Below the pieces are notes generated by a model. The model saw only the letters and a list, made by a program, of their open reading frames with translations. It was not told the DNA's origin and made no database searches. Position numbers and translations under genes: made by a program. Shown in pieces: positions 1-64,000 of a DNA stretch of 64,000 nt. The DNA lies in the sequence record NC_031107.2. The stretch is one strand, 5' to 3'. Positions within the stretch are counted from its first letter, which is position 1. Each line of letters opens with the position of its first letter.

Positions 1-725
1 AAGAATACTGGCCAGAGATTGACCCACCGTGGTTATCGAACGAAGAAGATGTTCAGCGTCACGCCCAACAGCGTAATCTGGATAGCACCTGGTGGATTAA
101 TGAAACCCGCCAGCTGATTCGTCTGCCGTATCTGCTCTCGCCGACCGAACAGTTCCACCGTACCCACTCGCCGCTGAAAAGCAAGCTGCTGCATGTGTTT
201 GGTACAGACGTGGTGTTTGATGCGGACAACATGGTCAACCCGCATGTGGTGAATGTCGATGATTTGCCGTATGTCTGGAACAAAGACCTGCTGCCGTATA
301 TCGAACACTGTCGGGCAATCGACCCTACCGGACAACGGGGTGTCTTCCGCACGGAGTTGTTCGAAGAAGGTCAGATTATCGAGCCGCGCTTCTACCACTG
401 GGAGAACGGGACACTGTCTTTACGTGGCCGAGACGTCAAAGTCAACAAAGGGTACTATCTCACTGAATCGGTGATTTACGACTGGCGTAACTTTGACCTG
501 TGGCCATTGCAGTTGTATCCGAAAGCAGCCAAGGTGCTGATTGAATGGCTGTTCCCGAACTGGGACGTGCCGAGTTGGTGGTGGGACTTGCCGAAGTTTC
601 CACCGAGTGTGGATGACGACATCAAGAAGCTGACCCCAACCCCGGATAAGCGGATTCTGTTGACCATCTTCAACACCACCATCTTCACCATGCGAGGAAC
701 AGAGAATGCTGAAAGCGTCGCGTGA
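1..725 (+). CDS. Conserved hypothetical, probably virion protein (5'-truncated by window edge)
   Basis: The frame of ORF 195..725 is open back to position 3; it lies in the structural gene block. Confidence 0.6.
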   Translation, partial: EYWPEIDPPWLSNEEDVQRHAQQRNLDSTWWINETRQLIRLPYLLSPTEQFHRTHSPLKSKLLHVFGTDVVFDADNMVNPHVVNVDDLPYVWNKDLLPYIEHCRAIDPTGQRGVFRTELFEEGQIIEPRFYHWENGTLSLRGRDVKVNKGYYLTESVIYDWRNFDLWPLQLYPKAAKVLIEWLFPNWDVPSWWWDLPKFPPSVDDDIKKLTPTPDKRILLTIFNTTIFTMRGTENAESVA

Positions 726-2058
726 GTCGACCACGTTCGTCCCGGTTGAGCCGGAAACGCCGACTCTGAACACACCGCAAGACGGGGTGAAAGAAGCCAG
801 TAACGTGGTGACCCAACCGCTGCGTACCACGGTAACGGACTTTGACCGTATCCCGAAACAGTACCTGATGAAGTACGTGGAAGGGTCGGCCTGGAAGGTG
901 GACTTCTTCAACTTCCTGAAAGGCCGTAACGATGCCAAGAAGTTCTTTGATACGCAGGTCATTACCCCTGACCAGCAGTTAGAGAAAATCATTGGCATGG
1001 AATTGCGGGTGAAGTCTGCCCTTGACCGTAGCCAGGATGACAAGAACAAAACCTTCACCCTGACCGGGTCAGCCACGCTTGCCAATACCGTTGCGCCGAA
1101 CGAAGGCTGTTTCTTTGTAGTGCCGATTGGTGACAACCGTTATGCGCTGTTTAACATCACGCGTGTAACACGTATGTCCAACAACAAGGTCTCGACGTAC
1201 GACATCGAGTATTCCATGTTGTTTGAAGTGTCCCCCGCAGTCGCAGAAACGATTCGTCGTTGTACCGTGCGGGAATACTATTACGTTGCCGAGCGTGCCT
1301 GGACGGGTGGCGATACCTTACTGACACCGAACGAGTATCGCTCTTTCCTGAAACTCGGTGATGCCATTAAGGACATCGAAACCACCTACGTGAAGCGGTT
1401 CTGGGATTCGGAAACGGAAACGTTACTGTTCCCGCGTGACTGGCGTGTGTATGGGTTGAAAGGGGCATCGTACTACGACGTGTTCCTGTGCCTATTTGTT
1501 CGGGCGATTGGGCTGCGTACGGTTGGGAAGGATATTCAAATCTATCCTCACCCGCCGAAGAACGTGGCCGACGTGGAATGTTTGTTTACGGCATTGCTGC
1601 AACAACAAACCGCGTTTCTCGCGTCGTACAACAAACCGAACGGGGCGTACCTCGTTAACACATTCCGGACGATGCAGACCCGTAACTCGATTGCCTGGTC
1701 ACGTATCACCAACACCCGGTATTTCTCCGACGATTTGCGTTCGCCGAAGCAGTATCCGGCAGACTGGGTGAAGTTTACAGAGTTCCCGCCTACTGTGGTG
1801 GATGAATACCGTGGCAATGCGGGTGAATCGTTACCGGCGTTCCTGCCGTTAACCTACACCCCGTACTTGTTGACGGAAACGTTCTACAACGGCTCGTACA
1901 GCTCGTTGTTGGAATATGGCCTGTATCTGTACCTTAACAAGCAACCGGTGCCGTCCACGATTGCCTTGAAGCTTGCTGAGGTGTGCAACACGTTGCCAGA
2001 GGATGCACAGTTCTATTACATCCCGATGGTATACGTGCTGTTGAAATACGCGAGGTAG
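706..2058 (+). CDS. Probable virion structural (tail/baseplate) protein, 450 aa
   Basis: Long ORF overlapping the upstream stop; lies in the core block upstream of helicase/MCP as in phiKZ-like phages. Confidence 0.55.
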   Translation: MLKASRESTTFVPVEPETPTLNTPQDGVKEASNVVTQPLRTTVTDFDRIPKQYLMKYVEGSAWKVDFFNFLKGRNDAKKFFDTQVITPDQQLEKIIGMELRVKSALDRSQDDKNKTFTLTGSATLANTVAPNEGCFFVVPIGDNRYALFNITRVTRMSNNKVSTYDIEYSMLFEVSPAVAETIRRCTVREYYYVAERAWTGGDTLLTPNEYRSFLKLGDAIKDIETTYVKRFWDSETETLLFPRDWRVYGLKGASYYDVFLCLFVRAIGLRTVGKDIQIYPHPPKNVADVECLFTALLQQQTAFLASYNKPNGAYLVNTFRTMQTRNSIAWSRITNTRYFSDDLRSPKQYPADWVKFTEFPPTVVDEYRGNAGESLPAFLPLTYTPYLLTETFYNGSYSSLLEYGLYLYLNKQPVPSTIALKLAEVCNTLPEDAQFYYIPMVYVLLKYAR

Positions 2059-2062
2059 TAGC

Positions 2063-2614
2063 GTGCAACATCAACGTGACCCGAAATTTACAGCAGCCTT
2101 TATGCTGTTCCACAAATGGGTGTTCTGGCGCGTACCGGAATACGCGACCATCACCAAATACGCCAGCCAGGAGCACGGGTTGTTCTTACCCGACGACCCG
2201 AAGAAGGCCCAGGCGATACTCCTGAACAAAAAGAGTATCTACCTGCACCCATCAGACGCTGCGGTGTATGCGGCGACCGGTGGTGCTTTAGATATCACTG
2301 ACCCCAATGATGCTATCATGGTCTACGGGTGGATCATGGAGCATCTGGCAGATTGGCTACGGTATATGGAACAACCACACCTGATGGTTCGTGCCGTGCC
2401 AATCGAAGGGTTGCGTGAGTTTAATGCGTTAGCAGGAAAACTCTTCCCAGTGGCGAACCGGTATGGGTATTTTAAGGTACCGGAACGCACTATGGTCTCG
2501 GCGGTGCAGGCGTTGTTCGGTGAAGTGAAGGCAGAGGTACAACAGCATCGCTTCAACGACACGATTATGCGTCGCATCGAGAAAATCTATCGCCAACGTG
2601 GAGGAATGCTCTAA
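2063..2614 (+). CDS. Conserved hypothetical protein, 183 aa
   Basis: Tightly packed ORF (GTG start), translationally coupled to the next gene. Confidence 0.6.
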   Translation: MQHQRDPKFTAAFMLFHKWVFWRVPEYATITKYASQEHGLFLPDDPKKAQAILLNKKSIYLHPSDAAVYAATGGALDITDPNDAIMVYGWIMEHLADWLRYMEQPHLMVRAVPIEGLREFNALAGKLFPVANRYGYFKVPERTMVSAVQALFGEVKAEVQQHRFNDTIMRRIEKIYRQRGGML

Positions 2615-3924
2615 TGTCGTTTGGTCGGTTACAGAAAATCGCGAACACGCACATCTCACAAGCCGCGGGCTTACCGGCCATCGATTACGGGGCATTCATC
2701 ACGGTACGCGGTGCACCGTTGACGGTACTGAAAATCATCTCGTTGATTCATGCCAGCAACTTTGTAAACGATATGGCGACCTTGACCCACCTAACCGTGG
2801 CGATTCCGTTTAGTCAGATGCGTTTAACCACCTCCGCTGCTGAGGGTGATATCAAGATTAAACTGATTCTGCGTAACGGGCAACGGATTGCCGGACGTTT
2901 CAGTTATCGGGGTATCGCCGTCAACAACCGCGATCACGATATGGAATCCCCTACCATGTTCTTAGGGGAGTCCAACGACAAGTCACTGGCGCTGGTGACG
3001 TTTGAGCTGATGGACGAGGCGATGTGGTTCCTGCGGGTGCGTCAAGTAGGTGGAATATACCACAACACCGACGGCTTAACAGTGGCCCGCTCGATACTCT
3101 CGGACACGCTGCCTAACGGCGTGGCCTCCGAGGGACAGCTCCAGGCACTGATGTACGAAGAGGACGAACAGCAGGGGTATCGGGATATCCTGATACCGGA
3201 CTCGCAAGACTTCCTCTCTGTCTTCGACTTCTTGCAAAAGCATTATGGCATTTACTCGAAAGGGTTGGGTGTCTTTTTGTATATGCAGCGCTGGTATTTG
3301 TTCCAGCCATGGGATTCGAAGAAGTACAGCGGGGCGAAGAAGAAGCTGGTCATCATTAACCTGCCGCGGGAGATGGCAGCTCAGCTTGACCGTACCTGTC
3401 AGGTATCGGGTGACACGGTCTATCTGATTTGTGGCGGGGATGTTGTGGCGATGGAGTCGAAAGACGAAGATGCGATGAACAAAGGTACCGGTTACCGGGT
3501 AGGTTCAATCCGTGCGCTGGATGGCCGTGCGACGTCGTTCTCACCGGGCGAGATATCAACCACCACGTCAGCAGACTTTGTCTCGCAGGCTGACCCGAAT
3601 GCGTATCCGGGCGGGGTGGTGAATGCGCCGATTGATCCGAAGCAACATTTTGCGGACACAGACAAACCGCAACGCTCAACTTTAGCGGCACGTAACGGGA
3701 CGATTACCAAAACCACCTGGAACCGTTCAACCCACGGTATCCTCACGCCGGGGATGGCGGTGAAATATATGTATGCAAACGACTATGGCGTCTATTCACG
3801 TTACGGTACGTTGTGTGCAGAAGTCTTCCAGTCCGCTCAGGACGGTCAAACCATGGCGTCAGGTCGGTACAATACGCAGAGCCAATTGACACTTTGGCTC
3901 ACCGAAGAAAAATTTACAGACTAA
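2614..3924 (+). CDS. Probable baseplate hub/tail-tip virion protein, 436 aa
   Basis: TAATG coupling with a GGAGG SD; beta-rich sequence; position in structural block. The fold is inferred. Confidence 0.45.
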   Translation: MSFGRLQKIANTHISQAAGLPAIDYGAFITVRGAPLTVLKIISLIHASNFVNDMATLTHLTVAIPFSQMRLTTSAAEGDIKIKLILRNGQRIAGRFSYRGIAVNNRDHDMESPTMFLGESNDKSLALVTFELMDEAMWFLRVRQVGGIYHNTDGLTVARSILSDTLPNGVASEGQLQALMYEEDEQQGYRDILIPDSQDFLSVFDFLQKHYGIYSKGLGVFLYMQRWYLFQPWDSKKYSGAKKKLVIINLPREMAAQLDRTCQVSGDTVYLICGGDVVAMESKDEDAMNKGTGYRVGSIRALDGRATSFSPGEISTTTSADFVSQADPNAYPGGVVNAPIDPKQHFADTDKPQRSTLAARNGTITKTTWNRSTHGILTPGMAVKYMYANDYGVYSRYGTLCAEVFQSAQDGQTMASGRYNTQSQLTLWLTEEKFTD

Positions 3925-3936
3925 CGTAGTGTTATG
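3915..3936 (+). promoter_or_regulatory. TAC-N15-TATG bipartite promoter-like motif
   Basis: tttAC agactaacgtagtgt TATG; same spacing as six other intergenic sites. Confidence 0.55.
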
Positions 3937-3968
3937 TCGAAACACACCAAAACCTTAAGGATCTTTCA

Positions 3969-4769
3969 ATGAAAGCGATTCACACGTTTCGCATGTCAGG
4001 ACAAACGCTTCTGAGCATCGACGAATACGAGAAAAAACACTTCTCTAAACCGGCGAAGTTATTCGAACGTTGCGTGCAGCTGATGCCACATGGCCAACAG
4101 CAGCAACTGGACTTTATCATGGCTTCGTCCATGGACAAGACCGTTGCCGTCATCTTTACCGTTGACGGTGTTCAAGGCAAACGTGATCTCGCTATCACTG
4201 ACCCCGGTAGCCTCGGTGACTTGCTGTTCCGTCACGCGCTGACCACCGCGGTGATTACCGGTGCCCTGGAAGCACAGTACGGTTTTGCCTACTGCTACTT
4301 CTACGCCCAGAAAATCTCCAACACCATCGTGCCGGGCGACGTGGATACTTATCCGCAGTATATCGAGCAGCTGACACCGGCTGAGTTCGGTGAGAACGAA
4401 GACTACGAGTTCAACGTCTTCCGTTTCACCATGGTCGGCGAATCGCGTGTCAAAGAGTTCACCACGGCGTTCCGTGCGGTTGTCCGTTATGCGGTACTGC
4501 CGTCGGATGAAGGTATTTCCAGCAACTTCAATGAAGTGTTCCCGGTATTGCAGCTGGGGCCGTATATCACCTTCAACGGCTACGTGCCGTTCCCAGCACA
4601 GATTGTCGGGCCGCTGAACGACAACTCGATTCTGCCGATTGCCGAAGACCGCGACCTGTACAACTCGAAAGCGGTGATGTTGGTCAGTGAAGATCGCTTC
4701 AACATCTCCATCCAGGCGGGTATCAATGACCACGCAATTGCGGTCACTGAGAAGATGGCGCTGCGTTAA
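3969..4769 (+). CDS. Hypothetical protein, 266 aa, strong high-expression codon bias (possibly virion)
   Basis: SD ccttAAGGA; C-ending codon bias; followed by a terminator. Confidence 0.7.
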   Translation: MKAIHTFRMSGQTLLSIDEYEKKHFSKPAKLFERCVQLMPHGQQQQLDFIMASSMDKTVAVIFTVDGVQGKRDLAITDPGSLGDLLFRHALTTAVITGALEAQYGFAYCYFYAQKISNTIVPGDVDTYPQYIEQLTPAEFGENEDYEFNVFRFTMVGESRVKEFTTAFRAVVRYAVLPSDEGISSNFNEVFPVLQLGPYITFNGYVPFPAQIVGPLNDNSILPIAEDRDLYNSKAVMLVSEDRFNISIQAGINDHAIAVTEKMALR

Positions 4770-4773
4770 CCGT

Positions 4774-4810
4774 TACCCGACCTCCTTGTGGGGTCGGGTA
4801 TCCTTTATTT
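4774..4810 (+). terminator. Intrinsic terminator
   Basis: tacccgacc...ggtcgggta stem followed by a T-rich tract. Confidence 0.7.
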
Positions 4811-4940
4811 GTTTGCTAAAAGCCACACAGAGGCCATAACGCTATCTCAGGCAACGTATGTACCATAATCGCTTAGAACGCGTTACAGCGCGTTTGAGAG
4901 CGTTTTTAGGGGGATAAAAATAAAGTTTGACTCCAATCAT

Positions 4941-5015
4941 TTTCAGATATATATTACCTGCATGAGAGAAAACAATTATCTCTCTAATTCGACCATTACC
5001 TAAAGGAGTTTTAAA
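4941..5015 (+). promoter_or_regulatory. Early promoter (AGATATATATTAC) with leader hairpin, TCGACCA box and SD
   Basis: Contains TATATTAC, the published phiKZ early consensus; the module recurs at 34794 and 55113. Confidence 0.7.
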
Positions 5016-5261
5016 ATGACTAAGATTGAATTCATGAAAGACATGACCAAATGTTTCGGTATCGCTGTTCTGACCTTGGCAGCATTCATCATCGGTTTCA
5101 TGTCTCCGTTCGCGGTTATCGATGCCGTGACGTACCTGACCGGTAACATGGTTATCGGTGCACTCACTGGCGGTGCTTGGGGTGCAACCCTGCTGTGTGG
5201 TAGCCTGCTCGGCTGGCCTAACAAACTGGCTAATTACCTGAAAGCCAAATTCAAGAAGTAA
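5016..5261 (+). CDS. Small membrane protein, 81 aa, 2 hydrophobic segments
   Basis: SD cctaAAGGAG; two hydrophobic stretches; basic C-terminus. Confidence 0.75.
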   Translation: MTKIEFMKDMTKCFGIAVLTLAAFIIGFMSPFAVIDAVTYLTGNMVIGALTGGAWGATLLCGSLLGWPNKLANYLKAKFKK

Positions 5262-5270
5262 CAACAAAGC

Positions 5271-5295
5271 AGGCCACCACACGGTGGCCTTTTTT
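5271..5295 (+). terminator. Intrinsic terminator
   Basis: aggccacc-acac-ggtggcct followed by a T tract. Confidence 0.75.
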
Positions 5296-5341
5296 ACGTC
5301 CGGCAATTAACTCGACCATTATCTATTAAAGGAATACGACC

Positions 5342-5486
5342 ATGATTTCTCGCAAACATAAACTCGCTATTTATTCTATCGCCGTGGCTGTACTGGTAAC
5401 AGTTGGCATGATGACTGTAAACAACGACTACAACACCTGCCGTGCCAACGGTAACTCAGTTGCAATGTGCACAGGACGTGGCTAAG
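5342..5486 (+). pseudogene. Small membrane-peptide gene apparently frameshifted right after its ATG
   Basis: SD + ATG at 5342, but the phage-like reading frame (FLANIKLAIYSIAVAVLVTVGMMTVNNDYNTCRANGNSVAMCTGRG*) runs 5346-5486 in the +1 frame and ends 1 nt before the next ATG. Confidence 0.45.
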
Positions 5487-5487
5487 A

Positions 5488-5675
5488 TGACTTTCTCTGA
5501 TAGCGCGTTCGCCGAATTCCTGTCCAACCCACGCACCAAACGCGAGTGGGACAATCTTTCCAACGGAGTGAAACACCGTCGCAATGACGACGATGAAATC
5601 ACCCACGTTACTGCACAAGTGGTGCTCGTCGATTCGACTGGCACCGCCTTCCCATTTTCACAAGAGGTTTACTAA
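5488..5675 (+). CDS. Hypothetical protein, 62 aa
   Basis: TAAG-ATG coupling in the early operon; ATG 5488 is in frame with track ORF 5442..5675. Confidence 0.6.
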
Positions 5676-5676
5676 G

Positions 5677-5850
5677 ATGGCTGTAATCGTAAAGGGCAAT
5701 GGTGAAGTCCGCATTCTGGAAAAGAACGAAACACTGACAACGGATGCCAAGACGCAGCAAAAGGTCTTGGTTGTTAATCCGCGTGTTGTTCCTCTTCCTG
5801 ATTGGAAAAACGAGCTGGCCGAATTCCGTAAACAGCTGGAGAAGAAATAA
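5677..5850 (+). CDS. Hypothetical protein, 57 aa
   Basis: GAGG SD; coupled to both neighbours. Confidence 0.6.
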   Translation: MAVIVKGNGEVRILEKNETLTTDAKTQQKVLVVNPRVVPLPDWKNELAEFRKQLEKK

Positions 5851-6413
5851 TGGATATGAAAAAAGAATACCAGTTCAGTGAGGACAAACCTGACACCACC
5901 ACCAAGCACTACTTTGGTAAGGATGAGCTTGAAGGCGTTAAGCTTCACGAAAAGCTGGATGTTTCGAAAGTGCCAGAAAGCGATTATGCTACCCGCAAGG
6001 CGCAGCTGGCACAATCCGAGCTGGACAAGTTCGATGTATCTCGTGGCTTCCCGGAGAGCCTCAAACCGTGGAACCTTCCACCGGAGAATGTGGGTAAAGG
6101 TGTGGTGTTGAACCACATCAACCATGAAGACCTCCCTGTTGACGCCAACGGTAAGGTTGCCGACATCGCGCCACCCCGCGGCTTCTACCGTGACAAGGAC
6201 GGGAACTTCCGCGACCTTCGTGAGCTACATATGCGTGAACTGGTATTAGGTGGTGATTTTGTAGATGGCGAATCGGTCAAAGTCATCAAAGGTCCAGGCG
6301 GTGATTACGACGGTATCTCCATACCGTTGCGTAAACCTTCCCGTGCTGAGAAGTCTGTCAGCAAATATCGCAATGTGATGAACGGTCTTATCGCCCGTGC
6401 ATCCAAGAAGTAA
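5850..6413 (+). CDS. Hypothetical protein, 187 aa
   Basis: TAATG coupling; followed by a terminator. Confidence 0.7.
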   Translation: MDMKKEYQFSEDKPDTTTKHYFGKDELEGVKLHEKLDVSKVPESDYATRKAQLAQSELDKFDVSRGFPESLKPWNLPPENVGKGVVLNHINHEDLPVDANGKVADIAPPRGFYRDKDGNFRDLRELHMRELVLGGDFVDGESVKVIKGPGGDYDGISIPLRKPSRAEKSVSKYRNVMNGLIARASKK

Positions 6414-6420
6414 AACCAAT

Positions 6421-6446
6421 GCCACCTTCGGGTGGCTTTATTTTTT
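6421..6446 (+). terminator. Intrinsic terminator (UUCG loop)
   Basis: gccacc-ttcg-ggtggc followed by a T-rich tract. Confidence 0.75.
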
Positions 6447-6465
6447 CCCTTAAGGAACAATTTTC

Positions 6466-7350
6466 ATGTTAACTATCGACCAATTCCTACCGAAATCTGC
6501 AGGTGCTGCACCGACGTCTGAAAACGCATCTATCGTACACAAGCACGAAGCAGGCTATCGCCTGACCCGCCATCAGACAGGCAGCTCTGATGTCATCTTC
6601 GTGGTCTGGGATGGCAACACGATTATCGCGCAAGGTTCGTACGACTCCCTGCAAGGACAACAGCGTCTGGCCGACGAAGATAAAATCCAGACTGTCTACC
6701 GTGTGCTGGCCCGCGGCGCGATGTGGTTACTGGTGTTGACCCGCGACCCGATTGCCCGTATGACGGCCTTAAACCACTACAACGACTTCGTAGAAGCGAT
6801 TACCCAACTGGAAGGCTATCAGGACGAGCGTGTAACGCGCGCTATGAGTAGCTGGAAAGAAGAAGGTGAGCTGGCCCACTTCGATGGTAACGCCGTGCTG
6901 GCACGCGCAGAGGCGCTGTATTTGGCCTTCCCAACATGGAATTACGAAATCATCAGTAAAGAAGTCAATGGCGTGAAGATGGAAGCCATGGTGCAATATG
7001 GTGTGCCGGGTATCCGTTTATTGTACACCCACAAAGTGGTGGATGAGAAATCCAAAGCCGGTCAGGAACTGAAACGTTGGTACACGTTACCGCTCGATGG
7101 CGATTGGTATACTGCTGCCAACAACCACTTGTCCATGATGGCAATGATTGCCGAAGGTAACCGCAACGAAATGGCTGCAGACAGCGCACCCCAACCACAA
7201 CCGGTACCGCGACCTACCCGACCACAGTATCCATTCGAGTGTGGTCAATGTGGGGCTAAGTATAACGTCGATGTGATTCATCGACATCAGCCGACCATTG
7301 ATGTGCGTTGCCGTGAGTGTGGCTCAGAAAACCGTAACCTGCCACGCTAA
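6466..7350 (+). CDS. Hypothetical protein with C-terminal zinc ribbon, 294 aa
   Basis: CGQC...CREC after a Pro-rich linker; SD ccttAAGGA. Confidence 0.7.
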   Translation: MLTIDQFLPKSAGAAPTSENASIVHKHEAGYRLTRHQTGSSDVIFVVWDGNTIIAQGSYDSLQGQQRLADEDKIQTVYRVLARGAMWLLVLTRDPIARMTALNHYNDFVEAITQLEGYQDERVTRAMSSWKEEGELAHFDGNAVLARAEALYLAFPTWNYEIISKEVNGVKMEAMVQYGVPGIRLLYTHKVVDEKSKAGQELKRWYTLPLDGDWYTAANNHLSMMAMIAEGNRNEMAADSAPQPQPVPRPTRPQYPFECGQCGAKYNVDVIHRHQPTIDVRCRECGSENRNLPR

Positions 7351-7368
7351 GCAAACAAAATAAAGTAG

Positions 7369-7410
7369 CCCTACTCCTTCGGGAGTAGGGTGTTCTTTTT
7401 TTTGTCCTTA
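7369..7410 (+). terminator. Intrinsic terminator (UUCG loop)
   Basis: ccctactcc-ttcg-ggagtaggg followed by long T tracts. Confidence 0.8.
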
Positions 7411-7446
7411 TTTTTTTTTGTCTTCGAGGACGCATAAACTGCCGTA

Positions 7447-7464
7447 GGGAGGCCGAAGCCTCCC
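7447..7464 (-). terminator. Probable helicase terminator hairpin
   Basis: On the minus strand gggaggc-ttcg-gcctccc, just after the helicase stop; U tract weak. Confidence 0.5.
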
Positions 7465-7472
7465 GGTCGCTG

Positions 7473-9038
7473 TTACGCGAACAATTCATCACCCATTCCA
7501 CCGGTGAAGAAGTTGATAGACGACGCTGTTACGGTTTCTTCTTTATCGCAATCCCAAGGTAAAATACTGACATCGCCAAACGGCAATACGGTATAGTGGT
7601 GTGCTTCTTTGGTATCAATAATCGTACGATGTTTACCGCGCTGTACTTCTAAGAAGCTGTGACCATTTACCACACGCTTGTTGAAGTACATTTCACCATC
7701 GGCTTCGTTATCCAGACTTGAGCAGTCAGAATACAAGCCACGACCAGGCAGGCTCTTACAGAAGCCAACGGGGTCTAATGCTTTCAGACGTTTCCCCTCT
7801 GGGGAAATCTGGTGCGGGGCAATCATGAACCCGCGGTTACGCACGACCTGGTAGTTACGGGCCATACGGTAAATCTCTTTGATATCGCTGCCGACGACGC
7901 CGTTCCCGTGACCACCTTTGCTGATGGTGCCCAGGTAGTCTGCACGAATACCCACGACATGATAACCACGACGTTTCAGGTCGAGAATCAAATCGTTGAT
8001 GTAGTGCACTTTGAAGTCGGAGTTGGTGTGTTTCTGGAACACGTAATCCCAACCATTCGACTGAATCTTACCGCACAGGTAATCCGACATTGCTGTGGTA
8101 TGAGCCACCTTTTGTTCCGGTGTCGCATCGTGCGGTAACACCATACGCGGTGCTTCACCTTCGAAGTGTCCGTAGATTTGCTGATAACCGTAAGCCAGGT
8201 TCACGTCCAGTTCGTTTTCCAGACTGAGGTCAAGGATAATTGGCTGCAGAGTTCCCTTCACATCAGCCATAACTTTCTCTGGCGTGTTGAAGATAGGTAT
8301 GGATAGCGTCAGCAGCAAACTGAACAGTGACTTACAGTTGAAAGGCAGAGCAGGCATCAGCCACATCTCTTCCGTTATACCCTTATTACAGCCCAGCATT
8401 TGGTTGATGGATTTCCATCCGGTCTGTAGACCATTACCCGCTGCTTTCTTGTTAATCGAGTCAAAGACTTTGATAAACGGTGCACGGTTATCCGTCACCA
8501 GTTCACCAACCAGTGATGGAATCTTATTATGAGAGCGTTCGCTGAACGTGGATAGCGTATCTTTGAGCTCGGTCAAGGCCGTCTGCAAATCCACACGCTG
8601 TTCGGTTCCGTTAATCGCCCCGATAGCACGTCCTAATCGCTGCTTAAGCTGCACGCCTTGAATGCACTGGCGGAGCTGAAAGTAATATTGTGATACCTGG
8701 CGGTTAAGATGCTCGATACGTTTCTCTGGGTCTTCTGGGATATCGTCTTCCAGGAACTTGGTAATCGTATCGTATAGAGGACGTACTTGTGTGGTGGCCA
8801 ACTTCAAACGCTTCATGACGTTTGCGTGGTCGTATGTCATGCCGCCGTCTATGATGGATGTGATGATGTCCTTGATTTCGACGAGCGCGGACCTTTCGTC
8901 CCCTTCCTCGGCGTACTCAGGAAGCTTAGCCTCAAGCAAAACTTTTCTTATGACATCATGGTCCCTATCTGGGTCTGTCAAAAGACTTTCTGCGTAAAGA
9001 GCGGCTAAGGCTGTTATCAACATCATTTTATTGTTCAT
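7473..9038 (-). CDS. DnaB-like replicative helicase (phiKZ-type), 521 aa
   Basis: Walker A variant ALPFNCKS, Walker B-like region RADYLG, HQIS motif, C-terminal RGKHR arginine finger; divergent from the capsid operon as in phiKZ-like phages. Confidence 0.8.
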   Translation of the reverse strand: MNNKMMLITALAALYAESLLTDPDRDHDVIRKVLLEAKLPEYAEEGDERSALVEIKDIITSIIDGGMTYDHANVMKRLKLATTQVRPLYDTITKFLEDDIPEDPEKRIEHLNRQVSQYYFQLRQCIQGVQLKQRLGRAIGAINGTEQRVDLQTALTELKDTLSTFSERSHNKIPSLVGELVTDNRAPFIKVFDSINKKAAGNGLQTGWKSINQMLGCNKGITEEMWLMPALPFNCKSLFSLLLTLSIPIFNTPEKVMADVKGTLQPIILDLSLENELDVNLAYGYQQIYGHFEGEAPRMVLPHDATPEQKVAHTTAMSDYLCGKIQSNGWDYVFQKHTNSDFKVHYINDLILDLKRRGYHVVGIRADYLGTISKGGHGNGVVGSDIKEIYRMARNYQVVRNRGFMIAPHQISPEGKRLKALDPVGFCKSLPGRGLYSDCSSLDNEADGEMYFNKRVVNGHSFLEVQRGKHRTIIDTKEAHHYTVLPFGDVSILPWDCDKEETVTASSINFFTGGMGDELFA

Positions 9039-9052
9039 GGAGCATCCTTAAA

Positions 9053-9577
9053 ATGCAGATTCGTTTTAGTCCACCGTGGGAAGTTCAACCTAACATAGAT
9101 AAAGGGGCTGCCGTTAAAAGTTTGGAATTGCTCCAGGCAAGCTTCTTTAACTGGTTATATGACACCCAAAAAGGTTTCAGTTCCATTATTTTGCCGGAAG
9201 TCGGTCCGATTCCCATCTACAAAGCGTTGATGGCTCCACCGCTGCTTCCAGCTAAATACTATGACCAGGTTTTGAATCTGGTTGAAAGTGGTACCGATGT
9301 TTCTCTTGCTGATTTATATGGGGAAGCATTCTCTGGTCGTCTACGTTGGGTATTCACACAGCGTGGCGGCGTCATTGTGGCGTCATTTGCAGAAGCGAAG
9401 TCCGGACCGGGTTTCTCTTTGGGTGAAGACCACGCTGCGAAAAAGATGTTCTGCGCAGAACTTTTTAAATATGTGCGTACCAAGACTCGCGTCGTGGATG
9501 ATACGTACAGCACTTCTACGCAGTTCGCAACTCATGAAGTGCTGACGCAACTTTACGCATGTCATTTATCTCACTAA
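9053..9577 (+). CDS. Conserved hypothetical protein between helicase and MCP, 174 aa
   Basis: ORF; synteny with the gene preceding MCP in phiKZ-like phages (recalled). Confidence 0.65.
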   Translation: MQIRFSPPWEVQPNIDKGAAVKSLELLQASFFNWLYDTQKGFSSIILPEVGPIPIYKALMAPPLLPAKYYDQVLNLVESGTDVSLADLYGEAFSGRLRWVFTQRGGVIVASFAEAKSGPGFSLGEDHAAKKMFCAELFKYVRTKTRVVDDTYSTSTQFATHEVLTQLYACHLSH

Positions 9578-9589
9578 GGTAAGAATGAA

Positions 9590-11899
9590 ATGAAAGATAC
9601 CCGAATCTCTAATCTGGAGAAGCTCGTCAATGCGGGTAACGAGCTTGTAGCCAACGTTCAGTCTGGTACCTCCGCTGGTGAAGTGTGGTCTACCGTTGTT
9701 GCTGGCGAATCCGTTCGTAAAAACGCTAAAGCGTTCAGCTCTCTGAACGACAGCGCCGCGCAGCAGTACCAAACCGTGTTCCCTGGTAAGAGCATGTCTC
9801 ATGCTGCCCAGGTTGCTTCTGCCATGATTCTGGGTGCTGCCGGTCACGGTATGGATCTGGTGCAGGCCGTTGCTCAGGAAAGCGCGAATCCGAAGTATGA
9901 CAAGTTCATGCCGATCGCAATCCCTGGCGCAGCCACGCTGGCAGCTGACTACGGCAAAGACCCGCTGGTCGCTCGTGAATACTACACGAACAAAGACTAC
10001 GACCGTAACCTGGGCCTGACCTGGACCCTGAACGTTCGTGCGCTGGAAACCCAGTCCAAGTTCGCTGAAACCCTGTTCCCGACCATCACCGTTGAAACCA
10101 ACGATGTTGGTATTACCGTGCGTACCAAAGTTACTACTGTAACTCGTGGTATCCTGAACGCGCTGCTGACCAAAGACGTGGTTGAAGACCACCGTCAGCC
10201 GCTGCACAACGCACTGTCCAACCACAAAGTGCTGCAGGACGACGCAATCCGCATCGTTCCTTACGTGATGGAAACCGGTGACAACGCCGAATACTTCATC
10301 AGCTCTGACGTGGTGCCGAACGAAACCGTTCAGCTGGGTCGCGTACCTCCGTACCCGACTAACTACCTGACCTTCGAAAAAGATCGCCTGAACCTGTTCC
10401 AGCTGGCTGCTCATCCGGGCATCGTGCAGGAAGGTTACGACGAAACTGACGAAATCGCACCGGGTGCTTCTCTGGGCAGCCTGCTGATTTCCGTCCGTAA
10501 ACCGAGCGAAGATGTCAAAGACGGCGCGCTGATCAAACTGAACGTACGCGACATGCAGTTCGCTACCTTCCAGCGTCCGCCAGAAGGTGACGGCCGTGAG
10601 CTGACCCTTCAGTTCCGTCGCACCGCGTTCTCTCTGAACGCCAAGTCTCTGGACTGGAAAGGCGACGACATTCCTGCGCTGGCTGCACTGGCTCAGAACC
10701 AGTACACGCTGAAGTACAGCATGAACATCAGCATGAGCCTGTTCACCAACGGTCAGTATTCTGGTCGCGTGGATGTAACTGGTAAAAACCTGATCGTCGA
10801 AGGTCTGTTCGACGCAACTGGTAACGCTGTTGATACCAAATCTGGTACCGGCAAAGTTATCATGGACGGTCTGAAACTGGAACTGCTGGGCTGGCGCTTC
10901 GATGGTACTCGTACCAACGAAAACCGGAGAACCCAGGGCTTGCTGCTGGACCCAATCTGGGAACAGGAGAACTACAAGCTGCAGTACGGTTCCCCGATCA
11001 TGACCAAATCGCCGGTTGGTGTTGAATATGACGACACCGAGCGCCTGGATGACCTGGTTTCTGCGGTTAACATCCGTAACGAAATGCTGGCCATCACTCA
11101 GACTCTGAGCTACACCGAAGCTGTGAAAAATGCTTTCGAAAGCATGATCACTCCGTGGGACAAACCGGCCATCCGTGGTCTGGGTCGTCACTGGGTTGCT
11201 CCGTGGTACAAAGAGAGCGATTATAACGTCGACCAGGTTATCCAGTCTCTGGATACCAAAGATGCACTGATCAACGCCCGTCAGGGTCTGGTACAGCGTA
11301 TCGGCGACCAGGTTACTCGTGCAATCCAGGACAGCCGCTTCATGCCTGCCCTGCGTCTGCTGACAGCTAACCCGGACGCGCTGCCGAAAGTAGTTATCGC
11401 TACCGATGAGCCGACTGCAGCTATGCTGCTGCTGACTCAGGGTGACCAGCGTCTGCTGGGCGACCGCTACGAGTACGAAGTCATCACCACCAACGATGAC
11501 CGCTGGCGTATCTGGAACGCTGCAGATGAGTCTTGGACTCGTCGTCTGCAGTGGGTCCTGAAAGTGCCGACGGCTGATGATGGTTCTTACTGTGTTCTGA
11601 ACTGGGGTAACCACTTCTGGTCTCCGATCATGGTTACCAACATCAACATCCAGCGTAACGGCGCGACCAGCAAAGAGCTGGCTGTGCAGCCGCGTAACGC
11701 CCACATCTGTCACTGCCCGATCACTGGCCTGATTTGGATCAAAGGCATCACCAAATACGTTGAAAGCAAACTGGCTTACAACGTGTCTGTTGAAGAGAAC
11801 GGCACTGCAGGCACCGGCACCGGTAACGGTGGCGCTGTAGGTGGCGATACTACTGGTGGTGGTACCGGCACCGGTACTGGCACTGGTACTGGCGCGTAA
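9590..11899 (+). CDS. Major capsid protein precursor (phiKZ gp120-like), 769 aa
   Basis: Size; extreme codon bias; N-terminal propeptide with A-x-E-S motifs; C-terminal PRNAHICHCPI segment typical of this MCP family; position after the helicase. Confidence 0.85.
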   Translation: MKDTRISNLEKLVNAGNELVANVQSGTSAGEVWSTVVAGESVRKNAKAFSSLNDSAAQQYQTVFPGKSMSHAAQVASAMILGAAGHGMDLVQAVAQESANPKYDKFMPIAIPGAATLAADYGKDPLVAREYYTNKDYDRNLGLTWTLNVRALETQSKFAETLFPTITVETNDVGITVRTKVTTVTRGILNALLTKDVVEDHRQPLHNALSNHKVLQDDAIRIVPYVMETGDNAEYFISSDVVPNETVQLGRVPPYPTNYLTFEKDRLNLFQLAAHPGIVQEGYDETDEIAPGASLGSLLISVRKPSEDVKDGALIKLNVRDMQFATFQRPPEGDGRELTLQFRRTAFSLNAKSLDWKGDDIPALAALAQNQYTLKYSMNISMSLFTNGQYSGRVDVTGKNLIVEGLFDATGNAVDTKSGTGKVIMDGLKLELLGWRFDGTRTNENRRTQGLLLDPIWEQENYKLQYGSPIMTKSPVGVEYDDTERLDDLVSAVNIRNEMLAITQTLSYTEAVKNAFESMITPWDKPAIRGLGRHWVAPWYKESDYNVDQVIQSLDTKDALINARQGLVQRIGDQVTRAIQDSRFMPALRLLTANPDALPKVVIATDEPTAAMLLLTQGDQRLLGDRYEYEVITTNDDRWRIWNAADESWTRRLQWVLKVPTADDGSYCVLNWGNHFWSPIMVTNINIQRNGATSKELAVQPRNAHICHCPITGLIWIKGITKYVESKLAYNVSVEENGTAGTGTGNGGAVGGDTTGGGTGTGTGTGTGA

Positions 11900-11927
11900 T
11901 CTGAAAAGATAACGCACGCTAGGAATT

Positions 11928-11968
11928 GCTTACTCCCTTCGGGGAGTAAGCTTTTTCTTTTTTTTATC
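11928..11968 (+). terminator. MCP terminator (UUCG loop)
   Basis: gcttactccc-ttcg-gggagtaagc followed by T tracts. Confidence 0.8.
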
Positions 11969-12001
11969 CTAAAATTTCACAGATAGATATTATCTTGGTG
12001 A
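11963..12001 (+). promoter_or_regulatory. Early-type promoter, AGATAGATATTATCT variant
   Basis: 37/39 identical to 49638..49676; similar to the TATATTAC class. Confidence 0.65.
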
Positions 12002-12033
12002 CGAACGATTGTTTTATCTAAAGGAGAATATAA

Positions 12034-12843
12034 ATGAAAGAGTTCGATATTGGACAGGTTATCAATGTAAAGGCCACTGCCGTCGGTGTTATCGTTACGG
12101 TGTTGGATAGAGACAGTCATTTCCATGAGACGACAGAGATTGCCTATCCTCTCCACGCGTTCGATATCCTCCAGCACTTCCTGACCGTAAAACATGCAAT
12201 GCTGAAAGGGGATTTCGGCAAATATAAAGAGTACGAGACCACCCGCATAAAGGACATGAGATCCATCATCCTGGGCGATGTGATGTGTAAGCTAACCCGT
12301 TACTCCTTTCCTGAGTCAAAGGATGAGCCAGAAATAATCAGCAACCTCGAAGGGTTTCTCAAGAAGCTCGGCCTGTATCAACCCCACCACTTCCCGGTCG
12401 GTATTCAAGAGTGGAGAGACCACGCCCGCGTTATTCCGTTTAACATCGGTCGTGATGTCAATGAGCTGCGTTCGTTGACAGATGCGTTACGCGAGTCATA
12501 CACGCCACAGTGTGAGTTGATGGAAAATCTGCGTATCTACGGCCGCTATATCGATCCGCAGTACACCTTTGTTATCCCTGAACGTGGCGACATCGCTACA
12601 GGGGGCTATTGGGTAGAACCACCACACAATCCCCACATCGTTCCTAACTCGCCGTACATTCCGTTTAATTTCGCATCAGTAAGGCTTCACCAGCTGGCCG
12701 ATGTCCTTAACGGTATCGCCCAAATGGACACGTTGCCTAACGGCGGGTTCGAAGTGCGAATGGTTAATGGCCTTGGTAATATCAGTCTGGCTACCCTGGA
12801 GAAAGAAGATTTGCGTGCATTGGTGAAAGCCATCGCTCGCTGA
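12034..12843 (+). CDS. Hypothetical accessory protein, 269 aa
   Basis: SD ctAAAGGAG; has its own promoter; sits between MCP and the RNAP block. Confidence 0.75.
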   Translation: MKEFDIGQVINVKATAVGVIVTVLDRDSHFHETTEIAYPLHAFDILQHFLTVKHAMLKGDFGKYKEYETTRIKDMRSIILGDVMCKLTRYSFPESKDEPEIISNLEGFLKKLGLYQPHHFPVGIQEWRDHARVIPFNIGRDVNELRSLTDALRESYTPQCELMENLRIYGRYIDPQYTFVIPERGDIATGGYWVEPPHNPHIVPNSPYIPFNFASVRLHQLADVLNGIAQMDTLPNGGFEVRMVNGLGNISLATLEKEDLRALVKAIAR

Positions 12844-12854
12844 CTCTATCTTTT

Positions 12855-12930
12855 TACGCCACGCGCAGTCCCTATGCGAGTCGCGTTCAAAGTATTCTGA
12901 GATAGATATTATCTACGTGGTTGTATCTAT
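12855..12930 (+). promoter_or_regulatory. Tandem promoters: TAC-N15-TATG (12855-12876) and AGATAGATATTATCT (about 12900-12914)
   Basis: Both recurring motifs lie upstream of the 335-aa gene and the nvRNAP subunit. Confidence 0.55.
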
Positions 12931-12953
12931 TGGTTTTTCAACTGGGATGCGAA

Positions 12954-13958
12954 ATGAATCGTTATGATTTAGACATTGAACCGACGATTACGCAGCGACC
13001 CATGTATCATGGTGTCGTGAAGAAAACCATCTCCTACGAAAACAATACAGGTGTTCCTGTTCACGTCACTGAACTCAGTGGCGGCAGCTTTATCATAGCT
13101 CCATCGCAACATACCGCGTCGGAGTTCGGCATCGTCATTTACGTGACGTATAAAGCTGTCGGTGGGCAGGCTAACCTGACGGGGCTTCGCGAAGGATTTC
13201 CTGCGAAGCAGTTTTCACAAATGTGCCGTGAGATTCAGGAGTCTGGAGAGACCACACTGATGTACGTGGTGTCGGATATCTCCGCGTTGATGCACGGTGA
13301 CTTGGTGGTATTGAAGAAGCTCGGTATGGCTTTCTCAACACAACCGGTCAGGCTTGACTCTAATCCCATTGCATTACCGGGTGGCGAGCGGAGTGAGTTC
13401 ACGTTGGGGGTCGTGGTTGTACAGCGGTACGACGATCCGAAGGTATATCGTTGGGTGCGGTTCTATACGACGCAAGTCGAGGTAGACCCTATCCGTTCGA
13501 AGTATTACGATGAGGGAATATACATGGTGATTGGGGGCGGGAAGTTAGCAGAAGGTGGTAGGATGTTGCATTTTACATTCGATGACCCGATGTCGCCGTT
13601 CCGCGTGTTTGCCAGCGAAGAAGAATCCAAAGCTTATCGCTGGATGGACGCCATTCCAGACTTGCGTGATGTCCGTGCAAAACTGGAAGCCAACTATCAG
13701 GCAAAACTTCAGGATTTAGACGATAGAAAGAACCAGATGGATCTCGAGTATCGACAGCAATCTAACGAATTGGCCATTGAGAAAGAGAGGTTATCCCTAC
13801 AGAACAAGCGAGAGGAAAATGAAATCAAGCAACGGGCAGAAGTCCGTAAAGACCAATATGAGGCGCGTTCTATCCATCGTAAGGACGGGTCAGAGTTCTT
13901 AAAGGCAATCCCTGCGTTTATGGCGGCTGGTGTCGCTGTGATAGGGATGCTAATGTAG
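12954..13958 (+). CDS. Conserved hypothetical protein with C-terminal coiled coil and hydrophobic tail
   Basis: Probable ATG at 12954 (MNRYDL); K/E/Q/R-rich heptad region; ends FMAAGVAVIGMLM. Confidence 0.65.
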   Translation: MNRYDLDIEPTITQRPMYHGVVKKTISYENNTGVPVHVTELSGGSFIIAPSQHTASEFGIVIYVTYKAVGGQANLTGLREGFPAKQFSQMCREIQESGETTLMYVVSDISALMHGDLVVLKKLGMAFSTQPVRLDSNPIALPGGERSEFTLGVVVVQRYDDPKVYRWVRFYTTQVEVDPIRSKYYDEGIYMVIGGGKLAEGGRMLHFTFDDPMSPFRVFASEEESKAYRWMDAIPDLRDVRAKLEANYQAKLQDLDDRKNQMDLEYRQQSNELAIEKERLSLQNKREENEIKQRAEVRKDQYEARSIHRKDGSEFLKAIPAFMAAGVAVIGMLM

Positions 13959-13970
13959 GGAGGCCATGCA

Positions 13971-15746
13971 GTGTTTAAAGATGCGATAAGAAAGATTAAG
14001 GAAGACGGTAAGATTGTCCCCTTCAATCGTGCAATCGCGGAAGGTGTCGGCTACACACAGGCAAAAGACGGGATACATGACCGTGTGCATCAGATTCTGC
14101 GTCGTGAACTAACCCACGACCGAGTTGAGAACCCGCGGTTACCCGAAGGTCTGTCTGTGTTGAACGTCCGCCACATGGCTCCGTTTGAATCGTTCATTTA
14201 TAAGCTGTCGAAGTCTGATAGCAGTCGTGCTGGTCGCGGGCGGGCAGTGATGTCTATCGCTGCTACGGACACGTATATGGTGATGGCAACCTTCCGTATT
14301 CCGGGAGACGGTCGTCCTACATCGCGTCCTATCAGCCTACCGTTTATTCGACGCGGTGGCCTGATGAACTACTTCGGTACCACGTATCACGTTGCGCCGG
14401 TTATCCACCAACCGGGTATCTGTCGTGAGCACGGTGGTATTTTCATTAACTTTGACTTTACACGCAAAGTCTCGTTGAAGTTCTGTAAGAAGCCAACGAA
14501 GATTTTGGTTAATGGCATGAAGGAGGAATTGTTCCTGCCGGGCACTTCGAATCTGTTTGTCTCGAAGAATCCGATTGGACACGATACCGACGAAAAACCA
14601 CTGATGTATTGGATGTTTGGGCGTTATGGCTTTAAAGAAGCTGTGAAGCGCTACACGGGTGTGGATGTTAACATCTGGCCAGCATTCAAAGTTCCCGATC
14701 TCGACCTGAATAAGGTTGCGGTAATCAGTTCGGGTGAGCAGCAGTATAACCGTCAGATACAGTATGTTGTTACTGTACCGGTTGATGCTCTGCCGAATCT
14801 GCACAACACCCGTTGGGATCAGAACGAACACGCCTTACTGATTGCAGTTTCTGCATTCTTCAAAGCGGCGCATTATTTCGCCAGCAAGCAGAACAGCAAA
14901 GGTGGCCGTGCACCAACCTTACCGGCACTGTTTACCCAGATAAACGAATTCGCGATGGACGAAGATATTGCCAACCTGAACTCCCCAGCTATCTGGAAGG
15001 AGATTCTGGGACGTTCTATCCTCGGCATGAAACCGTCCGATATCGAGCTGGGACGTAGCATGGACAGTCACTATCAGGAATGTGAGCGCTACGTTAACAG
15101 TACCTTCCGTGGTGAGTTGATGGCGAACGATCCGAGTATTCCAGACGACATGGATATGTTTGACTTCCTCTGGTATACCACGCAGATGATGGTGCGTACG
15201 CGCCTGACGAAACAAGAAGACATCCCGTCTATGTACGGTAAACGTCTGACGGTGACGGATTATCTGCTGTTGGGTCAACGTGGCTTTACTACAACGATCT
15301 CGAAGATTCGTTGGCGTTTAGGCCAGATGGAAAACCGCTCACCTGAATCCTGTTCGAAAGCGATTCGTGATGCGCTGAACAAAGAGATTGTGCTGAATCT
15401 GGTGTTGCGTAACATCACCGGCAACGGCGGTATCAGTTTCTTTAACGCCTCCACTGAATCAATGGTATTGGCTGTCTCGACACATGCGATTGGGCAAACG
15501 GAAACCGATGCCAAACGCACGAAGAAAGGCGGTAAAACGGTGAACCTGAATGACCGTACGAAGCACGCATCAGCGTCGCATCTGGAGTGTGGTAACGTTT
15601 ACTATATTCCGAAGTCGGCACCATTCAAGTCCAATATCCTCAACCCGTACATGAAGACCAACCTTCACTTAGTGATGGTTCGCAATCCGAAGTTGGCTCC
15701 GTATATCAAGCCAACGGAAGAAGACATTGCAAAAATCGGCCGTTAA
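13971..15746 (+). CDS. Non-virion RNA polymerase beta subunit, N-terminal part (phiKZ gp123-like), 591 aa
   Basis: PFIRRGGLMNYFGTTYHVAPVIHQPG resembles RpoB P..GTF..NG.ERV..; HASASHLECG resembles RpoB H.SHYGRIC; GGGAGG SD before GTG; synteny after MCP. Confidence 0.75.
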   Translation: MFKDAIRKIKEDGKIVPFNRAIAEGVGYTQAKDGIHDRVHQILRRELTHDRVENPRLPEGLSVLNVRHMAPFESFIYKLSKSDSSRAGRGRAVMSIAATDTYMVMATFRIPGDGRPTSRPISLPFIRRGGLMNYFGTTYHVAPVIHQPGICREHGGIFINFDFTRKVSLKFCKKPTKILVNGMKEELFLPGTSNLFVSKNPIGHDTDEKPLMYWMFGRYGFKEAVKRYTGVDVNIWPAFKVPDLDLNKVAVISSGEQQYNRQIQYVVTVPVDALPNLHNTRWDQNEHALLIAVSAFFKAAHYFASKQNSKGGRAPTLPALFTQINEFAMDEDIANLNSPAIWKEILGRSILGMKPSDIELGRSMDSHYQECERYVNSTFRGELMANDPSIPDDMDMFDFLWYTTQMMVRTRLTKQEDIPSMYGKRLTVTDYLLLGQRGFTTTISKIRWRLGQMENRSPESCSKAIRDALNKEIVLNLVLRNITGNGGISFFNASTESMVLAVSTHAIGQTETDAKRTKKGGKTVNLNDRTKHASASHLECGNVYYIPKSAPFKSNILNPYMKTNLHLVMVRNPKLAPYIKPTEEDIAKIGR

Positions 15747-15778
15747 AATAGTTTCCCCATTAAGGAGTATGAATTAGC

Positions 15779-17416
15779 ATGAGCATTACAATCGAAGAAG
15801 TCACTAACGTCCTGAAACAAAACCTGAGCCGTGACAATGTTCTGAACACTCTGAACTCGGTCATGGCTGATAACGGGATGCCGCCTGACCAGGGACTGAA
15901 GATTGCTCGCGCTGTGGGTATCTATGCTCAGGCGAAGAAGCTGTCTAATCAGCAAGTCATTCAGTATATCATCGACGCCTATAAAGCCGCAGTTTATCAA
16001 TCCATTGCTGCGAAGGGTAAAACCTTCAGTGGTGATGTGCACGATAAGCTGATGGGGATGTGGGGCGAAGTTGAGAAAATCATTGCCATTCTGCGTAATG
16101 CACAAGGCGGTGGTGGTCTGGGTGGCGGTGGTATCGGTGGCAACGGCGGGGGTATCCGTGTCTCTGACGGCCTCACCATGTCTGCACCGGAAGTAGGGGT
16201 AAGTGCCCAATCGTCTGCTGGGTTGAAAGTCATCATGCCGCAAACCGATCTCGACTTCGGTGGCGACAGCGGTCTGTCTTTCGTTAATGATGCACCGACT
16301 CAACAAACGACTGTGGCCCCACAACCGGCAGCAGCCGTCGCCGATCCGGCAACTGCACCAAAAGCAGAAGTCAATTTTAACCAACCTGTTATCAATACTG
16401 TAGCGGCTGCTACCTCAAAAGGACAGAACATGAGCATGAACGACCCAGTTATTAACATTTTGCAGGAGATTGAAGTGGAAGATTACGCAGCTCACGAACT
16501 GGTGGCACCAGAAGCTAAAATCAGTGTACCAGCGAAAGAAGCGAACAGCCGCATCAAACAATCTACCTACGCTGAATCGCGTGACTGGGTAAGCCCGCTC
16601 CAGAGCATTATCTCTGGCGAAGATGAAATCGTGTTCTATAAAGGAGCCGGTATCATCGTGCGTGCGCGTGACAGCTATCGTCCTTACCTGGTCGGCACCA
16701 CCGACAGCAGCGTTGAAGTGATGCGTGAATTCTTAGCCACCCACAATGCTGCGAAATCCGATCTCGATGGCCTGACCGAAGTTGACGACGTAGAAAAGCT
16801 GATGGACCGCGTCATGAAAACCATCAACAAACTGCGTCAGGCAGCGAAAGCCATTCACGACTACTCTATGGAGAAGTCGGACGAGGCCGAAGTCGTGGTA
16901 TCCGAAGTGGCACGTTTTGCCAATGCGTATCTGGGCAACCTGACATTGCTTATCCATAATGGTATCTCGCTGGCGACCAACCACGGTACCGACGTCCCTA
17001 CCGTACCGGGTATCAATCTGGAACGTGCACCGGATGACATCAACTGGTTCGCAGCTGACCTGTACAACCAGACCACTGGCGGTAACGGCGTGAGCGAACA
17101 CGAAGATTTCTTCCGTGACCTGTTCCTGACGGTGGCCAACTCTATCCGCAAGCTGACTATCAAGCTTGATGATAAAGGTCAGGTAGTAAATCTGGTACAG
17201 AGCACCATCACGGTGGTTGTGCCGGGCCTGTATCAGTCAGTGGGTAAATACCACATGGTTGAAATGGCATCGCTGGGCAATGCTTCTGAGCCGCTGATCG
17301 CGATTTATGAAGCACTGCAAAATGACGTACCGCACTCTCAGGTTATCCTGCAAGTGCCGCAAGGTCAGTTCCTGTTGCTGAGCAACGGTGAACCAACTGC
17401 GCCGGTACGCTACTGA
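15779..17416 (+). CDS. Conserved hypothetical protein, 545 aa, Gly-rich and Pro/Ala/Thr linkers
   Basis: TAAGGAG SD; high-expression codons; followed by a terminator. Confidence 0.75.
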   Translation: MSITIEEVTNVLKQNLSRDNVLNTLNSVMADNGMPPDQGLKIARAVGIYAQAKKLSNQQVIQYIIDAYKAAVYQSIAAKGKTFSGDVHDKLMGMWGEVEKIIAILRNAQGGGGLGGGGIGGNGGGIRVSDGLTMSAPEVGVSAQSSAGLKVIMPQTDLDFGGDSGLSFVNDAPTQQTTVAPQPAAAVADPATAPKAEVNFNQPVINTVAAATSKGQNMSMNDPVINILQEIEVEDYAAHELVAPEAKISVPAKEANSRIKQSTYAESRDWVSPLQSIISGEDEIVFYKGAGIIVRARDSYRPYLVGTTDSSVEVMREFLATHNAAKSDLDGLTEVDDVEKLMDRVMKTINKLRQAAKAIHDYSMEKSDEAEVVVSEVARFANAYLGNLTLLIHNGISLATNHGTDVPTVPGINLERAPDDINWFAADLYNQTTGGNGVSEHEDFFRDLFLTVANSIRKLTIKLDDKGQVVNLVQSTITVVVPGLYQSVGKYHMVEMASLGNASEPLIAIYEALQNDVPHSQVILQVPQGQFLLLSNGEPTAPVRY

Positions 17417-17422
17417 TAGATA

Positions 17423-17455
17423 AGGGAACCTTCGGGTTCCCTCTTCTTTTTTTAA
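17423..17455 (+). terminator. Intrinsic terminator (UUCG loop)
   Basis: agggaacc-ttcg-ggttccct followed by a T tract. Confidence 0.8.
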
Positions 17456-17492
17456 GCGCTTATTATAGACTAGCTCTATAGTGAGGTTGGAT

Positions 17493-17801
17493 ATGGTCAA
17501 GCTGATTGTGATAAACCTGGACTTTGATCGCAGTGTCAGATTCCGCTTTGAATTACCCGACACGAAAGCCACGGAAGCGTTCTTAGTCCACTTTCGCAAG
17601 TCAAAGACTACCATTAACCATGGACGTCGCTGGTTAATCTATTATAACGCCCGTGAGACGCTCTTACAGGCGTTGCGCGTCGCAAAGCTTACCGATGTAC
17701 TGGAAAAGCTTAAACCCTTTGAGAATGACACTCTGGCGATTGGGGTGATGTTAGACGAGCCAGCGAACAAACCCAAAGAGCAGACGTTTGATGACGAATA
17801 A
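17493..17801 (+). CDS. Hypothetical protein, about 102 aa
   Basis: GAGG SD before ATG 17493; converges on the portal terminator. Confidence 0.6.
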   Translation: MVKLIVINLDFDRSVRFRFELPDTKATEAFLVHFRKSKTTINHGRRWLIYYNARETLLQALRVAKLTDVLEKLKPFENDTLAIGVMLDEPANKPKEQTFDDE

Positions 17802-17850
17802 AAAAAGAATACCTACTCCCGAAGGAGTAGGTACCTTTATTTTTTTTTTT
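17801..17850. terminator. Bidirectional terminator
   Basis: acctactcc-cgaa-ggagtaggt (UUCG on the minus strand), A tract on the left and T tract on the right, between convergent genes. Confidence 0.8.
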
Positions 17851-17854
17851 GCCC

Positions 17855-20596
17855 TTAGAGCGGAATATCGTCGTCAGTGTTGTCGTCGGTATTGGCGTTG
17901 TCGTCAGTCGGATTATCATTGTTAGCATTGTCGTCATCTAACAGGTTATCCGAATCACCACCCGTGCCACCTGCTCCATCATCACTGATGTCGTCGGTAC
18001 CGTCATTCAGGTTCAGGTCATCGTCCCCACCTAAACCGCCATCACCTCCGTCCCCGCCGTCGTTATTGTCACCTCCGAAGCCACCATCAAAGCCACCGCC
18101 TGCCCCAGCATTTGCATCCAGGTCGGCATTGCTGGCCAGCGTCTCAATCTTACCTGAGACACGTTTGGCAAGCTGAATCAGCGTCTTACTTCCGGCAGCC
18201 ACCTCATCGGAAATCATCTTCACGTTATCCTGACGTTTCTCATCGTCGTAGATAAGATCGAAGAAGTCATTCTCAATACCTTGCTTACGTAGCCAGTTAC
18301 GAGCGTAGAAGGTTTTGAGCATGGTCTTCAGGTCATCAGGCGAGATCCCGATACCTTCGTTCTGCAGGCTGTTGTTCATGTCATCCGTCACAACCAGATC
18401 AGCCAGTTTCTCGAAGAACTCCATGCGCTTATCGAACAGATCCATTTGCGATGCTGCTGCAGACGTATCCGGTGGCGGTAAGGTTACTTTCATACCGTTG
18501 ATAAACTTCGCCAGAATCTCCGAGGTCTTCTGCGTAATCACATCAGTCGTGACACCAGGATCGGCTTCACGCAGATGCTCCACAATGATTTTAATCAGAG
18601 CGGATTGCAGTGCAGGTGAGGCTTGCAGGGAGTTGGTAACATAACGGGTCAGTGGCGTTGAGAGAATTTCCTGCTTCTTGGTAATCTGCTGAGTAACCAG
18701 AAGGGACTTCGAGAAAATCTGCGAAGCGAACTCCAGGTTCTCTGGCGTCAGTACCAGGTCAGGGTCAACACCTGCCAGGTGACATGTACGGCGCAGCAAG
18801 GTCTCATCGAATTCCGCGTTCGGTTCTTTATAGTCCGGCGTGTTATCTTGTTGAGTAATCTTGGTGCTGGCGTAGTAGTCGTTCCCGGTAACGTTAAAGG
18901 CCAGTCCCGCGTTCGAAGCCATTGACCAGATATCATTCATATCCCCCCACTGCGGTTGGCGGCGGTTATAGGAGTTGATGATATCGGCTTTGGCCTGGTC
19001 AACCGTTTTCTGACCGTTCATGTCGTCCGGTGACAGTTCAATGTCGAACTGCATGTGACGTGCAGAGTTCAGAATCGCCGAGTTCATGGTCGCAAACAGC
19101 AGCGCCATACGCACAGACGAGATAATGAACGAACGTTCAGTGATGGAAACCCCGATACCGTCTTCGTCGAAGTCGGTGGCGAAGTAGCACAGGTTGCTTG
19201 CAGGGATATAGATAACCTGGGTGTGGCGTTTGGCCAGGTGGCGTGCCAGCATGATACGACCAAACGTTTCTGTTACCGTCATGCTCAGCTCAGCACCACC
19301 CAGTGCGTCACCCAACGCTTTAGTCAGCTGGTCTTCGGCAATCTCACCATAGCGGGCAGTCAGACGTGCAGCAATATCCGGCGTGACCCGTGTGGTGTTA
19401 CCCATTCCGAGGTTCGCGCGGTTAATGATACTGTCATTCATCCCGTCGTTGTTCAGGTAGTTCATGAAGTTCGCATCACCGTACAACGAGGAACGCGAGT
19501 TAATGAAGTTACCCATTTCATCGACAATGGCCAGATAGCCGATGGGATTTCGTACATCATCGCCAATCACCAACGGTAAGGTTGATTCCGCAGGCAGCAG
19601 ACGTTCGATGTACTCGATTTTGTTAGCATCCGCCATGGAGATAGTTGGCACTTCACCATACATCTTCACAGACGGTGTGGACTTGTACGCCTCGTTCAAA
19701 TCCCCGAGATTGATGAGCCCCGCTTTTGCTGCTTGTTCATCACGGTCTTTGAAGCCGTCAGCATCATACTGCGATGAACCAGATGGCGTGCTAGGCTGTT
19801 CATATGCGTACTGCTCCAGTTGCCCATACAGCTGCGTGCGCGCATTCTCTTGCGCGACACGGCGATAGGCTTCTGGCAGTAAAGTAATCTTCGGGTTATC
19901 GGTGAGGGCCAGGTCGAGCTTGAAGCCTTCGGCGAAACATTTATCGCCTTTGGCGAAGTCGATGGTCAGTGTTTGTGGTTTGGCTTTTCTGGTTTGCCCG
20001 CGGGCACGACCCAGGATGCTTTCTACACCAACCTTCGGCGCAGCTTCTGGATTAACATCACCGAGAATCCCCAGCTGTTGTTCAAAGAAGTCCGCCTGTG
20101 ATTTCCTGACCGACTCCTGGGCCACGTTCGGCTTTAACCCAAAGAGTTCGTCAAACCCGGTGTCTGAGAGAATCATCACCGGTGAGGCACCTTTGGATTT
20201 CAGCGCATCGTACATCCACTGGTAAAGTTTCTTCGGCAGATCGCGTGTCTTGTCGTGGAACTCACGTACCGGTTCCAACATTGCTGCTCGTAAATCAATC
20301 GGGATATCAGCAGTGTTGTCGTAAATCAGCGTGGTATTAATCAAATCTTTTGTGGACAGGAGTGATGACGTCGCAATGGTGACGATTATCTCCAGTTCCG
20401 GTAACGCATCGTAAATACGCTCAGCGTTCTTCACTGTGCGGATGCGAGAACTCGCGATACCGGTGAGTTCTGACCGGGTAGGTGTTACGCCGCCTTCTTC
20501 ACGTTTTCCGCGCTCTTGCGAGGAAGCTGGGCCTGTGCTTTTACGCAAGACCGCTGAAATGGCGGGGTCGCCCGTTAATTTACTATAATCGTCCAT
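17855..20596 (-). CDS. Portal protein (phiKZ gp129-like), 913 aa
   Basis: Size; minus-strand orientation divergent from a baseplate-type gene; N-terminal IYDALPELEIIVTI..SSLLS motif; A-x-E-S propeptide sites; acidic C-tail. Confidence 0.7.
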   Translation of the reverse strand: MDDYSKLTGDPAISAVLRKSTGPASSQERGKREEGGVTPTRSELTGIASSRIRTVKNAERIYDALPELEIIVTIATSSLLSTKDLINTTLIYDNTADIPIDLRAAMLEPVREFHDKTRDLPKKLYQWMYDALKSKGASPVMILSDTGFDELFGLKPNVAQESVRKSQADFFEQQLGILGDVNPEAAPKVGVESILGRARGQTRKAKPQTLTIDFAKGDKCFAEGFKLDLALTDNPKITLLPEAYRRVAQENARTQLYGQLEQYAYEQPSTPSGSSQYDADGFKDRDEQAAKAGLINLGDLNEAYKSTPSVKMYGEVPTISMADANKIEYIERLLPAESTLPLVIGDDVRNPIGYLAIVDEMGNFINSRSSLYGDANFMNYLNNDGMNDSIINRANLGMGNTTRVTPDIAARLTARYGEIAEDQLTKALGDALGGAELSMTVTETFGRIMLARHLAKRHTQVIYIPASNLCYFATDFDEDGIGVSITERSFIISSVRMALLFATMNSAILNSARHMQFDIELSPDDMNGQKTVDQAKADIINSYNRRQPQWGDMNDIWSMASNAGLAFNVTGNDYYASTKITQQDNTPDYKEPNAEFDETLLRRTCHLAGVDPDLVLTPENLEFASQIFSKSLLVTQQITKKQEILSTPLTRYVTNSLQASPALQSALIKIIVEHLREADPGVTTDVITQKTSEILAKFINGMKVTLPPPDTSAAASQMDLFDKRMEFFEKLADLVVTDDMNNSLQNEGIGISPDDLKTMLKTFYARNWLRKQGIENDFFDLIYDDEKRQDNVKMISDEVAAGSKTLIQLAKRVSGKIETLASNADLDANAGAGGGFDGGFGGDNNDGGDGGDGGLGGDDDLNLNDGTDDISDDGAGGTGGDSDNLLDDDNANNDNPTDDNANTDDNTDDDIPL

Positions 20597-20607
20597 TGGG
20601 GTCTCCG

Positions 20608-22797
20608 ATGCAGAGATTTAACATATTTCGAGATCAGGCCATCGCGCTCGCTAAATCCTTGATTATTAAATCGGATTCGATAGCACAGCAGATGAACCTG
20701 GCAATTAGAGAAAGTGGCGGCCACGTTGCTGAGAACCGCGCGACCTGGCGTTACTACCTGCACTTAGCAGGCAAACGTCATGCCATTGATAAACCGATTT
20801 ACATTACGTCGCTGGACAGTGATAACAATGAGCAGATAGAACTCACGGCAGCGAACCTGTCTCGTCATAAAAAGACCTCTAACGTTTATCGATCGAACCC
20901 CGAGTACATCGACCAGTTGATTCTCAACAATCTCGACTACGCGGTGTACATCCGTGGGGTATTCTGGCCGGTAGATTTGGACTACGCATTACGCGTTGAC
21001 GACTGCTCTATCCTCTACTACGACCCATCGTTAGTTGAGTCACAGGAGACCTCGCTGATTCCGACACTGGAAGCGCGTATCCGGGCGTTGCATGTCCGGT
21101 ATATGTCAGAAGGGTGGAAGGTACACAACGATGCGTTTGTGTTAGCGTTCTACTCCATGCTGTTTCCGAACCTGCCAGGGATTATTATTTACCTGCGCGG
21201 ATGTTTACAACACACCACGGAAACGCACAGCTACTACGTGACAGAGTTCCTGGCATCGCACCAAGAGCTGCACGAGTTCATGCCGTACCTGACGCAGAAG
21301 CAGAAATTCATTCTGTATCGTAACATCCGTTACTGGGAGCGTAACTCCGGGAAAGAAGAAATCTTTTCCTGGCAGATTGATGCCCTGTTAACTGGATGGG
21401 GGATGCCTGCGGTTGGGTATAAAGTGGCACAACAGATTCACAACCCTGAATCGGGAAGTGATGATGACCTGACCCCGTTACCTATCGGTTATCAGCAATC
21501 GCTGAACTACACCGAAAAGGATTCCGGACGTGACCTGGATTTGGTGACCACCACGGACATCATCCAGAAGGAAGTAGGGCTGGCTTATAATAACGCCGTC
21601 TACGAGCCAGAGTATCAGGAAGCCCTCGACACCCGCTTGTCGTTAACGCAATACCCGAACCTCCCCACGAAGCTCGTGGAAGTCACCGCAGTCGACCCAG
21701 AAGCCATTGAACGATTCGAGTTCATGCACAACCTCTTTAACGAGTGGGTGCATCTGGTGGCCGAAGGGAAATACAACATCTATCACGAAATCCTGAACCC
21801 CACCAACGGCGATACCCTTAAGCTCTCATCAAAAGAATTGCTCGCGCTGTTCTTGTATGCCAGCTACAAAGGGTATTCTGATGTTGACCTGACAACTATC
21901 CCGGTCTTCAACGTGTTCGGGGTGCTTATCAAACGTTGGGTTTCGTTTGACGAGATGGAACGTCACTTAATTCCAAGTTGGGAAGGGCGTTTCGACCAGC
22001 TGATCAGCTACTACACCGCGACACACACCGAAGTTATCGGTAATGTGGGGTCGGCGGATGAGCTGTACGACAATGTTAATGAGATAATCACTAACAAACG
22101 TCGTCGTTGGCGTTATGGGAAGAACCGCCGTAAGCTCAAAGACCGTTCCGCCGGTGAGATGTTGTTTGCTTATCACTACCGCGACTACAAGTGTGACCTG
22201 AAATTGTCGTACACCAGTTACGACCAGTTCTTCAAAACCTTCGGGTTTGATTACACCCTGGTGTCTGCGGAAACCTGGCAAGATATCGCTACGGATGCCT
22301 TTAACGTTGCCACGAACCTGGAAACCCGAGCGGTTATCTCGCAGTCTGAGATTCAGCGTGCGATGGTGCGCCTGATGACGAAGCTGTCGTCTTATACCGT
22401 GCACTTTGCTGCCCGCATGGGTTCCGATTCCTACGACGTGATGGACCCCCTGTGCCCAATTCTGGATGATATCCCGATGAGTGGTGAAGGGACGGTGGAT
22501 ATCGTGGAGCCGTTAACGGACATTACCAACGTCAGCCGCAGTCAGTTTATGTCGACCGACACCGTGCTACCCCCAACGCCTGTGATTAAATCTCTGGCGA
22601 TTCCGCAGCGTATCAAACTGCGGATGAACATTTACATGGGTATCCGTGTGAAAGTCACGCAATCTGTGGTGGTGGATGTTAACCAGCCATCAGTGGGTGT
22701 CACTCGTGTCCGGACGTCTTTCGAAGAGTGGAGCTTAGGCGAACGCGTACCGCAAGGGGTGCTCGACGGGTTCAAACTCGACCAATTACCAAAGTGA
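20608..22797 (+). CDS. Probable baseplate/virion structural protein, about 729 aa
   Basis: Likely start ATG 20608 (MQRFNIFRD), 11 bp from the portal start; synteny with the portal in phiKZ-like phages. Confidence 0.55.
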   Translation: MQRFNIFRDQAIALAKSLIIKSDSIAQQMNLAIRESGGHVAENRATWRYYLHLAGKRHAIDKPIYITSLDSDNNEQIELTAANLSRHKKTSNVYRSNPEYIDQLILNNLDYAVYIRGVFWPVDLDYALRVDDCSILYYDPSLVESQETSLIPTLEARIRALHVRYMSEGWKVHNDAFVLAFYSMLFPNLPGIIIYLRGCLQHTTETHSYYVTEFLASHQELHEFMPYLTQKQKFILYRNIRYWERNSGKEEIFSWQIDALLTGWGMPAVGYKVAQQIHNPESGSDDDLTPLPIGYQQSLNYTEKDSGRDLDLVTTTDIIQKEVGLAYNNAVYEPEYQEALDTRLSLTQYPNLPTKLVEVTAVDPEAIERFEFMHNLFNEWVHLVAEGKYNIYHEILNPTNGDTLKLSSKELLALFLYASYKGYSDVDLTTIPVFNVFGVLIKRWVSFDEMERHLIPSWEGRFDQLISYYTATHTEVIGNVGSADELYDNVNEIITNKRRRWRYGKNRRKLKDRSAGEMLFAYHYRDYKCDLKLSYTSYDQFFKTFGFDYTLVSAETWQDIATDAFNVATNLETRAVISQSEIQRAMVRLMTKLSSYTVHFAARMGSDSYDVMDPLCPILDDIPMSGEGTVDIVEPLTDITNVSRSQFMSTDTVLPPTPVIKSLAIPQRIKLRMNIYMGIRVKVTQSVVVDVNQPSVGVTRVRTSFEEWSLGERVPQGVLDGFKLDQLPK

Positions 22798-22804
22798 GAG
22801 GCTT

Positions 22805-23326
22805 ATGGGATACCGTATTGATTTAACTAAACCCCCGAAGCAGATACTGGTAGATCGTTTTAACTACGTATTCGGTCTATCCTATACTGCTGATAACTAC
22901 GACTTCCATCCGGCTGGTGCCCAACCGCTGACGAAAGAAGAAGTGCGTAAAAAAGGGGTAGAGTCTAAAGTCGCGGCGCGCTTTAAGAACGGGGTAACTG
23001 GTACCCGTGAATTTTATATCACCCGTGCCGACCTGTCCAAGTTCCTGGTTGGGATTGAAGTGGAAGTGCCGAAAGGTGCGGTGGAGTGGAGTCATGAGTT
23101 AGCACCCTACATCATCGACCAGATTGGCTTAGACCTTGAGAAGTACGACATCATGGTTGAGCCAATTACTGATGATATGGAAACGTATCAAGCACGGCTC
23201 ATGCCGAATCATCTGTCTTTTAAAGGCACTATCACAATTGTATTTGTCGACCCGACACCACGACTTCTGGCTAACCTGGTCACGAAGCGGGCCTTGGATG
23301 GGTTCCTCTATGGAGTATTTCTATAA
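22805..23326 (+). CDS. Virion protein, divergent member of the tail-associated paralog family, 173 aa
   Basis: ITRADLSKFL...IIDQIGLDLEKYDI and C-terminal LDG motif resemble the 58-64 kb paralogs. Confidence 0.5.
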   Translation: MGYRIDLTKPPKQILVDRFNYVFGLSYTADNYDFHPAGAQPLTKEEVRKKGVESKVAARFKNGVTGTREFYITRADLSKFLVGIEVEVPKGAVEWSHELAPYIIDQIGLDLEKYDIMVEPITDDMETYQARLMPNHLSFKGTITIVFVDPTPRLLANLVTKRALDGFLYGVFL

Positions 23327-24213
23327 TGGCTAACACCAAAGTTTACGACGGTAAACTCTCGACGGTGACACTGAACGCAATGCGCTTGTCTACCGCACTC
23401 ATCATGGGTTGCGATGTTCAGTATCCGCAAAAGTCGACTCTGAACGAATACTACAAACTCCAGACCGCGAAACTGCCAGATGGTACCGATCGTCCACACA
23501 TGCGCTATATGTGCGTGGGGAACCGTGGCCACATGGTTGACCAGTCTGATGTGGTCGCTGACGTAGTGCCGGTGGGCAAGACTCCGATTACGTCGGGGAT
23601 GTTCTCGCGTGTGCCGCTGGTGCTGCGTACCATGGATAATGACCTGTCGGACGAACAGCGTAAAGATTACGCCTTCCGTGTGCAGGAAAACATCAACGGT
23701 CGCGATTACTGGGCGTACTACCTGAAACGTGTCGATATGCGTGCGGTGAAAACCACTGACCTTGATATCACGCGTGAAAACGGTGTGGAGAAAATCGAAG
23801 ACTTCGTCTACACCGATGCCGAACTGAACCCGGTACCGAAAGAGCTGCCGGAATACAACTTCGACGATGACGGCACCGTGGAAATCCCGGATGGTCGTTA
23901 CGTGGAGTCAGGTGCTGACCTGGTAATTCCGTGGACAGAGTTCGACGTCCAGGAATACATGAATGTCACCAGCATCATGCGTGGTTCTCCGCGTAGTTCT
24001 ATCATCTCTGAGATTGCCCTGTGTTCTGGTATGGACACTCCGGCATCAGGCGAATCTGCCACCGGGTCGAAGTTCACGTACGACGAAGCCATCGGTGTGC
24101 AAGCACTGTACTACATCTCTCTGTTTACCAACCTGGCACAGACCAATGACCGTCTGTCACTGACAATCCGTGTCGGTCAGCCTGCGCCGTTCTTCTTAGG
24201 AACTGCGAACTGA
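23326..24213 (+). CDS. Probable virion structural protein, 295 aa
   Basis: GGAG SD; coupled ORF in the structural operon. Confidence 0.55.
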   Translation: MANTKVYDGKLSTVTLNAMRLSTALIMGCDVQYPQKSTLNEYYKLQTAKLPDGTDRPHMRYMCVGNRGHMVDQSDVVADVVPVGKTPITSGMFSRVPLVLRTMDNDLSDEQRKDYAFRVQENINGRDYWAYYLKRVDMRAVKTTDLDITRENGVEKIEDFVYTDAELNPVPKELPEYNFDDDGTVEIPDGRYVESGADLVIPWTEFDVQEYMNVTSIMRGSPRSSIISEIALCSGMDTPASGESATGSKFTYDEAIGVQALYYISLFTNLAQTNDRLSLTIRVGQPAPFFLGTAN

Positions 24214-24866
24214 TGATAATTCCCGAGCCGAGATTGCCTGACAGGATGGTTCGGATAGCCTGCGTTGACCCCGGTACATCCCACCTCGGGATGGCGGTAT
24301 TAGACTGGGAGTACGGAGCAGAGATAGCCGAAGTTGTCTGGGCAGACACGGCTCACGTTACGAATTCCGCCCACTACTCTTCGTTCGCGGAGACGGTGGG
24401 CAATCGTGACGAGCGGTTGGTGGAATTGCAGGAAACGTTCCGTGAGTTCTTGCGGATTGCGTGTCCGACATTTGTCACAACCGAGACGCCATTCATGCGA
24501 CGGAAGACATTGTCCGCGTATGAGTCTGGGGTGGAATTGCAACTTATGTTGCGTCGTACACTCTGGGAAGTCTACCCAGAAAAAGTCCTCCATGGGTTCA
24601 ACCCCATTATTGTGAAATCATACGTCGGTGTGGAATCAAAGGGCACAGATAAGACGCACATGTTTGCGGCTGTCTGTAAACTATATGCTGACCACACCCT
24701 CATTGATTTATCGACGCTGGATGAACACAGCATCGATGCCGTGGCGGTGGGTAACATCTTCGTCAGGGTCAACTTATTAAACTTAAATAGCCTGCTCCCG
24801 CCGCGTGTCAAAGCGCCGAAAGGTGCCGCAGGCAAGAAGCGGCGAAGTAAGCGTCGGAGGAAATAG
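24213..24866 (+). CDS. RuvC-like Holliday junction resolvase, 217 aa
   Basis: RNase H-fold acidic triad IACVDPG / FVTTETPF / EHSIDAVAVG; basic C-tail. Confidence 0.75.
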   Translation: MIIPEPRLPDRMVRIACVDPGTSHLGMAVLDWEYGAEIAEVVWADTAHVTNSAHYSSFAETVGNRDERLVELQETFREFLRIACPTFVTTETPFMRRKTLSAYESGVELQLMLRRTLWEVYPEKVLHGFNPIIVKSYVGVESKGTDKTHMFAAVCKLYADHTLIDLSTLDEHSIDAVAVGNIFVRVNLLNLNSLLPPRVKAPKGAAGKKRRSKRRRK

Positions 24867-24868
24867 CG

Positions 24869-25447
24869 ATGTCGCAGTCTTTGCAGGAAGCCTCCACCGC
24901 AGTATTAGACGTTCTCATTCAAGCGGGCACCAATAAGCTCAGCAAGGAAGAAGCGGATAAACTGACGGCGGCTGCTACGACGGCACTCGGTGCCGGAGCC
25001 GTTATCGATGTGACCAAACCCGCGAACGTAATTCTCGCCACCTTACGCCCCGTGCTGTTGGACAGCATTGGCAAGATGGCAGAGGGTTTTGAGAATCGCG
25101 CGGTGGTGTCCGTTGAGGGGCTGGGTGATGAGATGGGCAAAGAAACAATGCTCACCTTGTGGCCTAAGCTTGGGAAAGCGCAACGAGCGTTAATCGTGAT
25201 GTTGGCGCTGACCACTGTAGTTGTTTCTGGTTTCCTGGCGTACGACACCCATGTCCGTCCCACCGGTGATATCACCGATGTGTTGGTTGTGGGCCTGCTA
25301 CCCCTTTTCGCTTTGTTTGTGTTCGCAACCTGGCCTATCAAGACCCTGGCGTACAAATCGCTGGAAGTCGCGACCCGTGTTGTGGAAGCAAAACTTCAAA
25401 AAGGTTCGCAACAGTCGAAGCCTACCACGACTACATCTACGAAGTAA
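24869..25447 (+). CDS. Membrane protein with two TM segments, 192 aa
   Basis: ALIVMLALTTVVVSGFLAY and VLVVGLLPLFALFVFATW. Confidence 0.65.
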   Translation: MSQSLQEASTAVLDVLIQAGTNKLSKEEADKLTAAATTALGAGAVIDVTKPANVILATLRPVLLDSIGKMAEGFENRAVVSVEGLGDEMGKETMLTLWPKLGKAQRALIVMLALTTVVVSGFLAYDTHVRPTGDITDVLVVGLLPLFALFVFATWPIKTLAYKSLEVATRVVEAKLQKGSQQSKPTTTTSTK

Positions 25448-25451
25448 TTAA

Positions 25452-25487
25452 GTCCTCTCTCCATGTGGAGAGAGGCTTTTCTTTTTT
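25452..25487 (+). terminator. Intrinsic terminator
   Basis: gtcctctctcc-atgt-ggagagaggc followed by T tracts. Confidence 0.75.
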
Positions 25488-25490
25488 AAT

Positions 25491-25512
25491 TACAATTTTA
25501 GCGATTAATGTG
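25491..25512 (+). promoter_or_regulatory. TAC-N15-TGTG motif
   Basis: tTAC aattttagcgattaa TGTG. Confidence 0.5.
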
Positions 25513-25539
25513 ATTCGTCTTACCGAAAGGATAATAACC

Positions 25540-26196
25540 ATGAAGCTGCAATTTCGCCGCCGTTCGCTGTTGCTGCCTGCTACATCTCTTTTAGGTTGCA
25601 TTAATAACCTGTCGCGTGCGTCTTTCACCGCCGATGAACGTAAGCGGCTTATCATTGCCGGGCTAATTGAATACCTGGGTGTGGGTTTTGGTATCACCGG
25701 GCTTGACCAAATCATCAACGTTCCGTATCACGAAGGACGTTTTAGCCGTGAACTGATGAACATTCTCGGTAGCAAACACGTTAATAGTTATGGTATCGAG
25801 CGCGAGTTAAAGGACCTACACCAGAAGGTGTTTGCTGAGCTGCGCGAACAGATTATCAAATATGGTATGTTGACAGGGGAAGTTGTTGCACGTCGCACCA
25901 AAAATGAACCTGGCATATTCGACCACGGCTATACGGTCAAGGTCGTCACCCCGAAAGGCAAAGCCGGACGGAACAAGGGCACTTGGTTACTCGTGGAGTG
26001 GGTTCGCCCCACACTCGATATGGAAGAGATGTCAGTAAACACTTTCTTCCGCCGTATTGCCAAACAACTTGCTACACGAAAACAGCCCGTCGAGTATTGG
26101 TTAGCGGTTTTCCATTCCACCCGTCTGGAGGCATTTCTCCAGGTAGAGAATCTGGAAATCCTGCATACCGTCCTCAGGACAGCTGGGAGAAAGTAA
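25540..26196 (+). CDS. Hypothetical protein, 218 aa
   Basis: AAAGGA SD before ATG 25540. Confidence 0.65.
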   Translation: MKLQFRRRSLLLPATSLLGCINNLSRASFTADERKRLIIAGLIEYLGVGFGITGLDQIINVPYHEGRFSRELMNILGSKHVNSYGIERELKDLHQKVFAELREQIIKYGMLTGEVVARRTKNEPGIFDHGYTVKVVTPKGKAGRNKGTWLLVEWVRPTLDMEEMSVNTFFRRIAKQLATRKQPVEYWLAVFHSTRLEAFLQVENLEILHTVLRTAGRK

Positions 26197-26197
26197 C

Positions 26198-26677
26198 ATG
26201 CACCAGATTGATGTTTCTTTAGACAAAATCTCCGAGAAGAACTTTCCCGGATTGACAGCCTATATTGCTGACCTCAACTCCATCCGGGAAGAACCGGTAC
26301 GGGTTACGATGGCGGTAGAAGATGATATCGCTCACGGTGTCATGGTGTGGGAACCCGGTAACTTGATTTACGTCGTGGTCAGCGAACCAAGTCGTCGTCA
26401 AGGTGTCGCTACGTTCCTGCTCAACTACCTGAAACAGAACTCCGAACGTAAGCAAGTCGCGTGCCGGGTCTACCCGTCAAACATTGCCGCGTTGGGTTTC
26501 TTTTCAGCCCGAGGCTTCCAAATCGACCGTTGGTATATCGCGAACGACAGCCGTCGCTATTTTCGTATGACGAACAGTTATATCGTTGCGTCATACACGC
26601 CACCGGAAGAAGGCCATTTGGCTGAGTTTGTTGATAACACACCAATCTTTCTCTCGGTAGCGAATAAGGTCTACTAA
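26198..26677 (+). CDS. GNAT-family acetyltransferase, 159 aa
   Basis: Motif A VVSEPSRRQGVATFLL; motif B SNIAALGFFSARGF. Confidence 0.8.
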   Translation: MHQIDVSLDKISEKNFPGLTAYIADLNSIREEPVRVTMAVEDDIAHGVMVWEPGNLIYVVVSEPSRRQGVATFLLNYLKQNSERKQVACRVYPSNIAALGFFSARGFQIDRWYIANDSRRYFRMTNSYIVASYTPPEEGHLAEFVDNTPIFLSVANKVY

Positions 26678-26693
26678 CAGCGAGAGCGGCACC

Positions 26694-27170
26694 ATGTTGC
26701 GTGTTGTGTACGAAACACGAAGTCTGGATGACCTCCAGGCAAAAACTATACGCTGTGTAGAGCGGGTGGCCGAGCATGAACTGGATATCAAATCTGGTAA
26801 ACTGCGCGGCACACCTGTGAATATTCTCCAATACAGTGTTTGTAATACTTTTAAAGCAAAGACTACGCCCGCAATACGATCCAGTAAAAGAAAAAGTTAT
26901 GCCGATTTAAAACATCGGTTGCAGCGACACTATCGCCGCAGTTCATGGAAGGAACTGGTTGGAATGGTCATTGACGATTTCATCCGGGAACTGGAGTGGG
27001 AAGAAGTCCTAAAGGAAGCTGGCTACCCAACCAAGCCTTTTTCGTACCACTGGCATCACTTCAAAAAACAGTACCATGAAGCCTTACGCTGGTCACCGAA
27101 TACTCGGAACATGATAAAGCGTTTGGAGTCTATGGACTGGCTTCAATGTTATTTAGAAGAGGATGCGTAA
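26694..27170 (+). CDS. Hypothetical protein, 158 aa
   Basis: ORF in operon. Confidence 0.6.
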   Translation: MLRVVYETRSLDDLQAKTIRCVERVAEHELDIKSGKLRGTPVNILQYSVCNTFKAKTTPAIRSSKRKSYADLKHRLQRHYRRSSWKELVGMVIDDFIRELEWEEVLKEAGYPTKPFSYHWHHFKKQYHEALRWSPNTRNMIKRLESMDWLQCYLEEDA

Positions 27171-27172
27171 AG

Positions 27173-27565
27173 ATGCGTATTGTATTAGTTGTGTTAGTGG
27201 CCTTGTTATCGGTCTGCACATCAGCAAAAGCTTTTGTCCCTGCGGATATTCAGCAGTACAAACCAGCAATTCCTGGTGAGAAGCCGATCGTTTTTAAAGC
27301 TGACGACAATCCAACTGTGGTCACCCGCAATGAAGAATGGGCTGTAATCAATTACGGCAAATCGGATTTGTGCCCTGCCGGGGGATTTTATTTGGTGAAC
27401 CTCAAGCGGTCTACCTACCAGTTCGTAGATGCTGGTACGTGTTCAGCACGTACCCGTGTCGCCATCGAAGTGGCACCGCACAAAAACAAAAACATCAATA
27501 TCCAACTTCTCACGTTCTACGTGGGAAACGATATTGCAACGCGTTATCCGTTGTACGGCTACTAG
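27173..27565 (+). CDS. Secreted/periplasmic protein with signal peptide, 130 aa
   Basis: MRIVLVVLVALLSVCTSAKA-F signal peptidase I-like leader; GAGGA SD. Confidence 0.65.
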   Translation: MRIVLVVLVALLSVCTSAKAFVPADIQQYKPAIPGEKPIVFKADDNPTVVTRNEEWAVINYGKSDLCPAGGFYLVNLKRSTYQFVDAGTCSARTRVAIEVAPHKNKNINIQLLTFYVGNDIATRYPLYGY

Positions 27566-27572
27566 CACACTA

Positions 27573-27607
27573 CAGGGGGGCAACCCCCTGGTTCCTTCTT
27601 TTTATTT
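27573..27607 (+). terminator. Intrinsic terminator (GCAA loop)
   Basis: caggggg-gcaa-ccccctg followed by a T-rich tract. Confidence 0.7.
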
Positions 27608-27660
27608 GCCCCGGTTAGTATGATACCACCAACAGAGCCAGCTGCCGCGGGAGTCCAGAA

Positions 27661-28278
27661 ATGTCTTTTGTTATAGACTTTTCGCACCACCACAGTCAGA
27701 CCCTGCTCGACCTGGTTAATTTTTGTAATCAGGACACGGTGTATGTCCCGCTTTCAACCGACAACATTCTGGTTGAGAACTTGGCACCACCTACGCGAGA
27801 AGGGCGTTGGTCAGTGAAACTGACTGACAAGAAAAAGCCCGACGATTATGTCGTCGTACAGTACACCAAGATAAACCTGGACGAGTTTATCACTATCCCT
27901 GCAAAACACTTAGGTTGGTTTGATTTGTCGAAAGGCAAACCGTCAGACCTGTCCGTGTGGTCGCAACCGGCAATGGAAGCTTTCGAAGCCACCTGTGAAG
28001 ATTACGGGATGGTTGTTGCAAAAGCCTGGGAGAATCCCTCCCAGTGCCACGTTGAGTATGATCGTGCACTTGACCGCTATGTGTTGGTGTACGAGTGTGA
28101 ATCGTTTGTGTATGGGCCACGCAACCGGTTTGTATTGCCGTATAACCTGGGTCAGGATGTGGTGCAGACCACACTCGATGGACTGAACTATGACCTGGCT
28201 GGGTTCTGGGGGCGTAAGCTCCAGGAACTGGTAACGATTCGCCGTATGGACGGATTCAAATACCGGGTCTTTCCTTAA
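27661..28278 (+). CDS. Tail-associated paralog family member, 205 aa
   Basis: QTLLDLVN, VVQYTKINLDEF and QTTLDGLNY match the family motifs. Confidence 0.55.
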   Translation: MSFVIDFSHHHSQTLLDLVNFCNQDTVYVPLSTDNILVENLAPPTREGRWSVKLTDKKKPDDYVVVQYTKINLDEFITIPAKHLGWFDLSKGKPSDLSVWSQPAMEAFEATCEDYGMVVAKAWENPSQCHVEYDRALDRYVLVYECESFVYGPRNRFVLPYNLGQDVVQTTLDGLNYDLAGFWGRKLQELVTIRRMDGFKYRVFP

Positions 28279-28312
28279 TCCTGCCTTCGGGCAGGATTTC
28301 CCTTCTTTTTTC
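28277..28312 (+). terminator. Intrinsic terminator (UUCG loop)
   Basis: aatcctgcc-ttcg-ggcaggatt followed by a T tract. Confidence 0.75.
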
Positions 28313-28343
28313 CAAATACCGCAATGGCTATGGAGGAACGTCT

Positions 28344-28940
28344 ATGAAAACGTACAAAATAGCGGTTGTGGGTTCGCGTGAAACTGATAGTGACACGATG
28401 CACGAAATGTACATGTGGTTGCTGCGAGGTTTCAACGGGTTAATTCGGAAAGGTTACACGTTTGAATACCGCAGCGGCGGGTGCTACAAAGGCCCCGACC
28501 AGTTGCAATTCCAGTTTGCACGCCAGTGGGCCACTGTGGTCGATCAAGATACAGGTAAACGTTTAGACTTAAAGGACAAGTTCATTTGTTACCTGCCTGA
28601 CGACAAAAAGCTCTGGCTTAAGAATGTGCACAAAAACGTGGAGTTCCGAGTGATACCTCAGGATGAGCGTTATCGGGAGATAGTGTCACGTCATCATCCT
28701 GCCCCCGATAAGCTCCAGCCCTTTGCCTGGGGATTGCATGGCCGCAACCTTAACATTGTTATGGGCGACAATTTAGACGACCCGGTTGATGCCGTCTATT
28801 ATTCCGCCGACCACGATAAACACGGTAATCCAAAAGGCGGGACTGCCATGGCTGTAAAGTACGCGAAGGAATGCGGGATACCCTGTTTCTACCATGCGAC
28901 TGACTCTCGCGACTGGCTTGAGAGCGTGCGCTTATTATGA
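28344..28940 (+). CDS. SLOG superfamily (DprA/YspA-like) protein, 198 aa
   Basis: IAVVGSR, SGG..GPD, LHGRN..IVMG, GGTAMAVKYAKECGIP motifs. Confidence 0.7.
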   Translation: MKTYKIAVVGSRETDSDTMHEMYMWLLRGFNGLIRKGYTFEYRSGGCYKGPDQLQFQFARQWATVVDQDTGKRLDLKDKFICYLPDDKKLWLKNVHKNVEFRVIPQDERYREIVSRHHPAPDKLQPFAWGLHGRNLNIVMGDNLDDPVDAVYYSADHDKHGNPKGGTAMAVKYAKECGIPCFYHATDSRDWLESVRLL

Positions 28941-28968
28941 CCTGAGCGCTTTACACGAGGCTACCGCT

Positions 28969-29235
28969 ATGCAAACCACTGGATTAGCTCAACGTTTGTG
29001 GGAAGCGTTCTTCCCCTCCCCGCCACCGAAGAAAAAAGTGTCTCTTCGTCGTTGGCAAGGTAGCGAAGAAGAATTCTTCGAGCACCTGAACCGTAAAGGG
29101 TTTGATGCGAAAGTTGCTCCTGAGGACAACAATCCGTACATGACCATTTACACATCCAAAGAGACAGGCGAGGTTATCGGTACCCATGTCCGCTGGCCAG
29201 GACGTAACCATTACTACGTTATGTCCATTTCGTAA
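28969..29235 (+). CDS. Hypothetical protein, 88 aa
   Basis: GAGG SD before ATG 28969. Confidence 0.55.
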   Translation: MQTTGLAQRLWEAFFPSPPPKKKVSLRRWQGSEEEFFEHLNRKGFDAKVAPEDNNPYMTIYTSKETGEVIGTHVRWPGRNHYYVMSIS

Positions 29236-29257
29236 GTCACTGTAAAAGGAGTCGGAG

Positions 29258-30409
29258 ATGTCGACGCTCGATTTAGATTTTGAAGTGCTCACCGATGATT
29301 GGGAACGCTTAATAGCGTTAGAGTCTATTGGTGTCGGGGTCGACAACCCGGCTGTACAAGCGATTTGTCGACGTTGGTGTATCACCGACGAAGAACTGGT
29401 GGTGGCACGCGAATCACGCGAAATGATGGAACGTGCACAAGCTACCGCCGATGCCGCTTCGCAGGGCAGCATTGCTGACGTCTACGCCCGTAAAGCCATT
29501 AAAGGCGTCGGTAAAGTCGCAGTGAAAGGGGCGGCTAAAGTCGGTATGAAGGCGGGGCATGTCACCGCAGATGTATCGAAGAAACTGATGCACCGCTTTA
29601 ATGCGTTTGCAGCCGACCTTGCCAAAGAGCAAGTCGAGTACATGAAAGAGGCGGTCTCTAAAGCGACACGTCTCGAAAAGCAAGCGCAACACCTGGCGAT
29701 TGAATTAAAAGAACACAAGACCCTCAACATTCACCCGGTTGAAACGGGACGCTGGACGTCGAAGGTCTGTATCGAAGATAAAGTGGATGTGCACGGCTGC
29801 ATCGGCTTTATCTCACGAGGTGGTGCCTTAGAAGGGGCGGTGCAGGAATATGTGGTGCGTACCCGCGGTGTACTGGAATCGAAGAAAATCAACGAAGACG
29901 GTACACTGGATAAATTCGGACGTTCCACCAACTGGGCTATCAAACGCGCCGGTGGGTTACTCGGCATTGTTACTCCGTTTAAGAAAGTCATTGCACGACC
30001 GCTTGCCGGTAACGTGATTCTGGTTGAGCACCATAACGGACTTATCCAGTATTCGGTAGCGAACGATGGTGATTACGACGACCACATCCCGTCTCTGTCC
30101 CATGCGGATTGTGACGCCGCCCTGAAAGCGGTACGTGAGATTGTGGGTCTGCTACGTGAACGTGGCGTGAAGCGTAAAGCGGTTGGCTATACTGGGATTA
30201 ACCAGGAAGTCGAACACATGCGCTCTGAGCTGAAAACGGTGGCACCGAAAGACCTGTCTATGCTGACCAAAGCGTATAAGTCTGCGATGGCACTGGAAGA
30301 TGCGTACACCACAGCGCTGGTGCGTATCGGTGAAGGGTTGCTGGAATACGTTAAACGTTCGCTGAAAGGGCAAGGCAGCAATGAAAATCATTCTGATAAC
30401 AAAGCCTGA
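29258..30409 (+). CDS. Probable internal head (ejection) protein with propeptide, 383 aa
   Basis: Acidic N-terminus with IALE-S and VARE-S protease-type motifs, then a basic helical region, like phiKZ-type head paralogs. Confidence 0.5.
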   Translation: MSTLDLDFEVLTDDWERLIALESIGVGVDNPAVQAICRRWCITDEELVVARESREMMERAQATADAASQGSIADVYARKAIKGVGKVAVKGAAKVGMKAGHVTADVSKKLMHRFNAFAADLAKEQVEYMKEAVSKATRLEKQAQHLAIELKEHKTLNIHPVETGRWTSKVCIEDKVDVHGCIGFISRGGALEGAVQEYVVRTRGVLESKKINEDGTLDKFGRSTNWAIKRAGGLLGIVTPFKKVIARPLAGNVILVEHHNGLIQYSVANDGDYDDHIPSLSHADCDAALKAVREIVGLLRERGVKRKAVGYTGINQEVEHMRSELKTVAPKDLSMLTKAYKSAMALEDAYTTALVRIGEGLLEYVKRSLKGQGSNENHSDNKA

Positions 30410-30845
30410 TAGCAAATACGGAAAGCTCTACGGCGAAGGACTACTGGGACTGCACAATGAACTCTACGACGACCAGCACGAAAAGCTTGACCAACTCAAT
30501 GGCCGTCAGGGCTTTTCTCGCATTAGCGCACTTACCGACGTGTGGGATGTTGGCACTCTATGCGCGTGCGCTGTTGATGACGATAACCGTCCTGTGGGCT
30601 TCATTACGTTCTCCTACACCAAACAGGGGAATCGTTTCCTCTGGGTGCACAACTTCTTTGTACATGAAGCCCACCGCTCCTCAGGAGTCGGACAAACGCT
30701 GATTGATACCGTCAGGGATTACGGTAAGAGCAAAGGCTGCAAATGGATGCAACTCACGGTGCTGGACAATAACTCCCGCGCTATTGCGTTCTACGAACGT
30801 TACGGTTTCCGTACTGAATACCAGGACATGGTAAAGGAGTTGTAA
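30381..30845 (+). CDS. GNAT-family acetyltransferase, 154 aa
   Basis: FFVHEAHRSSGVGQTLI; NNSRAIAFYERYGF. Confidence 0.85.
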   Translation: MKIILITKPDSKYGKLYGEGLLGLHNELYDDQHEKLDQLNGRQGFSRISALTDVWDVGTLCACAVDDDNRPVGFITFSYTKQGNRFLWVHNFFVHEAHRSSGVGQTLIDTVRDYGKSKGCKWMQLTVLDNNSRAIAFYERYGFRTEYQDMVKEL

Positions 30846-31454
30846 ATGACTTCCATCCGCAGCGTGCCCCATCAACCCGGCACGCGGTTTACATTTGCTG
30901 TAAAACGTTACTGGACAACTGTACGTCCAGGCTGGAAAGTGGTGCGGGCTGCGGGGACGTTCTGGTCTTTACCACCGGGTACGCTCAACCACATGAGCAT
31001 TGAAGAAATCCTCAAGTTCGCCGCATTGGCCGATCGTCGTCAGCGGGCTTCGTTTAGTGCTGTTGCGCAGTGCACCGAAGAACGGAAAACACGGAATGCG
31101 TGTGAGCGAGGAATCTACTGGACAGGACAGAAAGCCTTCCAGGTGGGGATGTGTCAAGACCGTTGTATCGTCACCCCATTCCAGGGTGACTACGGCGGAA
31201 CGTTCTTTACCGGGATATTTGTAAGCTTCCCGGACGCACCGGAAAAAGATTATTACCTGGCGACACCGAAAGATGTCACCATGGCTACGTTTTATAAATA
31301 TCTCCTGTTCTATAAAGAACACATTGGCATCCACCCAGTGCAGGAGGATTGGTATTATCATAACTCCCTGCCGTATGGTCGGGACAGGAGATTAGCAAGA
31401 TGTTCTATGAAGAACTTCGAAAGTACACCAGTGCAATTCGCGCTGGAAATATAA
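30846..31454 (+). CDS. Hypothetical protein, 202 aa
   Basis: AAGGAG SD; coupled ORF. Confidence 0.6.
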   Translation: MTSIRSVPHQPGTRFTFAVKRYWTTVRPGWKVVRAAGTFWSLPPGTLNHMSIEEILKFAALADRRQRASFSAVAQCTEERKTRNACERGIYWTGQKAFQVGMCQDRCIVTPFQGDYGGTFFTGIFVSFPDAPEKDYYLATPKDVTMATFYKYLLFYKEHIGIHPVQEDWYYHNSLPYGRDRRLARCSMKNFESTPVQFALEI

Positions 31455-31771
31455 GGCAGGATAACGATTTACAAGATGTGGTGGATGTCCTTCGGCGTTC
31501 CGACGATGTATTGTATGTGGATGTCGAAGACGCATTTGTGGCAGAAGGGGTGAAGCGTGTACAGTTAACTGTGCGAGCCAAAGCAGGTAGCTGTTCTCTC
31601 TCCTTCCGTCTCAGTGCGGATTTCTTTATTCCGTTGCGTTGTTACTTTAGTCATGACGGTGATGTCTACCCGGCACGCTGGAACGACAACTTTTCAAAAT
31701 TTGGCTACCCACTCGAAGAACACCGGCAGACGGTGTACGACTTTATGAAGTCGGTCATCGAGGGGTTCTAA
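31400..31771 (+). CDS. Hypothetical protein, up to 123 aa
   Basis: ORF filling the gap; start uncertain (55-nt overlap with the upstream gene). Confidence 0.5.
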   Translation: MFYEELRKYTSAIRAGNIRQDNDLQDVVDVLRRSDDVLYVDVEDAFVAEGVKRVQLTVRAKAGSCSLSFRLSADFFIPLRCYFSHDGDVYPARWNDNFSKFGYPLEEHRQTVYDFMKSVIEGF

Positions 31772-31782
31772 TGGGGTAAACT

Positions 31783-32385
31783 GTGATGTCTGAGATGATT
31801 CTCGATTCGCTGTTTTTGATAACGATTACCGACATCAACAAAAGCGGTAAACTGCCCCGGACTGTCTGCATCAGCCGTCATGGTTTTACGCGTTCTTATC
31901 ATCTTTCATCGGTGTTAAAAATTGCGTGTACTGTGACGGGGATGAAACGTCCGTCGCAGACCTGTAGTATCAATCACGTTCTGATGATTCTGCAACGTGC
32001 AATCTCCACTATCCGTCGTAAACGTCGTCGGGCATCGTTCCGTTTCTACCCTAACTCTACCAATAAAGTAGTGGGAGGTAACATGGATAACGTTGTCGAT
32101 TTGCGTGAAGCGACGTGCAATGTGCGGGGATTGGCTTTCAACCGACTGCACGCGGTATTACACGAAACCGATCGTGTCCCTACGCCGCAGGAAGGGAAAG
32201 CTGCGCTAGAACTTCTGCGTCAAGCGGAACTGGTGATTGTTGATACCAATATCCAGGCCGTTCGGATTCAGCACTATCTGGCGAAACAAGCACTGCTCGC
32301 GCTGTGTGTAACCGGCGAGCAAGCTTCTGAGTTAACCTTACCCGAAGTACCCGTGTGGGGCGACCCGCAAGTGGATCATCAGTAA
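31783..32385 (+). CDS. Hypothetical protein, 200 aa
   Basis: ORF followed by a terminator. Confidence 0.6.
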   Translation: MMSEMILDSLFLITITDINKSGKLPRTVCISRHGFTRSYHLSSVLKIACTVTGMKRPSQTCSINHVLMILQRAISTIRRKRRRASFRFYPNSTNKVVGGNMDNVVDLREATCNVRGLAFNRLHAVLHETDRVPTPQEGKAALELLRQAELVIVDTNIQAVRIQHYLAKQALLALCVTGEQASELTLPEVPVWGDPQVDHQ

Positions 32386-32387
32386 GG

Positions 32388-32428
32388 TATACCCCCTCAC
32401 TTCGGTGAGGGGATACTCTATTATTTTT
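32388..32428 (+). terminator. Intrinsic terminator (UUCG loop)
   Basis: cccctcac-ttcg-gtgagggg followed by a T-rich tract. Confidence 0.7.
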
Positions 32429-32469
32429 TGGATAGATTTCATTTAAGTGAATCCGCCCCCTTAAGGAGT

Positions 32470-33174
32470 ATGAAATTGGATACACTTATGAAAAGCTTCG
32501 GTGCACGAAATATCAACGAAGTGATGAACCACACCAGTTATCAGTTTGTCAGCCTGCACAGCGATAAAGCCGCCACGATGATGCTCTACTATTTCCGTAT
32601 CGTCGACACACCCGATCGGATGCAAGGGTTTTTCGTGGATGCCAAAAGCGGGATGATTCTGTTTCCCATGGGCTACCAACCAATGTACAAAAAGGAAGAC
32701 CCGTATGTGTACGAGGACGTTCTGTGTGAAGCTTCGCGCTATTATATCGAGCACTGTCGTCTGGATAAGGATATCAAGGAAGCCATGACGCAGGGTGACC
32801 GGATAAAGTTAGCACAACTGGAGCCGACCCTGTATGCACTGTTCGATTTGGCGAACCGGGTTTACAGCACTACGCGTAATGTTCAATTACGAGCTATGAA
32901 GTATCGGGATGTGTTGCAATATGAACGTATCCCAATGGCGGTGCTTGGTAAAGAACGCCAGGTGTGGGTTGAACGTGAAATTCGTTTCTTCTCACGTCAC
33001 GAACAAATCATTTACCGAATTGAATTGGGGGGTACCAAACTCCATCCGCAGGTCATTCAGTTATCACGCAAGTTCACTCTGGGAAGGATTCCAACACTGA
33101 CCGAATTCCTGATGTTGCCTGAGAACCTGCCCTACATGGAAGCTTACTACGCCCGCCGCGATAGTGAGAAGTGA
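32470..33174 (+). CDS. Hypothetical protein, 234 aa
   Basis: ccttAAGGAG SD directly before ATG 32470 (short spacer; ATG 32488 is an alternative). Confidence 0.6.
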   Translation: MKLDTLMKSFGARNINEVMNHTSYQFVSLHSDKAATMMLYYFRIVDTPDRMQGFFVDAKSGMILFPMGYQPMYKKEDPYVYEDVLCEASRYYIEHCRLDKDIKEAMTQGDRIKLAQLEPTLYALFDLANRVYSTTRNVQLRAMKYRDVLQYERIPMAVLGKERQVWVEREIRFFSRHEQIIYRIELGGTKLHPQVIQLSRKFTLGRIPTLTEFLMLPENLPYMEAYYARRDSEK

Positions 33175-33179
33175 TTTTT

Positions 33180-33232
33180 TACGTCAGTAGCAGTGTATAT
33201 GCAATACCCGTAGTGAGTCGGGCAAAACTCAC
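33180..33232 (+). promoter_or_regulatory. TAC-N15-TATG promoter followed by an H-type pseudoknot in the 5' leader
   Basis: S1 CCCG/CGGG, L1 TA, S2 GTGAGT/ACTCAC, L3 CAAA. Confidence 0.55.
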
Positions 33233-33262
33233 CACACCTTAACTTATATAGAGAGAAACCTC

Positions 33263-34015
33263 ATGTTAGAAGCAAATGTACTGTTTTCCAAAGACGGCAA
33301 GAAAACCATCAGTATCCTTGAGTCCAACGTCAAACATCGGTCTGACGCATTTAAACGATACCGTATGGCGATTACCGACGTAACCACTGGTGAAGTGTGG
33401 TCTTTTGCCACAAACATCAATGCGGCGGTTTCTTTGCCCCCTGAGGAAAACAAAGCTCGCGCGGTACAAGCTTTCATGAATGAGCTCGGTATCCTGTTCT
33501 TTAAATTGATTGTACGCCGGGAAGAAACGCGTGAAGCCTACATCGCCGATGATTGGGAAAAGCTCGCAGAACTCTGCCCGCGCTACACGATCACAAAAGA
33601 TTTCCTGGGACCGGTTTCCGAATATCTACTCGGAACGATATGGGTGCATCCGCCAGTCACGCAGTCGCGCAAGGCCAGTTTAAATTTCCGTGCTAATCAC
33701 CGCGGGGTTGATTTGGTTGTGGGCTGTAAGCTTGGCTGGAGTCAGCGCGCCATCGATTCCCAACAGGTCACTGCCACTTACAGCTTCGGACTACAGAGCG
33801 GTACGATGAATGATTTTCGTGACATTGGAAATCTCGAACTGCGCCATTCGTACAAGAAAGCCGAATGGCCATCGGTTAAGCAATTCATGGCCGAGCCACG
33901 AGTCGAACGTGTACTCGATGCCTGGTTAATGTCGCACAAGTATTTTGAATTGAAGGGCCCGGCGGTTGAAATGAACCCCGACCCAATCTCCACACTTAAT
34001 AACAACGAGAAGTAA
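33263..34015 (+). CDS. Hypothetical protein, 250 aa (monocistronic)
   Basis: ORF bounded by its own promoter and terminator. Confidence 0.7.
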   Translation: MLEANVLFSKDGKKTISILESNVKHRSDAFKRYRMAITDVTTGEVWSFATNINAAVSLPPEENKARAVQAFMNELGILFFKLIVRREETREAYIADDWEKLAELCPRYTITKDFLGPVSEYLLGTIWVHPPVTQSRKASLNFRANHRGVDLVVGCKLGWSQRAIDSQQVTATYSFGLQSGTMNDFRDIGNLELRHSYKKAEWPSVKQFMAEPRVERVLDAWLMSHKYFELKGPAVEMNPDPISTLNNNEK

Positions 34016-34035
34016 GTAGTCTATTCTTCCCGCCC

Positions 34036-34066
34036 AGGAGACCTTCGGGTCTCCTTCTTTTTTTTT
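34036..34066 (+). terminator. Intrinsic terminator (UUCG loop)
   Basis: aggagacc-ttcg-ggtctcct followed by a T tract. Confidence 0.8.
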
Positions 34067-34067
34067 C

Positions 34068-34089
34068 TACGCCCCGTGCTAATAGTGTG
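34068..34089 (+). promoter_or_regulatory. TAC-N15-TGTG motif
   Basis: cTAC gccccgtgctaatag TGTG. Confidence 0.5.
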
Positions 34090-34122
34090 AACAGCAACAA
34101 TAAAATAACTCGGGGAATTATC

Positions 34123-34746
34123 ATGTTAAAATCAGTGTCATTAGACGGCCCAGACTTTGCAGGGAAAGACACGCTGTCTAATCTCATTGTGGGTATGCTA
34201 CGTGCAGCGGGGGTCAATGCGGTGATGATTAATCACCCAACCTCCGTAACGGAGCCGGGGATTCGTGCACGCAATCTGGTGGGGCAGAGTGCATCGAAGC
34301 AAAAGATTGCCGAAGCCATGTGTGAAGACTTCCACATCACCATGGATGAAAAGGTACCGCTTTATGACGTGGTCATCTTTAACCGCTTCTGTCTGTCAAC
34401 AATTGCGTACCAGGGTGTTGATGGGAAAGGTGAAGTGTTCCGCTCCCGTGTCGCCGATCACCCCAACGCCCCACAACTCTACGTGGCGTTGGATATCGAT
34501 TACGCTACCGCTATGGAGCGTTACAAGAAACGTTTAGCAGCCCAGGGCAAGAACTGGGACGATGATGTACTGACGTCGCGCTACCTTCAGGACGAGAAGG
34601 CGTGGAACGGTTTGCGTGATGCGTATCGTTTTGCTCACCAAATCGTCACCGAGGGTGGGGACAAGTTCCCGTTAATGAACGTGGTGTCGGACGACAACAT
34701 TACATTAACCGCCAGCCGAATCGTACAACGTATTCTGGAAGGTTGA
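34123..34746 (+). CDS. tmk: Thymidylate (dNMP) kinase, 207 aa
   Basis: P-loop LDGPDFAGKDT; IFNRFCLSTIAYQG matches the dTMPK DR(F/Y)..S..AYQG motif; LDID..TAMER. Confidence 0.8.
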   Translation: MLKSVSLDGPDFAGKDTLSNLIVGMLRAAGVNAVMINHPTSVTEPGIRARNLVGQSASKQKIAEAMCEDFHITMDEKVPLYDVVIFNRFCLSTIAYQGVDGKGEVFRSRVADHPNAPQLYVALDIDYATAMERYKKRLAAQGKNWDDDVLTSRYLQDEKAWNGLRDAYRFAHQIVTEGGDKFPLMNVVSDDNITLTASRIVQRILEG

Positions 34747-34750
34747 TACA

Positions 34751-34787
34751 ACCCCTCTTACCTTCGGGTAAGGGGGAGCTTTATTTT
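34751..34787 (+). terminator. Intrinsic terminator (UUCG loop)
   Basis: ccc(ct)cttacc-ttcg-ggtaagggg followed by a T-rich tract. Confidence 0.65.
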
Positions 34788-34793
34788 AAATAT

Positions 34794-34868
34794 TCTCAGA
34801 TATATTTTACCTAGGTGAGAGTTGTTGGTTGAACTCTTAATCGACTATTAATCTAAAGGAGTATTACC
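34794..34868 (+). promoter_or_regulatory. Early promoter/leader module
   Basis: cagatatattttacctaggtgagag, hairpin, TCGACTA, ctAAAGGAG. Confidence 0.65.
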
Positions 34869-35240
34869 ATGGCACGTTTTAAACACGAATCTGTACATCT
34901 CGTAAAAATGAAATTCTTGGTACGTTTGTCTTTCATTATCAAACGTATTACCGAGGTGGATATCACCCAGAAAGAACTGGCCGAGTTCATCGGGTGTTCT
35001 GCTTCCCAAATCTCCGCCGTGAAGAACGAGCGTGAGAAAGCCGTTACCGTACAAACCCTGATGCGTATCGCCGATGCGCTCAAGCTGACCTACAGCATTG
35101 AGCTGCGTTCTTTCAACGGTAAAGTTACTGAGAACTTCCGTCTGGAATCGGCGGTCGAGTACATGAAAGAGAATCCTATCCGCGTACTGGAAACCGGGAT
35201 TCGTGTTCTGGCTCGTCGTCAAAATGTCGTTACGCACTGA
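34869..35240 (+). CDS. XRE-family HTH transcriptional regulator, 123 aa
   Basis: ITQKELAEFIGCSASQISAVKN...TVQTLMRIADAL is a canonical Cro/C1 HTH. Confidence 0.8.
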   Translation: MARFKHESVHLVKMKFLVRLSFIIKRITEVDITQKELAEFIGCSASQISAVKNEREKAVTVQTLMRIADALKLTYSIELRSFNGKVTENFRLESAVEYMKENPIRVLETGIRVLARRQNVVTH

Positions 35241-35250
35241 GGGAATAGTA

Positions 35251-35670
35251 ATGGATAAACGTATTTTTAGTTGGTACGCACCTGGGGGTCTGTCTTTGGG
35301 GAACAATATGCGCCTCCCTGAAGAACTTATAGAAGTTTTCCGTGTATCGCCGGAACCTATCCAGGTGATAGAAGAAAAGCCAACACCCACAGTGTACTTA
35401 CCGTTCACCCGTGCTGAGCACGACACTATTTACTTCGGCAACATGCCCATCGACCCATTGGGTATCCACTATTTAGAAGAATACCTGAAATCTGCGAACA
35501 TCGTGTTGCAGCTGGTAAAAATGACCGACCAGGACGCCACCGATTTCAAAGGTTACTTTCAATGGTACATCGGTTACTTGAATATAAAAATGTACACACC
35601 GCAGAAGATTCTCCAGAACACTAGCGGTTTATGGATGGAACATCTCCGTAGATTGGGAGCGAGCGTATGA
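35251..35670 (+). CDS. Hypothetical protein, 139 aa
   Basis: GAGGG SD; ATGA coupling to the next gene. Confidence 0.6.
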   Translation: MDKRIFSWYAPGGLSLGNNMRLPEELIEVFRVSPEPIQVIEEKPTPTVYLPFTRAEHDTIYFGNMPIDPLGIHYLEEYLKSANIVLQLVKMTDQDATDFKGYFQWYIGYLNIKMYTPQKILQNTSGLWMEHLRRLGASV

Positions 35671-36053
35671 ACTGGTATGTTCACGGTATTACCAAGCGGG
35701 TCATGAAAGAAGATGATGACCGCTGCAAGCATCTCAAGGTCGGTGAAGTGGCTCCCCGTTATACCGCGGAGTGTGACAGCTTCGGTCGTGAGACGTACTA
35801 CATGTGCGAGAAATGTTATCAAGCGTTACAGGAACAGCTGGCCAAAGAAGACGTCACCTGCAACGATTGTAACGGCGTGTTCCCGCGACAAGATACCATC
35901 GAATGGAAGTGGTATGACTTTGACCACCGCCAGGGTGATGAAGCCTTGTGTATCTGCAACAACTGTGTCTCACTCCCGCGACATCTTAACCGGATGGAAG
36001 CGAGCAAACGTGCCTACGAAGAAGACGTGGCATCGTTGGAAGACGACTACTAA
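35667..36053 (+). CDS. Cys-rich, probable zinc-binding protein, 128 aa
   Basis: CEKC, CNDC, CICNNC and further Cys/His residues. Confidence 0.65.
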   Translation: MNWYVHGITKRVMKEDDDRCKHLKVGEVAPRYTAECDSFGRETYYMCEKCYQALQEQLAKEDVTCNDCNGVFPRQDTIEWKWYDFDHRQGDEALCICNNCVSLPRHLNRMEASKRAYEEDVASLEDDY

Positions 36054-36060
36054 AAGAATC

Positions 36061-36095
36061 GGGGAGCTTCGGCTCCCTTTCTTTTTTGTCTTTTT
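36061..36095 (+). terminator. Intrinsic terminator (UUCG loop)
   Basis: gggagc-ttcg-gctccc followed by T tracts. Confidence 0.75.
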
Positions 36096-36116
36096 ACAAG
36101 ATACCCTATTGTTGTG
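36095..36116 (+). promoter_or_regulatory. TAC-N15-TGTG motif upstream of dam
   Basis: ttttTAC aagataccctattgt TGTG. Confidence 0.5.
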
Positions 36117-36254
36117 AAAGCGTGTGTCTTTTCTGACACAGCGTAAACAAACACCTACGGCTTGCACAGCAATGCGTGCTCAAGATGACGTGGTTATCAG
36201 GGAAGTAACTAAAAACCTGCCACAGCGCGTCTGAGCGCGTTTTAGAGGGTATTA

Positions 36255-37073
36255 ATGATTAAACCAATTCTTAAGTGGATGGGCGGGAAATCTCGTATCC
36301 TCCCAATCCTATTACAACACCTGCCACAACGAGGAACCTTCGTGGAGCCGTTCGTCGGGGCAGGGTCGGTATTCCTTAATACCAATTACGACAACTATAT
36401 CCTGGCGGACTCCAATCCAGACTTGATTGAGTTGTTGGTTATCGCAAAGGATGAACCGGAAGCTTTGATTGCGGCCACCCAACCGTTGTTTTTGGACGGG
36501 AATGTTCGCAGGACGTTTATGGAGCGTCGAGAAGCTTTCAACGCGGCAGGCACGGATGGGATGTCGCGGGTTAATCGTGCAGCAATGTTTTTATACTTAA
36601 TGCGTCACGGGTACAACGGCATGTGTCGCTATAACGGAGGTGGGGGTTTTAATGTACCGTTCGGGAAATACCCCAAAGGGGTGTATTATCCGCTGAACGA
36701 GATTAATGCCTGGGCGAAGAAATGTCGGGAGACCAATGTTACTTTGCTGTGTGCAGATTTCCGTGTTGTGCTGGAGTCGTGTCCAGACGATGCTGTTATC
36801 TACGCAGACCCACCGTATATTCCGCTGTCGGATACAGCGAAACATGCTCAGTACCACAAAAAAGAATTTTCGCAGACCGACCACCGTGTGTTATCCAAGC
36901 TTCTGTTCCAACAGGTAAAGCGGGGGAACAACGTGGTGCTGTCTAATGCGGATACTTTATTAACCCGCGAAATATACCACGGCTTTAACTGGCATACAGT
37001 TGAGGTTGGGCGGTTTATGTCGGCGGACAAATCCAAACGCAAAACGGTACCCGAACTTATCGGTGTGCTGTAA
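36255..37073 (+). CDS. dam: Dam-family DNA adenine methyltransferase, 272 aa
   Basis: LKWMGGK, EPFVGAGSV (SAM binding), YNGMCRYN..G.FNVPFG, YADPPY catalytic motif, LSN. Confidence 0.9.
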   Translation: MIKPILKWMGGKSRILPILLQHLPQRGTFVEPFVGAGSVFLNTNYDNYILADSNPDLIELLVIAKDEPEALIAATQPLFLDGNVRRTFMERREAFNAAGTDGMSRVNRAAMFLYLMRHGYNGMCRYNGGGGFNVPFGKYPKGVYYPLNEINAWAKKCRETNVTLLCADFRVVLESCPDDAVIYADPPYIPLSDTAKHAQYHKKEFSQTDHRVLSKLLFQQVKRGNNVVLSNADTLLTREIYHGFNWHTVEVGRFMSADKSKRKTVPELIGVL

Positions 37074-37083
37074 AGGGCAGGCT

Positions 37084-37890
37084 ATGAATCTTTACGACGT
37101 TTACGACACGAACGATGACAATCGTTCAGTAACGTTCGCCGGAAAACTCACTCGGCTTGAGAAAGTCCGGGAGAGCATCCAGAACATGCGTCCACTGGAC
37201 GAGGACAACCATTGGCTCGTGGTCACCAACAGTGGTACGGTGCAACTGTACTTCCGGGGGTGTATCAGTGGCGGGGTCGCGTATTTGTACGAACTGCACG
37301 CACTGTGTGTGGAACCGGTCTTTACGGCCTGGCGTTCACTGATGCGTGAGCTGAACGTCAAACATATCGACCTGTCGGTTCGACACGATGACCACAGCCA
37401 TGTCCGTCTTTACGAGGAGTTGGGCTTTGAGTGCGTGTCGCAGCGTGTGGAAGTCACGGTTACGCAGGAGGCGGGGATTGAGCAGCCGGAGAACGTGGTG
37501 GGTATCGAAAGCCTCACCATTGAACAAACCGGTGAATTGTGTGTGCTCATTCGTAACCGCGCTGTCTCTGAGAAAGCCGCTGAAGAGTTGTTAAGCGAGT
37601 TAGCCCTGGGGTTCATCAGTGGTGTCGTGTCACTGAAAGATAACCATGTGGTTTCGTGTTTGCTGTACAAAGACTTTCCGTCGATGTTGGTCGGGGAGCA
37701 ATGTTTCTGTGTCATGCCACATAGCGACGCTGATTTCGGTCGGGAATTTGGTCGCTGTTATGCGGGGCTGTTGCTATTGGGGCAGCGGATGCAGAAGAAA
37801 ATTAACCTGGGGTTTGCCATCGATTACCACCCAACCGCACAGGAGGGCGTGGTCTATCGGCCGGTAACACACCACTATTCGTTACGATAG
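37084..37890 (+). CDS. Hypothetical protein, possible tandem GNAT-like fold, 268 aa
   Basis: IDLSVRHDDHSHVRLYEELGFE resembles GNAT motif B; no clear motif A. Confidence 0.45.
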   Translation: MNLYDVYDTNDDNRSVTFAGKLTRLEKVRESIQNMRPLDEDNHWLVVTNSGTVQLYFRGCISGGVAYLYELHALCVEPVFTAWRSLMRELNVKHIDLSVRHDDHSHVRLYEELGFECVSQRVEVTVTQEAGIEQPENVVGIESLTIEQTGELCVLIRNRAVSEKAAEELLSELALGFISGVVSLKDNHVVSCLLYKDFPSMLVGEQCFCVMPHSDADFGREFGRCYAGLLLLGQRMQKKINLGFAIDYHPTAQEGVVYRPVTHHYSLR

Positions 37891-37898
37891 GGGCAGGC

Positions 37899-38717
37899 AT
37901 GTTACGAATTGTAGAACGCACAGAGCATTTGTTGGACCGGGAATGGTTGGAAGACCGACAAGCTCTGTTCTTTCTCGAAAGGCTAAAGTTAAGTGAGATG
38001 AGACCGCCACGTAAGCTGTTTTATCGTATCTTTGAAGTGTTCGAGAGTGAAAGCCCACAACCTGATGCCGTGGTACTGATACTGGACCACGGATTCATGC
38101 TGGAGCTTATCACCATGGCACGCGCTGAGAAGGCAAAGTTGTCAACTCTCGCCGACGATCTCCTGACCGCCACCCAGCACACGTATATCGTGACGCACAC
38201 GGTGGAAGAAGGGGATGTGTATGCCCGGATGGGGTTCCATTGTTCTACGGTAAATTATCGCATCAAAAATCCACAACCCAGTCAGCCGGAAGCAGATTTC
38301 TTTCCGACGCTGGAGGTGGCATTTGATACCCGTGAGAAGTTCCTGGATTGGATTGAGACCATTTACGGCCGCTCCTCCATCTACGACATTATCTTAACGG
38401 GCGGGCGCTTTGCTTCAATGCGCGATGAGCAAGGGCACTGTGGTACGGTGATTTCCGTATCGCCCGTTCATCGTCGTTGGGTCGTTGGGAAAGCGTTCGA
38501 TGGTCAGGGGAATACGTTACAGCTGTCCCGTGAACGGTTCTCCCGCTTTATGAACTGTATCCTTTCGTCGTTACCGAAGGGAGAAACGGTGGTCTACACC
38601 TACCATCAATTTGAAGGTGGGAATGAGGCCATGTGGTTATTACAAAACGGCTGGTTGCCAGAAAGCTACGAATACGCACGTCACAAAACCCATAAAGGAG
38701 AACGTAATGCAGATTAA
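37899..38717 (+). CDS. Hypothetical protein, possible tandem GNAT-like fold, 272 aa
   Basis: EEGDVYARMGF and GGNEAMWLLQNGW resemble two GNAT motif B copies. Confidence 0.45.
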   Translation: MLRIVERTEHLLDREWLEDRQALFFLERLKLSEMRPPRKLFYRIFEVFESESPQPDAVVLILDHGFMLELITMARAEKAKLSTLADDLLTATQHTYIVTHTVEEGDVYARMGFHCSTVNYRIKNPQPSQPEADFFPTLEVAFDTREKFLDWIETIYGRSSIYDIILTGGRFASMRDEQGHCGTVISVSPVHRRWVVGKAFDGQGNTLQLSRERFSRFMNCILSSLPKGETVVYTYHQFEGGNEAMWLLQNGWLPESYEYARHKTHKGERNAD

Positions 38718-38997
38718 CCGTACTGTCGCTAAAACCAAAGAAGTCCTGTACGTTGTTGTGGATGGCACTGAGAACCAATTCGATGCGGTGATTGATGAAG
38801 ACCATGTGCTTCATATCGCCTATCCGGAGAAAGAGGTCACGCGTCCCCATCAGCGCGTAATGGATAAACTGATTACCAAGGCCAAGGCGCGGGACGGGAT
38901 TAAATCGCATGTCCTTCACACCGGTTATGTGTTGCAGCAGGGCCAATCTGAGATTCTGATTGCCGCGATGCCGAGCGAGCGTACCTGCTTAGTATGA
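38707..38997 (+). CDS. Hypothetical protein, 96 aa
   Basis: AAAGGAG SD before ATG 38707. Confidence 0.65.
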   Translation: MQINRTVAKTKEVLYVVVDGTENQFDAVIDEDHVLHIAYPEKEVTRPHQRVMDKLITKAKARDGIKSHVLHTGYVLQQGQSEILIAAMPSERTCLV

Positions 38998-39007
38998 CCC
39001 TGAAACA

Positions 39008-39508
39008 GTGTTGAGGTTTACCATGGATATGATCGAACTCGGTCAACTGGACCAGCACAATTTTGACCTGGGCGTTCGTGACCGCGAAGACTGTTCACCT
39101 GAGGTGATGATGTCGGCGTATCACGAGCTGTTAACCGGCGAACCCTTGACGGATGAGTATATCTCCCGCTTCGAGAAAACGTTGGCTGGTTTAATCGGGT
39201 CGAATGCTGCCCACGTTGGTCTGCTGCATGAGATGAACTTTGCCGGTGTTGAGCCGCTTGATGCCATCATGGTGTTGCGCGAAGGGGTTGTCCCTTCCGA
39301 CGAAGTGATGGACATGATTGCGGGGATTCGTGCAACGTTTGATGAAGCAGCCGAGAAGTATGCGGAAGAGTTGGAAGGGCGTGAACTTGTTGCGCCGTCT
39401 GGCGAGCAGTTGCCAAGCGATGAAGAACGTCGGGCGGCGAAGCTAATTCTTGCGCGTTATATCGTGGCTGCAATCCTCACGGACGACCGTGAAGAGAACC
39501 AGCTCTAA
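39008..39508 (+). CDS. Acidic hypothetical protein, about 166 aa
   Basis: ORF; 35 D/E versus 14 K/R by manual count. Confidence 0.65.
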   Translation: MLRFTMDMIELGQLDQHNFDLGVRDREDCSPEVMMSAYHELLTGEPLTDEYISRFEKTLAGLIGSNAAHVGLLHEMNFAGVEPLDAIMVLREGVVPSDEVMDMIAGIRATFDEAAEKYAEELEGRELVAPSGEQLPSDEERRAAKLILARYIVAAILTDDREENQL

Positions 39509-39555
39509 TAAGGCGTTCCTCCTTGCCTACGGGTGAGGAGGTTCCTTTATTTTTT

Positions 39556-39577
39556 TACACCGACCAGCCTAGTTATG
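39556..39577 (+). promoter_or_regulatory. TAC-N15-TATG motif
   Basis: tttttTAC accgaccagcctagt TATG after the terminator hairpin at about 39515-39550. Confidence 0.55.
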
Positions 39578-39608
39578 TGAAAATCGCATAACCTTGAGGA
39601 AGAATAAG

Positions 39609-39944
39609 ATGTGGATTAGTGCCATTCATAAGGACTTACCGAAACTGAAAGTGGGCGGCCAGAGCATTACTGGCGACGCACAACCGTGCCCGCAAGCTGA
39701 CGAAGTCGGTATCATCCGCTTTGACCGTATGGACGACGGTCTGTTCGCGGTTATCGATGATAACGATAACGAATATATGCTGTTCCACGAGAAGGTGGAT
39801 ACCAGCGATATCAAAGAAGGCGTTTACCTGGCCTCCTGGCAGGACAAAGAAACGCAGCAGTGGATGTGGGCAGTTGCACACAAAGTTGGCCCAACGGCGT
39901 TTACCATCGACCAGAAACATCACGTCGAACCTGAGCCCCACTGA
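39609..39944 (+). CDS. Hypothetical protein, 111 aa
   Basis: GAGGA SD before ATG 39609. Confidence 0.6.
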   Translation: MWISAIHKDLPKLKVGGQSITGDAQPCPQADEVGIIRFDRMDDGLFAVIDDNDNEYMLFHEKVDTSDIKEGVYLASWQDKETQQWMWAVAHKVGPTAFTIDQKHHVEPEPH

Positions 39945-39953
39945 TCGCAAATC

Positions 39954-40014
39954 CTTTCAGATAGATGTTATTGTGAGGAATACTAACATTCCTCTCATTC
40001 TAAGGAGTGTTCTC
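39954..40014 (+). promoter_or_regulatory. Early-type promoter with leader hairpin
   Basis: tttcagatagatgttattgtga; GAGGAAT/ATTCCTC stem; TAAGGAG SD. Confidence 0.55.
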
Positions 40015-40308
40015 ATGGCTAAGCAATATACGATTGTTAAACGTGAAGGTTCTACTCTGCTGTACGTGGAGAAAGGTGGCGATAAAGAAGCTACCGCCAA
40101 GAAACTGAACCTGCAAGGGTTCCTCTATCAGGGCCTCCGCAAAGGTTTGACCTTCGTCTTTAAAGGTCTGCCGCAAGCACGTAACTTACGCGTGCTGAAA
40201 GCAGACGGTACACAGAAGCCCCTGGTTGCCGATACGCCTGTGGACTCACTGCCGGTGAAGGGCAAAGCTGTAACGAAGAAGGTCACGCGTTCTCGCGCCA
40301 CGGCCTAA
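40015..40308 (+). CDS. Basic hypothetical protein, 97 aa
   Basis: TAAGGAG SD; followed by terminator aacccctaccc...gggtaggggtt. Confidence 0.7.
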   Translation: MAKQYTIVKREGSTLLYVEKGGDKEATAKKLNLQGFLYQGLRKGLTFVFKGLPQARNLRVLKADGTQKPLVADTPVDSLPVKGKAVTKKVTRSRATA

Positions 40309-40370
40309 CCTAACCCCTACCCCTGTCCGGGTAGGGGTTTCTTATTAAATTTCCTAGGGAATTAATTATC

Positions 40371-40823
40371 ATGTTCCAGAACTGTGTTGTGTCATCGTCG
40401 GAATTGATTGCGTTTAAAAATCGCACCTCCCAGGCACTTCAAGAGGAATCAAGACTCGGCGGTAAAATGGAAGACGTCATTGACGCATTCCAGTCCTGGC
40501 CTTACATCGCTACCGTGTGGTGTAACGAAGGGCAAACGCGTGTAGAGAATGGAAAGCTTCGCACACGCAATCACCACTATATCACGTTTGTGGCTACTGT
40601 GGAGGGGCTTGCAGATATCGAGCGGATTTACAACGCGTGGCAGTCACACCCGTTAAGTGAGCGTATTCAGTTAACGCTTTCCAGAATGCGTTTTGGCCCC
40701 AACGATGTTGAGGCGTTTGGCGGTTGGACTTTTAAACTCAATTACCGGCCAGACCCGGATGTGATTGAGCAGATGTGCAAGCACTGGATTGCGATTGCGA
40801 ATTTTACAGATAGCGACCATTAA
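40371..40823 (+). CDS. Tyw3-like-fold paralog A, 150 aa
   Basis: ELIAFKNRTSQAL and IATVWCNEGQ align with the next gene. Confidence 0.5.
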   Translation: MFQNCVVSSSELIAFKNRTSQALQEESRLGGKMEDVIDAFQSWPYIATVWCNEGQTRVENGKLRTRNHHYITFVATVEGLADIERIYNAWQSHPLSERIQLTLSRMRFGPNDVEAFGGWTFKLNYRPDPDVIEQMCKHWIAIANFTDSDH

Positions 40824-40848
40824 ATGTAAGACCCTAAAGGAGAATGTG

Positions 40849-41322
40849 ATGAAGACCCGCTATGGTGGTATCAGCTTACGGGATTTAAAGGCGTTTAAAC
40901 AACGCACCTTCGAAGCGCTGGAAAAGAGCTGGATAGAGCCGGGGATTCGTGAAACCTGCCGGATGATTAACAAGCATCCTGGGGCCACCACTGTGTGGGC
41001 CTGTCAGGGACACGGCCCGTACTCGAAGCGTAATGCGCCCGGCGAATGTCATGTGGTGTTCGCCGTGGCCGCTGGGTACGAGCACCTGGTTGATGAGTTT
41101 ATGGCGGAGTTAATGAACAGTGACTTAGCACCGCTGTGGAATCTCTCCCTGGCCCGCTTACTTTATCCCGACGACCCGTTTATCATGATGGAAGACATGA
41201 CGCTGAAGAACACCTACAGTGCCTGGAAAATCCATTACGGGTTTATGCACACTGAGCCGACCTTACGTGAAGTGCGTAAAGTTTTTCTTGCTGCCGCTAC
41301 CAAGGTATTTAAATCCAAATGA
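40849..41322 (+). CDS. Tyw3-like-fold paralog B, 157 aa
   Basis: WIEPGIRETCRMINKHPGATTVWACQGH resembles the Tyw3 N-terminal (I/L)D..I..L...N....T.SSCSGR motif. Confidence 0.5.
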   Translation: MKTRYGGISLRDLKAFKQRTFEALEKSWIEPGIRETCRMINKHPGATTVWACQGHGPYSKRNAPGECHVVFAVAAGYEHLVDEFMAELMNSDLAPLWNLSLARLLYPDDPFIMMEDMTLKNTYSAWKIHYGFMHTEPTLREVRKVFLAAATKVFKSK

Positions 41323-42017
41323 GCAAACAAAAGAAACCCCGCAACAAAAAATATAACCCGCGCCTGGCACTCGATAACAGTGCCTTGCAGGTTGCTGAAA
41401 ATGCCCTGAACCGCATTACGTTCATCGGCAGTTCTATCCGCCGTATGGCTCCGTATGCCGGACGTGGTTTCCACATGACCACCACGCCACGCATTCGCAT
41501 GATCGCAAGCGACATGTTGATACAGGGCCTGTACGACCAGAACCGTCCGTGGAAACTCTGGGTAGCGCACCTTACTGAAAACAGTGCAGGGGAGATTGAA
41601 GCGGAAACGATGGTGTGCACACTCGATGACTACAATCTCGGGGACTTCTGTCAGCACGCGGAACAAATCATTCGTGACTTGCGTCCCGAAGGCCCTGGCG
41701 AATACTTCGGCTATGCGTTTGTTGCTGCCCCTAACCAGCGTTACGAACTTCTGGAGTCCGAAGACCGTCTGCTGGAAAACTTCATGCACTCCGGTCTGTT
41801 GGATAAAGCGAAACACCTTGACCCGAAAGACCAGTTTGTGACGCGTGAGCAAATGACCGTTATGCTGATGTCGGATGCCGGTAAGTTTGATGTGGGTGTC
41901 AAGCATAGCGTTGAAGTGCCAGACATGGTACACAAAACGCGTGAAGAAACTTTGATGGAGACGGTCGATGTTCCTGAAACGAATAAAGGCTCTGTTCAAG
42001 AAAGAGAAGACTACTGA
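41319..42017 (+). CDS. Hypothetical protein, 232 aa
   Basis: ATGA coupling; basic N-terminus KKPRNKKYNP. Confidence 0.65.
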   Translation: MSKQKKPRNKKYNPRLALDNSALQVAENALNRITFIGSSIRRMAPYAGRGFHMTTTPRIRMIASDMLIQGLYDQNRPWKLWVAHLTENSAGEIEAETMVCTLDDYNLGDFCQHAEQIIRDLRPEGPGEYFGYAFVAAPNQRYELLESEDRLLENFMHSGLLDKAKHLDPKDQFVTREQMTVMLMSDAGKFDVGVKHSVEVPDMVHKTREETLMETVDVPETNKGSVQEREDY

Positions 42018-42495
42018 CTTCTCGCCCATTGACCAGGCGATTAAAGATTTCATCCAGACAGGGGCAACCTGGGATGATATTCAGCAGTTAGCCCGACACA
42101 TGAACTTCGGTTCCGTGTTCGACATGTGGCTTTACGTGGAAGACCCGAACCTGCGCAGTGAATTGCGGGTTCGTGTTGACCCGGACACCCGCAAACGTAT
42201 CGAGGATTACTGGCATCAGGAAATCTTCGGGAAACAACCGGTGACACTCATCGTCAGTAACACGCGCACGCAATTCGATAACCTCGAGATGTTAACGCGC
42301 TGGTTGTGGGATTCTACACTGTCCCGTTATCCGATGCAGAAGATACGTTTCGGTGTAGAGCATGTGTCTCGTCGCCCTAATCGTGTCAGTCTAAAAATAA
42401 TTCGACCCGAAACATCCGACACAGTCGATGTTGCCTTCATCGAAGGTTTAACTCGCCCACAGGTTAAACGCCTGATGGAAAGCTACCCAATTTGA
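41968..42495 (+). CDS. Hypothetical protein, 175 aa
   Basis: GGAG SD; 50-nt overlap with the upstream gene. Confidence 0.6.
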   Translation: MFLKRIKALFKKEKTTDFSPIDQAIKDFIQTGATWDDIQQLARHMNFGSVFDMWLYVEDPNLRSELRVRVDPDTRKRIEDYWHQEIFGKQPVTLIVSNTRTQFDNLEMLTRWLWDSTLSRYPMQKIRFGVEHVSRRPNRVSLKIIRPETSDTVDVAFIEGLTRPQVKRLMESYPI

Positions 42496-42516
42496 AAAAC
42501 CAATAAGGATTATGAA

Positions 42517-42981
42517 ATGGAAATCTTACGTAAAATGAATTTTGATGCAAAAGAGAATGCAGGCTCTGAGACCTACTGGGTGGTGAGAGTGGCTGACCTC
42601 GATCAGTTCAATCGTAATGGTGTGAAGTACGTGGGTAAACCGCGCCAGCTGCTGCGTGACTTCTTCCGTCGCCCGCACACCTTCTGCGAATACCAGGAAC
42701 CCAACCTGGCTGTTTACAATCGCCTGACACCGAAAGGGTCGGACGACTACATTGCACGGGCGTGCAGTGTACCCACCGCAAATATCTGTGGCGCGTTGTC
42801 TAATCCGCGTGTCGCAGCCGATGGCCGTTCCATTACGCTGGAACTGCGTCCATGGGGCCCTCATGCAGCCCGTCTGCGTGAGTTACTGAACGATGATATT
42901 ACCCCGGTGTTTGCAATGCGTGCATTGTCTGACCCGGACGGTAACATCGATAAAGTCATTACCTGGGATTTAGTGGGTTAA
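42517..42981 (+). CDS. Truncated, probably inactive paralog of the phiKZ/T4-type prohead protease, 154 aa
   Basis: FNRNGVKY, EYQEP (replacing GExxHP), ELRPWGPHAARL, PVFAMRAL (replacing FSxR), VITWDLV. Confidence 0.55.
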   Translation: MEILRKMNFDAKENAGSETYWVVRVADLDQFNRNGVKYVGKPRQLLRDFFRRPHTFCEYQEPNLAVYNRLTPKGSDDYIARACSVPTANICGALSNPRVAADGRSITLELRPWGPHAARLRELLNDDITPVFAMRALSDPDGNIDKVITWDLVG

Positions 42982-43068
42982 TGATGTAGTGCCCGGAGGT
43001 TCGCCTCCGGTTGTAGTTAGTTGTACCCTAAGTAGTTTGATTATAACAATTCCAATAAGGAGAAATTT

Positions 43069-43245
43069 ATGGAAAATATGTACGTGTTTATAATGGCAGT
43101 ATTCGGGTTCTGTGCAGGTTTCACTATCGCAAACTTTGTAAGGTTTCGAAAGAAAGGTGAGCATACTGCAGCAGCAGGTCAACTGTTAATGGCAATTGTT
43201 TTTCTGATTGTTGTTATTTGGTCGGCATGTCAACGTTGGATGTAA
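43069..43245 (+). CDS. Small 2-TM membrane protein, 58 aa (below ORF-track cutoff)
   Basis: TAAGGAG SD; MENMYVFIMAVFGFCAGFTIANFVRFRKKGEHTAAAGQLLMAIVFLIVVIWSACQRWM; stop 1 nt before the next ATG. Confidence 0.7.
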   Translation: MENMYVFIMAVFGFCAGFTIANFVRFRKKGEHTAAAGQLLMAIVFLIVVIWSACQRWM

Positions 43246-43246
43246 C

Positions 43247-43534
43247 ATGAAACGTGTAATCCTGGTAGTTATAGGTGTCCTGGCGGCACCTATTTTTGCA
43301 CATGGCGCGAAAGTGCCAGAGCAGAAAATCGAAGTCGACCAACAAGCATACGAGCGTGTGTTCCTCGGCTGCTTAAACAATTTCAAGAATGTTGATACCA
43401 AAGATGAAGATGTCGCAACCGACATCATTCGTGCGTGTGATGACTCTGCGCAACGTATCGCCATTCGTAAAGGTACTTACCGGGCAAATGACTGGTCAAT
43501 CGTCACGCCGCTTAACAGCGAGGAAACTAAATGA
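43247..43534 (+). CDS. Secreted protein with signal peptide, 95 aa
   Basis: MKRVILVVIGVLAAPIFAHG-A leader; two Cys in the mature part. Confidence 0.65.
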   Translation: MKRVILVVIGVLAAPIFAHGAKVPEQKIEVDQQAYERVFLGCLNNFKNVDTKDEDVATDIIRACDDSAQRIAIRKGTYRANDWSIVTPLNSEETK

Positions 43535-44646
43535 CACGCGTTGTAACATTAACCGGTGGCGTTGATTCGTCCTGGAATCTGATGAACATGATTAACCGTG
43601 TAGACAGCCAGTACGAGACCATTCGTCCGCTCTACATGGATTTCAAACAAGGCCAAGATGCGTCTTTCGCTGAGTTTGTATTAGGCACAGAGATTGCCCA
43701 TCGGTTATTGAAGCAAAGCCAGGGATACCAATCCCCGCTACAGTGGATTTCTCCGCCGGATAACTTCTTCCCGGATGTCCGTGTTACTCAGCATCATCAA
43801 CTGGGCGCGCGCTTATCCCAGCAAGGTTACACTATTTTGGGTATTTCGTGGGTGATGAATAAAGTCTTGTCACAATCACCGGGTTCTACTGCAACGGTGG
43901 GTTGGAACATGGCCGACACCGTTGAAGCATCCGGCGCACAAGCCGAGTGGTCGACCGAAGACTACGCTCGCCTGAAACGGATGTACAGTGACCTTATCTA
44001 TTTCCAAGACCATGGTTATCGTGCGGCACCGCTACTGACGCCAGCTTGGGATATGGATAAATTTGAAATGTGGTCAGCGCTGCCTTCTAATGTGAAAGAG
44101 CTTATTACGGTCGCGTCGCACTATCAGATTAATATCCGACACATTCCCGGCGAGGAATACTTCTATATTGTCGCTGACAAAGAGCGTTGTGGTAAGGCGC
44201 TACGTTACCGTCGACGTGGTATTAGACTGACTCGGGCTTGGCGGATTAAACTTGATGATGAATTCTATCGTCGCGTATACACAGGTAATTTCCCTGCTGA
44301 TAATCTGGGCGGTGGGCCGCGTAAGTTCCTGAAAGAGCTGAAAACAAAGCGTGACCCTTTCAGTGAATTGGTGATTGGGTGTGATAACGCTTCACTTGAC
44401 ATCCGTTGTTATAACGATGAAGAGTGGCCAAACATAGAGCACGCCCTGGAACTGCGCTGGAGAGCTTACAATGGTCAAGAAAGTGAAGATCTGGACGCTC
44501 CAACTAGCGAAGTGGCGAGTAGCCGAAGCGAAGGGGATTCCGGTAATCAACACAACAGTGAAGTCCGGTCTGAAGCATCTGGCACCGACGTGGGACTTCC
44601 TGAGCGTGTATCAGAAGTCCGACAAGGGTCCGCTGGCGCAAGCTGA
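43531..44646 (+). CDS. QueC-like PP-loop ATPase lacking the zinc site, 371 aa
   Basis: VVTLTGGVDSS, QYETIRPLYMDFKQGQ, TVGWNMAD and LLTPAWDMDKFEMW are collinear with QueC motifs. Confidence 0.6.
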   Translation: MTRVVTLTGGVDSSWNLMNMINRVDSQYETIRPLYMDFKQGQDASFAEFVLGTEIAHRLLKQSQGYQSPLQWISPPDNFFPDVRVTQHHQLGARLSQQGYTILGISWVMNKVLSQSPGSTATVGWNMADTVEASGAQAEWSTEDYARLKRMYSDLIYFQDHGYRAAPLLTPAWDMDKFEMWSALPSNVKELITVASHYQINIRHIPGEEYFYIVADKERCGKALRYRRRGIRLTRAWRIKLDDEFYRRVYTGNFPADNLGGGPRKFLKELKTKRDPFSELVIGCDNASLDIRCYNDEEWPNIEHALELRWRAYNGQESEDLDAPTSEVASSRSEGDSGNQHNSEVRSEASGTDVGLPERVSEVRQGSAGAS

Positions 44647-44854
44647 GTACACCCGGCTTTACAATCTAAAGTTAGACCGGTTGCTAGATGAAGATGCGGA
44701 GAAGCTCGTTGAGATTCTTCGGATGGGGGAGGTGGCATTGATGTGCTATTGTCCCGCTGGCCAATTCTGCCACCGGTATTTATTAGTCGAGAAACTGCGT
44801 GAAGTAGCCGAATGGTTCGGTTATGAATTCGAGTACGCAGGAGAGTTAACCTAA
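44471..44854 (+). CDS. DUF488/YeaO-like protein, 127 aa
   Basis: LAPTWDFL..Y and VALMCYCPAGQFCHRYLLVEKL (C..CHR signature). Confidence 0.7.
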   Translation: MVKKVKIWTLQLAKWRVAEAKGIPVINTTVKSGLKHLAPTWDFLSVYQKSDKGPLAQAEYTRLYNLKLDRLLDEDAEKLVEILRMGEVALMCYCPAGQFCHRYLLVEKLREVAEWFGYEFEYAGELT

Positions 44855-44857
44855 AGG

Positions 44858-45307
44858 ATGATGAATATGAAATTAGTAATGCCTTCTAGCAATGTCAATA
44901 TCCACACTCACGATTACAACACTATCGTTAACGTGAACGCCCTGCGTAACCTGGTGCAGTCTGCGGCCACCCGCCTTAAAGCAGAAATCGTGGAAATCGA
45001 TTACGATGTCTTCGTACAGTTTTCCTTTGTCGGTGAAGCTTACCGCATTGCGTTATACCACGCATTGTACGCAGATGAGATTAACGGCGTGAAGAATTAC
45101 CTTGAACGCTGTGTGGAAGTGTTCCAGGGACAACGGGAAGAGATGGCCTTCGTGGACGGTGAGTTCCCGGATTATGTCCGTGCTGGTTTCGACCGTCTGC
45201 TGGCAGCCGCTAACAAGAAGTTACAAGAGAACGGAACCTCAGGCGCGTTCGACGGCAGCCACGTTTCCCTGTACGACAATAAAAACCTTAACCCTATTCT
45301 GCACTAA
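44858..45307 (+). CDS. Hypothetical protein, about 149 aa
   Basis: cctAAAGGA SD. Confidence 0.65.
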   Translation: MMNMKLVMPSSNVNIHTHDYNTIVNVNALRNLVQSAATRLKAEIVEIDYDVFVQFSFVGEAYRIALYHALYADEINGVKNYLERCVEVFQGQREEMAFVDGEFPDYVRAGFDRLLAAANKKLQENGTSGAFDGSHVSLYDNKNLNPILH

Positions 45308-45316
45308 GAGCGTGTA

Positions 45317-45535
45317 ATGAAATTCTTCTTTGTAGTGGTTGTCATTTTCTGCATCGGTGCCGTCCTGCGTTCCTTTCTTCGTTACCTCAGACACAGACAA
45401 CGTGCACACTTAGCGCAACAGCTGAATGCTTATCGTCAGGTTTCTGAGTATGTCGATCGCGCCGGGCGTGAGAAATGGATGATGGTCATCTGCTTCTTAA
45501 TCGGCCTGTGGTGTACCATTAAACTCTTCAATTAA
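45317..45535 (+). CDS. Small membrane protein, 72 aa
   Basis: Hydrophobic N- and C-terminal segments around a basic loop. Confidence 0.6.
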   Translation: MKFFFVVVVIFCIGAVLRSFLRYLRHRQRAHLAQQLNAYRQVSEYVDRAGREKWMMVICFLIGLWCTIKLFN

Positions 45536-45544
45536 AAGTAGCGT

Positions 45545-45586
45545 AGCTACCACACGATCTTATGTGTGGTAGCTCTATTTTTTTTT
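45545..45586 (+). terminator. Terminator with embedded TATG late-promoter motif
   Basis: AGCTACCACAC-gatcttat-GTGTGGTAGCT followed by a T tract; TATG at 45561-45564. Confidence 0.65.
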
Positions 45587-45603
45587 CGCTCTGGAGACAA
45601 ATA

Positions 45604-46152
45604 ATGGCGGAACGGTATCAACCTGACCTTACTCTGGATTCGAATGCGCTCGTGTTAGCGCTCATCAACCACGACAATAACCTCACGCTCACGGACAAAG
45701 AGATTGTGATTCGGAATATCGATGTGAACACATCGGCGGATATCATTCCGAAGAACACCCAAGCGGTGGTGGCGAAAGCCCGTAAGCCGAATGGGAAAAC
45801 CGTCACGGTCTATTACGACCGCCTCAGTGCTGGTAACGTGCTGGATAACTATCAGCCGTTATTGGTCTCGCTCGATGGTAGTGAAACGGACATTCAGCAA
45901 ATCGCTTCGGTGATTAACGGTTATTGTGGCACCAACTTGGCAGGCACGGACATTCAATCTGCCACAGTCACGGTTGATGAAATGAATCTGGTTTCAATAT
46001 CTGAGGGTTCCCCAGCTTGGCTCGGGACGTTTATTGCAACACTCTTTACACCGACCCAATCGGCACTGTCAACCGACGACGATTGTGTACTGATGATTGG
46101 TGACGATGGTGTGTTAACGATTGAAGGGGATGACGATGGCAGCGCCAGTTAA
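45604..46152 (+). CDS. Tail-associated paralog family member, 182 aa
   Basis: LVLALINHDN, TVYYDRLS, INGYCGTNLAGTDI. Confidence 0.6.
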   Translation: MAERYQPDLTLDSNALVLALINHDNNLTLTDKEIVIRNIDVNTSADIIPKNTQAVVAKARKPNGKTVTVYYDRLSAGNVLDNYQPLLVSLDGSETDIQQIASVINGYCGTNLAGTDIQSATVTVDEMNLVSISEGSPAWLGTFIATLFTPTQSALSTDDDCVLMIGDDGVLTIEGDDDGSAS

Positions 46153-46600
46153 AAAGAAACGCTTACACGAACTTGATGTGTTCAGTGGCGATAAAAAGGA
46201 CGGCGTGCTGCTGTTCAGTAAAGATGGCAAAGAGTACCAGATAGCTGTTTCTGCCTTGGGCGATGCGCCCGGCAAACAACTGACGCAGTCTGCACCCGCA
46301 GGCTCACCGCTGGTACTGTATGCCGGAACAACGGACTGGGTACTGAACTTAAATGAAGCCAAGAAAACGCTGACCATCGAAGAGTGGCCAACTGTCCCTG
46401 TGGGGCAGCGAATCGAAATCACACTGACGATGGTTCAGGTCACCGGAGCCAACAAAGTTGCCTGGCCGACCAACGTGAAATGGCCTAACGACGCCGAGCC
46501 ACCTTTGTCCTACACCAAAGACGCAGAAGACATGGTGTTGCTGACCTCTGTGGATTCTGGGAAGACGTGGAGAGGGCTTATTATCGCCATGGGGTATTGA
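46136..46600 (+). CDS. Probable tail fibre adaptor/assembly protein, 154 aa
   Basis: TLTMVQVTGANKVAWPTNVKWPN..EPPLS...D...L...D.GKTW is a phage tail beta-sandwich-type motif. Confidence 0.5.
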   Translation: MAAPVKKKRLHELDVFSGDKKDGVLLFSKDGKEYQIAVSALGDAPGKQLTQSAPAGSPLVLYAGTTDWVLNLNEAKKTLTIEEWPTVPVGQRIEITLTMVQVTGANKVAWPTNVKWPNDAEPPLSYTKDAEDMVLLTSVDSGKTWRGLIIAMGY

Positions 46601-46601
46601 G

Positions 46602-49600
46602 ATGAGTAAGTTTAAACTTGCCGCGGGACGACACGCATTAAACTATGCAATGTCGCTTGCCTACGGGCACCAGGATTTCATTAAACGCAATACCGGTACG
46701 ACACAGGACGCACATACCGACCACTTTATCCAGAATGAAGAAGGGGTGTTGTCAAACAACCGCCACTTTATTGCGGACACCATGGCGGAGTATCAACCCA
46801 ACGGGGATGCCACGACAGAGGGCCAGTCGTTGCACATCATCGGTTACTGTCACATGTACATTGCGACCAAACACCAAATGTGGTTGGATGCCGCCGTACA
46901 TGCCTGGGAAGCGTATGTGAAATACTTCTACGCCAACCAACCGATCCCTGCGTCTGCCCAGCGCTGGATTTGCAACTGGCTGGTCAACGGCAAAGAACCG
47001 GTGTTGGCGGATTACCCGGTACACCCTACCGAACCGACCCACGGGGGTTACAAGTGTGTGCCTGTTCGCTTTGTGAACGGCAAAGCCAGTATCCCGCACG
47101 GCGCACCGTTCTGGGGTGAATACCTGAACACCTTTACCATTGCGCACCGGGGACATCCAACCTGGGGTGCGATTAACGCTGACGTGCAGATTATCAAGGA
47201 AGATAAAGACGGGTTGATTAGCTGGGATTCGGTGTTAGACCATGTCATCACTAATCCCGCCGAACCGTATGAAGTGAAAGCCTGGGTGGATTGGCCGACA
47301 CTCCTGGGAAATGCAACCGGTTATACCCCGATGTGGGGTGGCAGTGCGTCTAAAGGGCCGCAGTACCCTTGTGACTGGTTAGTGGCCTGGACGGGGAATA
47401 AGATTCAGGACGGGGAAATCATTGAAGAGAACCTCCCTGATGAACAAAAAGGAACGGTGCAGTTAAAAGACACGACACTGAACGGTGTCTATCTGGTTAA
47501 CTATGCCGTTCAGCTTCCGGTAGAACACGGTGGCTATCAGTTCGCCCGTAACGAGCCGTGGCATAACCGTCCGGTACACACCCCGTTCTTTGGCTCAACG
47601 AACCAGATGGGGAACGCGGCGGATGCTGAGGTGTGGTTTATTGATGCCTGCTACCTGCTGTGGCGTATCACCGGTGAAGCGCGGTATAAGCAAGCGTTGG
47701 ATTGTGTGTTCTTCACTGCGCATGAATACACCTATATCGATGCGTCAGATAAATTCTTCCGACGCTCGAAGCTTGCTGAAACACCGTTTACCGATGCCAT
47801 CTCTTACGATTTCTCCTATCCTGACACGGTAACTGTGGCATACGGCCGTGACACGAACGGTGACATCACCATACACGCCCCAGAAGCCGTACAGCACTTC
47901 ATGGAGCAACAGGCAGTACGTTTCCGCATCAACACGGAATCGAAGCTCAGAGTGACGTACGGGGGCTCCTGTGTTAATGGCGACCCTATCTACTGTCGCG
48001 TGATGGTGGACATCAACCCGGTCAAAGCCGATACCCAGGAAGTCAATTGGTACGGCGTGACGTTGCCGCGTTCGGTGTTGAATGAAGTCGAGCAGTATGA
48101 TATTGGCTTAGGACAACTGGCGAGAATCTCTGACCCGAATGGCAAGGACTATCTGATTGCGGATGCGCGGGCGTGTTCGGATTACGGTGGTTGTACGTGG
48201 GAGGAGAAATTCGAGACTGGAATTTACGATGGACGTGCGGGGACAGTCGTGGATGCGTTATTCCCGACCGATGACGCCGGGTTCATCATCGGCTTCTGGT
48301 TAACCGATGCGGGTAAAGCCCCACCGAACTCGATTGTCTATCGTGCGGATGCGGACTTTAACTTCCGTTTCGAGGATGACGATAAATGGCGTTGGTGGTG
48401 GATGTTACCGTCTACCAACGGCGAATGGAAACAGGTCATTATCAACAAAGCCGATGCCACCTTATCTGGGTATCAGCCTGACCATGCCGATACTGACCCT
48501 GAACCTACTGCGCCGAATTACACCACGATTGACCAGGTAACGATTCTGCCAGACTCCACGGTGGACAATGCTCACTTTGCCTACTACTGCGTGAACGACG
48601 TGCCACCAGTGTTCGACAAAGACGACGGGTGGACGCTGACCTTCCGTATCGCTATCCGTGGGGCCAGCGAGTTTAATGCGTTAGTCGGTGACTGCACCAT
48701 CAAAGACTACCGTTTGGATTCACTGGCGTATTGTCCGGGAACAATTCCGTTCTCCAACATCTACTCTGAAGGTACCGCACAGTTAGGAGCATGGCACGGG
48801 ATGCCATATCCAGGTTACCAGTATCCGTTTATGTACGCGATACACACTGATAACCGTTACGATGTTTGGCTCCAGAATCAGGTGGCCTTTATGTACGATT
48901 CGCAGCAAGCCTACAACACCCAAATCGGGGAGTTAGGGCCAGGGTGTGCGGCGTACATCTGGAACCGTTGGGATAACTACTCCTACGGCCCACCGGACAC
49001 CTGGACAACCTTCCACTGGGGCGACGGTCATCCGTGGGCAGGTTATCAGCCGCGTGCGTACAACGCTGCAGCGCGTTGCTGGTACGAGTTGGTTGTGCGC
49101 GGGAAGCCGGTACCACAGAAGTTGAAAGACTACGTGGAGACCTGGGCGACCTGGCTGACTGGCTTTGTCGACAAGTTCAACGGCCATACCCCGAACGAGT
49201 TCCCGGTAGCTCCTAACAAACCCGTGTGGGTGGAGGATGACTTCACTGCTCACATGTGTGCGTTGTGGATTGCCGGGAGTTGCTGGGCTGCGATGGCAGG
49301 TTGTACGGTACCGGGGTTATCACGGATTATCGAAGCTGGGATGAAAGAGATGGGTGAAGGCTTTACCGTCACATCCATCCCAGGTAAAGCGATTAACGGG
49401 GCATGGTCACCGGCACCACGGGAATCGTCCGATAACGGAATGGCGTTTGGTTTCTATACGGGGGAAGCGATGCGCGCCATGGGCCTGTACATCATGTACA
49501 AGGAACACGGTGCGGGCGTAGACATCTATAGAGACCTGGCGATACCCGACCACACTACGGCATCTCTGGACATCACCTACGTGTTGCCCGATGACAAGCT

Positions 49601-49604
49601 CTAA
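46602..49604 (+). CDS. Large virion tail protein with GH8-like (alpha/alpha)6 glycoside hydrolase motifs, 1000 aa
   Basis: ATTEGQS resembles GH8 TSEGQ; NAADAEVWFIDACYLLWRITGEARY resembles SASDGD.W....L.EAGRLW...RY; aromatic-rich inserts. Confidence 0.55.
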   Translation: MSKFKLAAGRHALNYAMSLAYGHQDFIKRNTGTTQDAHTDHFIQNEEGVLSNNRHFIADTMAEYQPNGDATTEGQSLHIIGYCHMYIATKHQMWLDAAVHAWEAYVKYFYANQPIPASAQRWICNWLVNGKEPVLADYPVHPTEPTHGGYKCVPVRFVNGKASIPHGAPFWGEYLNTFTIAHRGHPTWGAINADVQIIKEDKDGLISWDSVLDHVITNPAEPYEVKAWVDWPTLLGNATGYTPMWGGSASKGPQYPCDWLVAWTGNKIQDGEIIEENLPDEQKGTVQLKDTTLNGVYLVNYAVQLPVEHGGYQFARNEPWHNRPVHTPFFGSTNQMGNAADAEVWFIDACYLLWRITGEARYKQALDCVFFTAHEYTYIDASDKFFRRSKLAETPFTDAISYDFSYPDTVTVAYGRDTNGDITIHAPEAVQHFMEQQAVRFRINTESKLRVTYGGSCVNGDPIYCRVMVDINPVKADTQEVNWYGVTLPRSVLNEVEQYDIGLGQLARISDPNGKDYLIADARACSDYGGCTWEEKFETGIYDGRAGTVVDALFPTDDAGFIIGFWLTDAGKAPPNSIVYRADADFNFRFEDDDKWRWWWMLPSTNGEWKQVIINKADATLSGYQPDHADTDPEPTAPNYTTIDQVTILPDSTVDNAHFAYYCVNDVPPVFDKDDGWTLTFRIAIRGASEFNALVGDCTIKDYRLDSLAYCPGTIPFSNIYSEGTAQLGAWHGMPYPGYQYPFMYAIHTDNRYDVWLQNQVAFMYDSQQAYNTQIGELGPGCAAYIWNRWDNYSYGPPDTWTTFHWGDGHPWAGYQPRAYNAAARCWYELVVRGKPVPQKLKDYVETWATWLTGFVDKFNGHTPNEFPVAPNKPVWVEDDFTAHMCALWIAGSCWAAMAGCTVPGLSRIIEAGMKEMGEGFTVTSIPGKAINGAWSPAPRESSDNGMAFGFYTGEAMRAMGLYIMYKEHGAGVDIYRDLAIPDHTTASLDITYVLPDDKL

Positions 49605-49610
49605 ACCTTA

Positions 49611-49640
49611 CCCACTCTTCGGAGTGGGTATTTCTTTTTT
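49611..49640 (+). terminator. Intrinsic terminator (UUCG loop)
   Basis: tacccactc-ttcg-gagtgggta followed by a T tract. Confidence 0.8.
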
Positions 49641-49734
49641 ATCCTAAAATTTCGTAGATAGATATTATCTTGGTGAATGCGCGAAAATTACGCGTCGACC
49701 AGTCGATATGTGTTATCCCTTAAGGAGTATTCTC
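49638..49734 (+). promoter_or_regulatory. Early-type promoter and leader
   Basis: Near-identical to 11963..12001; GCGCG/CGCGT hairpin; TCGACCA; ccttAAGGAG. Confidence 0.65.
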
Positions 49735-50142
49735 ATGAGTCAAAAAGTACAGAACAGTGCCATGTCTGGCGCTACCAAAAAGGATGTGTATAAAATTGCG
49801 TGTGTGGAGGTTGCCACCGACCTGGAAGGTGAAGGCGAAATGATGCTACAACGCCGCATCGTCGATATGGTGCAAAAACACAACGCCAGCGGTATGGACT
49901 TCAAACTGGAAATCCTACCCATCCCACGTTTCCCAATGGGAGAGCGTAGCATGATTGCATTCAACCGATTTGTGGAAGGGTTTCTAGCGTTTGAAAGAAA
50001 GCCATCTCACTCCACCGCACAGCAGTTGGAACTTGTTTCGTCCATCTGCGCTAATTACACCAAGCCGGTAGCAATTGTCGGTGCAGGTAAACCCATCGGC
50101 AGTGGATTTCTGTCATCGCTGATTAAACAGAACCAACAATAA
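49735..50142 (+). CDS. Hypothetical protein, 135 aa
   Basis: SD + ATG 49735. Confidence 0.7.
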   Translation: MSQKVQNSAMSGATKKDVYKIACVEVATDLEGEGEMMLQRRIVDMVQKHNASGMDFKLEILPIPRFPMGERSMIAFNRFVEGFLAFERKPSHSTAQQLELVSSICANYTKPVAIVGAGKPIGSGFLSSLIKQNQQ

Positions 50143-50168
50143 CTACACATCCCTGAAGGAGCATTACC

Positions 50169-50687
50169 GTGTCACTCACTGTTAACATGAATCTGTACAC
50201 CAAGCGCGAACGTCAGGCGCTTATCGCCGGACAGGGCATCCATTCCCCTGACCTGAACATCGACCCGATGAAAGCAAAGGTCGCTGAACTGTTCCCAGAA
50301 GACGAATGGGACATCTGGTATTTCCGTTGCCGCAGTGTGGCCAATGCACTGGCGCAACTCTCTGCGTATCATCCGTGTGACCGTAACGAAGATTGGGTAT
50401 GGCGTGTTCCGCGTACTCCAACCAACGTGATGTATAACGGGGGTGAAAATCTGATACCGGTACGTCCGGTTGCAAACCCGCCACGTCTTAACGAATTCCT
50501 GGAAGTGATTTGGGACAGACCGCGTGAAGAACTGCGTGCTATCGTTAACGTGCTGAAAGTGCTGGAACTGGAAGGCGTGAAAAACCTGCGTATGGAATCA
50601 CGCGATGACAAGAACACGTACTGGGAACTGACCTGGTCAGAACCGAAGTACAACAATACCAACGTCATTTTCTTGCACCGGGGGTAA
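50169..50687 (+). CDS. Hypothetical protein, 172 aa
   Basis: GAAGGAG SD before GTG. Confidence 0.7.
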   Translation: MSLTVNMNLYTKRERQALIAGQGIHSPDLNIDPMKAKVAELFPEDEWDIWYFRCRSVANALAQLSAYHPCDRNEDWVWRVPRTPTNVMYNGGENLIPVRPVANPPRLNEFLEVIWDRPREELRAIVNVLKVLELEGVKNLRMESRDDKNTYWELTWSEPKYNNTNVIFLHRG

Positions 50688-50690
50688 GCC

Positions 50691-50981
50691 ATGCTGGACT
50701 GGTTACTGGGGTTAATCAACAAACGCCAACGCGAACTGTACAAAGAAAACCAGGAGCTTCGGAAGTACAAGCAGGGCTGGGAGAAACTTGCCACCGCTGC
50801 AGTACAATCCCAGGTAGCACTCAGCCTTACTGCAAAGCATATTGCGGCAGGGAACACACATAGCGTGTCCGACGCACAAAAGCTGTTGAAGCTGGCCGAA
50901 GACTTAGGCATGAAAGTTGACCATGCCATTTACCATCAATTAGAAGCGGAGAACATAAATGGAACAAGTAAAAGTCACTGA
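50691..50981 (+). CDS. Hypothetical coiled-coil protein, 96 aa
   Basis: Coupled ORF. Confidence 0.6.
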   Translation: MLDWLLGLINKRQRELYKENQELRKYKQGWEKLATAAVQSQVALSLTAKHIAAGNTHSVSDAQKLLKLAEDLGMKVDHAIYHQLEAENINGTSKSH

Positions 50982-51369
50982 CCCGAACGAAGCACTGGCG
51001 TTGGCGATCAAGTCGATGGAAATCTTCCAACTGCAAAAACTCCAGAACGAAACTGCCGGGCAGCGCGACCACTTCATCACCGTGGCACAGGCAGCGATTA
51101 ACCTGAACAAGGTCTTGCTGAAAAAGCTGTACAATTTAGAACACAGTGTTATCCATGCTAAAGGTCTGGCCGATGCGTCGGAGAAAGTGACCGATGTGCG
51201 TCTATACGCTTCTAACCAAATGGAGAAAGTAGAAAATGAGTGGAACGTTGCCTGCAATAGTGAACGCCACACCAACGACCCCCGCAAAGTTGGAGCGAAA
51301 CCGGGACTCTTCGTCGGTGACACAACCCTCTCTGAATATACCGGCTTCAATCGGGATGGCCATCGCTAA
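50959..51369 (+). CDS. Hypothetical coiled-coil protein, 136 aa
   Basis: GGAG SD. Confidence 0.65.
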   Translation: MEQVKVTDPNEALALAIKSMEIFQLQKLQNETAGQRDHFITVAQAAINLNKVLLKKLYNLEHSVIHAKGLADASEKVTDVRLYASNQMEKVENEWNVACNSERHTNDPRKVGAKPGLFVGDTTLSEYTGFNRDGHR

Positions 51370-51865
51370 TGAATTGATGCGGCTGGGGATTACAAAGCTG
51401 GATTATATTCATCCGGCTTTACACCCGACGGCGGATAACATGGAAGCGAAGTTCTGGTACGACCAGGCTAAGGCCATGGGTATCAAAGAGCTGGTACGCA
51501 GTTTAATCAAGCTGACGTATCTGTCTGGGTTTATAGAGCACCCACTGTACCACGAACTGATGATGCTCCAGTGCGCGGAACCGGTTACGCCGGACGAAAT
51601 GGTTGAGCGGATGTATCGGGTGTTTGAGAATGCGACAGAGTGTCATTTCCCAGACATCCGTGAATGTACGGTAGAATTTAAACGAGGTAATGATTGTGGA
51701 CTCTACTTCGAATGCGAACCTGTCTGGCATGTCGCCGATGGAGATTGCACAGTACCTGATGCAGGGCGGTTCTTTGTCGGACACACCGGAGACAGCAGCG
51801 AAGATAGTGACAACGCTGATGGTCACCAAAGGGCCTTACCACGAGGTCGTCTTCCTTGGGAATGA
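51356..51865 (+). CDS. Hypothetical protein, about 169 aa
   Basis: Probable start ATG 51356; the C-terminus overlaps the next ORF. Confidence 0.55.
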   Translation: MAIANELMRLGITKLDYIHPALHPTADNMEAKFWYDQAKAMGIKELVRSLIKLTYLSGFIEHPLYHELMMLQCAEPVTPDEMVERMYRVFENATECHFPDIRECTVEFKRGNDCGLYFECEPVWHVADGDCTVPDAGRFFVGHTGDSSEDSDNADGHQRALPRGRLPWE

Positions 51866-52013
51866 GATTTGTGTGCGGACGCATTGTCGTCGTCACGAGG
51901 CGGGTCGTGTCCCGTTGACGTTAGGCGGGGTGCTGCTACTGATGTCACATGCCGACCATTATGTTAACGACTGCATGATGTGGATTGCGCAAGGTGGGGA
52001 TAATGGCTTCTAA
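51729..52013 (+). CDS. Hypothetical protein, about 94 aa
   Basis: MSPMEIAQYLMQGG...; start uncertain; stop overlaps the next start. Confidence 0.5.
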   Translation: MSPMEIAQYLMQGGSLSDTPETAAKIVTTLMVTKGPYHEVVFLGNEICVRTHCRRHEAGRVPLTLGGVLLLMSHADHYVNDCMMWIAQGGDNGF

Positions 52014-52350
52014 AAAGATTCGAGTGGCTTTCACTGAAAACAGTGTCAGTCTTTATCGTGGTAAGAAGCGTGTTTACCACGAACCGTTTGTTCCTGTCGA
52101 GTTCTTTGCCGGGCGTATCACGGGAACCGACAAACGTACTACCCATTACCAGATAGTCGCTTGTGGTGCCATTGCACGTACGTTGCGTCAGCGTCAACTG
52201 TGGGCACTGCATCAGTGGTGGAAGAATGCCTACCGTACAGCCCGTCCCGCCTGTTTGGACTGGACGCCGCGTGTTCACTTCAACCTGATGCCCGTGATGG
52301 CGAAGATCGAAATTAAGAATTTAAACGAGTTGCTCACGGTACGTCCGTGA
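52003..52350 (+). CDS. Basic hypothetical protein, 115 aa
   Basis: GGTGGGG SD before ATG 52003. Confidence 0.6.
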   Translation: MASKKIRVAFTENSVSLYRGKKRVYHEPFVPVEFFAGRITGTDKRTTHYQIVACGAIARTLRQRQLWALHQWWKNAYRTARPACLDWTPRVHFNLMPVMAKIEIKNLNELLTVRP

Positions 52351-52377
52351 GTTGATTACCCTTAAGGAGTATGTAAA

Positions 52378-53757
52378 ATGTTGAAACCCCGTAAACAAAT
52401 CCGTCTGCAGATGGTAAAAGTAGAATTACCGCGTAGCTCTCGTGCAGACCGTGCCAATATCTACCTTGGCAAAAAGCTGGTGAAACGTGTTGACCGTAAG
52501 ACCCTGTACGAGGCAGGTAAACATGTTCGCGATATCGTTGAAGATCGCAACGGCGCAAAAGGTGATTATTTTCAGTTACGCAAACCTCTGCGTGACGCAT
52601 ACCGTTTAACCCAGCTGGAATGGCTACTCAGTTGGGTGCCTGGCCGTAACACGCTATACATGCTGCGTAAGTTCCCACGACCTGTGGTGACCGCTGCGAT
52701 GAAGAAAGCCCAGGAAGAAGCGTTCAGGGATATACTGGACTCCTGGGATATGCCCACCATGTTAACCCGCAATGTTGAACCGTCTCCAGACATCAGAAAG
52801 CTCTACGATCGTCTCCGCGAGAGACACGCAGGTAAACCCTTAACGGTGATTGTACCCAATGCGCCACGTTTACCGGGCCGTTCGTCATTTGAAGCGTATG
52901 TGCGTAGTGGAGCAATGTGTTCACCCGCGCATCAGCGTATGCTGGATATCCAGGCGGCGTTAAACCTGCTTGGGGTGAAAGACTTTAAAGCCCTGCGTAT
53001 CGATAACGTGGATATGTCCGGCATTGACGAACCGGAACGTAAGTACCATGCTGCCTCGGTTCTGGTAACACTCGGTGGTAAACCGCTTGACCGTAAAGAG
53101 AACGCACGACTGGCCAGTATCATCGCTGCTTTCTTAACGGAGTTCCGTCGTCAGGTAGGCGTGGAACGTATGTTGGCCTACCCGACCACTGGCCCACAGA
53201 TTCACCGTTGGTTGGCACACATTGGTACCATCGTTCACACATTAGGGGAGTTGCCGAAACGTCAGAATGCCATTGATTTCTTAACGGAACAACAGTGGGG
53301 TGTGTTCGGGGTTAACTTCCACGAGCTTATCAAATCAGCACATGTCTCAATGTGTCTGTTAGATAAGGGTGAACGTCATGGGCGCATCGGTGCGATGGGT
53401 GACCATTACCTGGATGGCAGTAAGGTAGCCGCTCCTCTCGATCGTGAGGGTATTGATATCTACGCGTGGCCTTCACAGTGTATTTCCGATAAGTTGATTG
53501 GCATTGACACTTGTCCTAATTCGGATGCCATGGAATCCCTGCGTAATCTTGCGTTGAAGGAAGGGGACATCGACCCGAAAGCAATTGTTCGCCTCATGAA
53601 AGCGCGTGGCGATGGAACGTATGAGTTCACCATTGACTCACTCGGGGCGATTGAGAAAGAAGGCCCGAACGCTTACCGTAACAAAATCTCACCGAACACA
53701 CCGGACTTCGGTAAAATCCGTGATAAGAAAGACCCTAAAGGAGAAAGTGATGCTTAA
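52378..53757 (+). CDS. Hypothetical protein, 459 aa
   Basis: ccttAAGGAG SD; long ORF. Confidence 0.7.
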   Translation: MLKPRKQIRLQMVKVELPRSSRADRANIYLGKKLVKRVDRKTLYEAGKHVRDIVEDRNGAKGDYFQLRKPLRDAYRLTQLEWLLSWVPGRNTLYMLRKFPRPVVTAAMKKAQEEAFRDILDSWDMPTMLTRNVEPSPDIRKLYDRLRERHAGKPLTVIVPNAPRLPGRSSFEAYVRSGAMCSPAHQRMLDIQAALNLLGVKDFKALRIDNVDMSGIDEPERKYHAASVLVTLGGKPLDRKENARLASIIAAFLTEFRRQVGVERMLAYPTTGPQIHRWLAHIGTIVHTLGELPKRQNAIDFLTEQQWGVFGVNFHELIKSAHVSMCLLDKGERHGRIGAMGDHYLDGSKVAAPLDREGIDIYAWPSQCISDKLIGIDTCPNSDAMESLRNLALKEGDIDPKAIVRLMKARGDGTYEFTIDSLGAIEKEGPNAYRNKISPNTPDFGKIRDKKDPKGESDA

Positions 53758-54658
53758 GCCTAAGAAGCGTAAGAACGGTGTGGTGATACTGTCACCGCGT
53801 ATCTGTGTTGCTGTCGGTAAGAAACTGATTGTGCAGGATGGCCAGTGGGTGAGCGATGGGTTCTCTAAATACTCCTCACTCACCATGTGTGCAGAGATGC
53901 GCAAGATACACGGGAAGCGAGGTCGTGACCGCCGGTCTCAAATGCCGAAAGTTATTCGCACGGTGGCGGGTTGGTATATGCGGTTTATGAAAAAGAACTT
54001 CCCGCAATCTACGGCAGAGGTCGATATTGCTTCGTTTGTCCGTAATGAACCCACGGCGATGGGTGGTGAACTTCCGATGCGTACCGGTACGGCTTATGTT
54101 GCGTTAACCAATCGTCCGGGTTCAAAACCAACCCCGCCGGAAATTGAACGTATACTTCGTTCTGAGCGCCACACGGTTAAGAGTGCACCAAATGAGAACG
54201 GTGTCCATCTGGAAACCGTCTTCACGAAATGGGAAGAGGGTGGCTACGGTGTGTTCAGTCGCTGGGTTGACGACCAAGGTCGCCCGACTAACAGCAAAGG
54301 TGAACTGCTGAACCTGCCGGAAATCAAAGGCGTGCAACTTAAGAGTAGCGGGAATATCGACGGTATCCCTGCGAAACTTATCGACACGCTGGACGATGAA
54401 ACGATGGCGTCCATTGTTAAGGAGTTCGGGACTGTTCAGGAGCAGGCTCTGTTGGATTCCCTCAATTCGGAAACCGCGTCCGAATATAGTCCTGAGAAAG
54501 CGCAAGATGTGTTGGCGATCATTGTTAAACGGTTTGTGGAAAAAGAGTTAAAGGTGACTCTTCCGCACAGCAAGGTTGACGTGAAACTCCGTAGTCCGAC
54601 TATGGAAGACATGGATAATCTGCGCGATGCTTTACAGGAACGTGACGGAGGTAAGTGA
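53750..54658 (+). CDS. Hypothetical protein, 302 aa
   Basis: cctAAAGGAG SD before ATG 53750. Confidence 0.7.
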   Translation: MLKPKKRKNGVVILSPRICVAVGKKLIVQDGQWVSDGFSKYSSLTMCAEMRKIHGKRGRDRRSQMPKVIRTVAGWYMRFMKKNFPQSTAEVDIASFVRNEPTAMGGELPMRTGTAYVALTNRPGSKPTPPEIERILRSERHTVKSAPNENGVHLETVFTKWEEGGYGVFSRWVDDQGRPTNSKGELLNLPEIKGVQLKSSGNIDGIPAKLIDTLDDETMASIVKEFGTVQEQALLDSLNSETASEYSPEKAQDVLAIIVKRFVEKELKVTLPHSKVDVKLRSPTMEDMDNLRDALQERDGGK

Positions 54659-55047
54659 TGGCCGGAAAGGAAATACTGCCAAACGGGAAAGCCGTGTACA
54701 CGTTCGACGACGGTACCGTCTTTTACGAAACCGGTAACACACTAGGAGAGCTGATCCCGGACTGTTACTATCTGGCGATTGGTAACTCCCATGTGTTTCC
54801 CGGTGGCCGTAATGGTATTCGTTTCAAGTGGTACTATTGCCCTCAGATTGTAGAAGATGAACGCTTTGAACATATCTGTAATGCCTTCCGCGAGACTGGG
54901 GGTGTTGAGCATGTTTGTCGCGTTAAGATCATTTCCAATGAGAACTACCAACTGGTTCTTCAATGGCTACACAATGACGCAATAGAAACACATCACTATC
55001 AGCCAGGTCATGGTGGTATCACCGCTACAGCTGAGCAGTTAAACTAA
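54658..55047 (+). CDS. Hypothetical protein, 129 aa
   Basis: GGAGG SD; TGATG coupling. Confidence 0.65.
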   Translation: MAGKEILPNGKAVYTFDDGTVFYETGNTLGELIPDCYYLAIGNSHVFPGGRNGIRFKWYYCPQIVEDERFEHICNAFRETGGVEHVCRVKIISNENYQLVLQWLHNDAIETHHYQPGHGGITATAEQLN

Positions 55048-55051
55048 GTGG

Positions 55052-55089
55052 TACCCTACTCCTCCTGGAGTAGGGTATTTCTTTTTTTT
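55052..55089 (+). terminator. Intrinsic terminator
   Basis: taccctactcc-tcct-ggagtagggta followed by a T tract. Confidence 0.8.
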
Positions 55090-55112
55090 GTCTCAGGGTT
55101 GATTAAAAATTA

Positions 55113-55191
55113 TTTCAGATATATATTACTTAGGTGAGAGTTAATACAAATCTCTCACTAATCGACCATTTAACCTAAAGGAAATTGTACA
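55113..55191 (+). promoter_or_regulatory. Early promoter/leader module
   Basis: tttcagatatatattacttag; GTGAGAG/CTCTCAC stem; TCGACCA; cctAAAGGA. Confidence 0.7.
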
Positions 55192-55614
55192 ATGAATACT
55201 ATCACTCTGAACGACAACGTACGCGCTCTGGCTAAATCTAACCCGACTGCACTGCTGACAGTAATTGGTTATTACACCACTGCTGGCAAAGTTAACGATA
55301 TCGATGTTGAAGCTTTCCAGAGGCATGTCACTCACGCTCAGAACCAGGTAGCGATGATGGCAGACCACAAACGTGAAGACTTCGACTCTGACCTCGCTTT
55401 CAATGACCAGGTGAACACGCTGACCATCATGCGTGAAATGCGCCTGGGCATGAACCATCCGTTTGAGGCGGATAACATCCCGGATATGATTGAAGAGATG
55501 TACGAGCGTATGCGCACTTACCCAGAAGTTAAAGCTGCGCGCAAAGCACTCTCTCAAACAACCAAAGACATGGAAGCGGCTTTCATGAACAAAGCGAAAG
55601 CTGAACTGTACTAA
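55192..55614 (+). CDS. Hypothetical early protein, 140 aa
   Basis: High-expression codons; followed by hairpin gggagagcc-ta-ggctctccc. Confidence 0.75.
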   Translation: MNTITLNDNVRALAKSNPTALLTVIGYYTTAGKVNDIDVEAFQRHVTHAQNQVAMMADHKREDFDSDLAFNDQVNTLTIMREMRLGMNHPFEADNIPDMIEEMYERMRTYPEVKAARKALSQTTKDMEAAFMNKAKAELY

Positions 55615-55696
55615 GTAACAACCGGGAGAGCCTAGGCTCTCCCTTCTCTTATTCTAACTCTAAAATTCAACTCACAAGACAATAAGGAAATTCACC

Positions 55697-55930
55697 ATGC
55701 GTAACTCATTCACCGCTACTACTACTTCTGTAATCAACGCTGCAAACAACGGTACCAAAACTGTCTCTCGTAAACCAGACCTGCTGGACGTGCTTCTGAA
55801 ACTGTCTCACACCGAACGTGAAGCAGTGATGAAAGAACTGAAACGTGGCAACGAACTGGTTGACAAACTGGACGTAGTTTACGGTAACAAAGACAAAAAA
55901 GAATCTGGCGGCCTCCTGTTCATGGCCTAA
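55697..55930 (+). CDS. Hypothetical early protein, 77 aa
   Basis: TAAGGA SD; high-expression codons. Confidence 0.7.
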   Translation: MRNSFTATTTSVINAANNGTKTVSRKPDLLDVLLKLSHTEREAVMKELKRGNELVDKLDVVYGNKDKKESGGLLFMA

Positions 55931-56023
55931 GGTGTGCGTATGCAAATGCAACATTTGCGATGTTGACGTCCTGGGGTAGCCCTGGGGCGTCAAGCACCTT
56001 ACACTGCCAATTCTTTTTTTTTT
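55928..56023 (+). ncRNA. Candidate structured RNA (three-way junction) followed by a U tract
   Basis: Closing stem TAAGGTG/CACCTTA encloses a 7-bp hairpin and a 14-bp hairpin with three G-U pairs. Confidence 0.4.
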
Positions 56024-56062
56024 CGTTTGCCCTCAGGTTGTGATACCCTCTTGATTTAAATC

Positions 56063-56118
56063 TGTTCTCCTGGCGGAAAATGCTATGCAGTAAACCGACC
56101 TTTAATCACAGGAGAGCA
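56063..56118 (+). promoter_or_regulatory. Anti-Shine-Dalgarno leader structure
   Basis: TGTTCTCCTG pairs with CAGGAGAGCA (10 bp, one G-U), covering the AGGAG SD. Confidence 0.5.
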
Positions 56119-56120
56119 CC

Positions 56121-57935
56121 ATGACCACCCAAGCGATGGCCGTCATTTCATTTGATCGTTGTGCTTCTATTGGCGCACTGCGCGCAACCGAACCTGCTCA
56201 ACCGGGTCAGCGAATCGATTTGAAAGAATATAGCCAGGGCACTGGCTACGGCGGTGGTTATTTCGTCCACGACGAAAACGACAAGACCACACCGGACGAT
56301 GGGGGCTATTGTGTCGTGACGCCACAAGGCGCGCGCTGGAAACGTGCACTGAACTCGCTGCACGAAATCAACATCTGTCACTTCGGGGCAGTTGGTGGTG
56401 GTAAGGTAGATACGTCTGACGCATTTGACCGCATGATGCGTTGGTCACAAAAGAACATCCCGGCACTGGGTGTACAATATCCTGCGGGGACATTCAAACT
56501 TAACAAATACGTGAACACGGCCTACCTGGATAAGTTCCGTGTAGCCGGGGCCCCCGTCAACGCCGACTTCGGTTATTTCGACGCGACGACGATTGTAACG
56601 GATGACGCCGAGGGTGTTATCTTTACTATCAACGCACGTCGTACGGCGATTGCGCACATCAACTTTGATGGGTCAGTTGACCCCGATGCGCCGAAAGATA
56701 AAAAGGTGGCTGGACGTAAAGGTTTTCTGGTTAACACCTGTGCCGGGGGTCAATACTTCCGCGTCAGTAACTGGACAAGTTCATTTGTTGGGGGTGTTGG
56801 CTTTGACATCCTCGATGCGCTTGATACCAAATTCGACCAGTTCTATATCTCCAAGCACACCAACACCTTTATTCGTGGGCGTTGGTCAGGTCAATCTTGG
56901 GGCACCTGGGATCACCAGACGGCTATCGAGCTGTCGAACTTCAACCTGCAACAGTGTACTGGCCCACATGTGTTAGACCTGCCGCGTGCGACCCAGTCGC
57001 AGATTACTAACGGCTGGATTGAACACACTGAGAACCCTGGCGACCTGTCAGACGGCCACTGGCTGATTGACAACTTCTCCATCGAAGACTCGGGTAAAAT
57101 GCTGATTCAAAACGCCCGCCTGACGCGTCACCATATCAACCTGCAAGGGACGAGTGGTTTCGATAAAGGCACGGGTGTATCGAACTGGCCGGGCCTGTCC
57201 GGCTACGAGAAAGGTGATCTGCAACTCGAGTGGCACGGTATTGAAGTGGCAGGTTCTATCGCAGCGAAATACTTCTCGCCAATCGGACGTCTCGATAATA
57301 ACCGTGGCTCCTCGCAATGGTTCTATTTGGGCTTTGTCCGTACCACCGGTGTGGGTGAGAACGTTAAGATTACCCTGCAAGGTACCCGTGGATACAATGC
57401 CGTAAACGCATCTGAAAACCGTCTTGGCGGTGGTGGAAGTGCACACGGTGCAGGTATCATTAGCATCAAAACCGTGTCTTCTAACTACGTGGATGTACAG
57501 TGGGATGGTGAAGGTGCTTGCCCGGTGAAGAACGTCAAGTTCACCAAACCGTTCAAAAATAACTGCCATCTGTTCGTTGAGCTGTTCGACTGGACGCGTT
57601 ATGTTTCTCCGAAAGTGGAAACCACGTCGAAGTCACGCTTCGAAGCGGGTATTCCGTTCGAGTTCAAATTCGAAGGGACTACGATTACGCTTGATGAAAT
57701 GCAGGCCATGGCAGATGCACAGACAACCGCTGCGGGTAGCACCGTGACGTTGAATGACGCTGTCACCGGTATGTATCTCGGGGCGAAGAACGGCATTGGC
57801 TGGAACGGTAACGGTGAGCTCCTGCTGCGCTTTGCGCTGCAAGACGGCTACCTGCCGGTGAAGATTACCGACCCGGTAACGGAGCGGGTGACGCAAGGTT
57901 ACATCAAGGTTGAATCGTCTATTCCGGCGAAGTAA
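56121..57935 (+). CDS. Beta-helix tailspike/polysaccharide depolymerase-like protein (AmsF/WcaM-like), 604 aa
   Basis: Tailspike-type N-terminus (GGG.F...D...DDGG....GARWKR); FGAVGGGKVDTSDAF..PAGTF pectate-lyase-like first rung. Confidence 0.6.
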   Translation: MTTQAMAVISFDRCASIGALRATEPAQPGQRIDLKEYSQGTGYGGGYFVHDENDKTTPDDGGYCVVTPQGARWKRALNSLHEINICHFGAVGGGKVDTSDAFDRMMRWSQKNIPALGVQYPAGTFKLNKYVNTAYLDKFRVAGAPVNADFGYFDATTIVTDDAEGVIFTINARRTAIAHINFDGSVDPDAPKDKKVAGRKGFLVNTCAGGQYFRVSNWTSSFVGGVGFDILDALDTKFDQFYISKHTNTFIRGRWSGQSWGTWDHQTAIELSNFNLQQCTGPHVLDLPRATQSQITNGWIEHTENPGDLSDGHWLIDNFSIEDSGKMLIQNARLTRHHINLQGTSGFDKGTGVSNWPGLSGYEKGDLQLEWHGIEVAGSIAAKYFSPIGRLDNNRGSSQWFYLGFVRTTGVGENVKITLQGTRGYNAVNASENRLGGGGSAHGAGIISIKTVSSNYVDVQWDGEGACPVKNVKFTKPFKNNCHLFVELFDWTRYVSPKVETTSKSRFEAGIPFEFKFEGTTITLDEMQAMADAQTTAAGSTVTLNDAVTGMYLGAKNGIGWNGNGELLLRFALQDGYLPVKITDPVTERVTQGYIKVESSIPAK

Positions 57936-57940
57936 TACCC

Positions 57941-57977
57941 AGGGAGGCTTCGGCCTCCCTTTTCCCTTTCTTTTTTT
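57941..57977 (+). terminator. Intrinsic terminator (UUCG loop)
   Basis: agggaggc-ttcg-gcctccct followed by T tracts. Confidence 0.8.
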
Positions 57978-58046
57978 GCCCCTTTTATTATGCTGGCAGG
58001 GGGTCATAGACGTGACCTCAACAATCCCTTTAAACGAGTTAACGCG

Positions 58047-58844
58047 ATGTCTCTTACTTCTAAACAGAATCTGCTAAAACTCATCAACGAAGAAAACCAA
58101 ATTAGCCCACCGCTAACCTTGGACGACGTTGATATTGGACTGCCAGAGGTGGTGTCAGTAGATGGGCGTGATTCGCAGGTAGTATTGACTTCCAAGATGC
58201 GCGGGGATGAAGGTTCCCAGGTGACAGTGGATTATCACCGTCGCCCATTAGAAGATTACCTGAAAGACAATAACGTCTTTGGTGATGAAGATGTGCATAC
58301 CACGCACGACTTACTCACCGCGATAAACGAACGGTTTGGGTTGAAGATTGTGGCTGAGGATATCGAAGATAATCCAGTCACTGGCACATCCCATGATGTC
58401 GTAGCAGTAACCGATTCCCACGAGTGGCGAAGCGTTGCTGTTATCCAAATCAAACCGGCAACACCCCTGGCGGATGTGATTCCAAACACGGAGCTGGACG
58501 GTCTTCTGTACCCTGATCATCAAGACACGCAATTCGGTCAAGCGTATATCTATTCGCGCGACGTCGACTGCAGCCACATCTCACCGTTCCTGAGCAAATT
58601 AGCAGTAGGTATCGATGTAGATGACACAGCGTTAGCAGTAGAGTTAAACAAATGCGTGCCCGAGATTTGGGTGGCACAAGACACCCCGGCACCGTACAAC
58701 CTCCGTAATGCGAAAGTCATCTTTGATGGCGTTCCTGCGGACTTACCGGGTGCGAATGAGAAGTATGCCAAAGTGGTTTCAGTGGAACTCACTGACCTTT
58801 GCACAAACTTCCGTGGTGCTTTGAACTTACACTTTAACAACTAG
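58047..58844 (+). CDS. Tail-associated paralog family member, 265 aa
   Basis: LLKLINEEN, DYHRRPL, INERFGLKIVAEDI, LDGLLYP, GQAYIYS, C-terminal LHFN. Confidence 0.65.
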   Translation: MSLTSKQNLLKLINEENQISPPLTLDDVDIGLPEVVSVDGRDSQVVLTSKMRGDEGSQVTVDYHRRPLEDYLKDNNVFGDEDVHTTHDLLTAINERFGLKIVAEDIEDNPVTGTSHDVVAVTDSHEWRSVAVIQIKPATPLADVIPNTELDGLLYPDHQDTQFGQAYIYSRDVDCSHISPFLSKLAVGIDVDDTALAVELNKCVPEIWVAQDTPAPYNLRNAKVIFDGVPADLPGANEKYAKVVSVELTDLCTNFRGALNLHFNN

Positions 58845-58853
58845 GGGGTCTGA

Positions 58854-59687
58854 GTGTCTATTTACAATAAGCCCTCGCGTGAGATGTTGTTAGAGGCGAT
58901 TAACAAACAGAACAACACCAACCTGACCTGGAACCAGATTGCATCTGGCTATCCGGAAATCATTCAGTCTGAAGGTGCTGAGCGCAATACGCGTGTGCTG
59001 CTTTATGGGCTGAACGGTCAGGGGTATAAAGGTACGGTTAACATTGAGTACGACCGTATTGACATGCCGACGTTGTTCCGGGGTTTGGTGCCGGTTGTTA
59101 TCACCAACCCGAAAGACAAGCTTTCTGATTTACTTCCGTTCTTAAACGAGAAGTATGGCCTGTCGTTGATTGCTGACGATATCGTTGACCAGTCGGTCAA
59201 GGACTTAGGCGACAGCTGGTTATTAGATGTCGCTATCAAACCGGGTTGTCTGGCCTGGCAGGGTGGGTTTACTCTCCGCTTTGCGAAGTTTATTCCTGAC
59301 CTGAAAGACATCATCGCGGATGTTGATTTAAGCGTGATTATTGCGCCGTATAGCGTGGGGGCTAAACCGCACGCAGAATACGTGGCGTACGGTTACGACT
59401 GGTCAGAGTTATCCACGTCTTTCACCAAAGACTGGGCAGTTAACCGGCTGTTAACGGTTGACGATGTGAATGCGCTGAACGAAGTGGTGCCGTTGAAGTT
59501 TGCGTTTACCACAGGGGCAGCGGCGCAGCCAGGTGAGATTGCGTTGTTTGGGGCGAAGTTCAAAGGTGTCACTGCGGTTACGCCTAACTCCAAATACGAC
59601 GAAGCTTACCAACGTGTTGCGACGCTTGAGTTAGACCCGGACAGCAACTACACGGGCTCACTTATCCTTCACTTCCAGCCGGTATAA
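58854..59687 (+). CDS. Tail-associated paralog family member, 277 aa
   Basis: LLEAINKQN, EYDRIDM, LNEKYGLSLIADDI, C-terminal LHFQ. Confidence 0.65.
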   Translation: MSIYNKPSREMLLEAINKQNNTNLTWNQIASGYPEIIQSEGAERNTRVLLYGLNGQGYKGTVNIEYDRIDMPTLFRGLVPVVITNPKDKLSDLLPFLNEKYGLSLIADDIVDQSVKDLGDSWLLDVAIKPGCLAWQGGFTLRFAKFIPDLKDIIADVDLSVIIAPYSVGAKPHAEYVAYGYDWSELSTSFTKDWAVNRLLTVDDVNALNEVVPLKFAFTTGAAAQPGEIALFGAKFKGVTAVTPNSKYDEAYQRVATLELDPDSNYTGSLILHFQPV

Positions 59688-59696
59688 GGATAAACG

Positions 59697-60551
59697 ATGC
59701 CTATTTTAAACACAGCCGAAAAGCTGATACTCGCCGAAATTAACGTCGAGAACGGGTTAGACTTAAAGGACAACGAAGTTAGCTTCGGCGTTCCCTCTAT
59801 CCCGACTGAACCGGATGACGCCACCAAAGCCAATGGACATAACTCCATGGTGCGGGTACAGGCGTTGCCGATTGCCAATGCCACGGGTCACACCACGGTT
59901 TACTACGACCGCTTAGATTTCAGTGAGATGTTCACCGGACTCGACGGCATCCAACCCCTGCGCGTGCCTGCCCGGTTGGATTCGGTCTTTACGGCACATG
60001 ACGTCGTCCCGCTTATCAATCAGTATTACGGATTAAAGCTCAAGACGTCAGATGTGGAGAACACCGACATTAACCGCTCCTCGTGGGTGGTGGAGTTGGT
60101 GGCTACCGCAGACTCGTTAGGGTGGTTAGGCAGCATTGAGGTGCAGCTGTTACCGGGCGATGCGTTGCTCCCCAGTAACTTTGACCCGACATCTGTTAAC
60201 CCGTACGAGTACCCGTACTTTAATACCAAGGTTGGTCAGGGGGCGGTGTACGGCTACCCTTGGCGCTTCGACGACTACGCTGTGGAACTCGCAGCGATGG
60301 GCGCAAGTGCAACGGATGCGAAACTTGTTCGTCTGGCGCAGATTCTCCAGAAAGTCACAAGTGACCTCTGGACGGTGTATCGTAACCCGATAAATTTCAA
60401 CCTGAAAGAGACGACTTTCGTCTATAACGGGAAGAACACCGTTGCGTTCCCAACGAACCCGTCTTACGACAATGTACTGGTGATTGAACTGTCACTGTAT
60501 TGCCTAAACCTCGGTGGGCGTATGTACATTCACTACAACGACCCTGAATAA
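59697..60551 (+). CDS. Tail-associated paralog family member, 284 aa
   Basis: YYDRLDF, INQYYGLKLKTSDV, GQGAVYGY, C-terminal IHYN. Confidence 0.65.
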   Translation: MPILNTAEKLILAEINVENGLDLKDNEVSFGVPSIPTEPDDATKANGHNSMVRVQALPIANATGHTTVYYDRLDFSEMFTGLDGIQPLRVPARLDSVFTAHDVVPLINQYYGLKLKTSDVENTDINRSSWVVELVATADSLGWLGSIEVQLLPGDALLPSNFDPTSVNPYEYPYFNTKVGQGAVYGYPWRFDDYAVELAAMGASATDAKLVRLAQILQKVTSDLWTVYRNPINFNLKETTFVYNGKNTVAFPTNPSYDNVLVIELSLYCLNLGGRMYIHYNDPE

Positions 60552-60571
60552 TCCTGCTAAAGGAAGTTAGA

Positions 60572-61468
60572 ATGAAACCTTTAAACAAAACGTCCGACGT
60601 CCTGGTTCTGGACTTCATCAACGAGAAGAACAGCGGGGCTAATCTCGACCTGTCCAAAATCATTCTGGGCACGCCTGTTGAAAACACCGGGGATGACAAA
60701 GCTGACCGCAACACCGCGATGGATGTAAAGGCACGTAAGAACTCCGGTTACATTGGTGACCAGGGTGTGACCTACAACCGTCTGGACGGTGAAAAGCTGT
60801 TCCTGAACGTGACTGCGTACATCGACGTGAAAACGCCGAAAACCACCACTGACCTGCTGCCAAAACTGAACGAGCAGTACGGTCTGAAACTGACCGCAGA
60901 CGATATCGTCCCGGCGGCCATTCCGGACAACACCAACCCACCGGTGACCAACCCGGAAGATCCAGACCCGGCTCCGGTTGATCACGAAATCGTGTTCAAA
61001 GATGACTGCTACGCCTTCCTGGGTAAAATCCCGGTGAAAATCGGTGCCAAGCCACAGGTTGGTGAGCGTCTGAGCCTGGTTATCACCCAGACCCAGCTCG
61101 ACGGTCTGGTGTACCCGGATACGCCGGTTGAAGATAAAGGCCAGGCGTACATCTACTCCTACGGTGTGGATTGCTCGGCTATCGGCCAGTTCCTGGATGT
61201 ACAGGCTACCGGTGTAATGGCGAACGATACTGCATTTGCCGTTGAGCTGAACAAAGTGGTTCCGGAACTGTGGGTTGCGGAAGATGCCTCTAAGGACTAC
61301 AACCTGAAAGGCGCGAACGTGACATACGTGGGTCTGACTGCAGACGACGGCACCGGCAAACCGGTTGAAGGCGCAAACACCGCTTACAACAAAGTGATGC
61401 TGCTGGAGCTGGATGATACCAAATGCTCTAACTTCACGGGTACCATGTTCCTGCACTTCAACGCCTAA
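60572..61468 (+). CDS. Tail-associated paralog family member (high-expression codons), 298 aa
   Basis: YNRLDG, LNEQYGLKLTADDI, LDGLVYP, GQAYIYSY, C-terminal LHFN; Pro/Asp-rich insert. Confidence 0.65.
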   Translation: MKPLNKTSDVLVLDFINEKNSGANLDLSKIILGTPVENTGDDKADRNTAMDVKARKNSGYIGDQGVTYNRLDGEKLFLNVTAYIDVKTPKTTTDLLPKLNEQYGLKLTADDIVPAAIPDNTNPPVTNPEDPDPAPVDHEIVFKDDCYAFLGKIPVKIGAKPQVGERLSLVITQTQLDGLVYPDTPVEDKGQAYIYSYGVDCSAIGQFLDVQATGVMANDTAFAVELNKVVPELWVAEDASKDYNLKGANVTYVGLTADDGTGKPVEGANTAYNKVMLLELDDTKCSNFTGTMFLHFNA

Positions 61469-61476
61469 TGGCACGC

Positions 61477-61518
61477 TAGGGGGAGGCTATCCTCCTCCTA
61501 GCACTGCTTTCTTTTTTC
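61477..61518 (+). terminator. Probable terminator
   Basis: ctagggggagg-ctat-cctcctcctag imperfect stem followed by a T-rich tract. Confidence 0.5.
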
Positions 61519-61536
61519 TGTGCCGAGGAGGCTGCT

Positions 61537-62373
61537 ATGGCGATCTATAGTCAGTCTCAGCGACAGTATCTCTTTGATGCAATCAATGCGGAGAACCCTG
61601 GGGCGATTATGCCTATGGGGTTGAACAACGCACTTATCGGAACCCCGAAAGCGATTGCACCTACTGAGACCGGTGCCAATACCGAGATTGTCATCCGTGG
61701 CCGTCAAGGTCGTGGTTACGCGGGCGGACAAACCTTCCGCTACAAGCGTCTGTCGCTGAACGACTTATTCAAGAACATGACCCCAACGGTCACATCACCC
61801 CAGGCATACGGTGCGCTGTATACTGAGCCGAAGAAACTGGCGTTTGTGCAAAACGTGAATGCCCGTTACGGACTCAACCTGGAAGCCGGTGATATCCCAG
61901 ACATCTACGTGTACCTGAACAACAAGAACACGGTGAACGTGCTCGCTACCTGTGTTCAGTACACCGGGGGCTTTACCTTTAATTCGGTTAAGGGTAAGAA
62001 CGCCCTCGAAGAAGGGATTCTGGATGACGTGTTGAGTGTCCTGAAACACCCCATTGAGGCAAAAGACAAGAAGCTTTGTGTCACGATGCTGGGTTACGGC
62101 CATGATTTCACAGACGAGCCGCAAATCATGCAGAGCTTTGTGAATGGGCGTATGGATGTGGGGGCAAACTTTACCAGTGGGGCCAGTGATAACCTGGTAA
62201 CGCTGTTGGTGAGTCGTGGACTCCCGTCTTTCGACTATACCGGGGCCAGTATTAAACGTGTGAAAACCACCGCCGAATCGCGTGCGAATAAATTGTACGA
62301 TAACGTGCTGGTTATCACCAACGTTAACGATCCTTACGTCGGTGGCGATTGGCTGCTGCACTACAACGATTAG
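61537..62373 (+). CDS. Tail-associated paralog family member, 278 aa
   Basis: LFDAINAEN, RYKRLSL, VNARYGLNLEAGDI, C-terminal LHYN. Confidence 0.65.
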   Translation: MAIYSQSQRQYLFDAINAENPGAIMPMGLNNALIGTPKAIAPTETGANTEIVIRGRQGRGYAGGQTFRYKRLSLNDLFKNMTPTVTSPQAYGALYTEPKKLAFVQNVNARYGLNLEAGDIPDIYVYLNNKNTVNVLATCVQYTGGFTFNSVKGKNALEEGILDDVLSVLKHPIEAKDKKLCVTMLGYGHDFTDEPQIMQSFVNGRMDVGANFTSGASDNLVTLLVSRGLPSFDYTGASIKRVKTTAESRANKLYDNVLVITNVNDPYVGGDWLLHYND

Positions 62374-62384
62374 GAATAAAACGA

Positions 62385-63272
62385 ATGGCAATCTATCAAC
62401 CATCGAAGGACGTCATTCTGGCTGCTATCAATGCACAGAACTCCATCAGCGTAAAGCAGACGGACATTGTGTACAGCGCGCCGAAAGACATTCGTGGTAC
62501 CGATAAAGGTAACACGACCAAAAAGAATACCCAGGTAAAAGTGACCGCCGATGGCGTTGCCGGGTCTACCTGGTCAGGTAAGAAGAACGTCTTCTACGAC
62601 CGTCTGCAAATCCAGGACTTGGTTACCCTGATTGGTGACACGCTCTATATCGGGCCATCCAACACCAGTCTGCAAGCGGCGATTCCAGCCCTGAACCTGC
62701 GTTACGGTTTTGTGTTTGAAACGGCTGATTTGCTGGAAGCAGAAATTGTCTGGAACGATGACAAGACTGCCGGTACCGTGAAGGTTACCGCGAACCCAAC
62801 CTCACTGGGCTGGATTGGCGAGTACAACTTCAAAGTCGCGAAGGGTGACGAATCTCTGCCGTCGAAAGTGACGACCAGTACGCTGTCTGGTCTGAAATAC
62901 CCGAACGGGCAGATGGGTTCCGAAACGGTCAGTGCAACAATTGCACAGGTGTACTCGTACCCGTACGACTTCACGCAGTACCACGACCTGTTCAAGTCCT
63001 TCGTACCGGGCGTACTGACGGGCGACAACCTGGCGAACTTCGTCAATGCGATGAACGCTATCACCGGCGGCTCGTGGGTCACCACCAACAACGCCACCTG
63101 GGGTCTGTCTGGGGCAGAAGTCATCTCTATCGGTGCCAACGACCCAGTCGCGATGCCGACCAACGCGAAGTACAGCTTCGTGCTGGCTGTGAAGATGCCT
63201 GCGTCCAACACCGCCGTTGTGGGTACCATGTATCTGCAGTTCAATAAGCCTGAAGACCCGAACGAGGTGTAA
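62385..63272 (+). CDS. Tail-associated paralog family member, 295 aa
   Basis: ILAAINAQN, FYDRLQI, LNLRYGFVFETADL, C-terminal LQFN. Confidence 0.65.
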   Translation: MAIYQPSKDVILAAINAQNSISVKQTDIVYSAPKDIRGTDKGNTTKKNTQVKVTADGVAGSTWSGKKNVFYDRLQIQDLVTLIGDTLYIGPSNTSLQAAIPALNLRYGFVFETADLLEAEIVWNDDKTAGTVKVTANPTSLGWIGEYNFKVAKGDESLPSKVTTSTLSGLKYPNGQMGSETVSATIAQVYSYPYDFTQYHDLFKSFVPGVLTGDNLANFVNAMNAITGGSWVTTNNATWGLSGAEVISIGANDPVAMPTNAKYSFVLAVKMPASNTAVVGTMYLQFNKPEDPNEV

Positions 63273-63275
63273 TGT

Positions 63276-64000
63276 ATGTCACTGAACTACGGTAAAGTCT
63301 CCGACTTACTGGTGTTCGATCTGATAAACCGGGACAACCCCGGTTTACCGATTCCGGTAAGCGACCAGAACGTCATCGTGGAAAAGATTACCACGGTACA
63401 ACCTTCTGCTGCTACAAACAACCGTAACACCCAGGCCCGTTTGCGTGGTGTGCAGGGCGCAGGTTACCGCGACTCTATTACGCTCTATTACGATCGTATT
63501 AACCTGGGACGCATCATCCCCTGGTGGAGTCTGGGTACCAACACGCGTACCGCGGCAGGCATTACCAGCTTTACGGCTGCGTCGTTGCACGACTTACTGC
63601 CTGCCATTCTGGATGCGTACGGGATTAACCTGCAACCCAAGGACGTGCAGAACGTCAGCTTTGCTGGGGTAGGTCAGGCGAACTACAACCTGACCTACAA
63701 TTGCACCGCATTGGCGACTTCACCTGCCTACGTCAGTAGCTTTACGGGTTATCTGAAACGCGGTCTGCCGGTACTGGATACGTCCATTACCATCGATACC
63801 TTAAACGTCATGAAACACCCGATTAGCCTTGATGGGAATCAGAAGTGTGTGGACTTGATGACCTGGGGTATTGACTTCACCGCGTACAAGAACCTGTTGG
63901 CCGTCACCTCGGGTGGTCTGACGCAATGGGCAGGTCTGCGTAATCTGCTGGACAGCCTGGGTGTGCCGAACTATGCTGCACCGTTGAACTCCAACTTCGT
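63276..64000 (+). CDS. Tail-associated paralog family member (3'-truncated by window edge)
   Basis: GAGG SD, ATG 63276; MSLNYGKVSDLLVFDLINRDN, YYDRINL, ILDAYGINLQPKDV; open to the window end. Confidence 0.65.
   Translation, partial: MSLNYGKVSDLLVFDLINRDNPGLPIPVSDQNVIVEKITTVQPSAATNNRNTQARLRGVQGAGYRDSITLYYDRINLGRIIPWWSLGTNTRTAAGITSFTAASLHDLLPAILDAYGINLQPKDVQNVSFAGVGQANYNLTYNCTALATSPAYVSSFTGYLKRGLPVLDTSITIDTLNVMKHPISLDGNQKCVDLMTWGIDFTAYKNLLAVTSGGLTQWAGLRNLLDSLGVPNYAAPLNSNF

Follow-up and report, generated by a model that had tools for sequence, protein, structure and literature searches.

The region from 4941 to 5015 of the DNA analysed here raises the question of what a small hairpin of variable sequence may be doing between a repeated AT-rich motif and the ribosome-binding site of a phage gene. 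The whole stretch, 64,000 nucleotides long and hereafter called the window, corresponds with 100% identity to positions 62001-126000 of the record of Erwinia phage vB_EamM_Asesino (NC_031107.2). Asesino belongs to the genus Erskinevirus and is a phiKZ-like chimallivirus, i.e., a nucleus-forming (chimallin-encoding) jumbo phage, whose closest relatives are phiEaH2 and Stratton (~85% identity), followed by the SPN3US group. A preliminary description had joined promoter, hairpin, TCGACYA box and extended Shine-Dalgarno sequence into one module repeated at five sites, and had proposed that the hairpin is an RNA element at the 5′ end of early mRNAs. The sequences that it quoted are present at all the places given, and the stems pair as described, over 6, 7, 5 (7 with GT/AC), 7 and 5 bp at the five sites. 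The genomes compared below are those of Asesino and SPN3US as a whole and the first 50 kb of phiKZ. A literature search found no transcriptome of any SPN3US-like phage, public RNA runs yielded only metatranscriptome contigs of relatives, which carry no 5′-end information, and an Rfam scan of the 64-kb window returned no match at or above the gathering score.

Early promoters of two classes

Exact copies of the motif AGATAKATDTTA number 7 in the window, where 0.02 would be expected, and all of them lie on the + strand. The repetition pointed out in the preliminary description is real, but only five sites had been listed, and those at 11981 and 12900 had been missed. Genome-wide, the motif is found in 13 copies, 13/13 on the + strand and a few tens of bases 5′ of annotated start codons, and SPN3US holds 15 sites of the same type, mostly at orthologous positions. 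According to reviews, an AT-rich motif of ~10 nt, centred at about -10, precedes the early operons of every such phage and is the early promoter wherever transcripts have been mapped; further conserved blocks lie near -20 and -30 in the early promoters of phiKZ and 201phi2-1. The Asesino motif is likewise a conserved AT-rich stretch of ~10 nt before presumed early operons, and it has sequence in common with the mapped phiKZ promoters: the phiKZ early intergenic regions contain TATATTAC, five variable bases and TG, and both core and spacing are the same in Asesino. Because TATATTAC-N5-TG is common to the two, the Asesino motif is most likely, by analogy, an early promoter of the virion RNA polymerase. 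Such a promoter is of a known kind; according to reviews, motifs of this type have been predicted for all phages of the phiKZ type. By record annotation, the Asesino genome also holds the two sets of split beta/beta′ subunits that go with phiKZ-type virion-RNA-polymerase promoters: several RNA polymerase genes are annotated as split beta/beta′ genes, and a beta subunit annotation is carried by 7 of them (gp40, 51, 52, 59, 240, 262 and 263). The 2016 AR9 genome paper of Lavysh is also said to predict early motifs for all such phages.

The sites fall into two classes. Class 1 (AGATATATWTTAC) reads AGATATAT(A/T)TTAC and is found in the window at 4945, 34798 and 55117, while class 2 (AGATAGATRTTAT) reads AGATAGAT(A/G)TTAT and is found at 11981, 12900, 39959 and 49656. 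There are seven class-1 sites in Asesino and six in SPN3US. Over 58 distinct sites, the class-1 consensus is ATTAAAAATAATTTCAGATATATATTACCTAGGT|GAG, where the G after the bar is the predicted +1; counted from this G, conserved blocks fall at -10, -20 and -30. Since this geometry matches that of phiKZ promoters, we infer that transcription starts at, or within ~3 nt of, the invariant G located 7 nt after TTAY. The earlier assignment of the hairpin to the 5′ end of early mRNAs is upheld by the same analogy, the start being a predicted one. In the Asesino genome, class-1 leaders are mostly 49-61 nt long (one of 103 nt) and class-2 leaders mostly 27-37 nt (one of 60 nt), and the gap between them equals a hairpin of ~21 nt. 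The genes behind class-2 promoters include those of RNA polymerase subunits (promoter 29795, before gp51/52). A sigma-70 promoter was rejected as a general reading of these sites: the class consensus has no TTGACA-like -35, and a sigma-70-like match, TTGACT-N17-TATATT, overlaps the promoter at site A only, where the start would fall at most 2 nt from the same G.

The promoters, hairpins, boxes and ribosome-binding sites located here in the window are all on the + strand. The class-1 promoter A (4927-4957) comprises an AT-rich upstream part and CAGATATATATTAC (4944-4957), and lies downstream of a terminator-like hairpin that follows gp82 (4774-4800, +). Its leader ends with the extended Shine-Dalgarno CTAAAGGAG and the ATG of gp83 (5000-5018, ATG at 5016), a gene for an 81-aa protein with hydrophobic stretches. 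Promoter B, CAGATATATTTTAC (34797-34810), comes after a terminator-like hairpin and T run at the end of the thymidylate kinase gene (34752-34787, +) and precedes gp118, which encodes an HTH protein. Promoter C, again CAGATATATATTAC (55116-55129), also has a terminator-like hairpin and T run on its 5′ side (55052-55089, +). Among the class-2 promoters, CAGATAGATATTAT with its spacer and predicted +1 G12000 (11980-12000) has a terminator 5′ of it (11928-11965) and no hairpin after it, the ATG of gp92 being at 12034. The promoter GAGATAGATATTAT (12899-12919, predicted +1 G12919) is followed by a weak non-terminal fold only and by the ATG of gp93 at 12954. Promoter D is CAGATAGATGTTAT (39958-39971), and promoter E is TAGATAGATATTAT (49655-49668, predicted +1 G49675), preceded by a terminator-like hairpin and T run after the tail protein gene gp141 (49610-49640, +). 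A G+C-rich hairpin with a T run stands directly before 4 of the 7 promoter sites of the window.

A hairpin at the predicted transcript start

In 12 of the 13 class-1 sites of Asesino and SPN3US, the longest stem begins exactly at the G 7 nt after TTAC. Over these 13 sites the mean stem is 7.2 bp long, against 3.6±0.4 bp in shuffles, and their first 32 nt fold with a mean energy of -7.0 kcal/mol, against -2.05±0.5 kcal/mol. Hairpin A (4964-4984) pairs GAGAGA with TCTCTC over 6 bp around a 9-nt loop, its first base being the predicted +1, G4964. Hairpin B (34817-34838), with predicted +1 G34817, consists of GAGAGTT, an 8-nt loop and AACTCTT, i.e., 7 bp with a closing G·U. Hairpin C (55136-55156) joins GAGAG and CTCTC in 5 bp across an 11-nt loop, and can be extended by GT/AC to 7 bp, GTGAGAG/CTCTCAC (55134-55158). 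The preliminary description held that the arms differ yet always pair. Covariation, described below, bears this out, but the arms are free only in part: the 5′ arm, at its fixed distance of 7 nt from TTAC, almost always opens with GAG, and there is hardly any variation in the three pairs at the base of the stem. Beyond them, stems vary from 5 to 9 bp and loops from 3 to 11 nt, with no loop or bulge sequence in common.

The hairpin had also been ascribed to every site of the module. This holds for class 1; class 2 as a group has no significant hairpin (4.1 against 3.05±0.46 bp), and the stems at 39975 and 49679 lie in another register. Hairpin D (39975-39994; GAGGAAT, 6-nt loop, ATTCCTC, 7 bp) starts 3 nt before the class-consensus +1 (39978), and no hairpin is present at the orthologous SPN3US site. 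Hairpin E (49679-49695; GCGCG, 7-nt loop, CGCGT, 5 bp) starts 4 nt after the predicted +1; comparison with EaH2 reveals a compensatory replacement of C-G by U-A and a second pair altered from C-G to U·G, and the hairpin is therefore probably a real structure of its own. Nothing comparable to these two was found on folding the class-2 sites at 11981 and 12900. The candidate late promoters (TAGTATG) have no such +1 hairpin. The early leaders in the first 50 kb of phiKZ have no consistent one either (4.5 against 3.8±0.5 bp), so that the hairpin is not a general property of phiKZ-type early transcripts as judged from that region.

The association of hairpin and promoter extends to relatives. Searching IMG/VR with AGATATATATTACYTAGGTGA brought up 39 stretches, all of them from jumbo-phage contigs of 107-246 kb or fragments of such contigs, and a hairpin is found at the G in about 35 of 40 distinct sites. 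The stem variants in these relatives include GAGAGTTAA/TTAACTCTT, GAGATTAC/GTAATCTC, GAGCATTGA/TCAATGCTT, GAGCGTTA/TAACGCTT, GAGGAT/ATCCTC and GATAGA/TCTATC. Another scan of IMG/VR, with the bare 14-mer, recovered mostly unrelated matches, and 86 unrelated contigs were reused as a negative control: a stem of at least 5 bp starting from +1 occurs in 68% of 56 distinct related jumbo-phage sites and in 15% of the 86 unrelated contigs with the same 14-mer. The register profile of stems in the 56 sites peaks at +1, and in 39 of them the helix terminates precisely at the invariant G. In about 12 of the 56, belonging to some five orthologue families, complementarity extends 2-6 nt upstream of the predicted +1, as at SPN3US 113985 and, to a lesser extent, at 55134-55158 in the window; such extensions may reflect variation of the start site.

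MAFFT aligned 50 sites without gaps and failed to bring their 3′ arms into register, and a covariance model was used instead, built on 12 sites of equal hairpin length and retrieving 60 sites. In the resulting alignment, 86.6% of cells are paired (74.0±1.5 in shuffles), double-sided changes number 42 (against 16.6±2.9), and the covariation score is 0.240 against 0.106, with 0 of 500 shuffles attaining the observed score, while partners slid by 1-3 columns score at most 0.056. These figures overstate independence, because the alignment is fitted to the model and many of its rows are orthologues related by descent; alignment-free tests agree with them. The comparison across related genomes that the preliminary description had proposed has brought out the compensatory changes it anticipated.

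Direct comparison of orthologous sites in Asesino and SPN3US shows the same behaviour, with G-C pairs turned into G·U and compensatory changes between identical flanks. At the gp118 site, only the closing pair (G·U against G-C) and the hairpin loop differ, and TCGACTATTAATCTAAAGGAGTATT is identical. At the gp271 site, GAGATTA/TAATCTT of Asesino is replaced by GAGCGTTA/TAACGCTT in SPN3US, and at the gp22 site a C-to-T change converts an internal G-C into G·U. The closing G-C of hairpin C is G·U in EaH2, and in SPN3US its 3′ arm is rebuilt (GAGAGTTAA/TTAACTCTT). When stems are found by a rule that treats the two pairings alike, G·U outnumbers A·C by 28 to 5. This excess points to selection for pairing in the sense strand, as would be the case for an RNA, and together with the covariation it supports the earlier view of a structure conserved without sequence and acting on that strand.

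The class-1 signal is positional and comparative, not thermodynamic. Single full 5′ leaders fold no better than their shuffles (z of -0.7, +0.1 and -0.2), the stems being short and AU-rich with energies of -3.5 to -9.8 kcal/mol, and in hairpin B the 3′ arm can pair with the Shine-Dalgarno sequence instead. An intrinsic terminator or attenuator, with its G+C-rich stem and run of at least 5 U, appears unlikely: only 0-3 T directly follow the class-1 helix, and hairpin A was absent from the output of a terminator scan over 4700-5400.

The TCGACYATTA box

The 7-mer TCGACYA, which the preliminary description had singled out as a box, is not enriched across the window (21 observed against 16.6 expected). 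Its extension TCGACYAT is strongly enriched before start codons: 12 of its 24 genomic copies stand 18-30 nt before an annotated start codon in the sense orientation, where 0.2 would be expected (P ~1e-17), and 11 of these 12 lie at 26-30 nt. The full element, (A/T)(A/T)TCGACYATTA, lies 3-9 nt before a TAAGGAG-type Shine-Dalgarno, itself simply a strong ribosome-binding site, in a dozen genes of early operons. In the window, TCGACCATTA (4989-4998) is found 27 nt before the gp83 ATG. A further copy of TCGACCATTA, followed by TAAAGGA and the gp84 ATG at 5342 (5312-5344), has neither promoter nor hairpin. The box TCGACTATTA precedes CTAAAGGAG and the gp118 ATG at 34869 (34841-34871), and TCGACCATTT precedes CTAAAGGAA and the gp152 ATG at 55192 (55162-55194). 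The TCGACCA word that overlaps the last base of hairpin E (49695-49701), formerly counted as a copy, is probably fortuitous, since EaH2 has TACCCCA at this place.

Six box copies directly follow an early promoter, five of class 1 and one of class 2 (record position 24556). The remaining six stand before internal genes, and each has an early promoter on its own strand no more than 3.6 kb upstream; as ~19% of the genome qualifies in this respect, six out of six is unlikely to arise by chance (~5e-5). The box is kept at the orthologous SPN3US sites despite diverged flanks, and GACYAT adjoins the Shine-Dalgarno in 21 of 58 class-1 leaders across relatives, against ~1.6 expected. Because it is present with or without promoter and hairpin, the box is a separate element tied to the ribosome-binding sites of early-operon genes, outside the promoter-hairpin unit, and the idea of a single four-part module is not supported.

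This element would act at the RNA level, as a second and independent signal for the stage-specific control of translation, and its role is most likely that of a translational operator or enhancer. Pairing with 16S rRNA as the basis of enhancement was rejected, the longest Watson-Crick run being 5-6 nt, which is not above chance (shuffled mean 6.3; the E. coli 16S served as a stand-in for that of Erwinia). It appears possible but doubtful that the box is instead a second promoter or start region, used at middle times by the non-virion polymerase for continued early-gene expression. The strict dependence on orientation would fit such a function, as would the copies without an early promoter before gp84, gp73 and gp205, the three boxes that come right after terminator-like T runs, and the tandem early and middle promoters of phiKZ gene 54. 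However, the distance to the start codon is very narrow (for TAGTATG, the candidate late motif, the distances to start codons range over 24-45 nt), and the internal copies are all inside early operons, with none before virion genes; spacing and confinement together favour an operator or enhancer over a promoter. No description of the TCGACYATTA box was found in the jumbo-phage transcriptome literature and reviews that were covered.

The isolated box at 5312 is explained by an indel. The genes gp82, 84, 85, 86 and 88 have syntenic homologues in SPN3US and gp83 has none. The SPN3US orthologue of gp84 directly follows a class-1 promoter, hairpin, box and Shine-Dalgarno, while in Asesino and EaH2, gp83 and an intrinsic-terminator-like hairpin with T run (5271-5295, +) lie between two copies of box and Shine-Dalgarno (4989-5008 and 5312-5333). 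Recombination at such repeats as a by-product is plausible from this arrangement, gp83 being the one case in which the breakpoints of an indel lie at duplicated copies of box and Shine-Dalgarno.

Possible functions of the hairpin and related systems

The mechanism that we favour begins at each site with an early promoter read by the multisubunit RNA polymerase that the phage packages in its virion. At class-1 sites, transcription would start at the invariant G, and the first ~20 nt of the RNA would fold into a short stem-loop with the 5′-terminal nucleotide paired. A single-stranded 5′ end is needed by RppH as well as by the 5′ sensor of RNase E, a requirement that accounts for the known stabilising effect of 5′ structures, and the stem-loop would hide the end from both. 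It would thereby lengthen the life of the earliest phage messages, which arise away from ribosomes and at a time when the phage has no counter-measure yet. In chimalliviruses, early transcription is housed in a ribosome-free vesicle, so that these messages emerge naked, and this provides the rationale for a shield. With moderate confidence, we therefore regard the hairpin as a 5′-terminal stem-loop that shields immediate-early mRNA from 5′-end-dependent decay. A predicted first nucleotide within a helix, free sequence beyond GAG, free loops and pairing on the sense strand are all that a shield needs, and no more. The early messages of class 2 and of phiKZ, which have no consistent +1 hairpin, indicate that early messages can do without it, and the upstream complementarity in ~12 of 56 sites speaks against shielding in that it is unaccounted for if transcription always starts at the invariant G.

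It has also been suggested, in the preliminary description, that the hairpin is a recognition tag. In this case, a protein of the phage or a factor of the host would recognise the lowest part of the stem (GAG/CUY) on immediate-early messages and direct their exit from the early infection vesicle, their preferential loading onto ribosomes or their later shut-off. The near-invariance of the first three base pairs, with the remainder covarying, would suit such a contact, and so would the restriction of the hairpin to one promoter subclass and to early transcripts. Reviews describe the exit of early mRNA from the vesicle as an open question in the field, and a nucleus-associated RNA-binding factor, ChmC, is known. 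However, the conserved GAG may be merely the initiating sequence of the promoter, and stems and loops vary in length, with no common loop or bulge sequence. Class-2 early genes, those of RNA polymerase subunits included, have no hairpin, so that export or translation cannot generally depend on it. A tag is on balance unlikely, and the variable loops and a helix mostly ending at the predicted +1 mean that protein-independent shielding of the 5′ end fits at least as well. Still more tentative, and rather unlikely, is a combined scheme in which the +1 hairpin (GAG/CUY) marks immediate-early messages for a phage-injected or host factor and the TCGACYATTA box is the operator of a later off-switch.

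Less probable again is a role during transcription by the virion polymerase, in promoter clearance, RNA release, or a pause or attenuator after initiation. The strictly fixed distance between hairpin and promoter would agree with it, the 3′ arm is often followed by a T-rich TTTAC or TTAT, and in phiKZ, where terminators consist of a stem-loop with TTAT behind it, transcription has been reported to end prematurely within 5′ leaders. Yet the stems are rich in A and U and no more than 1-3 U come after them, hairpin A escapes the terminator scan, and class-2 and phiKZ early promoters work without a hairpin, which is thus no requirement of this type of polymerase. It is very improbable that the repeats are mainly recombination cassettes or plain copies with a functionless hairpin: the gp83 indel and the terminator-promoter pairs at 4/7 window sites lend themselves to this view, but it is a single indel, and stem sequences that differ while their pairs are kept, at orthologous sites included, are the reverse of the prediction for plain copying or for a substrate of homology.

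With the promoter and its hairpin, the immediate-early genes of nucleus-forming phages of the SPN3US type can be listed from sequence alone, and the early promoters of these phages split into two classes with different leaders. If the stem-loop does shield the 5′ end, the first messages would be protected by RNA structure while transcription is separated from ribosomes; if it is a tag, it would give a direct handle on the exit of early mRNA from the infection vesicle, a question unanswered according to reviews. With the TCGACYATTA box, early operons would have a small cis-acting element, and its use as a part in the engineering of these phages is conceivable, as is that of promoter and hairpin. 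The jumbo-phage transcriptome literature and reviews that were covered, a set to which Ceyssens 2014 and Lavysh 2016 do not belong, make no mention of a conserved hairpin where early transcripts begin.

Comparison with known systems helps to place these elements. The PeSL (promoter-early stem-loop) cassettes of T4-type phages, to which the preliminary description had likened the repeats, are also small, repeated and located before early genes of unknown function, and one indel, that of gp83, has its ends in repeated copies of box and Shine-Dalgarno. The likeness is a loose one. In PeSLs, the stem-loop is a terminator 5′ of a sigma-70 promoter, whereas the Asesino hairpin is not terminator-like, lies 3′ of a non-sigma-70 promoter (apart from the match at site A) and has no conserved sequence. 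The early promoters of N4 and LUZ7 resemble those of Asesino in being associated with a hairpin and used by a virion-carried polymerase. That polymerase is single-subunit and not multisubunit, and the N4/LUZ7 hairpin is a DNA structure 5′ of the start with a conserved 3-nt loop, transcription starting 13-14 bp downstream of its centre. An N4-type hairpin promoter was rejected for Asesino, where the hairpin lies 3′ of the AT-rich core, the loops of 3-11 nt are unconserved and the G·U bias is of the RNA type.

The early promoters of phiKZ and 201phi2-1 are close counterparts: they share the AT-rich TATATTAC followed by N5-TG, the blocks near -10, -20 and -30, and a position 5′ of small genes of unknown function, often after a terminator. 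Where the phiKZ early leaders have no consistent +1 hairpin, Asesino has two sequence subclasses, and in one of them a hairpin of ~21 nt separates +1 from a leader whose length is otherwise unremarkable. The TCGACYATTA box recalls the translational operators of the T4 RegA type, which occur on early mRNAs over the start codon. Like them, it adjoins the ribosome-binding site in a set of early messages; unlike them, it lies 5′ of the Shine-Dalgarno and has no known binding protein.

The hairpin itself is best filed with the 5′-terminal stem-loops, of which the T7 phi10 leader is a stabilising example on a phage mRNA. As in ompA and papA, it is a short hairpin at what is predicted to be the extreme 5′ end, with a stem that begins at the predicted +1 in most class-1 sites and in the greater part of the wider set, and its structure is conserved without its sequence, structure and not sequence being what matters in this kind. 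The ompA/papA-type stem-loops protect from RppH and RNase E, an effect that is predicted, as is the 5′ end, in the case of Asesino. Unlike them, the Asesino hairpin is repeated, linked to the promoter throughout a whole class of transcripts and conserved across a clade of phages.

Sequence surrounding the early promoters

Early promoter A is overlapped by a near-consensus sigma-70 promoter (TTGACT-N17-TATATT, 10/12; window 4927-4955), a match that is not common to the other early-promoter sites. Nearly the same stretch (window 4926-4959) is matched by a contig from a wastewater RNA library (run X17, record 17) with a high word depth of 134. The match covers the promoter core only and then gives way to unrelated sequence, in which a different stem (CAAGC...GCTTG) lies a few bases further on; the contig probably represents an early promoter of an uncultured relative. 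Among the class-2 promoters, which have no consistent hairpin, the one at record 24556-24605 has a leader of only 30 nt, in which a TCGACTATT box lies 4 nt after the predicted +1, and its SPN3US counterpart at 23809-23886 is near-identical in sequence (GCAATCGACTATTCGCGGAG).

Pairing within the leaders

At a minority of sites, complementarity continues beyond the predicted +1 and takes in 2-6 nt on its upstream side, reaching the conserved TTAGGT, as seen at SPN3US 113985 (L123:13985-14040), at window 55134-55158 and in sequences L098, L137, L140 and L147. This extension is unexplained if the invariant G is the start of transcription every time. At promoter B (window 34832-34861), the Shine-Dalgarno AAGGAGU is complementary to the hairpin 3′ arm AACUCUU, and when the complete leader is folded to minimum energy this pairing replaces the 5′ hairpin; such modelled pairing could be an on/off alternative, or could have arisen by chance.

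The gp83 unit

Window 5016-5295 holds gp83, which encodes an 81-aa protein with hydrophobic stretches and unknown function (PHROG 16811), together with its terminator, neither of which is present in SPN3US. Because two copies of the box plus Shine-Dalgarno flank it, the unit looks like an insertion or deletion produced by recombination between leader repeats.

TAGTATG as a candidate late promoter

In the Asesino genome, TAGTATG shows strong enrichment in front of genes (7/9 copies), and TAGTATGA and TTAGTATG are gene-upstream in 5/5. Copies occur at window 27616-27622 and 38990-38996 and at record 233490(-), 162424(-), 161308(-), 159689(-) and 191710(-). The genes downstream include those for the tail sheath, the baseplate and further virion components, with 24-45 nt separating the motif from those start codons that were checked, and the motif is conserved in SPN3US. 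Given its similarity to the phiKZ late promoter T-A-T-G(+1), TAGTATG is probably the late promoter of the non-virion polymerase in the Asesino/SPN3US clade.

Follow-up and report, generated by a model that had tools for sequence, protein, structure and literature searches.

A predicted H-type pseudoknot in the leaders of a tandem gene family of SPN3US-like jumbo phages

The leader of gp116 in Erwinia phage vB_EamM_Asesino (NC_031107.2), a 246-kb SPN3US-like jumbo phage of the genus Erskinevirus, contained a 26-nt element that was very probably a real, selected H-type pseudoknot. This judgement concerned the knot as a whole and was based on the comparison of homologous leaders, with respect to both pairing and covariation, rather than on any single sequence. 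For the second stem (S2) alone, it could be made with greater confidence still. The element was found before genes of the phrog_6820 family, where its distance to the start codon was held within narrow limits. Our main reading was that the knot belongs to the translation-initiation region of these genes and might serve as a standby site or enhancer anchor for the 30S subunit or ribosomal protein S1, perhaps doubling as a repressor operator. We gave this reading a probability of about 0.45.

Structure and conservation of the element

The analysis covered a stretch of 64,000 nt, here called the window, whose positions equal those of NC_031107.2 minus 62000; the region matched that record with 100% identity. 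The features of the gp116 locus are collected in Table 1. All the pairings that had been proposed for this leader (S1 and S2, with L1, L3 and no L2 between them) could be read directly from the sequence. The resulting knot would have S2 stacked directly on S1 and would be separated from the ATG (33263) by 30 nt. Taken by themselves, the stems were of modest stability, with ViennaRNA energies of -2.5 to -5.6 kcal/mol for S1 and -2.1 to -8.1 kcal/mol for S2.

Table 1. Features of the gp116 locus (window positions)
Feature	Position	Strand	Remarks
gp115	32470..33174	+	tandem paralogue (phrog_6820) without pseudoknot; no Pfam match; strong Shine-Dalgarno sequence; other conserved element upstream
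Upstream promoter box TTTTTTAC	33175..33182	+	at about -26 to -19 relative to a start at G33201
TATG box	33198..33201	+	transcription predicted to begin at G33201, as in phiKZ late promoters
S1 5' strand CCCG	33207..33210	+	CCG invariant in 25/25; first base covaries with 33222
L1 TA, predicted to cross the deep groove of S2	33211..33212	+	2 nt in 24/25, 1 nt in Machina gp111; sequence free
S2 5' strand GTGAGT	33213..33218	+	all six pairs vary on both sides; about 16 helices
S1 3' strand CGGG, within the S2 hairpin loop	33219..33222	+	CGG invariant; fourth pair covaries
L3 CAAA, A-rich, predicted to cross the minor groove of S1	33223..33226	+	TAAA 16, CAAA 5, rest NAAG/GTAG/TAA
S2 3' strand ACTCAC	33227..33232	+	covarying partner of 33213..33218
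G-poor spacer without conserved structure	33233..33262	+	weak Shine-Dalgarno-like AGAGAGA at 33250-33256
gp116	33263..34015	+	250 aa, phrog_6820, function unknown; no Pfam match
Intrinsic-terminator-like hairpin and T run, 3' of gp116	34036..34066	+	hairpin proper 34036-34055

A single sequence is by itself no proof of such a knot, and the original prediction rightly cautioned that an S1 of 4 bp could have arisen by chance. A generic H-type descriptor (S1 4 bp, S2 6 bp, L1 1-3, L2 0-1 and L3 3-6 nt, Watson-Crick pairs only) had 13 matches on both strands of the window, compared with 2.8 +/- 2.0 in 30 dinucleotide shuffles, and the nested fold of the gp116 leader had a z-score of only -0.48. 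With the exact geometry of the knot, there were 2 matches in the window against 0.13 in the shuffles. The other exact match, at 17812-17837 on the minus strand, was a G+C-rich hairpin with a TTCG loop between the convergent genes gp96 and gp97, most likely a terminator that matched the knot by chance.

The leaders of homologous genes were taken by gene position only and not by motif. The same architecture was present in those of phiEaH2, Stratton, Caitlin, ChrisDB, SPN3US, EC001, Proteus phage 7, pSal-SNUABM-04 and pEa_SNUABM_4, 9, 11 and 43. A covariance model was built from 17 leaders; S2 was the only structure that it encoded, and the columns of the fourth S1 pair had no pairing term. It added copies from Machina, Kwan, one IMG/VR genome and one metagenome contig, for a total of 26 copies (25 distinct) in 14 records of Erskine-, Machina-, Seoul- and Wellingtonvirus. 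Logan contigs held further variants fitting the same scheme, so that about 30 copies were known overall. Protein-based searches for the locus in IMG/VR and a metagenome collection gave only a few extra loci, and a broad alignment of 16 sequences was too divergent to be a useful search seed. A scan of the sequence collection with the spacer motif returned, among the matches listed, random ones, none with S2 complementarity.

Over the 25 distinct leaders, 97.6% of the cells were paired; slid controls gave 18-40% and shuffled alignments 72.8%, with none of 500 shuffles as high as the real alignment. For covariation, the score was 0.704 versus 0.187, and again no shuffle out of 500 reached it. A gapless MAFFT alignment gave a similar result, with 98.2% of the cells paired. 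S2 occurred as about 16 different helices with compensatory changes in all six pairs, and RNAalifold predicted this stem independently and nothing else in the leader. Thus, the covariation that the original prediction had suggested looking for in orthologous leaders was found, and the S2 pairing was conserved.

The three CCG/CGG pairs of S1 showed no variation in any of the 25 leaders and contributed no covariation signal. Their invariance therefore spoke neither for nor against pairing, a site for a sequence-specific protein being a possible explanation instead. The fourth S1 pair (33207 with 33222) was more informative. It was G.U in 13 leaders, C-G in 6, A-U in 4 and U-A in 2, and hence paired in all 25, a result that none of 200000 permutations reached. 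On the protein tree, the C-G pair of Asesino and phiEaH2 arose within a G.U clade, and SNUABM_4 had U-A where its sister Machina had C-G (support 100/98). This pattern implied at least two independent double substitutions that preserved the pair. Additionally, the alignment contained 20 G.U cells, with which the fold would be possible on the sense strand only, and this pointed to RNA as the functional molecule. The loop lengths were compatible with an H-type knot throughout (L1 of 2 nt, once 1; L3 of 4 nt, once 3; no L2). In the gp109-like subgroup, L3 was effectively 5 nt long and the last S2 pair was a C.A mismatch. Between Asesino and phiEaH2, the intergenic leader was about 95% identical, compared with 78% for the flanking 2.4 kb.

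Transcription of the gp116 locus

The gene next after gp116 was the thymidylate kinase gene (gp117). It had been proposed that gp116 was transcribed as a monocistronic mRNA, which fitted the promoter-like site before the knot and the terminator-like hairpin after the gene. The claim had to be relaxed in one respect: there was no terminator between gp115 and gp116, so read-through transcripts from gp115 were also possible.

The promoter-like site consisted of TAC (33180-33182), 15 variable bases and TATG, and the knot began 6 nt past the G of this TATG, as had been predicted. As a promoter motif, the literal TAC-N15-TATG was not enriched in the window (8 occurrences versus 5.7 expected), nor was GTATATG. 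It was the longer form that stood out: TTTTTAC-N15-TATG with at most one mismatch occurred 6 times in the window versus 0.93 expected (0 of 100 shuffles reached this number), and each of the six sites preceded a gene and had the matching orientation. Besides the site before gp116, copies of T5AC-N15-T(A/G)TG were seen at 12851-12876, 28307-28332, 36091-36116 and 39552-39577 (+), at 9119-9094 (-) and at about 34064-34096 (+). They preceded gp93, gp108, gp121, gp126, gp89 and gp117, each in the orientation of its gene, and the copy before the thymidylate kinase gene was a T(G)TG variant. The TAC-N15-TATG spacing was kept, with a variable N15, in Caitlin, ChrisDB, SPN3US, pSal-04, SNUABM_9, SNUABM_4, Machina and UViG11862.

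In phiKZ, late promoters have the form T-3ATG+1, and middle promoters have an AT-rich box near -24 (PMC7598289). The Asesino sites, with a TATG box 15 bp past a T-rich box ending in TAC and a location upstream of genes, were similar to the promoters of the phiKZ non-virion RNA polymerase and united both of these features, namely the late TATG and an upstream T-rich box as in the middle promoters. Unlike the described phiKZ promoters, the Asesino group had a fixed bipartite T5AC-N15-T(A/G)TG, for which the literature searched held no description in SPN3US-like phages; it would provide a sharper promoter consensus for the non-virion polymerase of this group. By analogy, the gp116 knot appeared to be transcribed from a promoter that resembles the phiKZ non-virion-polymerase type, with G33201 as the putative start. 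With such a start, 6 nt of the gp116 message would precede the knot. The sequencing runs with small parts of this region were all wastewater contigs.

Two other upstream regions of the window were also notable. At 32393-32450, a terminator-like hairpin was followed by a box with TTTTTGGATAGAT (32425-32437), which was unique in the window and was kept at the same locus in Caitlin, ChrisDB, SPN3US, EC001, pSal-04, SNUABM_4 and SNUABM_9. It preceded the knot-less first paralogue or, in SPN3US, the knot promoter itself. This box was probably a different class of promoter or operator. Between a promoter-like site and the DNA methyltransferase gene gp121, the leader (36117-36341) was unusually long, at about 226 nt, and contained several inverted repeats.

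Position before the start codon and association with one gene family

In every copy, the 3' end of the knot was 21-30 nt from the AUG, whether the knot was located behind a promoter, behind a terminator or over the stop codon of the upstream gene. Upstream of the knot, the context varied. The gp116/gp99-like subgroup had a conserved T5AC-N15-TATG box, and the knot started at the G of TATG in the Machinavirus type, 6 nt after it in Asesino and 8 nt after it in SPN3US. In other paralogues the knot began 3 nt past the T run of a terminator. Thus, the constant feature was the distance to the start codon and not to the 5' end. Accordingly, the location at the 5' end of a monocistronic mRNA, as originally proposed, did not hold as a general property, since many paralogue knots followed a terminator in this way and some overlapped an upstream stop codon. 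Namely, in pEa_SNUABM_11 (L007:3690-3715), the stop of the upstream paralogue was the UAA inside L3 of the knot of the next gene, and the orthologous knot of Kwan (L159:4178-4203) overlapped the end, at L159:4196, of the annotated upstream gene gp128. Where a knot covers an upstream stop codon, the terminating ribosome would have to melt it, and this could couple the translation of both genes.

The proposal of an unstructured leader after the knot agreed with the comparison, at least in that no conserved structure was present there. RNAalifold gave S2 only, with no conserved helix in the spacer and none over the Shine-Dalgarno sequence or the AUG, and in the leader set the first 12 nt past the knot contained 2.3% G. 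Most copies had UUAAA/UAAA both in L3 and in the spacer, which contained 0-2 UUAA(A) units. The ribosome-binding site was 10-16 nt downstream of the knot, and its Shine-Dalgarno-like element was usually AGAGAGA. The mean energy of the anti-Shine-Dalgarno duplex was -4.9 kcal/mol for 26 knot-led genes versus -6.75 kcal/mol for 60 other genes of the Asesino window (Mann-Whitney p = 3e-7), where the knot-led genes were related, non-independent and pooled from several phages and the background came from Asesino alone. For gp116 itself the value was -3.5 kcal/mol, and only 1 of the 60 other window genes was as weak or weaker.

The element was closely tied to one gene family. When ten complete phage genomes (about 2.4 Mb) were searched with the covariance model, all clear matches (at least 24 bits) were located in the tandem phrog_6820 cluster. 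Machina had one marginal match outside the cluster (E = 0.044). An Asesino match of 21.7 bits inside the gp236 coding sequence was partial and without CCG/CGG, and it was rejected as chance. Five genomes had 15 phrog_6820 genes, all in one cluster, and 12 of the 15 carried the knot. The three knot-less genes were the first of each array (gp115/gp107 type) and had strong AAGGAG-type ribosome-binding sites and another conserved element upstream. An uncultivated relative (IMGVR_UViG_3300011862_000001, 3947-7141) had five tandem phrog_6820 genes. Four of these five each had their own knot with a different S2 helix, which showed that the gene had been duplicated repeatedly together with its leader.

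The proteins of the family had diverged down to 13-30% identity. All of them were mildly basic (pI 8.3-9.6), with conserved aromatic and basic residues at F79, F80, K81, R85, K86, R143 and W202. The AlphaFold2 model of gp116 was a confident one (from an alignment of 13 sequences; pLDDT 83, pTM 0.78) and consisted of two halves, each a beta-sheet with helices, around a helical insert. The original prediction that gp116 is a nucleic-acid-binding protein, possibly with an OB or RNA-binding fold, found no counterpart in this model, which had neither an OB fold nor a recognised nucleic-acid-binding domain. Searches of Pfam (including SSB), PDB sequences, Foldseek against the PDB (nothing at E <=0.001) and ESM-Atlas gave no lead. 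In VIA-align, the best Z was 5.3, with PUR and Whirly chains at 3.3-4.1 and phiKZ Dip at 4.0, all at the level of noise. According to BFVD, the fold was widespread in jumbo phages, and its matches were always uncharacterised. RNA binding by gp116 was thus neither supported nor contradicted by the predicted structure.

Possible roles and known systems

A role in translation initiation was suggested by the fixed distance between knot and AUG, by a spacer that was practically free of G and had no conserved structure, and by the weakness of the Shine-Dalgarno sequences. The 30S subunit or ribosomal protein S1 would dock or stand by on the knot and the spacer, with the knot placed just outside the ribosome footprint, and genes with very weak Shine-Dalgarno sequences could in this way be translated. 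A repressor protein might also use the invariant S1/L3 face as a handle. We counted the strong AAGGAG-type sites of the knot-less paralogues in favour of a link to translation, and the absence of the knot before genes outside the family against a general enhancer. The structure and its conservation, the exclusive link to the gene family, the fixed distance to the AUG and the weak Shine-Dalgarno sequences were direct results of the analysis, whereas the binding partner and the sign of the effect, positive or negative, are inferences.

A less probable but serious alternative was that the element was a translational operator, either autogenous, as originally proposed, or family-wide, where a phrog_6820 protein would bind the S1/L3 face of the knot and block initiation of its own gene and its paralogues as T4 gp32 does. 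Such a role would account for the location of the element solely before this family in 10 genomes and its retention through duplication and strong protein divergence, although this exclusivity was explicable by inheritance through duplication alone. It would also account for the invariant sequence of S1 and L3 next to a freely drifting S2, and the UUAAA/UAAA in L3 and the spacer of most copies was the same as in the T4 operator (PMC535899). The basic character of the proteins and their conserved aromatic and basic residues were compatible with it as well. However, neither an OB fold nor a Pfam domain was seen in gp116, and none of its structural neighbours was significant, the PUR and Whirly matches being within noise; fast-evolving tandem paralogues were unlike an essential ssDNA-binding protein; the spacer did not have the length of more than 40 nt; and the first paralogue of each array had no knot. 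A little more doubtful was the specific proposal that the phrog_6820 proteins recognise the invariant S1/L3 face and are RNA-binding proteins of a new kind, with the paralogues as a self- and cross-regulating translational circuit. If true, it would pair a new protein fold with a new family of RNA operators in nucleus-forming jumbo phages. The standby and operator models are compatible with each other.

The remaining explanations were less probable. A knot at or near a primary or RNase E-cut 5' end could stabilise the message or act as a processing barrier, guarding against 5'-end-dependent decay. This would suit the Machinavirus-type leaders, in which the first base of the knot was the G of TATG and thus the predicted +1, and the paralogues whose knots began 3 nt past the AU-rich tail of a terminator, where RNase E could plausibly cut. 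We considered it unlikely, since a plain hairpin would suffice for such a task and the invariant S1/L3 and the covarying fourth S1 pair would be left unexplained. Moreover, the 5' ends in Asesino and SPN3US would still have 6-7 nt unpaired, the knots of pEa_SNUABM_11 and Kwan were located within a polycistronic stretch and overlapped a stop codon, and the fixed distance to the AUG pointed to translation. More improbable was the possibility that there was no knot at all and only the S2 hairpin was functional, or even a neutral passenger, with the S1 complementarity as a sequence motif or a coincidence. The invariant CCG/CGG indeed gave no covariation, and nested MFE folding produced S2 only, but a fourth S1 pair of four types, paired in every leader and restored by at least two independent double changes, argued for the knot. 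So did the loop lengths, which were held within the H-type range (L1 1-2 nt, L3 3-5 nt, no L2), and a leader far better conserved than its coding flanks. Finally, the compact knot with its invariant core and A-rich L3, near a thymidylate kinase gene, brought to mind a small-molecule riboswitch such as preQ1-I, SAM-II or guanidine-III. We regarded this as very improbable because there was no expression platform (the knot sequestered neither the Shine-Dalgarno sequence nor the AUG, and no terminator or anti-terminator was present between knot and ORF) and no match to an Rfam family even at E up to 10. In addition, the knot had no unpaired junction bases for a pocket, and the genes that it would control were not metabolic.

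Judged by Rfam and the literature searched, the knot before the phrog_6820 genes is a new and undescribed RNA element whose general type is known, and it probably acts in the control of protein synthesis. A cmscan of 32000-35000 against Rfam 15 with E up to 10 gave only an unrelated engA match (E = 8) elsewhere in that stretch. In the literature searched, nothing combined a pseudoknot with SPN3US, and the records on pseudoknots and jumbo phages were, by title and abstract, passing mentions on unrelated topics. To our knowledge, well-supported natural H-type pseudoknots of very small size are rare. This element has 10 stacked base pairs in 26 nt, its S2 occurs in about 16 natural variants, and one of its S1 pairs covaries. 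It would provide material for structural and folding studies and is a candidate for a new RNA family. Phages similar to phiKZ and SPN3US transcribe their genes inside a protein-walled compartment and translate them outside, and we know of almost nothing on their post-transcriptional control. A conserved leader element, one expanding gene family and weak Shine-Dalgarno sites would together be a direct experimental entry point.

Compact triplex-forming H-type knots, as in preQ1-I, SAM-II and the luteovirus frameshift signals, have two short coaxial stems and an A-rich L3 over a G-C-rich S1. The jumbo-phage element was similar in its short, coaxially stacked stems and its A-rich L3 over a G-C-rich S1, and it differed in having no junction for a ligand pocket, no sequestration of the Shine-Dalgarno sequence, no slippery site and no Rfam match. 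In the T4 gene 32 operator, a less structured region with UUAAA/UAAA comes after a knot of about 28 nt (PMC535899). The similarity to this layout that had been noted at the outset was real: as in T4 and RB69, a small H-type knot, here of 26 nt, was located at the 5' edge and was followed by an A/U-rich stretch leading to the ribosome-binding site (PMC535899). In contrast to gene 32, the spacer was 21-30 nt rather than more than 40 nt, the product was not, according to its model, an OB-fold ssDNA-binding protein, and the element headed a tandem array of fast-evolving paralogues and was an operator only putatively; the likeness was one of layout, with no sequence relation shown between the two knots. 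For tisB, a 5' pseudoknot and a single-stranded region form a standby site that binds S1 and the 30S subunit and is required to load 30S onto a message whose ribosome-binding site is poor or inaccessible (PMC7708055). In tisB, that site is sequestered in structure at a distance of about 100 nt, whereas here it was 10-16 nt downstream, weak and without conserved structure. A 5'-proximal position as in tisB would depend on the predicted start at the G of TATG and would fail for the copies behind terminators. What the gp116-type leaders shared with tisB was a knot with an adjoining single-stranded stretch before a poor ribosome-binding site (PMC7708055).

Follow-up and report, generated by a model that had tools for sequence, protein, structure and literature searches.

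gp135 of the Erwinia phage vB_EamM_Asesino, a jumbo phage with a genome of 246 kb, belongs to the PP-loop ATP pyrophosphatase superfamily, as is evident from its SGGxDS-type loop and its Rossmann-like fold. Its sequence and predicted structure make it probable that the protein is a catalytically competent PP-loop ATP pyrophosphatase that has the minimal QueC/Cap9 scaffold as its ancestor or nearest structural relative and carries a remodelled pocket. The gene was analysed in a window of 64,000 nucleotides (the whole stretch of NC_031107.2 under study, numbered from its first letter), where it is laid out as follows.

43531..44646, + strand: gp135 (ASESINO_135), 371 aa, an ORF and GenBank CDS; divergent zinc-less PP-loop ATP pyrophosphatase with the QueC/Cap9 fold
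43531..44223, + strand: catalytic Rossmann/PP-loop domain, residues 1-231 (from the VIA-align model range 1-231 against Cap9 11-191, and column counts)
43552..43569, + strand: PP-loop TGGVDS, residues 8-13 (alignment A3), aligned with SGGMDS of Cap9
44224..44490, + strand: C-terminal extension, residues 232-320, helices and short strands (from secondary structure and pLDDT)

Conservation and structural placement of gp135

Both gp135 and the gene that follows it, gp136, are genuine coding genes, and gp135 is under purifying selection. Of the codon differences between Asesino and Stratton in the gp135 core, 139 are synonymous and 46 non-synonymous. A natural variant in run X1, the data for which are assembler contigs and serve as evidence of presence and sequence, differs at seven sites across the two genes (six of them substitutions within gp135), all at third codon positions and with no indel. 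The ORFs lie where an earlier note on this DNA had placed them. The motifs it had read from the sequence are not fortuitous: the family profile lines up its PP-loop/F-x-Q...E and P(x)5K blocks with those of Cap9, and the model superposes on that protein. Besides the PP-loop, the gp135 motifs are Q27Y..Y35.DF.Q40, T122VGWNMAD129, T170PAWDMDK177FEMW181 and E218RCGKALRYRRRG230. The protein is assigned to the family phrog_8825 (7e-155), and its AlphaFold (AF2) model has a pLDDT of 87.6 and a pTM of 0.88.

The same note had called gp135 an orphan, a description that does not survive the finding of homologues in 59 phage records and, in a separate set of 1.84 billion proteins, in 27 clusters formed at 50% identity. 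All members that could be placed come from jumbo phages (nucleus-forming), and the three distant members that were looked up come from metagenomic contigs that are short and unplaced. We built a family profile and alignment (A3) on 28 members. The PP-loop, TGGVDS in Asesino and intact as first read, follows the family consensus [ST]-[GAS]-G-[LVI]-[DE]-S, in which the [ST] position, G10, the [DE] position and S13 are each kept in 28/28 sequences; the first position is occupied by Thr, not Ser, in Asesino gp135 and in 15/28 members. Also invariant are Q97, G124, P171, K177 and K222, and D129 (27/28), W125 and W173 (26/28 each) and E48 (25/28) are nearly so. The conserved residues of the catalytic domain comprise E48, Q97-Q98, G124-W125, D129, E132, P171, W173, K177, K222, Y226 and G230.

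Set against QueC, the family has retained the PP-loop, a conserved Glu and the P(x)5K block. It has no conserved Cys, no alignment column holding more than seven among the 28 sequences, and therefore no zinc site, so that the zinc-site loss noted for Asesino is true of the whole family; in Asesino gp135 the C(x)8CxxCxxC motif is absent and C220 is its sole remnant Cys. The YPDC and RN motifs of QueC are missing from the alignment, with QQ (Q97-Q98) standing where RN would be expected, a mapping that comes from alignment and motif order and not from a superposed active site. From the YxQxHxxE motif of QueC the family retains the Glu (E48, 25/28) and, in part, F/Y-x-Q.

Single-sequence family scans were not informative for placing gp135; the family profile and the structure were. 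On its own the protein matched nothing in Pfam at E<=1, in NCBIfam at E<=10 or in PADLOC, and phmmer against the PDB returned nothing useful. Among the 28 family members, eight gave weak matches to QueC models (best 2e-4 for Pfam and 6e-5 for TIGR00364), six matched the PP-loop family ATP_bind_3, and four weakly touched the PADLOC model named QueC and no other PADLOC model. None reached the curated threshold of any family. These sequence-only matches are scattered over ArgG-related, LarE, QueC and TilS models and are mostly based on the PP-loop.

Searched against the PDB, the family profile found Cap9 best (HMM E of 2.5e-5), aligning the PP-loop/F-x-Q...E and P(x)5K blocks, and profile alignments put the gp135 PP-loop on the loops of Cap9, TilS, LarE and QueC. 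Cap9 was also the top Foldseek match of the gp135 model in the PDB (E of 4.4e-5) and superposed on it in VIA-align with a Z of 13.6 and an r.m.s.d. of 2.9 Å (177/181 residues), at a sequence identity of 14-16%. ThiI (Z of 11.8) and LarE (Z of ~9) were the runners-up, the values for Cap9, ThiI, TtuA, LarE, NAD synthetase and TilS together spanning 8-13.6. QueC clusters were among the top matches of a fold search in AFDB, the second being annotated as a 7-cyano-7-deazaguanine synthase, and QueC-family clusters made up nine of the ten matches listed from the ESM Atlas (the first two viral; TM <=0.82, depending on the hit). Profile, Foldseek and VIA-align, the kind of check that the earlier note had proposed, thus agree on Cap9 as the nearest solved structure. 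Its naming of gp135 as QueC-like stands for the fold, with Cap9 and QueC nearest, and fails for the sequence, which by itself reaches no QueC model; nor does gp135 group with canonical QueC. It lacks the zinc motif, YPDC and RN and falls below the QueC thresholds.

The extra sequence of about 100 residues that had been described is present, but it is laid out as insertions at approximately residues 62-95 and 196-216, the extension at 232-320 and a disordered tail at 321-371. We found no convincing match for the extension outside its own family. The clearest fold matches in the PDB and AFDB end near residue 231; ThiI/TtuA and six of the QueC rows from the ESM Atlas align further, to about residues 283-301.

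The DUF488 neighbour and the overlap

The gene downstream of gp135 and the elements around the two are these.

42993..43010, + strand: GC-rich hairpin that follows gp132 and probably bounds the transcription unit on its upstream side
43247..43534, + strand: gp134, small protein bearing a signal peptide, its stop codon overlapping the start of gp135 (ATGA); homologue of SPN3US gp118
44459..44462, + strand: ribosome-binding site GGAG, read from the sequence, 8 nt upstream of the ATG at 44471
44471..44646, + strand: gp135/gp136 overlap of 176 nt, the gp135 tail (from about residue 314) lying over the DUF488 start, which is in the +1 frame
44471..44854, + strand: gp136, DUF488-N3a protein of 127 aa (Pfam PF22751, 8e-10; alignment A4; AF2 pLDDT 94.8, strand 3-11)
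44744..44776, + strand: DUF488 signature C92-Y-C94 ... C100-H-R102, invariant in 9 homologues
44858..45307, + strand: gp137, in the same operon; homologue of SPN3US gp121
45545..45584, + strand: strong intrinsic-terminator-like hairpin, 12-bp stem and T7, ending the gp133-gp138 block

Because of the bounding hairpins, the ATGA overlap of gp134 with gp135 and the GGAG before the DUF488 gene, gp135 is predicted to sit in a compact operon running from gp133 to gp138. Its neighbours are small membrane or secreted proteins, the DUF488 protein and proteins with no assigned function, and morphogenesis genes for head and tail lie close by.

gp136 is an ordinary DUF488-N3a protein, like phiKZ gp151 (39% identity) and SPN3US gp120 (66%), scoring 39.5 bits against PF22751 where the gathering cut-off is 27. 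The Cys-His-Arg site to which attention had been drawn proved firm, with C92, C94, C100, H101 and R102 invariant in nine homologues; A13 and R16 are likewise invariant in alignment A4. GenBank starts the gene at 44558, a start that omits strand 1 and helix 1, both of them conserved. The one peculiarity of gp136 is that the gp135 tail extends over the first 59 codons of the gene. We found no solved relative; the fold matches were weak and generic, the best being the C-terminal domain of RapZ (VIA Z of 6.2) and, in Foldseek, hits at E >= 0.03. A similarity of the model to phosphatase folds (dual-specificity phosphatase) is weak, with a VIA Z below 4, and may be taken as a lead but not as a result. 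No functional paper on DUF488 was found in the literature searched.

The apparent fusion of the two genes, described earlier as a fusion in overlap, is an overprinting artefact. Within the overlap the codon differences between Asesino and Stratton are 3 synonymous and 12 non-synonymous in the gp135 frame, as against 8 synonymous and 4 non-synonymous in the DUF488 frame; the gp135 model is disordered here (AF2 pLDDT below 50 from residue 318), and the tail motif DAPxxEVAxS is an alternate-frame reading of DUF488 KIWTLQLAKWR. Since the gp135 stop codon lies inside the DUF488 gene, the last ~55 residues of gp135 are read-through that is without constraint in its own frame. That the two are one gene, joined by a programmed +1 frameshift or split by a sequencing error and yielding a PP-loop-DUF488 fusion protein, could be argued from the +1 frame that DUF488 takes relative to gp135 in each of the five genomes examined, but we regard this as next to impossible: the frames are identical in independent genomes and in the run X1 variant, with no indel; DUF488 has its own ATG and GGAG; the overlap varies in length (176 nt in both Asesino and Stratton as against about 56-107 nt, by chosen start codon, in SPN3US and Machina); the overlapping tail is unconstrained; and among 27 family representatives there are no fusions and no DUF488 matches. 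Translation of the DUF488 gene is probably coupled to that of gp135.

Adjacency of gp135 and DUF488 is confined to the SPN3US, Erskinevirus and Machinavirus lineages, and in these the block from gp134 to gp137 is syntenic throughout. Beside the gp135 homologues EL gp200, Miami gp102 and those of three metagenomic loci (L011-L013) there is no DUF488 gene, and the genes ahead of DUF488 in phiKZ, Goslar, RAY and CR5 are unrelated. We considered whether these unrelated genes could be hidden PP-loop homologues, but hhalign gave probabilities below 1%, they have no SGGxDS and they are mutually dissimilar; the small genes that follow the distant PP-loop homologues are likewise not DUF488 genes. DUF488 is a widely conserved chimallivirus gene and a chance neighbour of gp135 in the SPN3US/Erwinia lineage. 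The proposal that gp135 is an enzyme working with DUF488 as its partner had looked to a conserved linkage that is largely not found, and the reading of an obligate PP-loop and DUF488 two-gene system is weak. The gp135 homologue of Klebsiella phage Miami has a Tad2-like anti-defence gene two genes upstream of it.

Probable reaction and competing readings

PP-loop enzymes as a class bind ATP, adenylate their substrate and let a nucleophile displace AMP. On the reading that we favour, of an active enzyme with a remodelled pocket, gp135 would bind ATP, with the PP-loop ([ST]GGxDS), D129 and K177 holding the β and γ phosphates, and would then adenylate a carboxylate or carbonyl oxygen of its substrate with release of pyrophosphate; a nitrogen nucleophile would displace AMP to give an amide or amidine. 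This chemistry and the type of nucleophile are suggested by analogy. Sulfur-transfer and Fe-S chemistry are unlikely, because the family has no conserved Cys. The zinc subdomain of QueC/Cap9 and the motifs that contact the deazaguanine (YPDC, RN) are replaced by Q97-Q98, W125, E132, W173, K222 and Y226, and the substrate pair is therefore expected to be different or differently bound. The literature searched held no biochemical, expression or proteomic data on the gp135 family, nor any description of it.

The QueC-like fold raises the question of whether gp135 makes preQ0 for modification of phage DNA or tRNA, and Asesino has, among its 13 tRNA genes (one with a CAT anticodon), all four of the queuosine type (Tyr, Asp, His, Asn). 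This is very improbable. The protein lacks the zinc motif, YPDC and RN, all shown to be essential to QueC in E. coli, PF06508 and TIGR00364 are not matched, and hhalign against the Gat-QueC of phage 9g aligns the PP-loop block alone. The absence of folE, queD, queE and dpdA, reported before for the window, extends to the whole 246-kb genome: tblastn with the FolE, QueD, QueE, Gat-QueC and DpdA of phage 9g found none (best E of 0.075), DpdA/TGT being missing genome-wide as well. The radical-SAM genes gp180 and gp181, considered as QueE candidates, have the generic radical-SAM domain only and no QueE-level similarity. With its zinc subdomain, YPDC and RN lost or replaced and no pathway genes in the genome, gp135 is judged from sequence not to be a preQ0 synthase, and its identity as a canonical QueC is effectively refuted. 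The loss of these features, together with Thr for the first PP-loop Ser in half of the family and a gene that adjoins those for head and tail morphogenesis, could point to a pseudoenzyme, a structural, scaffolding or decoy protein that has kept the fold and lost ATP turnover. We hold this to be quite unlikely, as G10, S13, D129 and K177, which bind ATP, pyrophosphate and Mg, are invariant or nearly so across sequences 15-45% identical, a pattern typical of active enzymes.

Two further readings concern the substrate. gp135 might adenylate a base in a tRNA of the phage or the host and attach an amine to it, acting like TilS or as an amidating counterpart of ThiI/MnmA. Among the structural matches the PP-loop domain of ThiI comes second (Z of 11.8) and aligns as far as model residue 283, the TilS N-domain gave the best NCBIfam match among family members (7e-6), residues 217-240 form an Arg-rich helix, and the phage has its own tRNA genes, the CAT-anticodon one included. 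Domain scans, however, detected no RNA-binding domain, be it THUMP, the TilS C-terminal domain or another; within the Arg-rich stretch the family conserves K222 and G230 only; and there is no conserved Cys for thiolation. We rate this role as rather unlikely. Alternatively, like Cap9 and QatC, which have been shown to ligate 7-carboxy-7-deazaguanine (CDG) onto protein N-termini, gp135 may adenylate host CDG or a similar planar acid and join it to a protein amine, on a phage protein or on a host immune protein (such as the CD-NTase of type IV CBASS, or QatB), whether as counter-defence or to deplete the CDG pool. Profile, Foldseek and VIA-align all rank Cap9 first among solved structures; the host can supply CDG through established queuosine biosynthesis, so that the phage would need no deazaguanine pathway; conserved Trp and Tyr residues could stack a nucleobase; and there is the Tad2-like gene near the Miami homologue. 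Against this, nothing conserved in the family corresponds to the deazaguanine contacts of Cap9 (Y115, D117, R86) or to its zinc motif, gp135 reaches no PADLOC model of the Cap9/QatC type (four of 28 relatives touch the generic QueC model), no gp135 neighbour has the Met-Gly N-terminus used by CdnD and QatB, and the gene lies among morphogenesis genes, outside any known anti-defence cluster. We consider such a ligase unlikely. The earlier note's conjecture, that the enzyme may mimic, jam or reverse QueC-type immune chemistry, has similarity of fold as its one point of contact with our results. It is a speculative extension, and an improbable one, that the family are phage protein-nucleobase (or protein-small-acid) ligases, a viral counterpart of Cap9/QatC deazaguanylation, with CDG or a planar acid capping a phage or host protein and the co-translated DUF488 Cys-His-Arg enzyme acting on the same adduct in the SPN3US/Erwinia lineage; its purpose may be counter-defence against QueC-type immunity, or a new modification of virion or nuclear proteins.

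Relation to known enzymes and significance

E. coli QueC is marked by the motifs YxQxHxxE, VPxRN and YPDC, with Y35, R99 and Y131 essential, Cap9 by the zinc motif CE(x)6CxxCxxC with H(x)4YxDC and RN, and QatC by a variant of the zinc motif and a set of its own, D(x)4R(x)7WxR, HP and P(x)4TK (PMC13329287). With canonical QueC (PF06508 cluster 1), gp135 shares the fold, the PP-loop, the conserved Glu and the conserved Lys, but it lacks the zinc site, YPDC and VPxRN as well as a queD, queE and folE context. With Cap9, the QueC-family ligase of type IV CBASS (PDB 9nto chain B), it shares the minimal Rossmann/PP-loop fold and, in the same order, the SGGxDS-type loop and the F-x-Q...E and P(x)5K blocks; it is ~140 residues longer in its conserved part and has none of the three Cap9 motifs, and no CD-NTase, Cap10 (TGT-like) or Cap11 lies beside it. 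Like QatC, gp135 is an enlarged QueC fold in which the canonical substrate motifs are replaced and the PP-loop is kept, yet the QatC motif set is not seen in it and the QatA ATPase, QatB and the QatD TatD nuclease are absent nearby. ThiI, TtuA/NcsA, LarE, TilS, argininosuccinate synthase and the NAD and GMP synthetases have the PP-loop domain in common with gp135 (Z of 8-12), whereas their catalytic Cys or Fe-S ligands and accessory domains (THUMP, TilS C-terminal, GATase) are absent from it.

Protein deazaguanylation by the QueC-fold enzymes Cap9 and QatC was discovered in 2025-2026, and the published map of the QueC superfamily rests on PF06508 matches. Since gp135 misses PF06508, its family forms a further branch beside that map, distinguished by the lack of a zinc site or conserved Cys, by its placement in jumbo phages and by an identity to which sequence models are blind and which structure reveals. 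The analysis of gp135 and gp136 corrects two database annotations, and SPN3US gp119 and EL gp200, from genetically workable phages, are tractable targets. If gp135 is active, it would widen the known chemistry of the QueC scaffold; and should it prove to act on deazaguanine or on host immune proteins, it would be the first enzyme of that pathway from a virus to be employed on proteins.

Two genuine genes in a compact block

Positions 43000-45400 of the window are 100% identical to the genome of Erwinia phage vB_EamM_Asesino (KX397364.2 / NC_031107.2; 246,290 bp), an Erskinevirus of the Chimalliviridae and a nucleus-forming jumbo phage; record coordinates equal window coordinates plus 62,000. 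Both open reading frames lie at the coordinates proposed for them in the earlier note, all the motifs cited there for the first were found in its product, and GenBank labels both products, ASESINO_135 (gp135) and ASESINO_136 (gp136), as hypothetical proteins. They belong to a compact block bracketed by two hairpins, the downstream one being a predicted textbook intrinsic terminator, in a region with 16 terminator-like sites against 6.1 expected; tail genes follow downstream. The stop codon of gp134 overlaps the start codon of gp135 (ATGA). The full-length head maturation protease is gp267 (record 225479-226282), and gp132, upstream of the block, is possibly a truncated copy that serves another function.

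Features of the region (window coordinates) and motifs of gp135 (residues)
42517-42981: gp132, 154 aa, Peptidase_S80 / prohead-protease-like paralogue (Pfam 1.8e-6; phrog_7478, 3e-49)
42993-43010: hairpin, upstream bracket of the block
43069-45535: compact block gp133-gp138
43069-43245: gp133, tiny (~60-70 aa) predicted membrane protein with two hydrophobic helices
43247-43534: gp134, small, with a signal peptide
43531-44646: gp135, 371 aa
44471-44854: gp136, DUF488-N3a protein, 127 aa (PF22751, 8e-10); start ATG at 44471, preceded by GGAG at 44459-44462
within the block: gp137, no assigned function
45317-45535: gp138, tiny (~60-70 aa) predicted membrane protein with two hydrophobic helices
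45545-45584: terminator-like hairpin, downstream bracket; stem-loop 45545-45574 with a 12-bp stem, then T7
residues 8-13: PP-loop TGGVDS
residues 27-40: QY....Y.DF.Q
residues 122-129: TVGWNMAD
residues 170-181: TPAWDMDKFEMW
residues 218-230: ERCGKALRYRRRG

Both are genuine genes, because they have homologues, an excess of synonymous changes and an indel-free natural variant that differs at third codon positions. Homologues of gp135 occur in 59 phage records, so the label "orphan" does not hold. The gp135 core differs between Asesino and phage Stratton by 139 synonymous and 46 non-synonymous codon changes and is under purifying selection. The variant, from a public sequencing run, carries both genes on a single contig with zero indels, and all 7 differing sites within them fall at third codon positions, as worked out from coordinates. 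This run (2024, RNA-labelled) covers window positions 43294-45043 with ~0.5% difference, and parts of the stretch also occur in phyllosphere and wastewater metagenomes.

Overlap with DUF488 and the question of partnership

The GenBank start of gp136 (GTG 44558) removes 29 conserved residues, including a strand and a helix that every homologue retains and the model predicts with confidence; it looks wrong, and ATG 44471 with its GGAG fits better, giving an overlap with gp135 of 176 nt. The database start of the phiEaH2 homologue gp042 also looks wrong, as it is an internal Met that leaves out the PP-loop, and the ORF reaches an ATG at position 3518 of the phiEaH2 locus (region 3518-3569). Within the overlap, Asesino and Stratton differ by 3 synonymous and 12 non-synonymous changes in the gp135 frame, against 8 and 4, respectively, in the DUF488 frame. 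The only gp135 tail motif that looks conserved, DAPxxEVAxS, arises when the sequence for the conserved DUF488 N terminus KIWTLQLAKWR is read in the other frame, and the overlap recurs in the same +1 relation, at varying lengths, in phiEaH2, Stratton, SPN3US, and Machina. By these sequence comparisons, the gp135 tail is unconstrained read-through; they do not point, as had been proposed, to genes fused in overlap. Fusions are absent from the 27 family representatives, and none of the 28 aligned family members matched DUF488. With the variant also free of indels, a frameshift fusion is extremely improbable, and the arrangement suggests translational coupling instead.

Wherever an enterobacterial lineage carries both the PP-loop and the DUF488 gene (Erskinevirus, Seoulvirus/SPN3US (gp119-gp120), and Machinavirus and relatives), the two are adjacent. 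This adjacency carries little independent weight, because the entire gp134-gp137 block is syntenic, SPN3US gp118 and gp121 being homologous to Asesino gp134 and gp137. Between the same two phages, DUF488 is much more strongly conserved than gp135 (66% against 31% identity). Beyond these lineages the link is lost in both directions. DUF488 does not flank the PP-loop homologues of Pseudomonas phage EL (gp200), Klebsiella phage Miami (gp102), or three metagenomic contigs, and DUF488-N3a, which is far more widespread than the gp135 family (300 phage records), is preceded in phiKZ (gp151), Goslar, RAY, and CR5 by unrelated genes without a PP-loop. The co-occurrence expected by the earlier note was therefore found only in part, and its two-gene system is not demonstrable. 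The proteins encoded directly upstream of DUF488 in CR5 (L020 1495-2535), RAY (L021 1117-2301), and phiKZ (L008 2485-3924) have 346-479 aa, differ in each lineage, and share no mutual similarity; in chimallivirus genomes, the content of this slot seems to vary.

The gp136 model is confident (pLDDT 94.8), and no convincing solved relative was found for its fold (best VIA Z 6.2, with faint phosphatase-fold matches). Weak PADLOC matches to the candidate defence proteins PDC-M19A and PDC-M45C show only that some candidate defence loci carry the DUF488 domain too. In Miami, gp100 (L006 3339-3611), two genes upstream of the gp135 homologue, has a Tad2-like Thoeris anti-defence domain (PF11195, 4.5e-14). 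Elsewhere in Asesino, beyond the window (L018 1707-2207; record 176706-177206), gp217 carries a Macro domain ('Appr-1-p processing'; Pfam Macro, 1.3e-3). A DarG2-like antitoxin from a chimallivirus was described recently (PMC13309987).

Fold and conservation of the gp135 family

Searched alone, gp135 gave zero matches in Pfam, NCBIfam, PADLOC, and PDB sequences; its family is listed as phrog_8825, of unknown function, and our literature search found no publications on it. When 1.84 billion representative proteins were searched exhaustively with a profile, only 27 clusters emerged, so the family is small. In an alignment of 28 members (15-45% identity to gp135), the nucleotide-binding residues are conserved. 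The PP-loop consensus is [ST]-[GAS]-G-[LVI]-[DE]-S, with Gly-10 and Ser-13 each in 28/28, followed by Glu-48 (25/28), Asp-129 (27/28), Lys-177 (28/28), and Lys-222 (28/28); Gln-97-Gln-98, Gly-124-Trp-125, Glu-132, Pro-171, Trp-173, Tyr-226, and Gly-230 are also invariant or nearly so. That gp135 is a pseudoenzyme we regard as improbable.

The profile of this alignment matched Cap9, the QueC-family ligase of type IV CBASS, best among solved proteins (9nto_B, E 2.5e-5), ahead of weaker matches to TilS, nitrile synthetase, LarE, and QueC. Two blocks are alike, SGGMDS...FGQ(x)5E of Cap9 with TGGVDS...FKQ(x)7E of gp135, and APLLDWHK with TPAWDMDK in the P(x)5K block. An AlphaFold2 model from the same alignment (mean pLDDT 87.6, pTM 0.88) also found Cap9 first in the PDB, by Foldseek (E 4.4e-5, TM 0.68 by target) and by VIA-align (Z 13.6, r.m.s.d. 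2.9 Å, 177/181 residues, model residues 1-231), where ThiI (11.8), NcsA/TtuA (~10), and LarE (~9) followed. The second hit among AFDB clusters is annotated 7-cyano-7-deazaguanine synthase, and QueC-family clusters fill 9 of the 10 listed rows from the ESM Atlas (top two viral, TM <=0.82 by hit). As profile and fold searches agree on Cap9/QueC, the description of gp135 as QueC-like was correct for fold and motif order.

Relative to Cap9/QueC, gp135 has an insertion at ~62-95 (low pLDDT), a β-hairpin at 196-216 in place of the zinc knuckle, and a C-terminal extension at 232-320. For this extension, fold comparisons with the PDB, AFDB, and ESM Atlas identified no domain outside the family; only alignments to ThiI/TtuA and some Atlas QueC reach into it. 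The model is disordered from ~residue 318.

Loss of QueC features and the likely reaction

Canonical QueC, as defined in a recent superfamily-wide survey, combines SGGxDS, YxQxHxxE, VPxRN, and YPDC with a conserved Lys and a C(x)8CxxCxxC zinc motif, and its Tyr-35, Arg-99, and Tyr-131 are essential; Cap9 has all these features in reduced form, whereas QatC, of the QatABCD defence, has replaced the substrate motifs and kept a zinc motif (PMC13329287). Deazaguanine is contacted in Cap9 by Tyr-115, Asp-117, and Arg-86 (bioRxiv 10.1101/2025.04.06.647259). The gp135 family shares the PP-loop, Glu, and Lys with canonical QueC but lacks YPDC and any conserved Cys (at most 7/28 in any column), so that the absence of the zinc site first seen in gp135 is family-wide; judged by motif order, the RN position would be occupied by Gln-Gln. 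Alignment with phage 9g Gat-QueC by hhalign was limited to the PP-loop block. The missing pathway noted for the window extends to the whole Asesino genome (the window plus five further loci), where no homologue of phage 9g FolE, QueD, QueE, Gat-QueC, or DpdA was detectable (tblastn, best E 0.075). With QueC-specific motifs and pathway homologues both absent, canonical preQ0 synthesis is excluded for practical purposes, and gp135 is very unlikely to be a canonical QueC. Encoded side by side outside the window (L017 15458-17696, record 140957-143195), gp180 (445 aa) and gp181 (300 aa) are generic radical-SAM proteins and not QueE-like by tblastn. Also outside the window, Asesino has a cluster of 13 tRNA genes (L014 612-4665), among them the complete set of four queuosine-type tRNAs (Tyr-GTA, Asp-GTC, His-GTG, and Asn-GTT), one with a CAT anticodon, and an odd one of 121 nt, 'tRNA-Ile(aat)'.

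Among the other explanations, an RNA modifier like TilS or ThiI, both of which are among the weaker matches, is unlikely; the lack of a conserved Cys argues against sulfur-transfer chemistry as in ThiI, MnmA, LarE, and TtuA. A protein ligase like Cap9, the nearest solved relative, or QatC, possibly acting in counter-defence, is likewise unlikely. The earlier interpretation is supported in part: gp135 has the QueC fold and neither the zinc site nor the pathway, and any link to immune chemistry would be conjectural. The best-supported reading, which we consider probable, is that gp135 is an active PP-loop enzyme with a rebuilt pocket. By analogy with its enzyme class, it would activate a carboxylate or carbonyl substrate by adenylation and hand it to a nitrogen nucleophile, in a pocket putatively rebuilt around Gln-97/Gln-98, Trp-125, Glu-132, Trp-173, Lys-222, and Tyr-226. 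Within the QueC/PP-loop superfamily, the gp135 family forms a branch not catalogued before, and all its members with known placement belong to jumbo phages.
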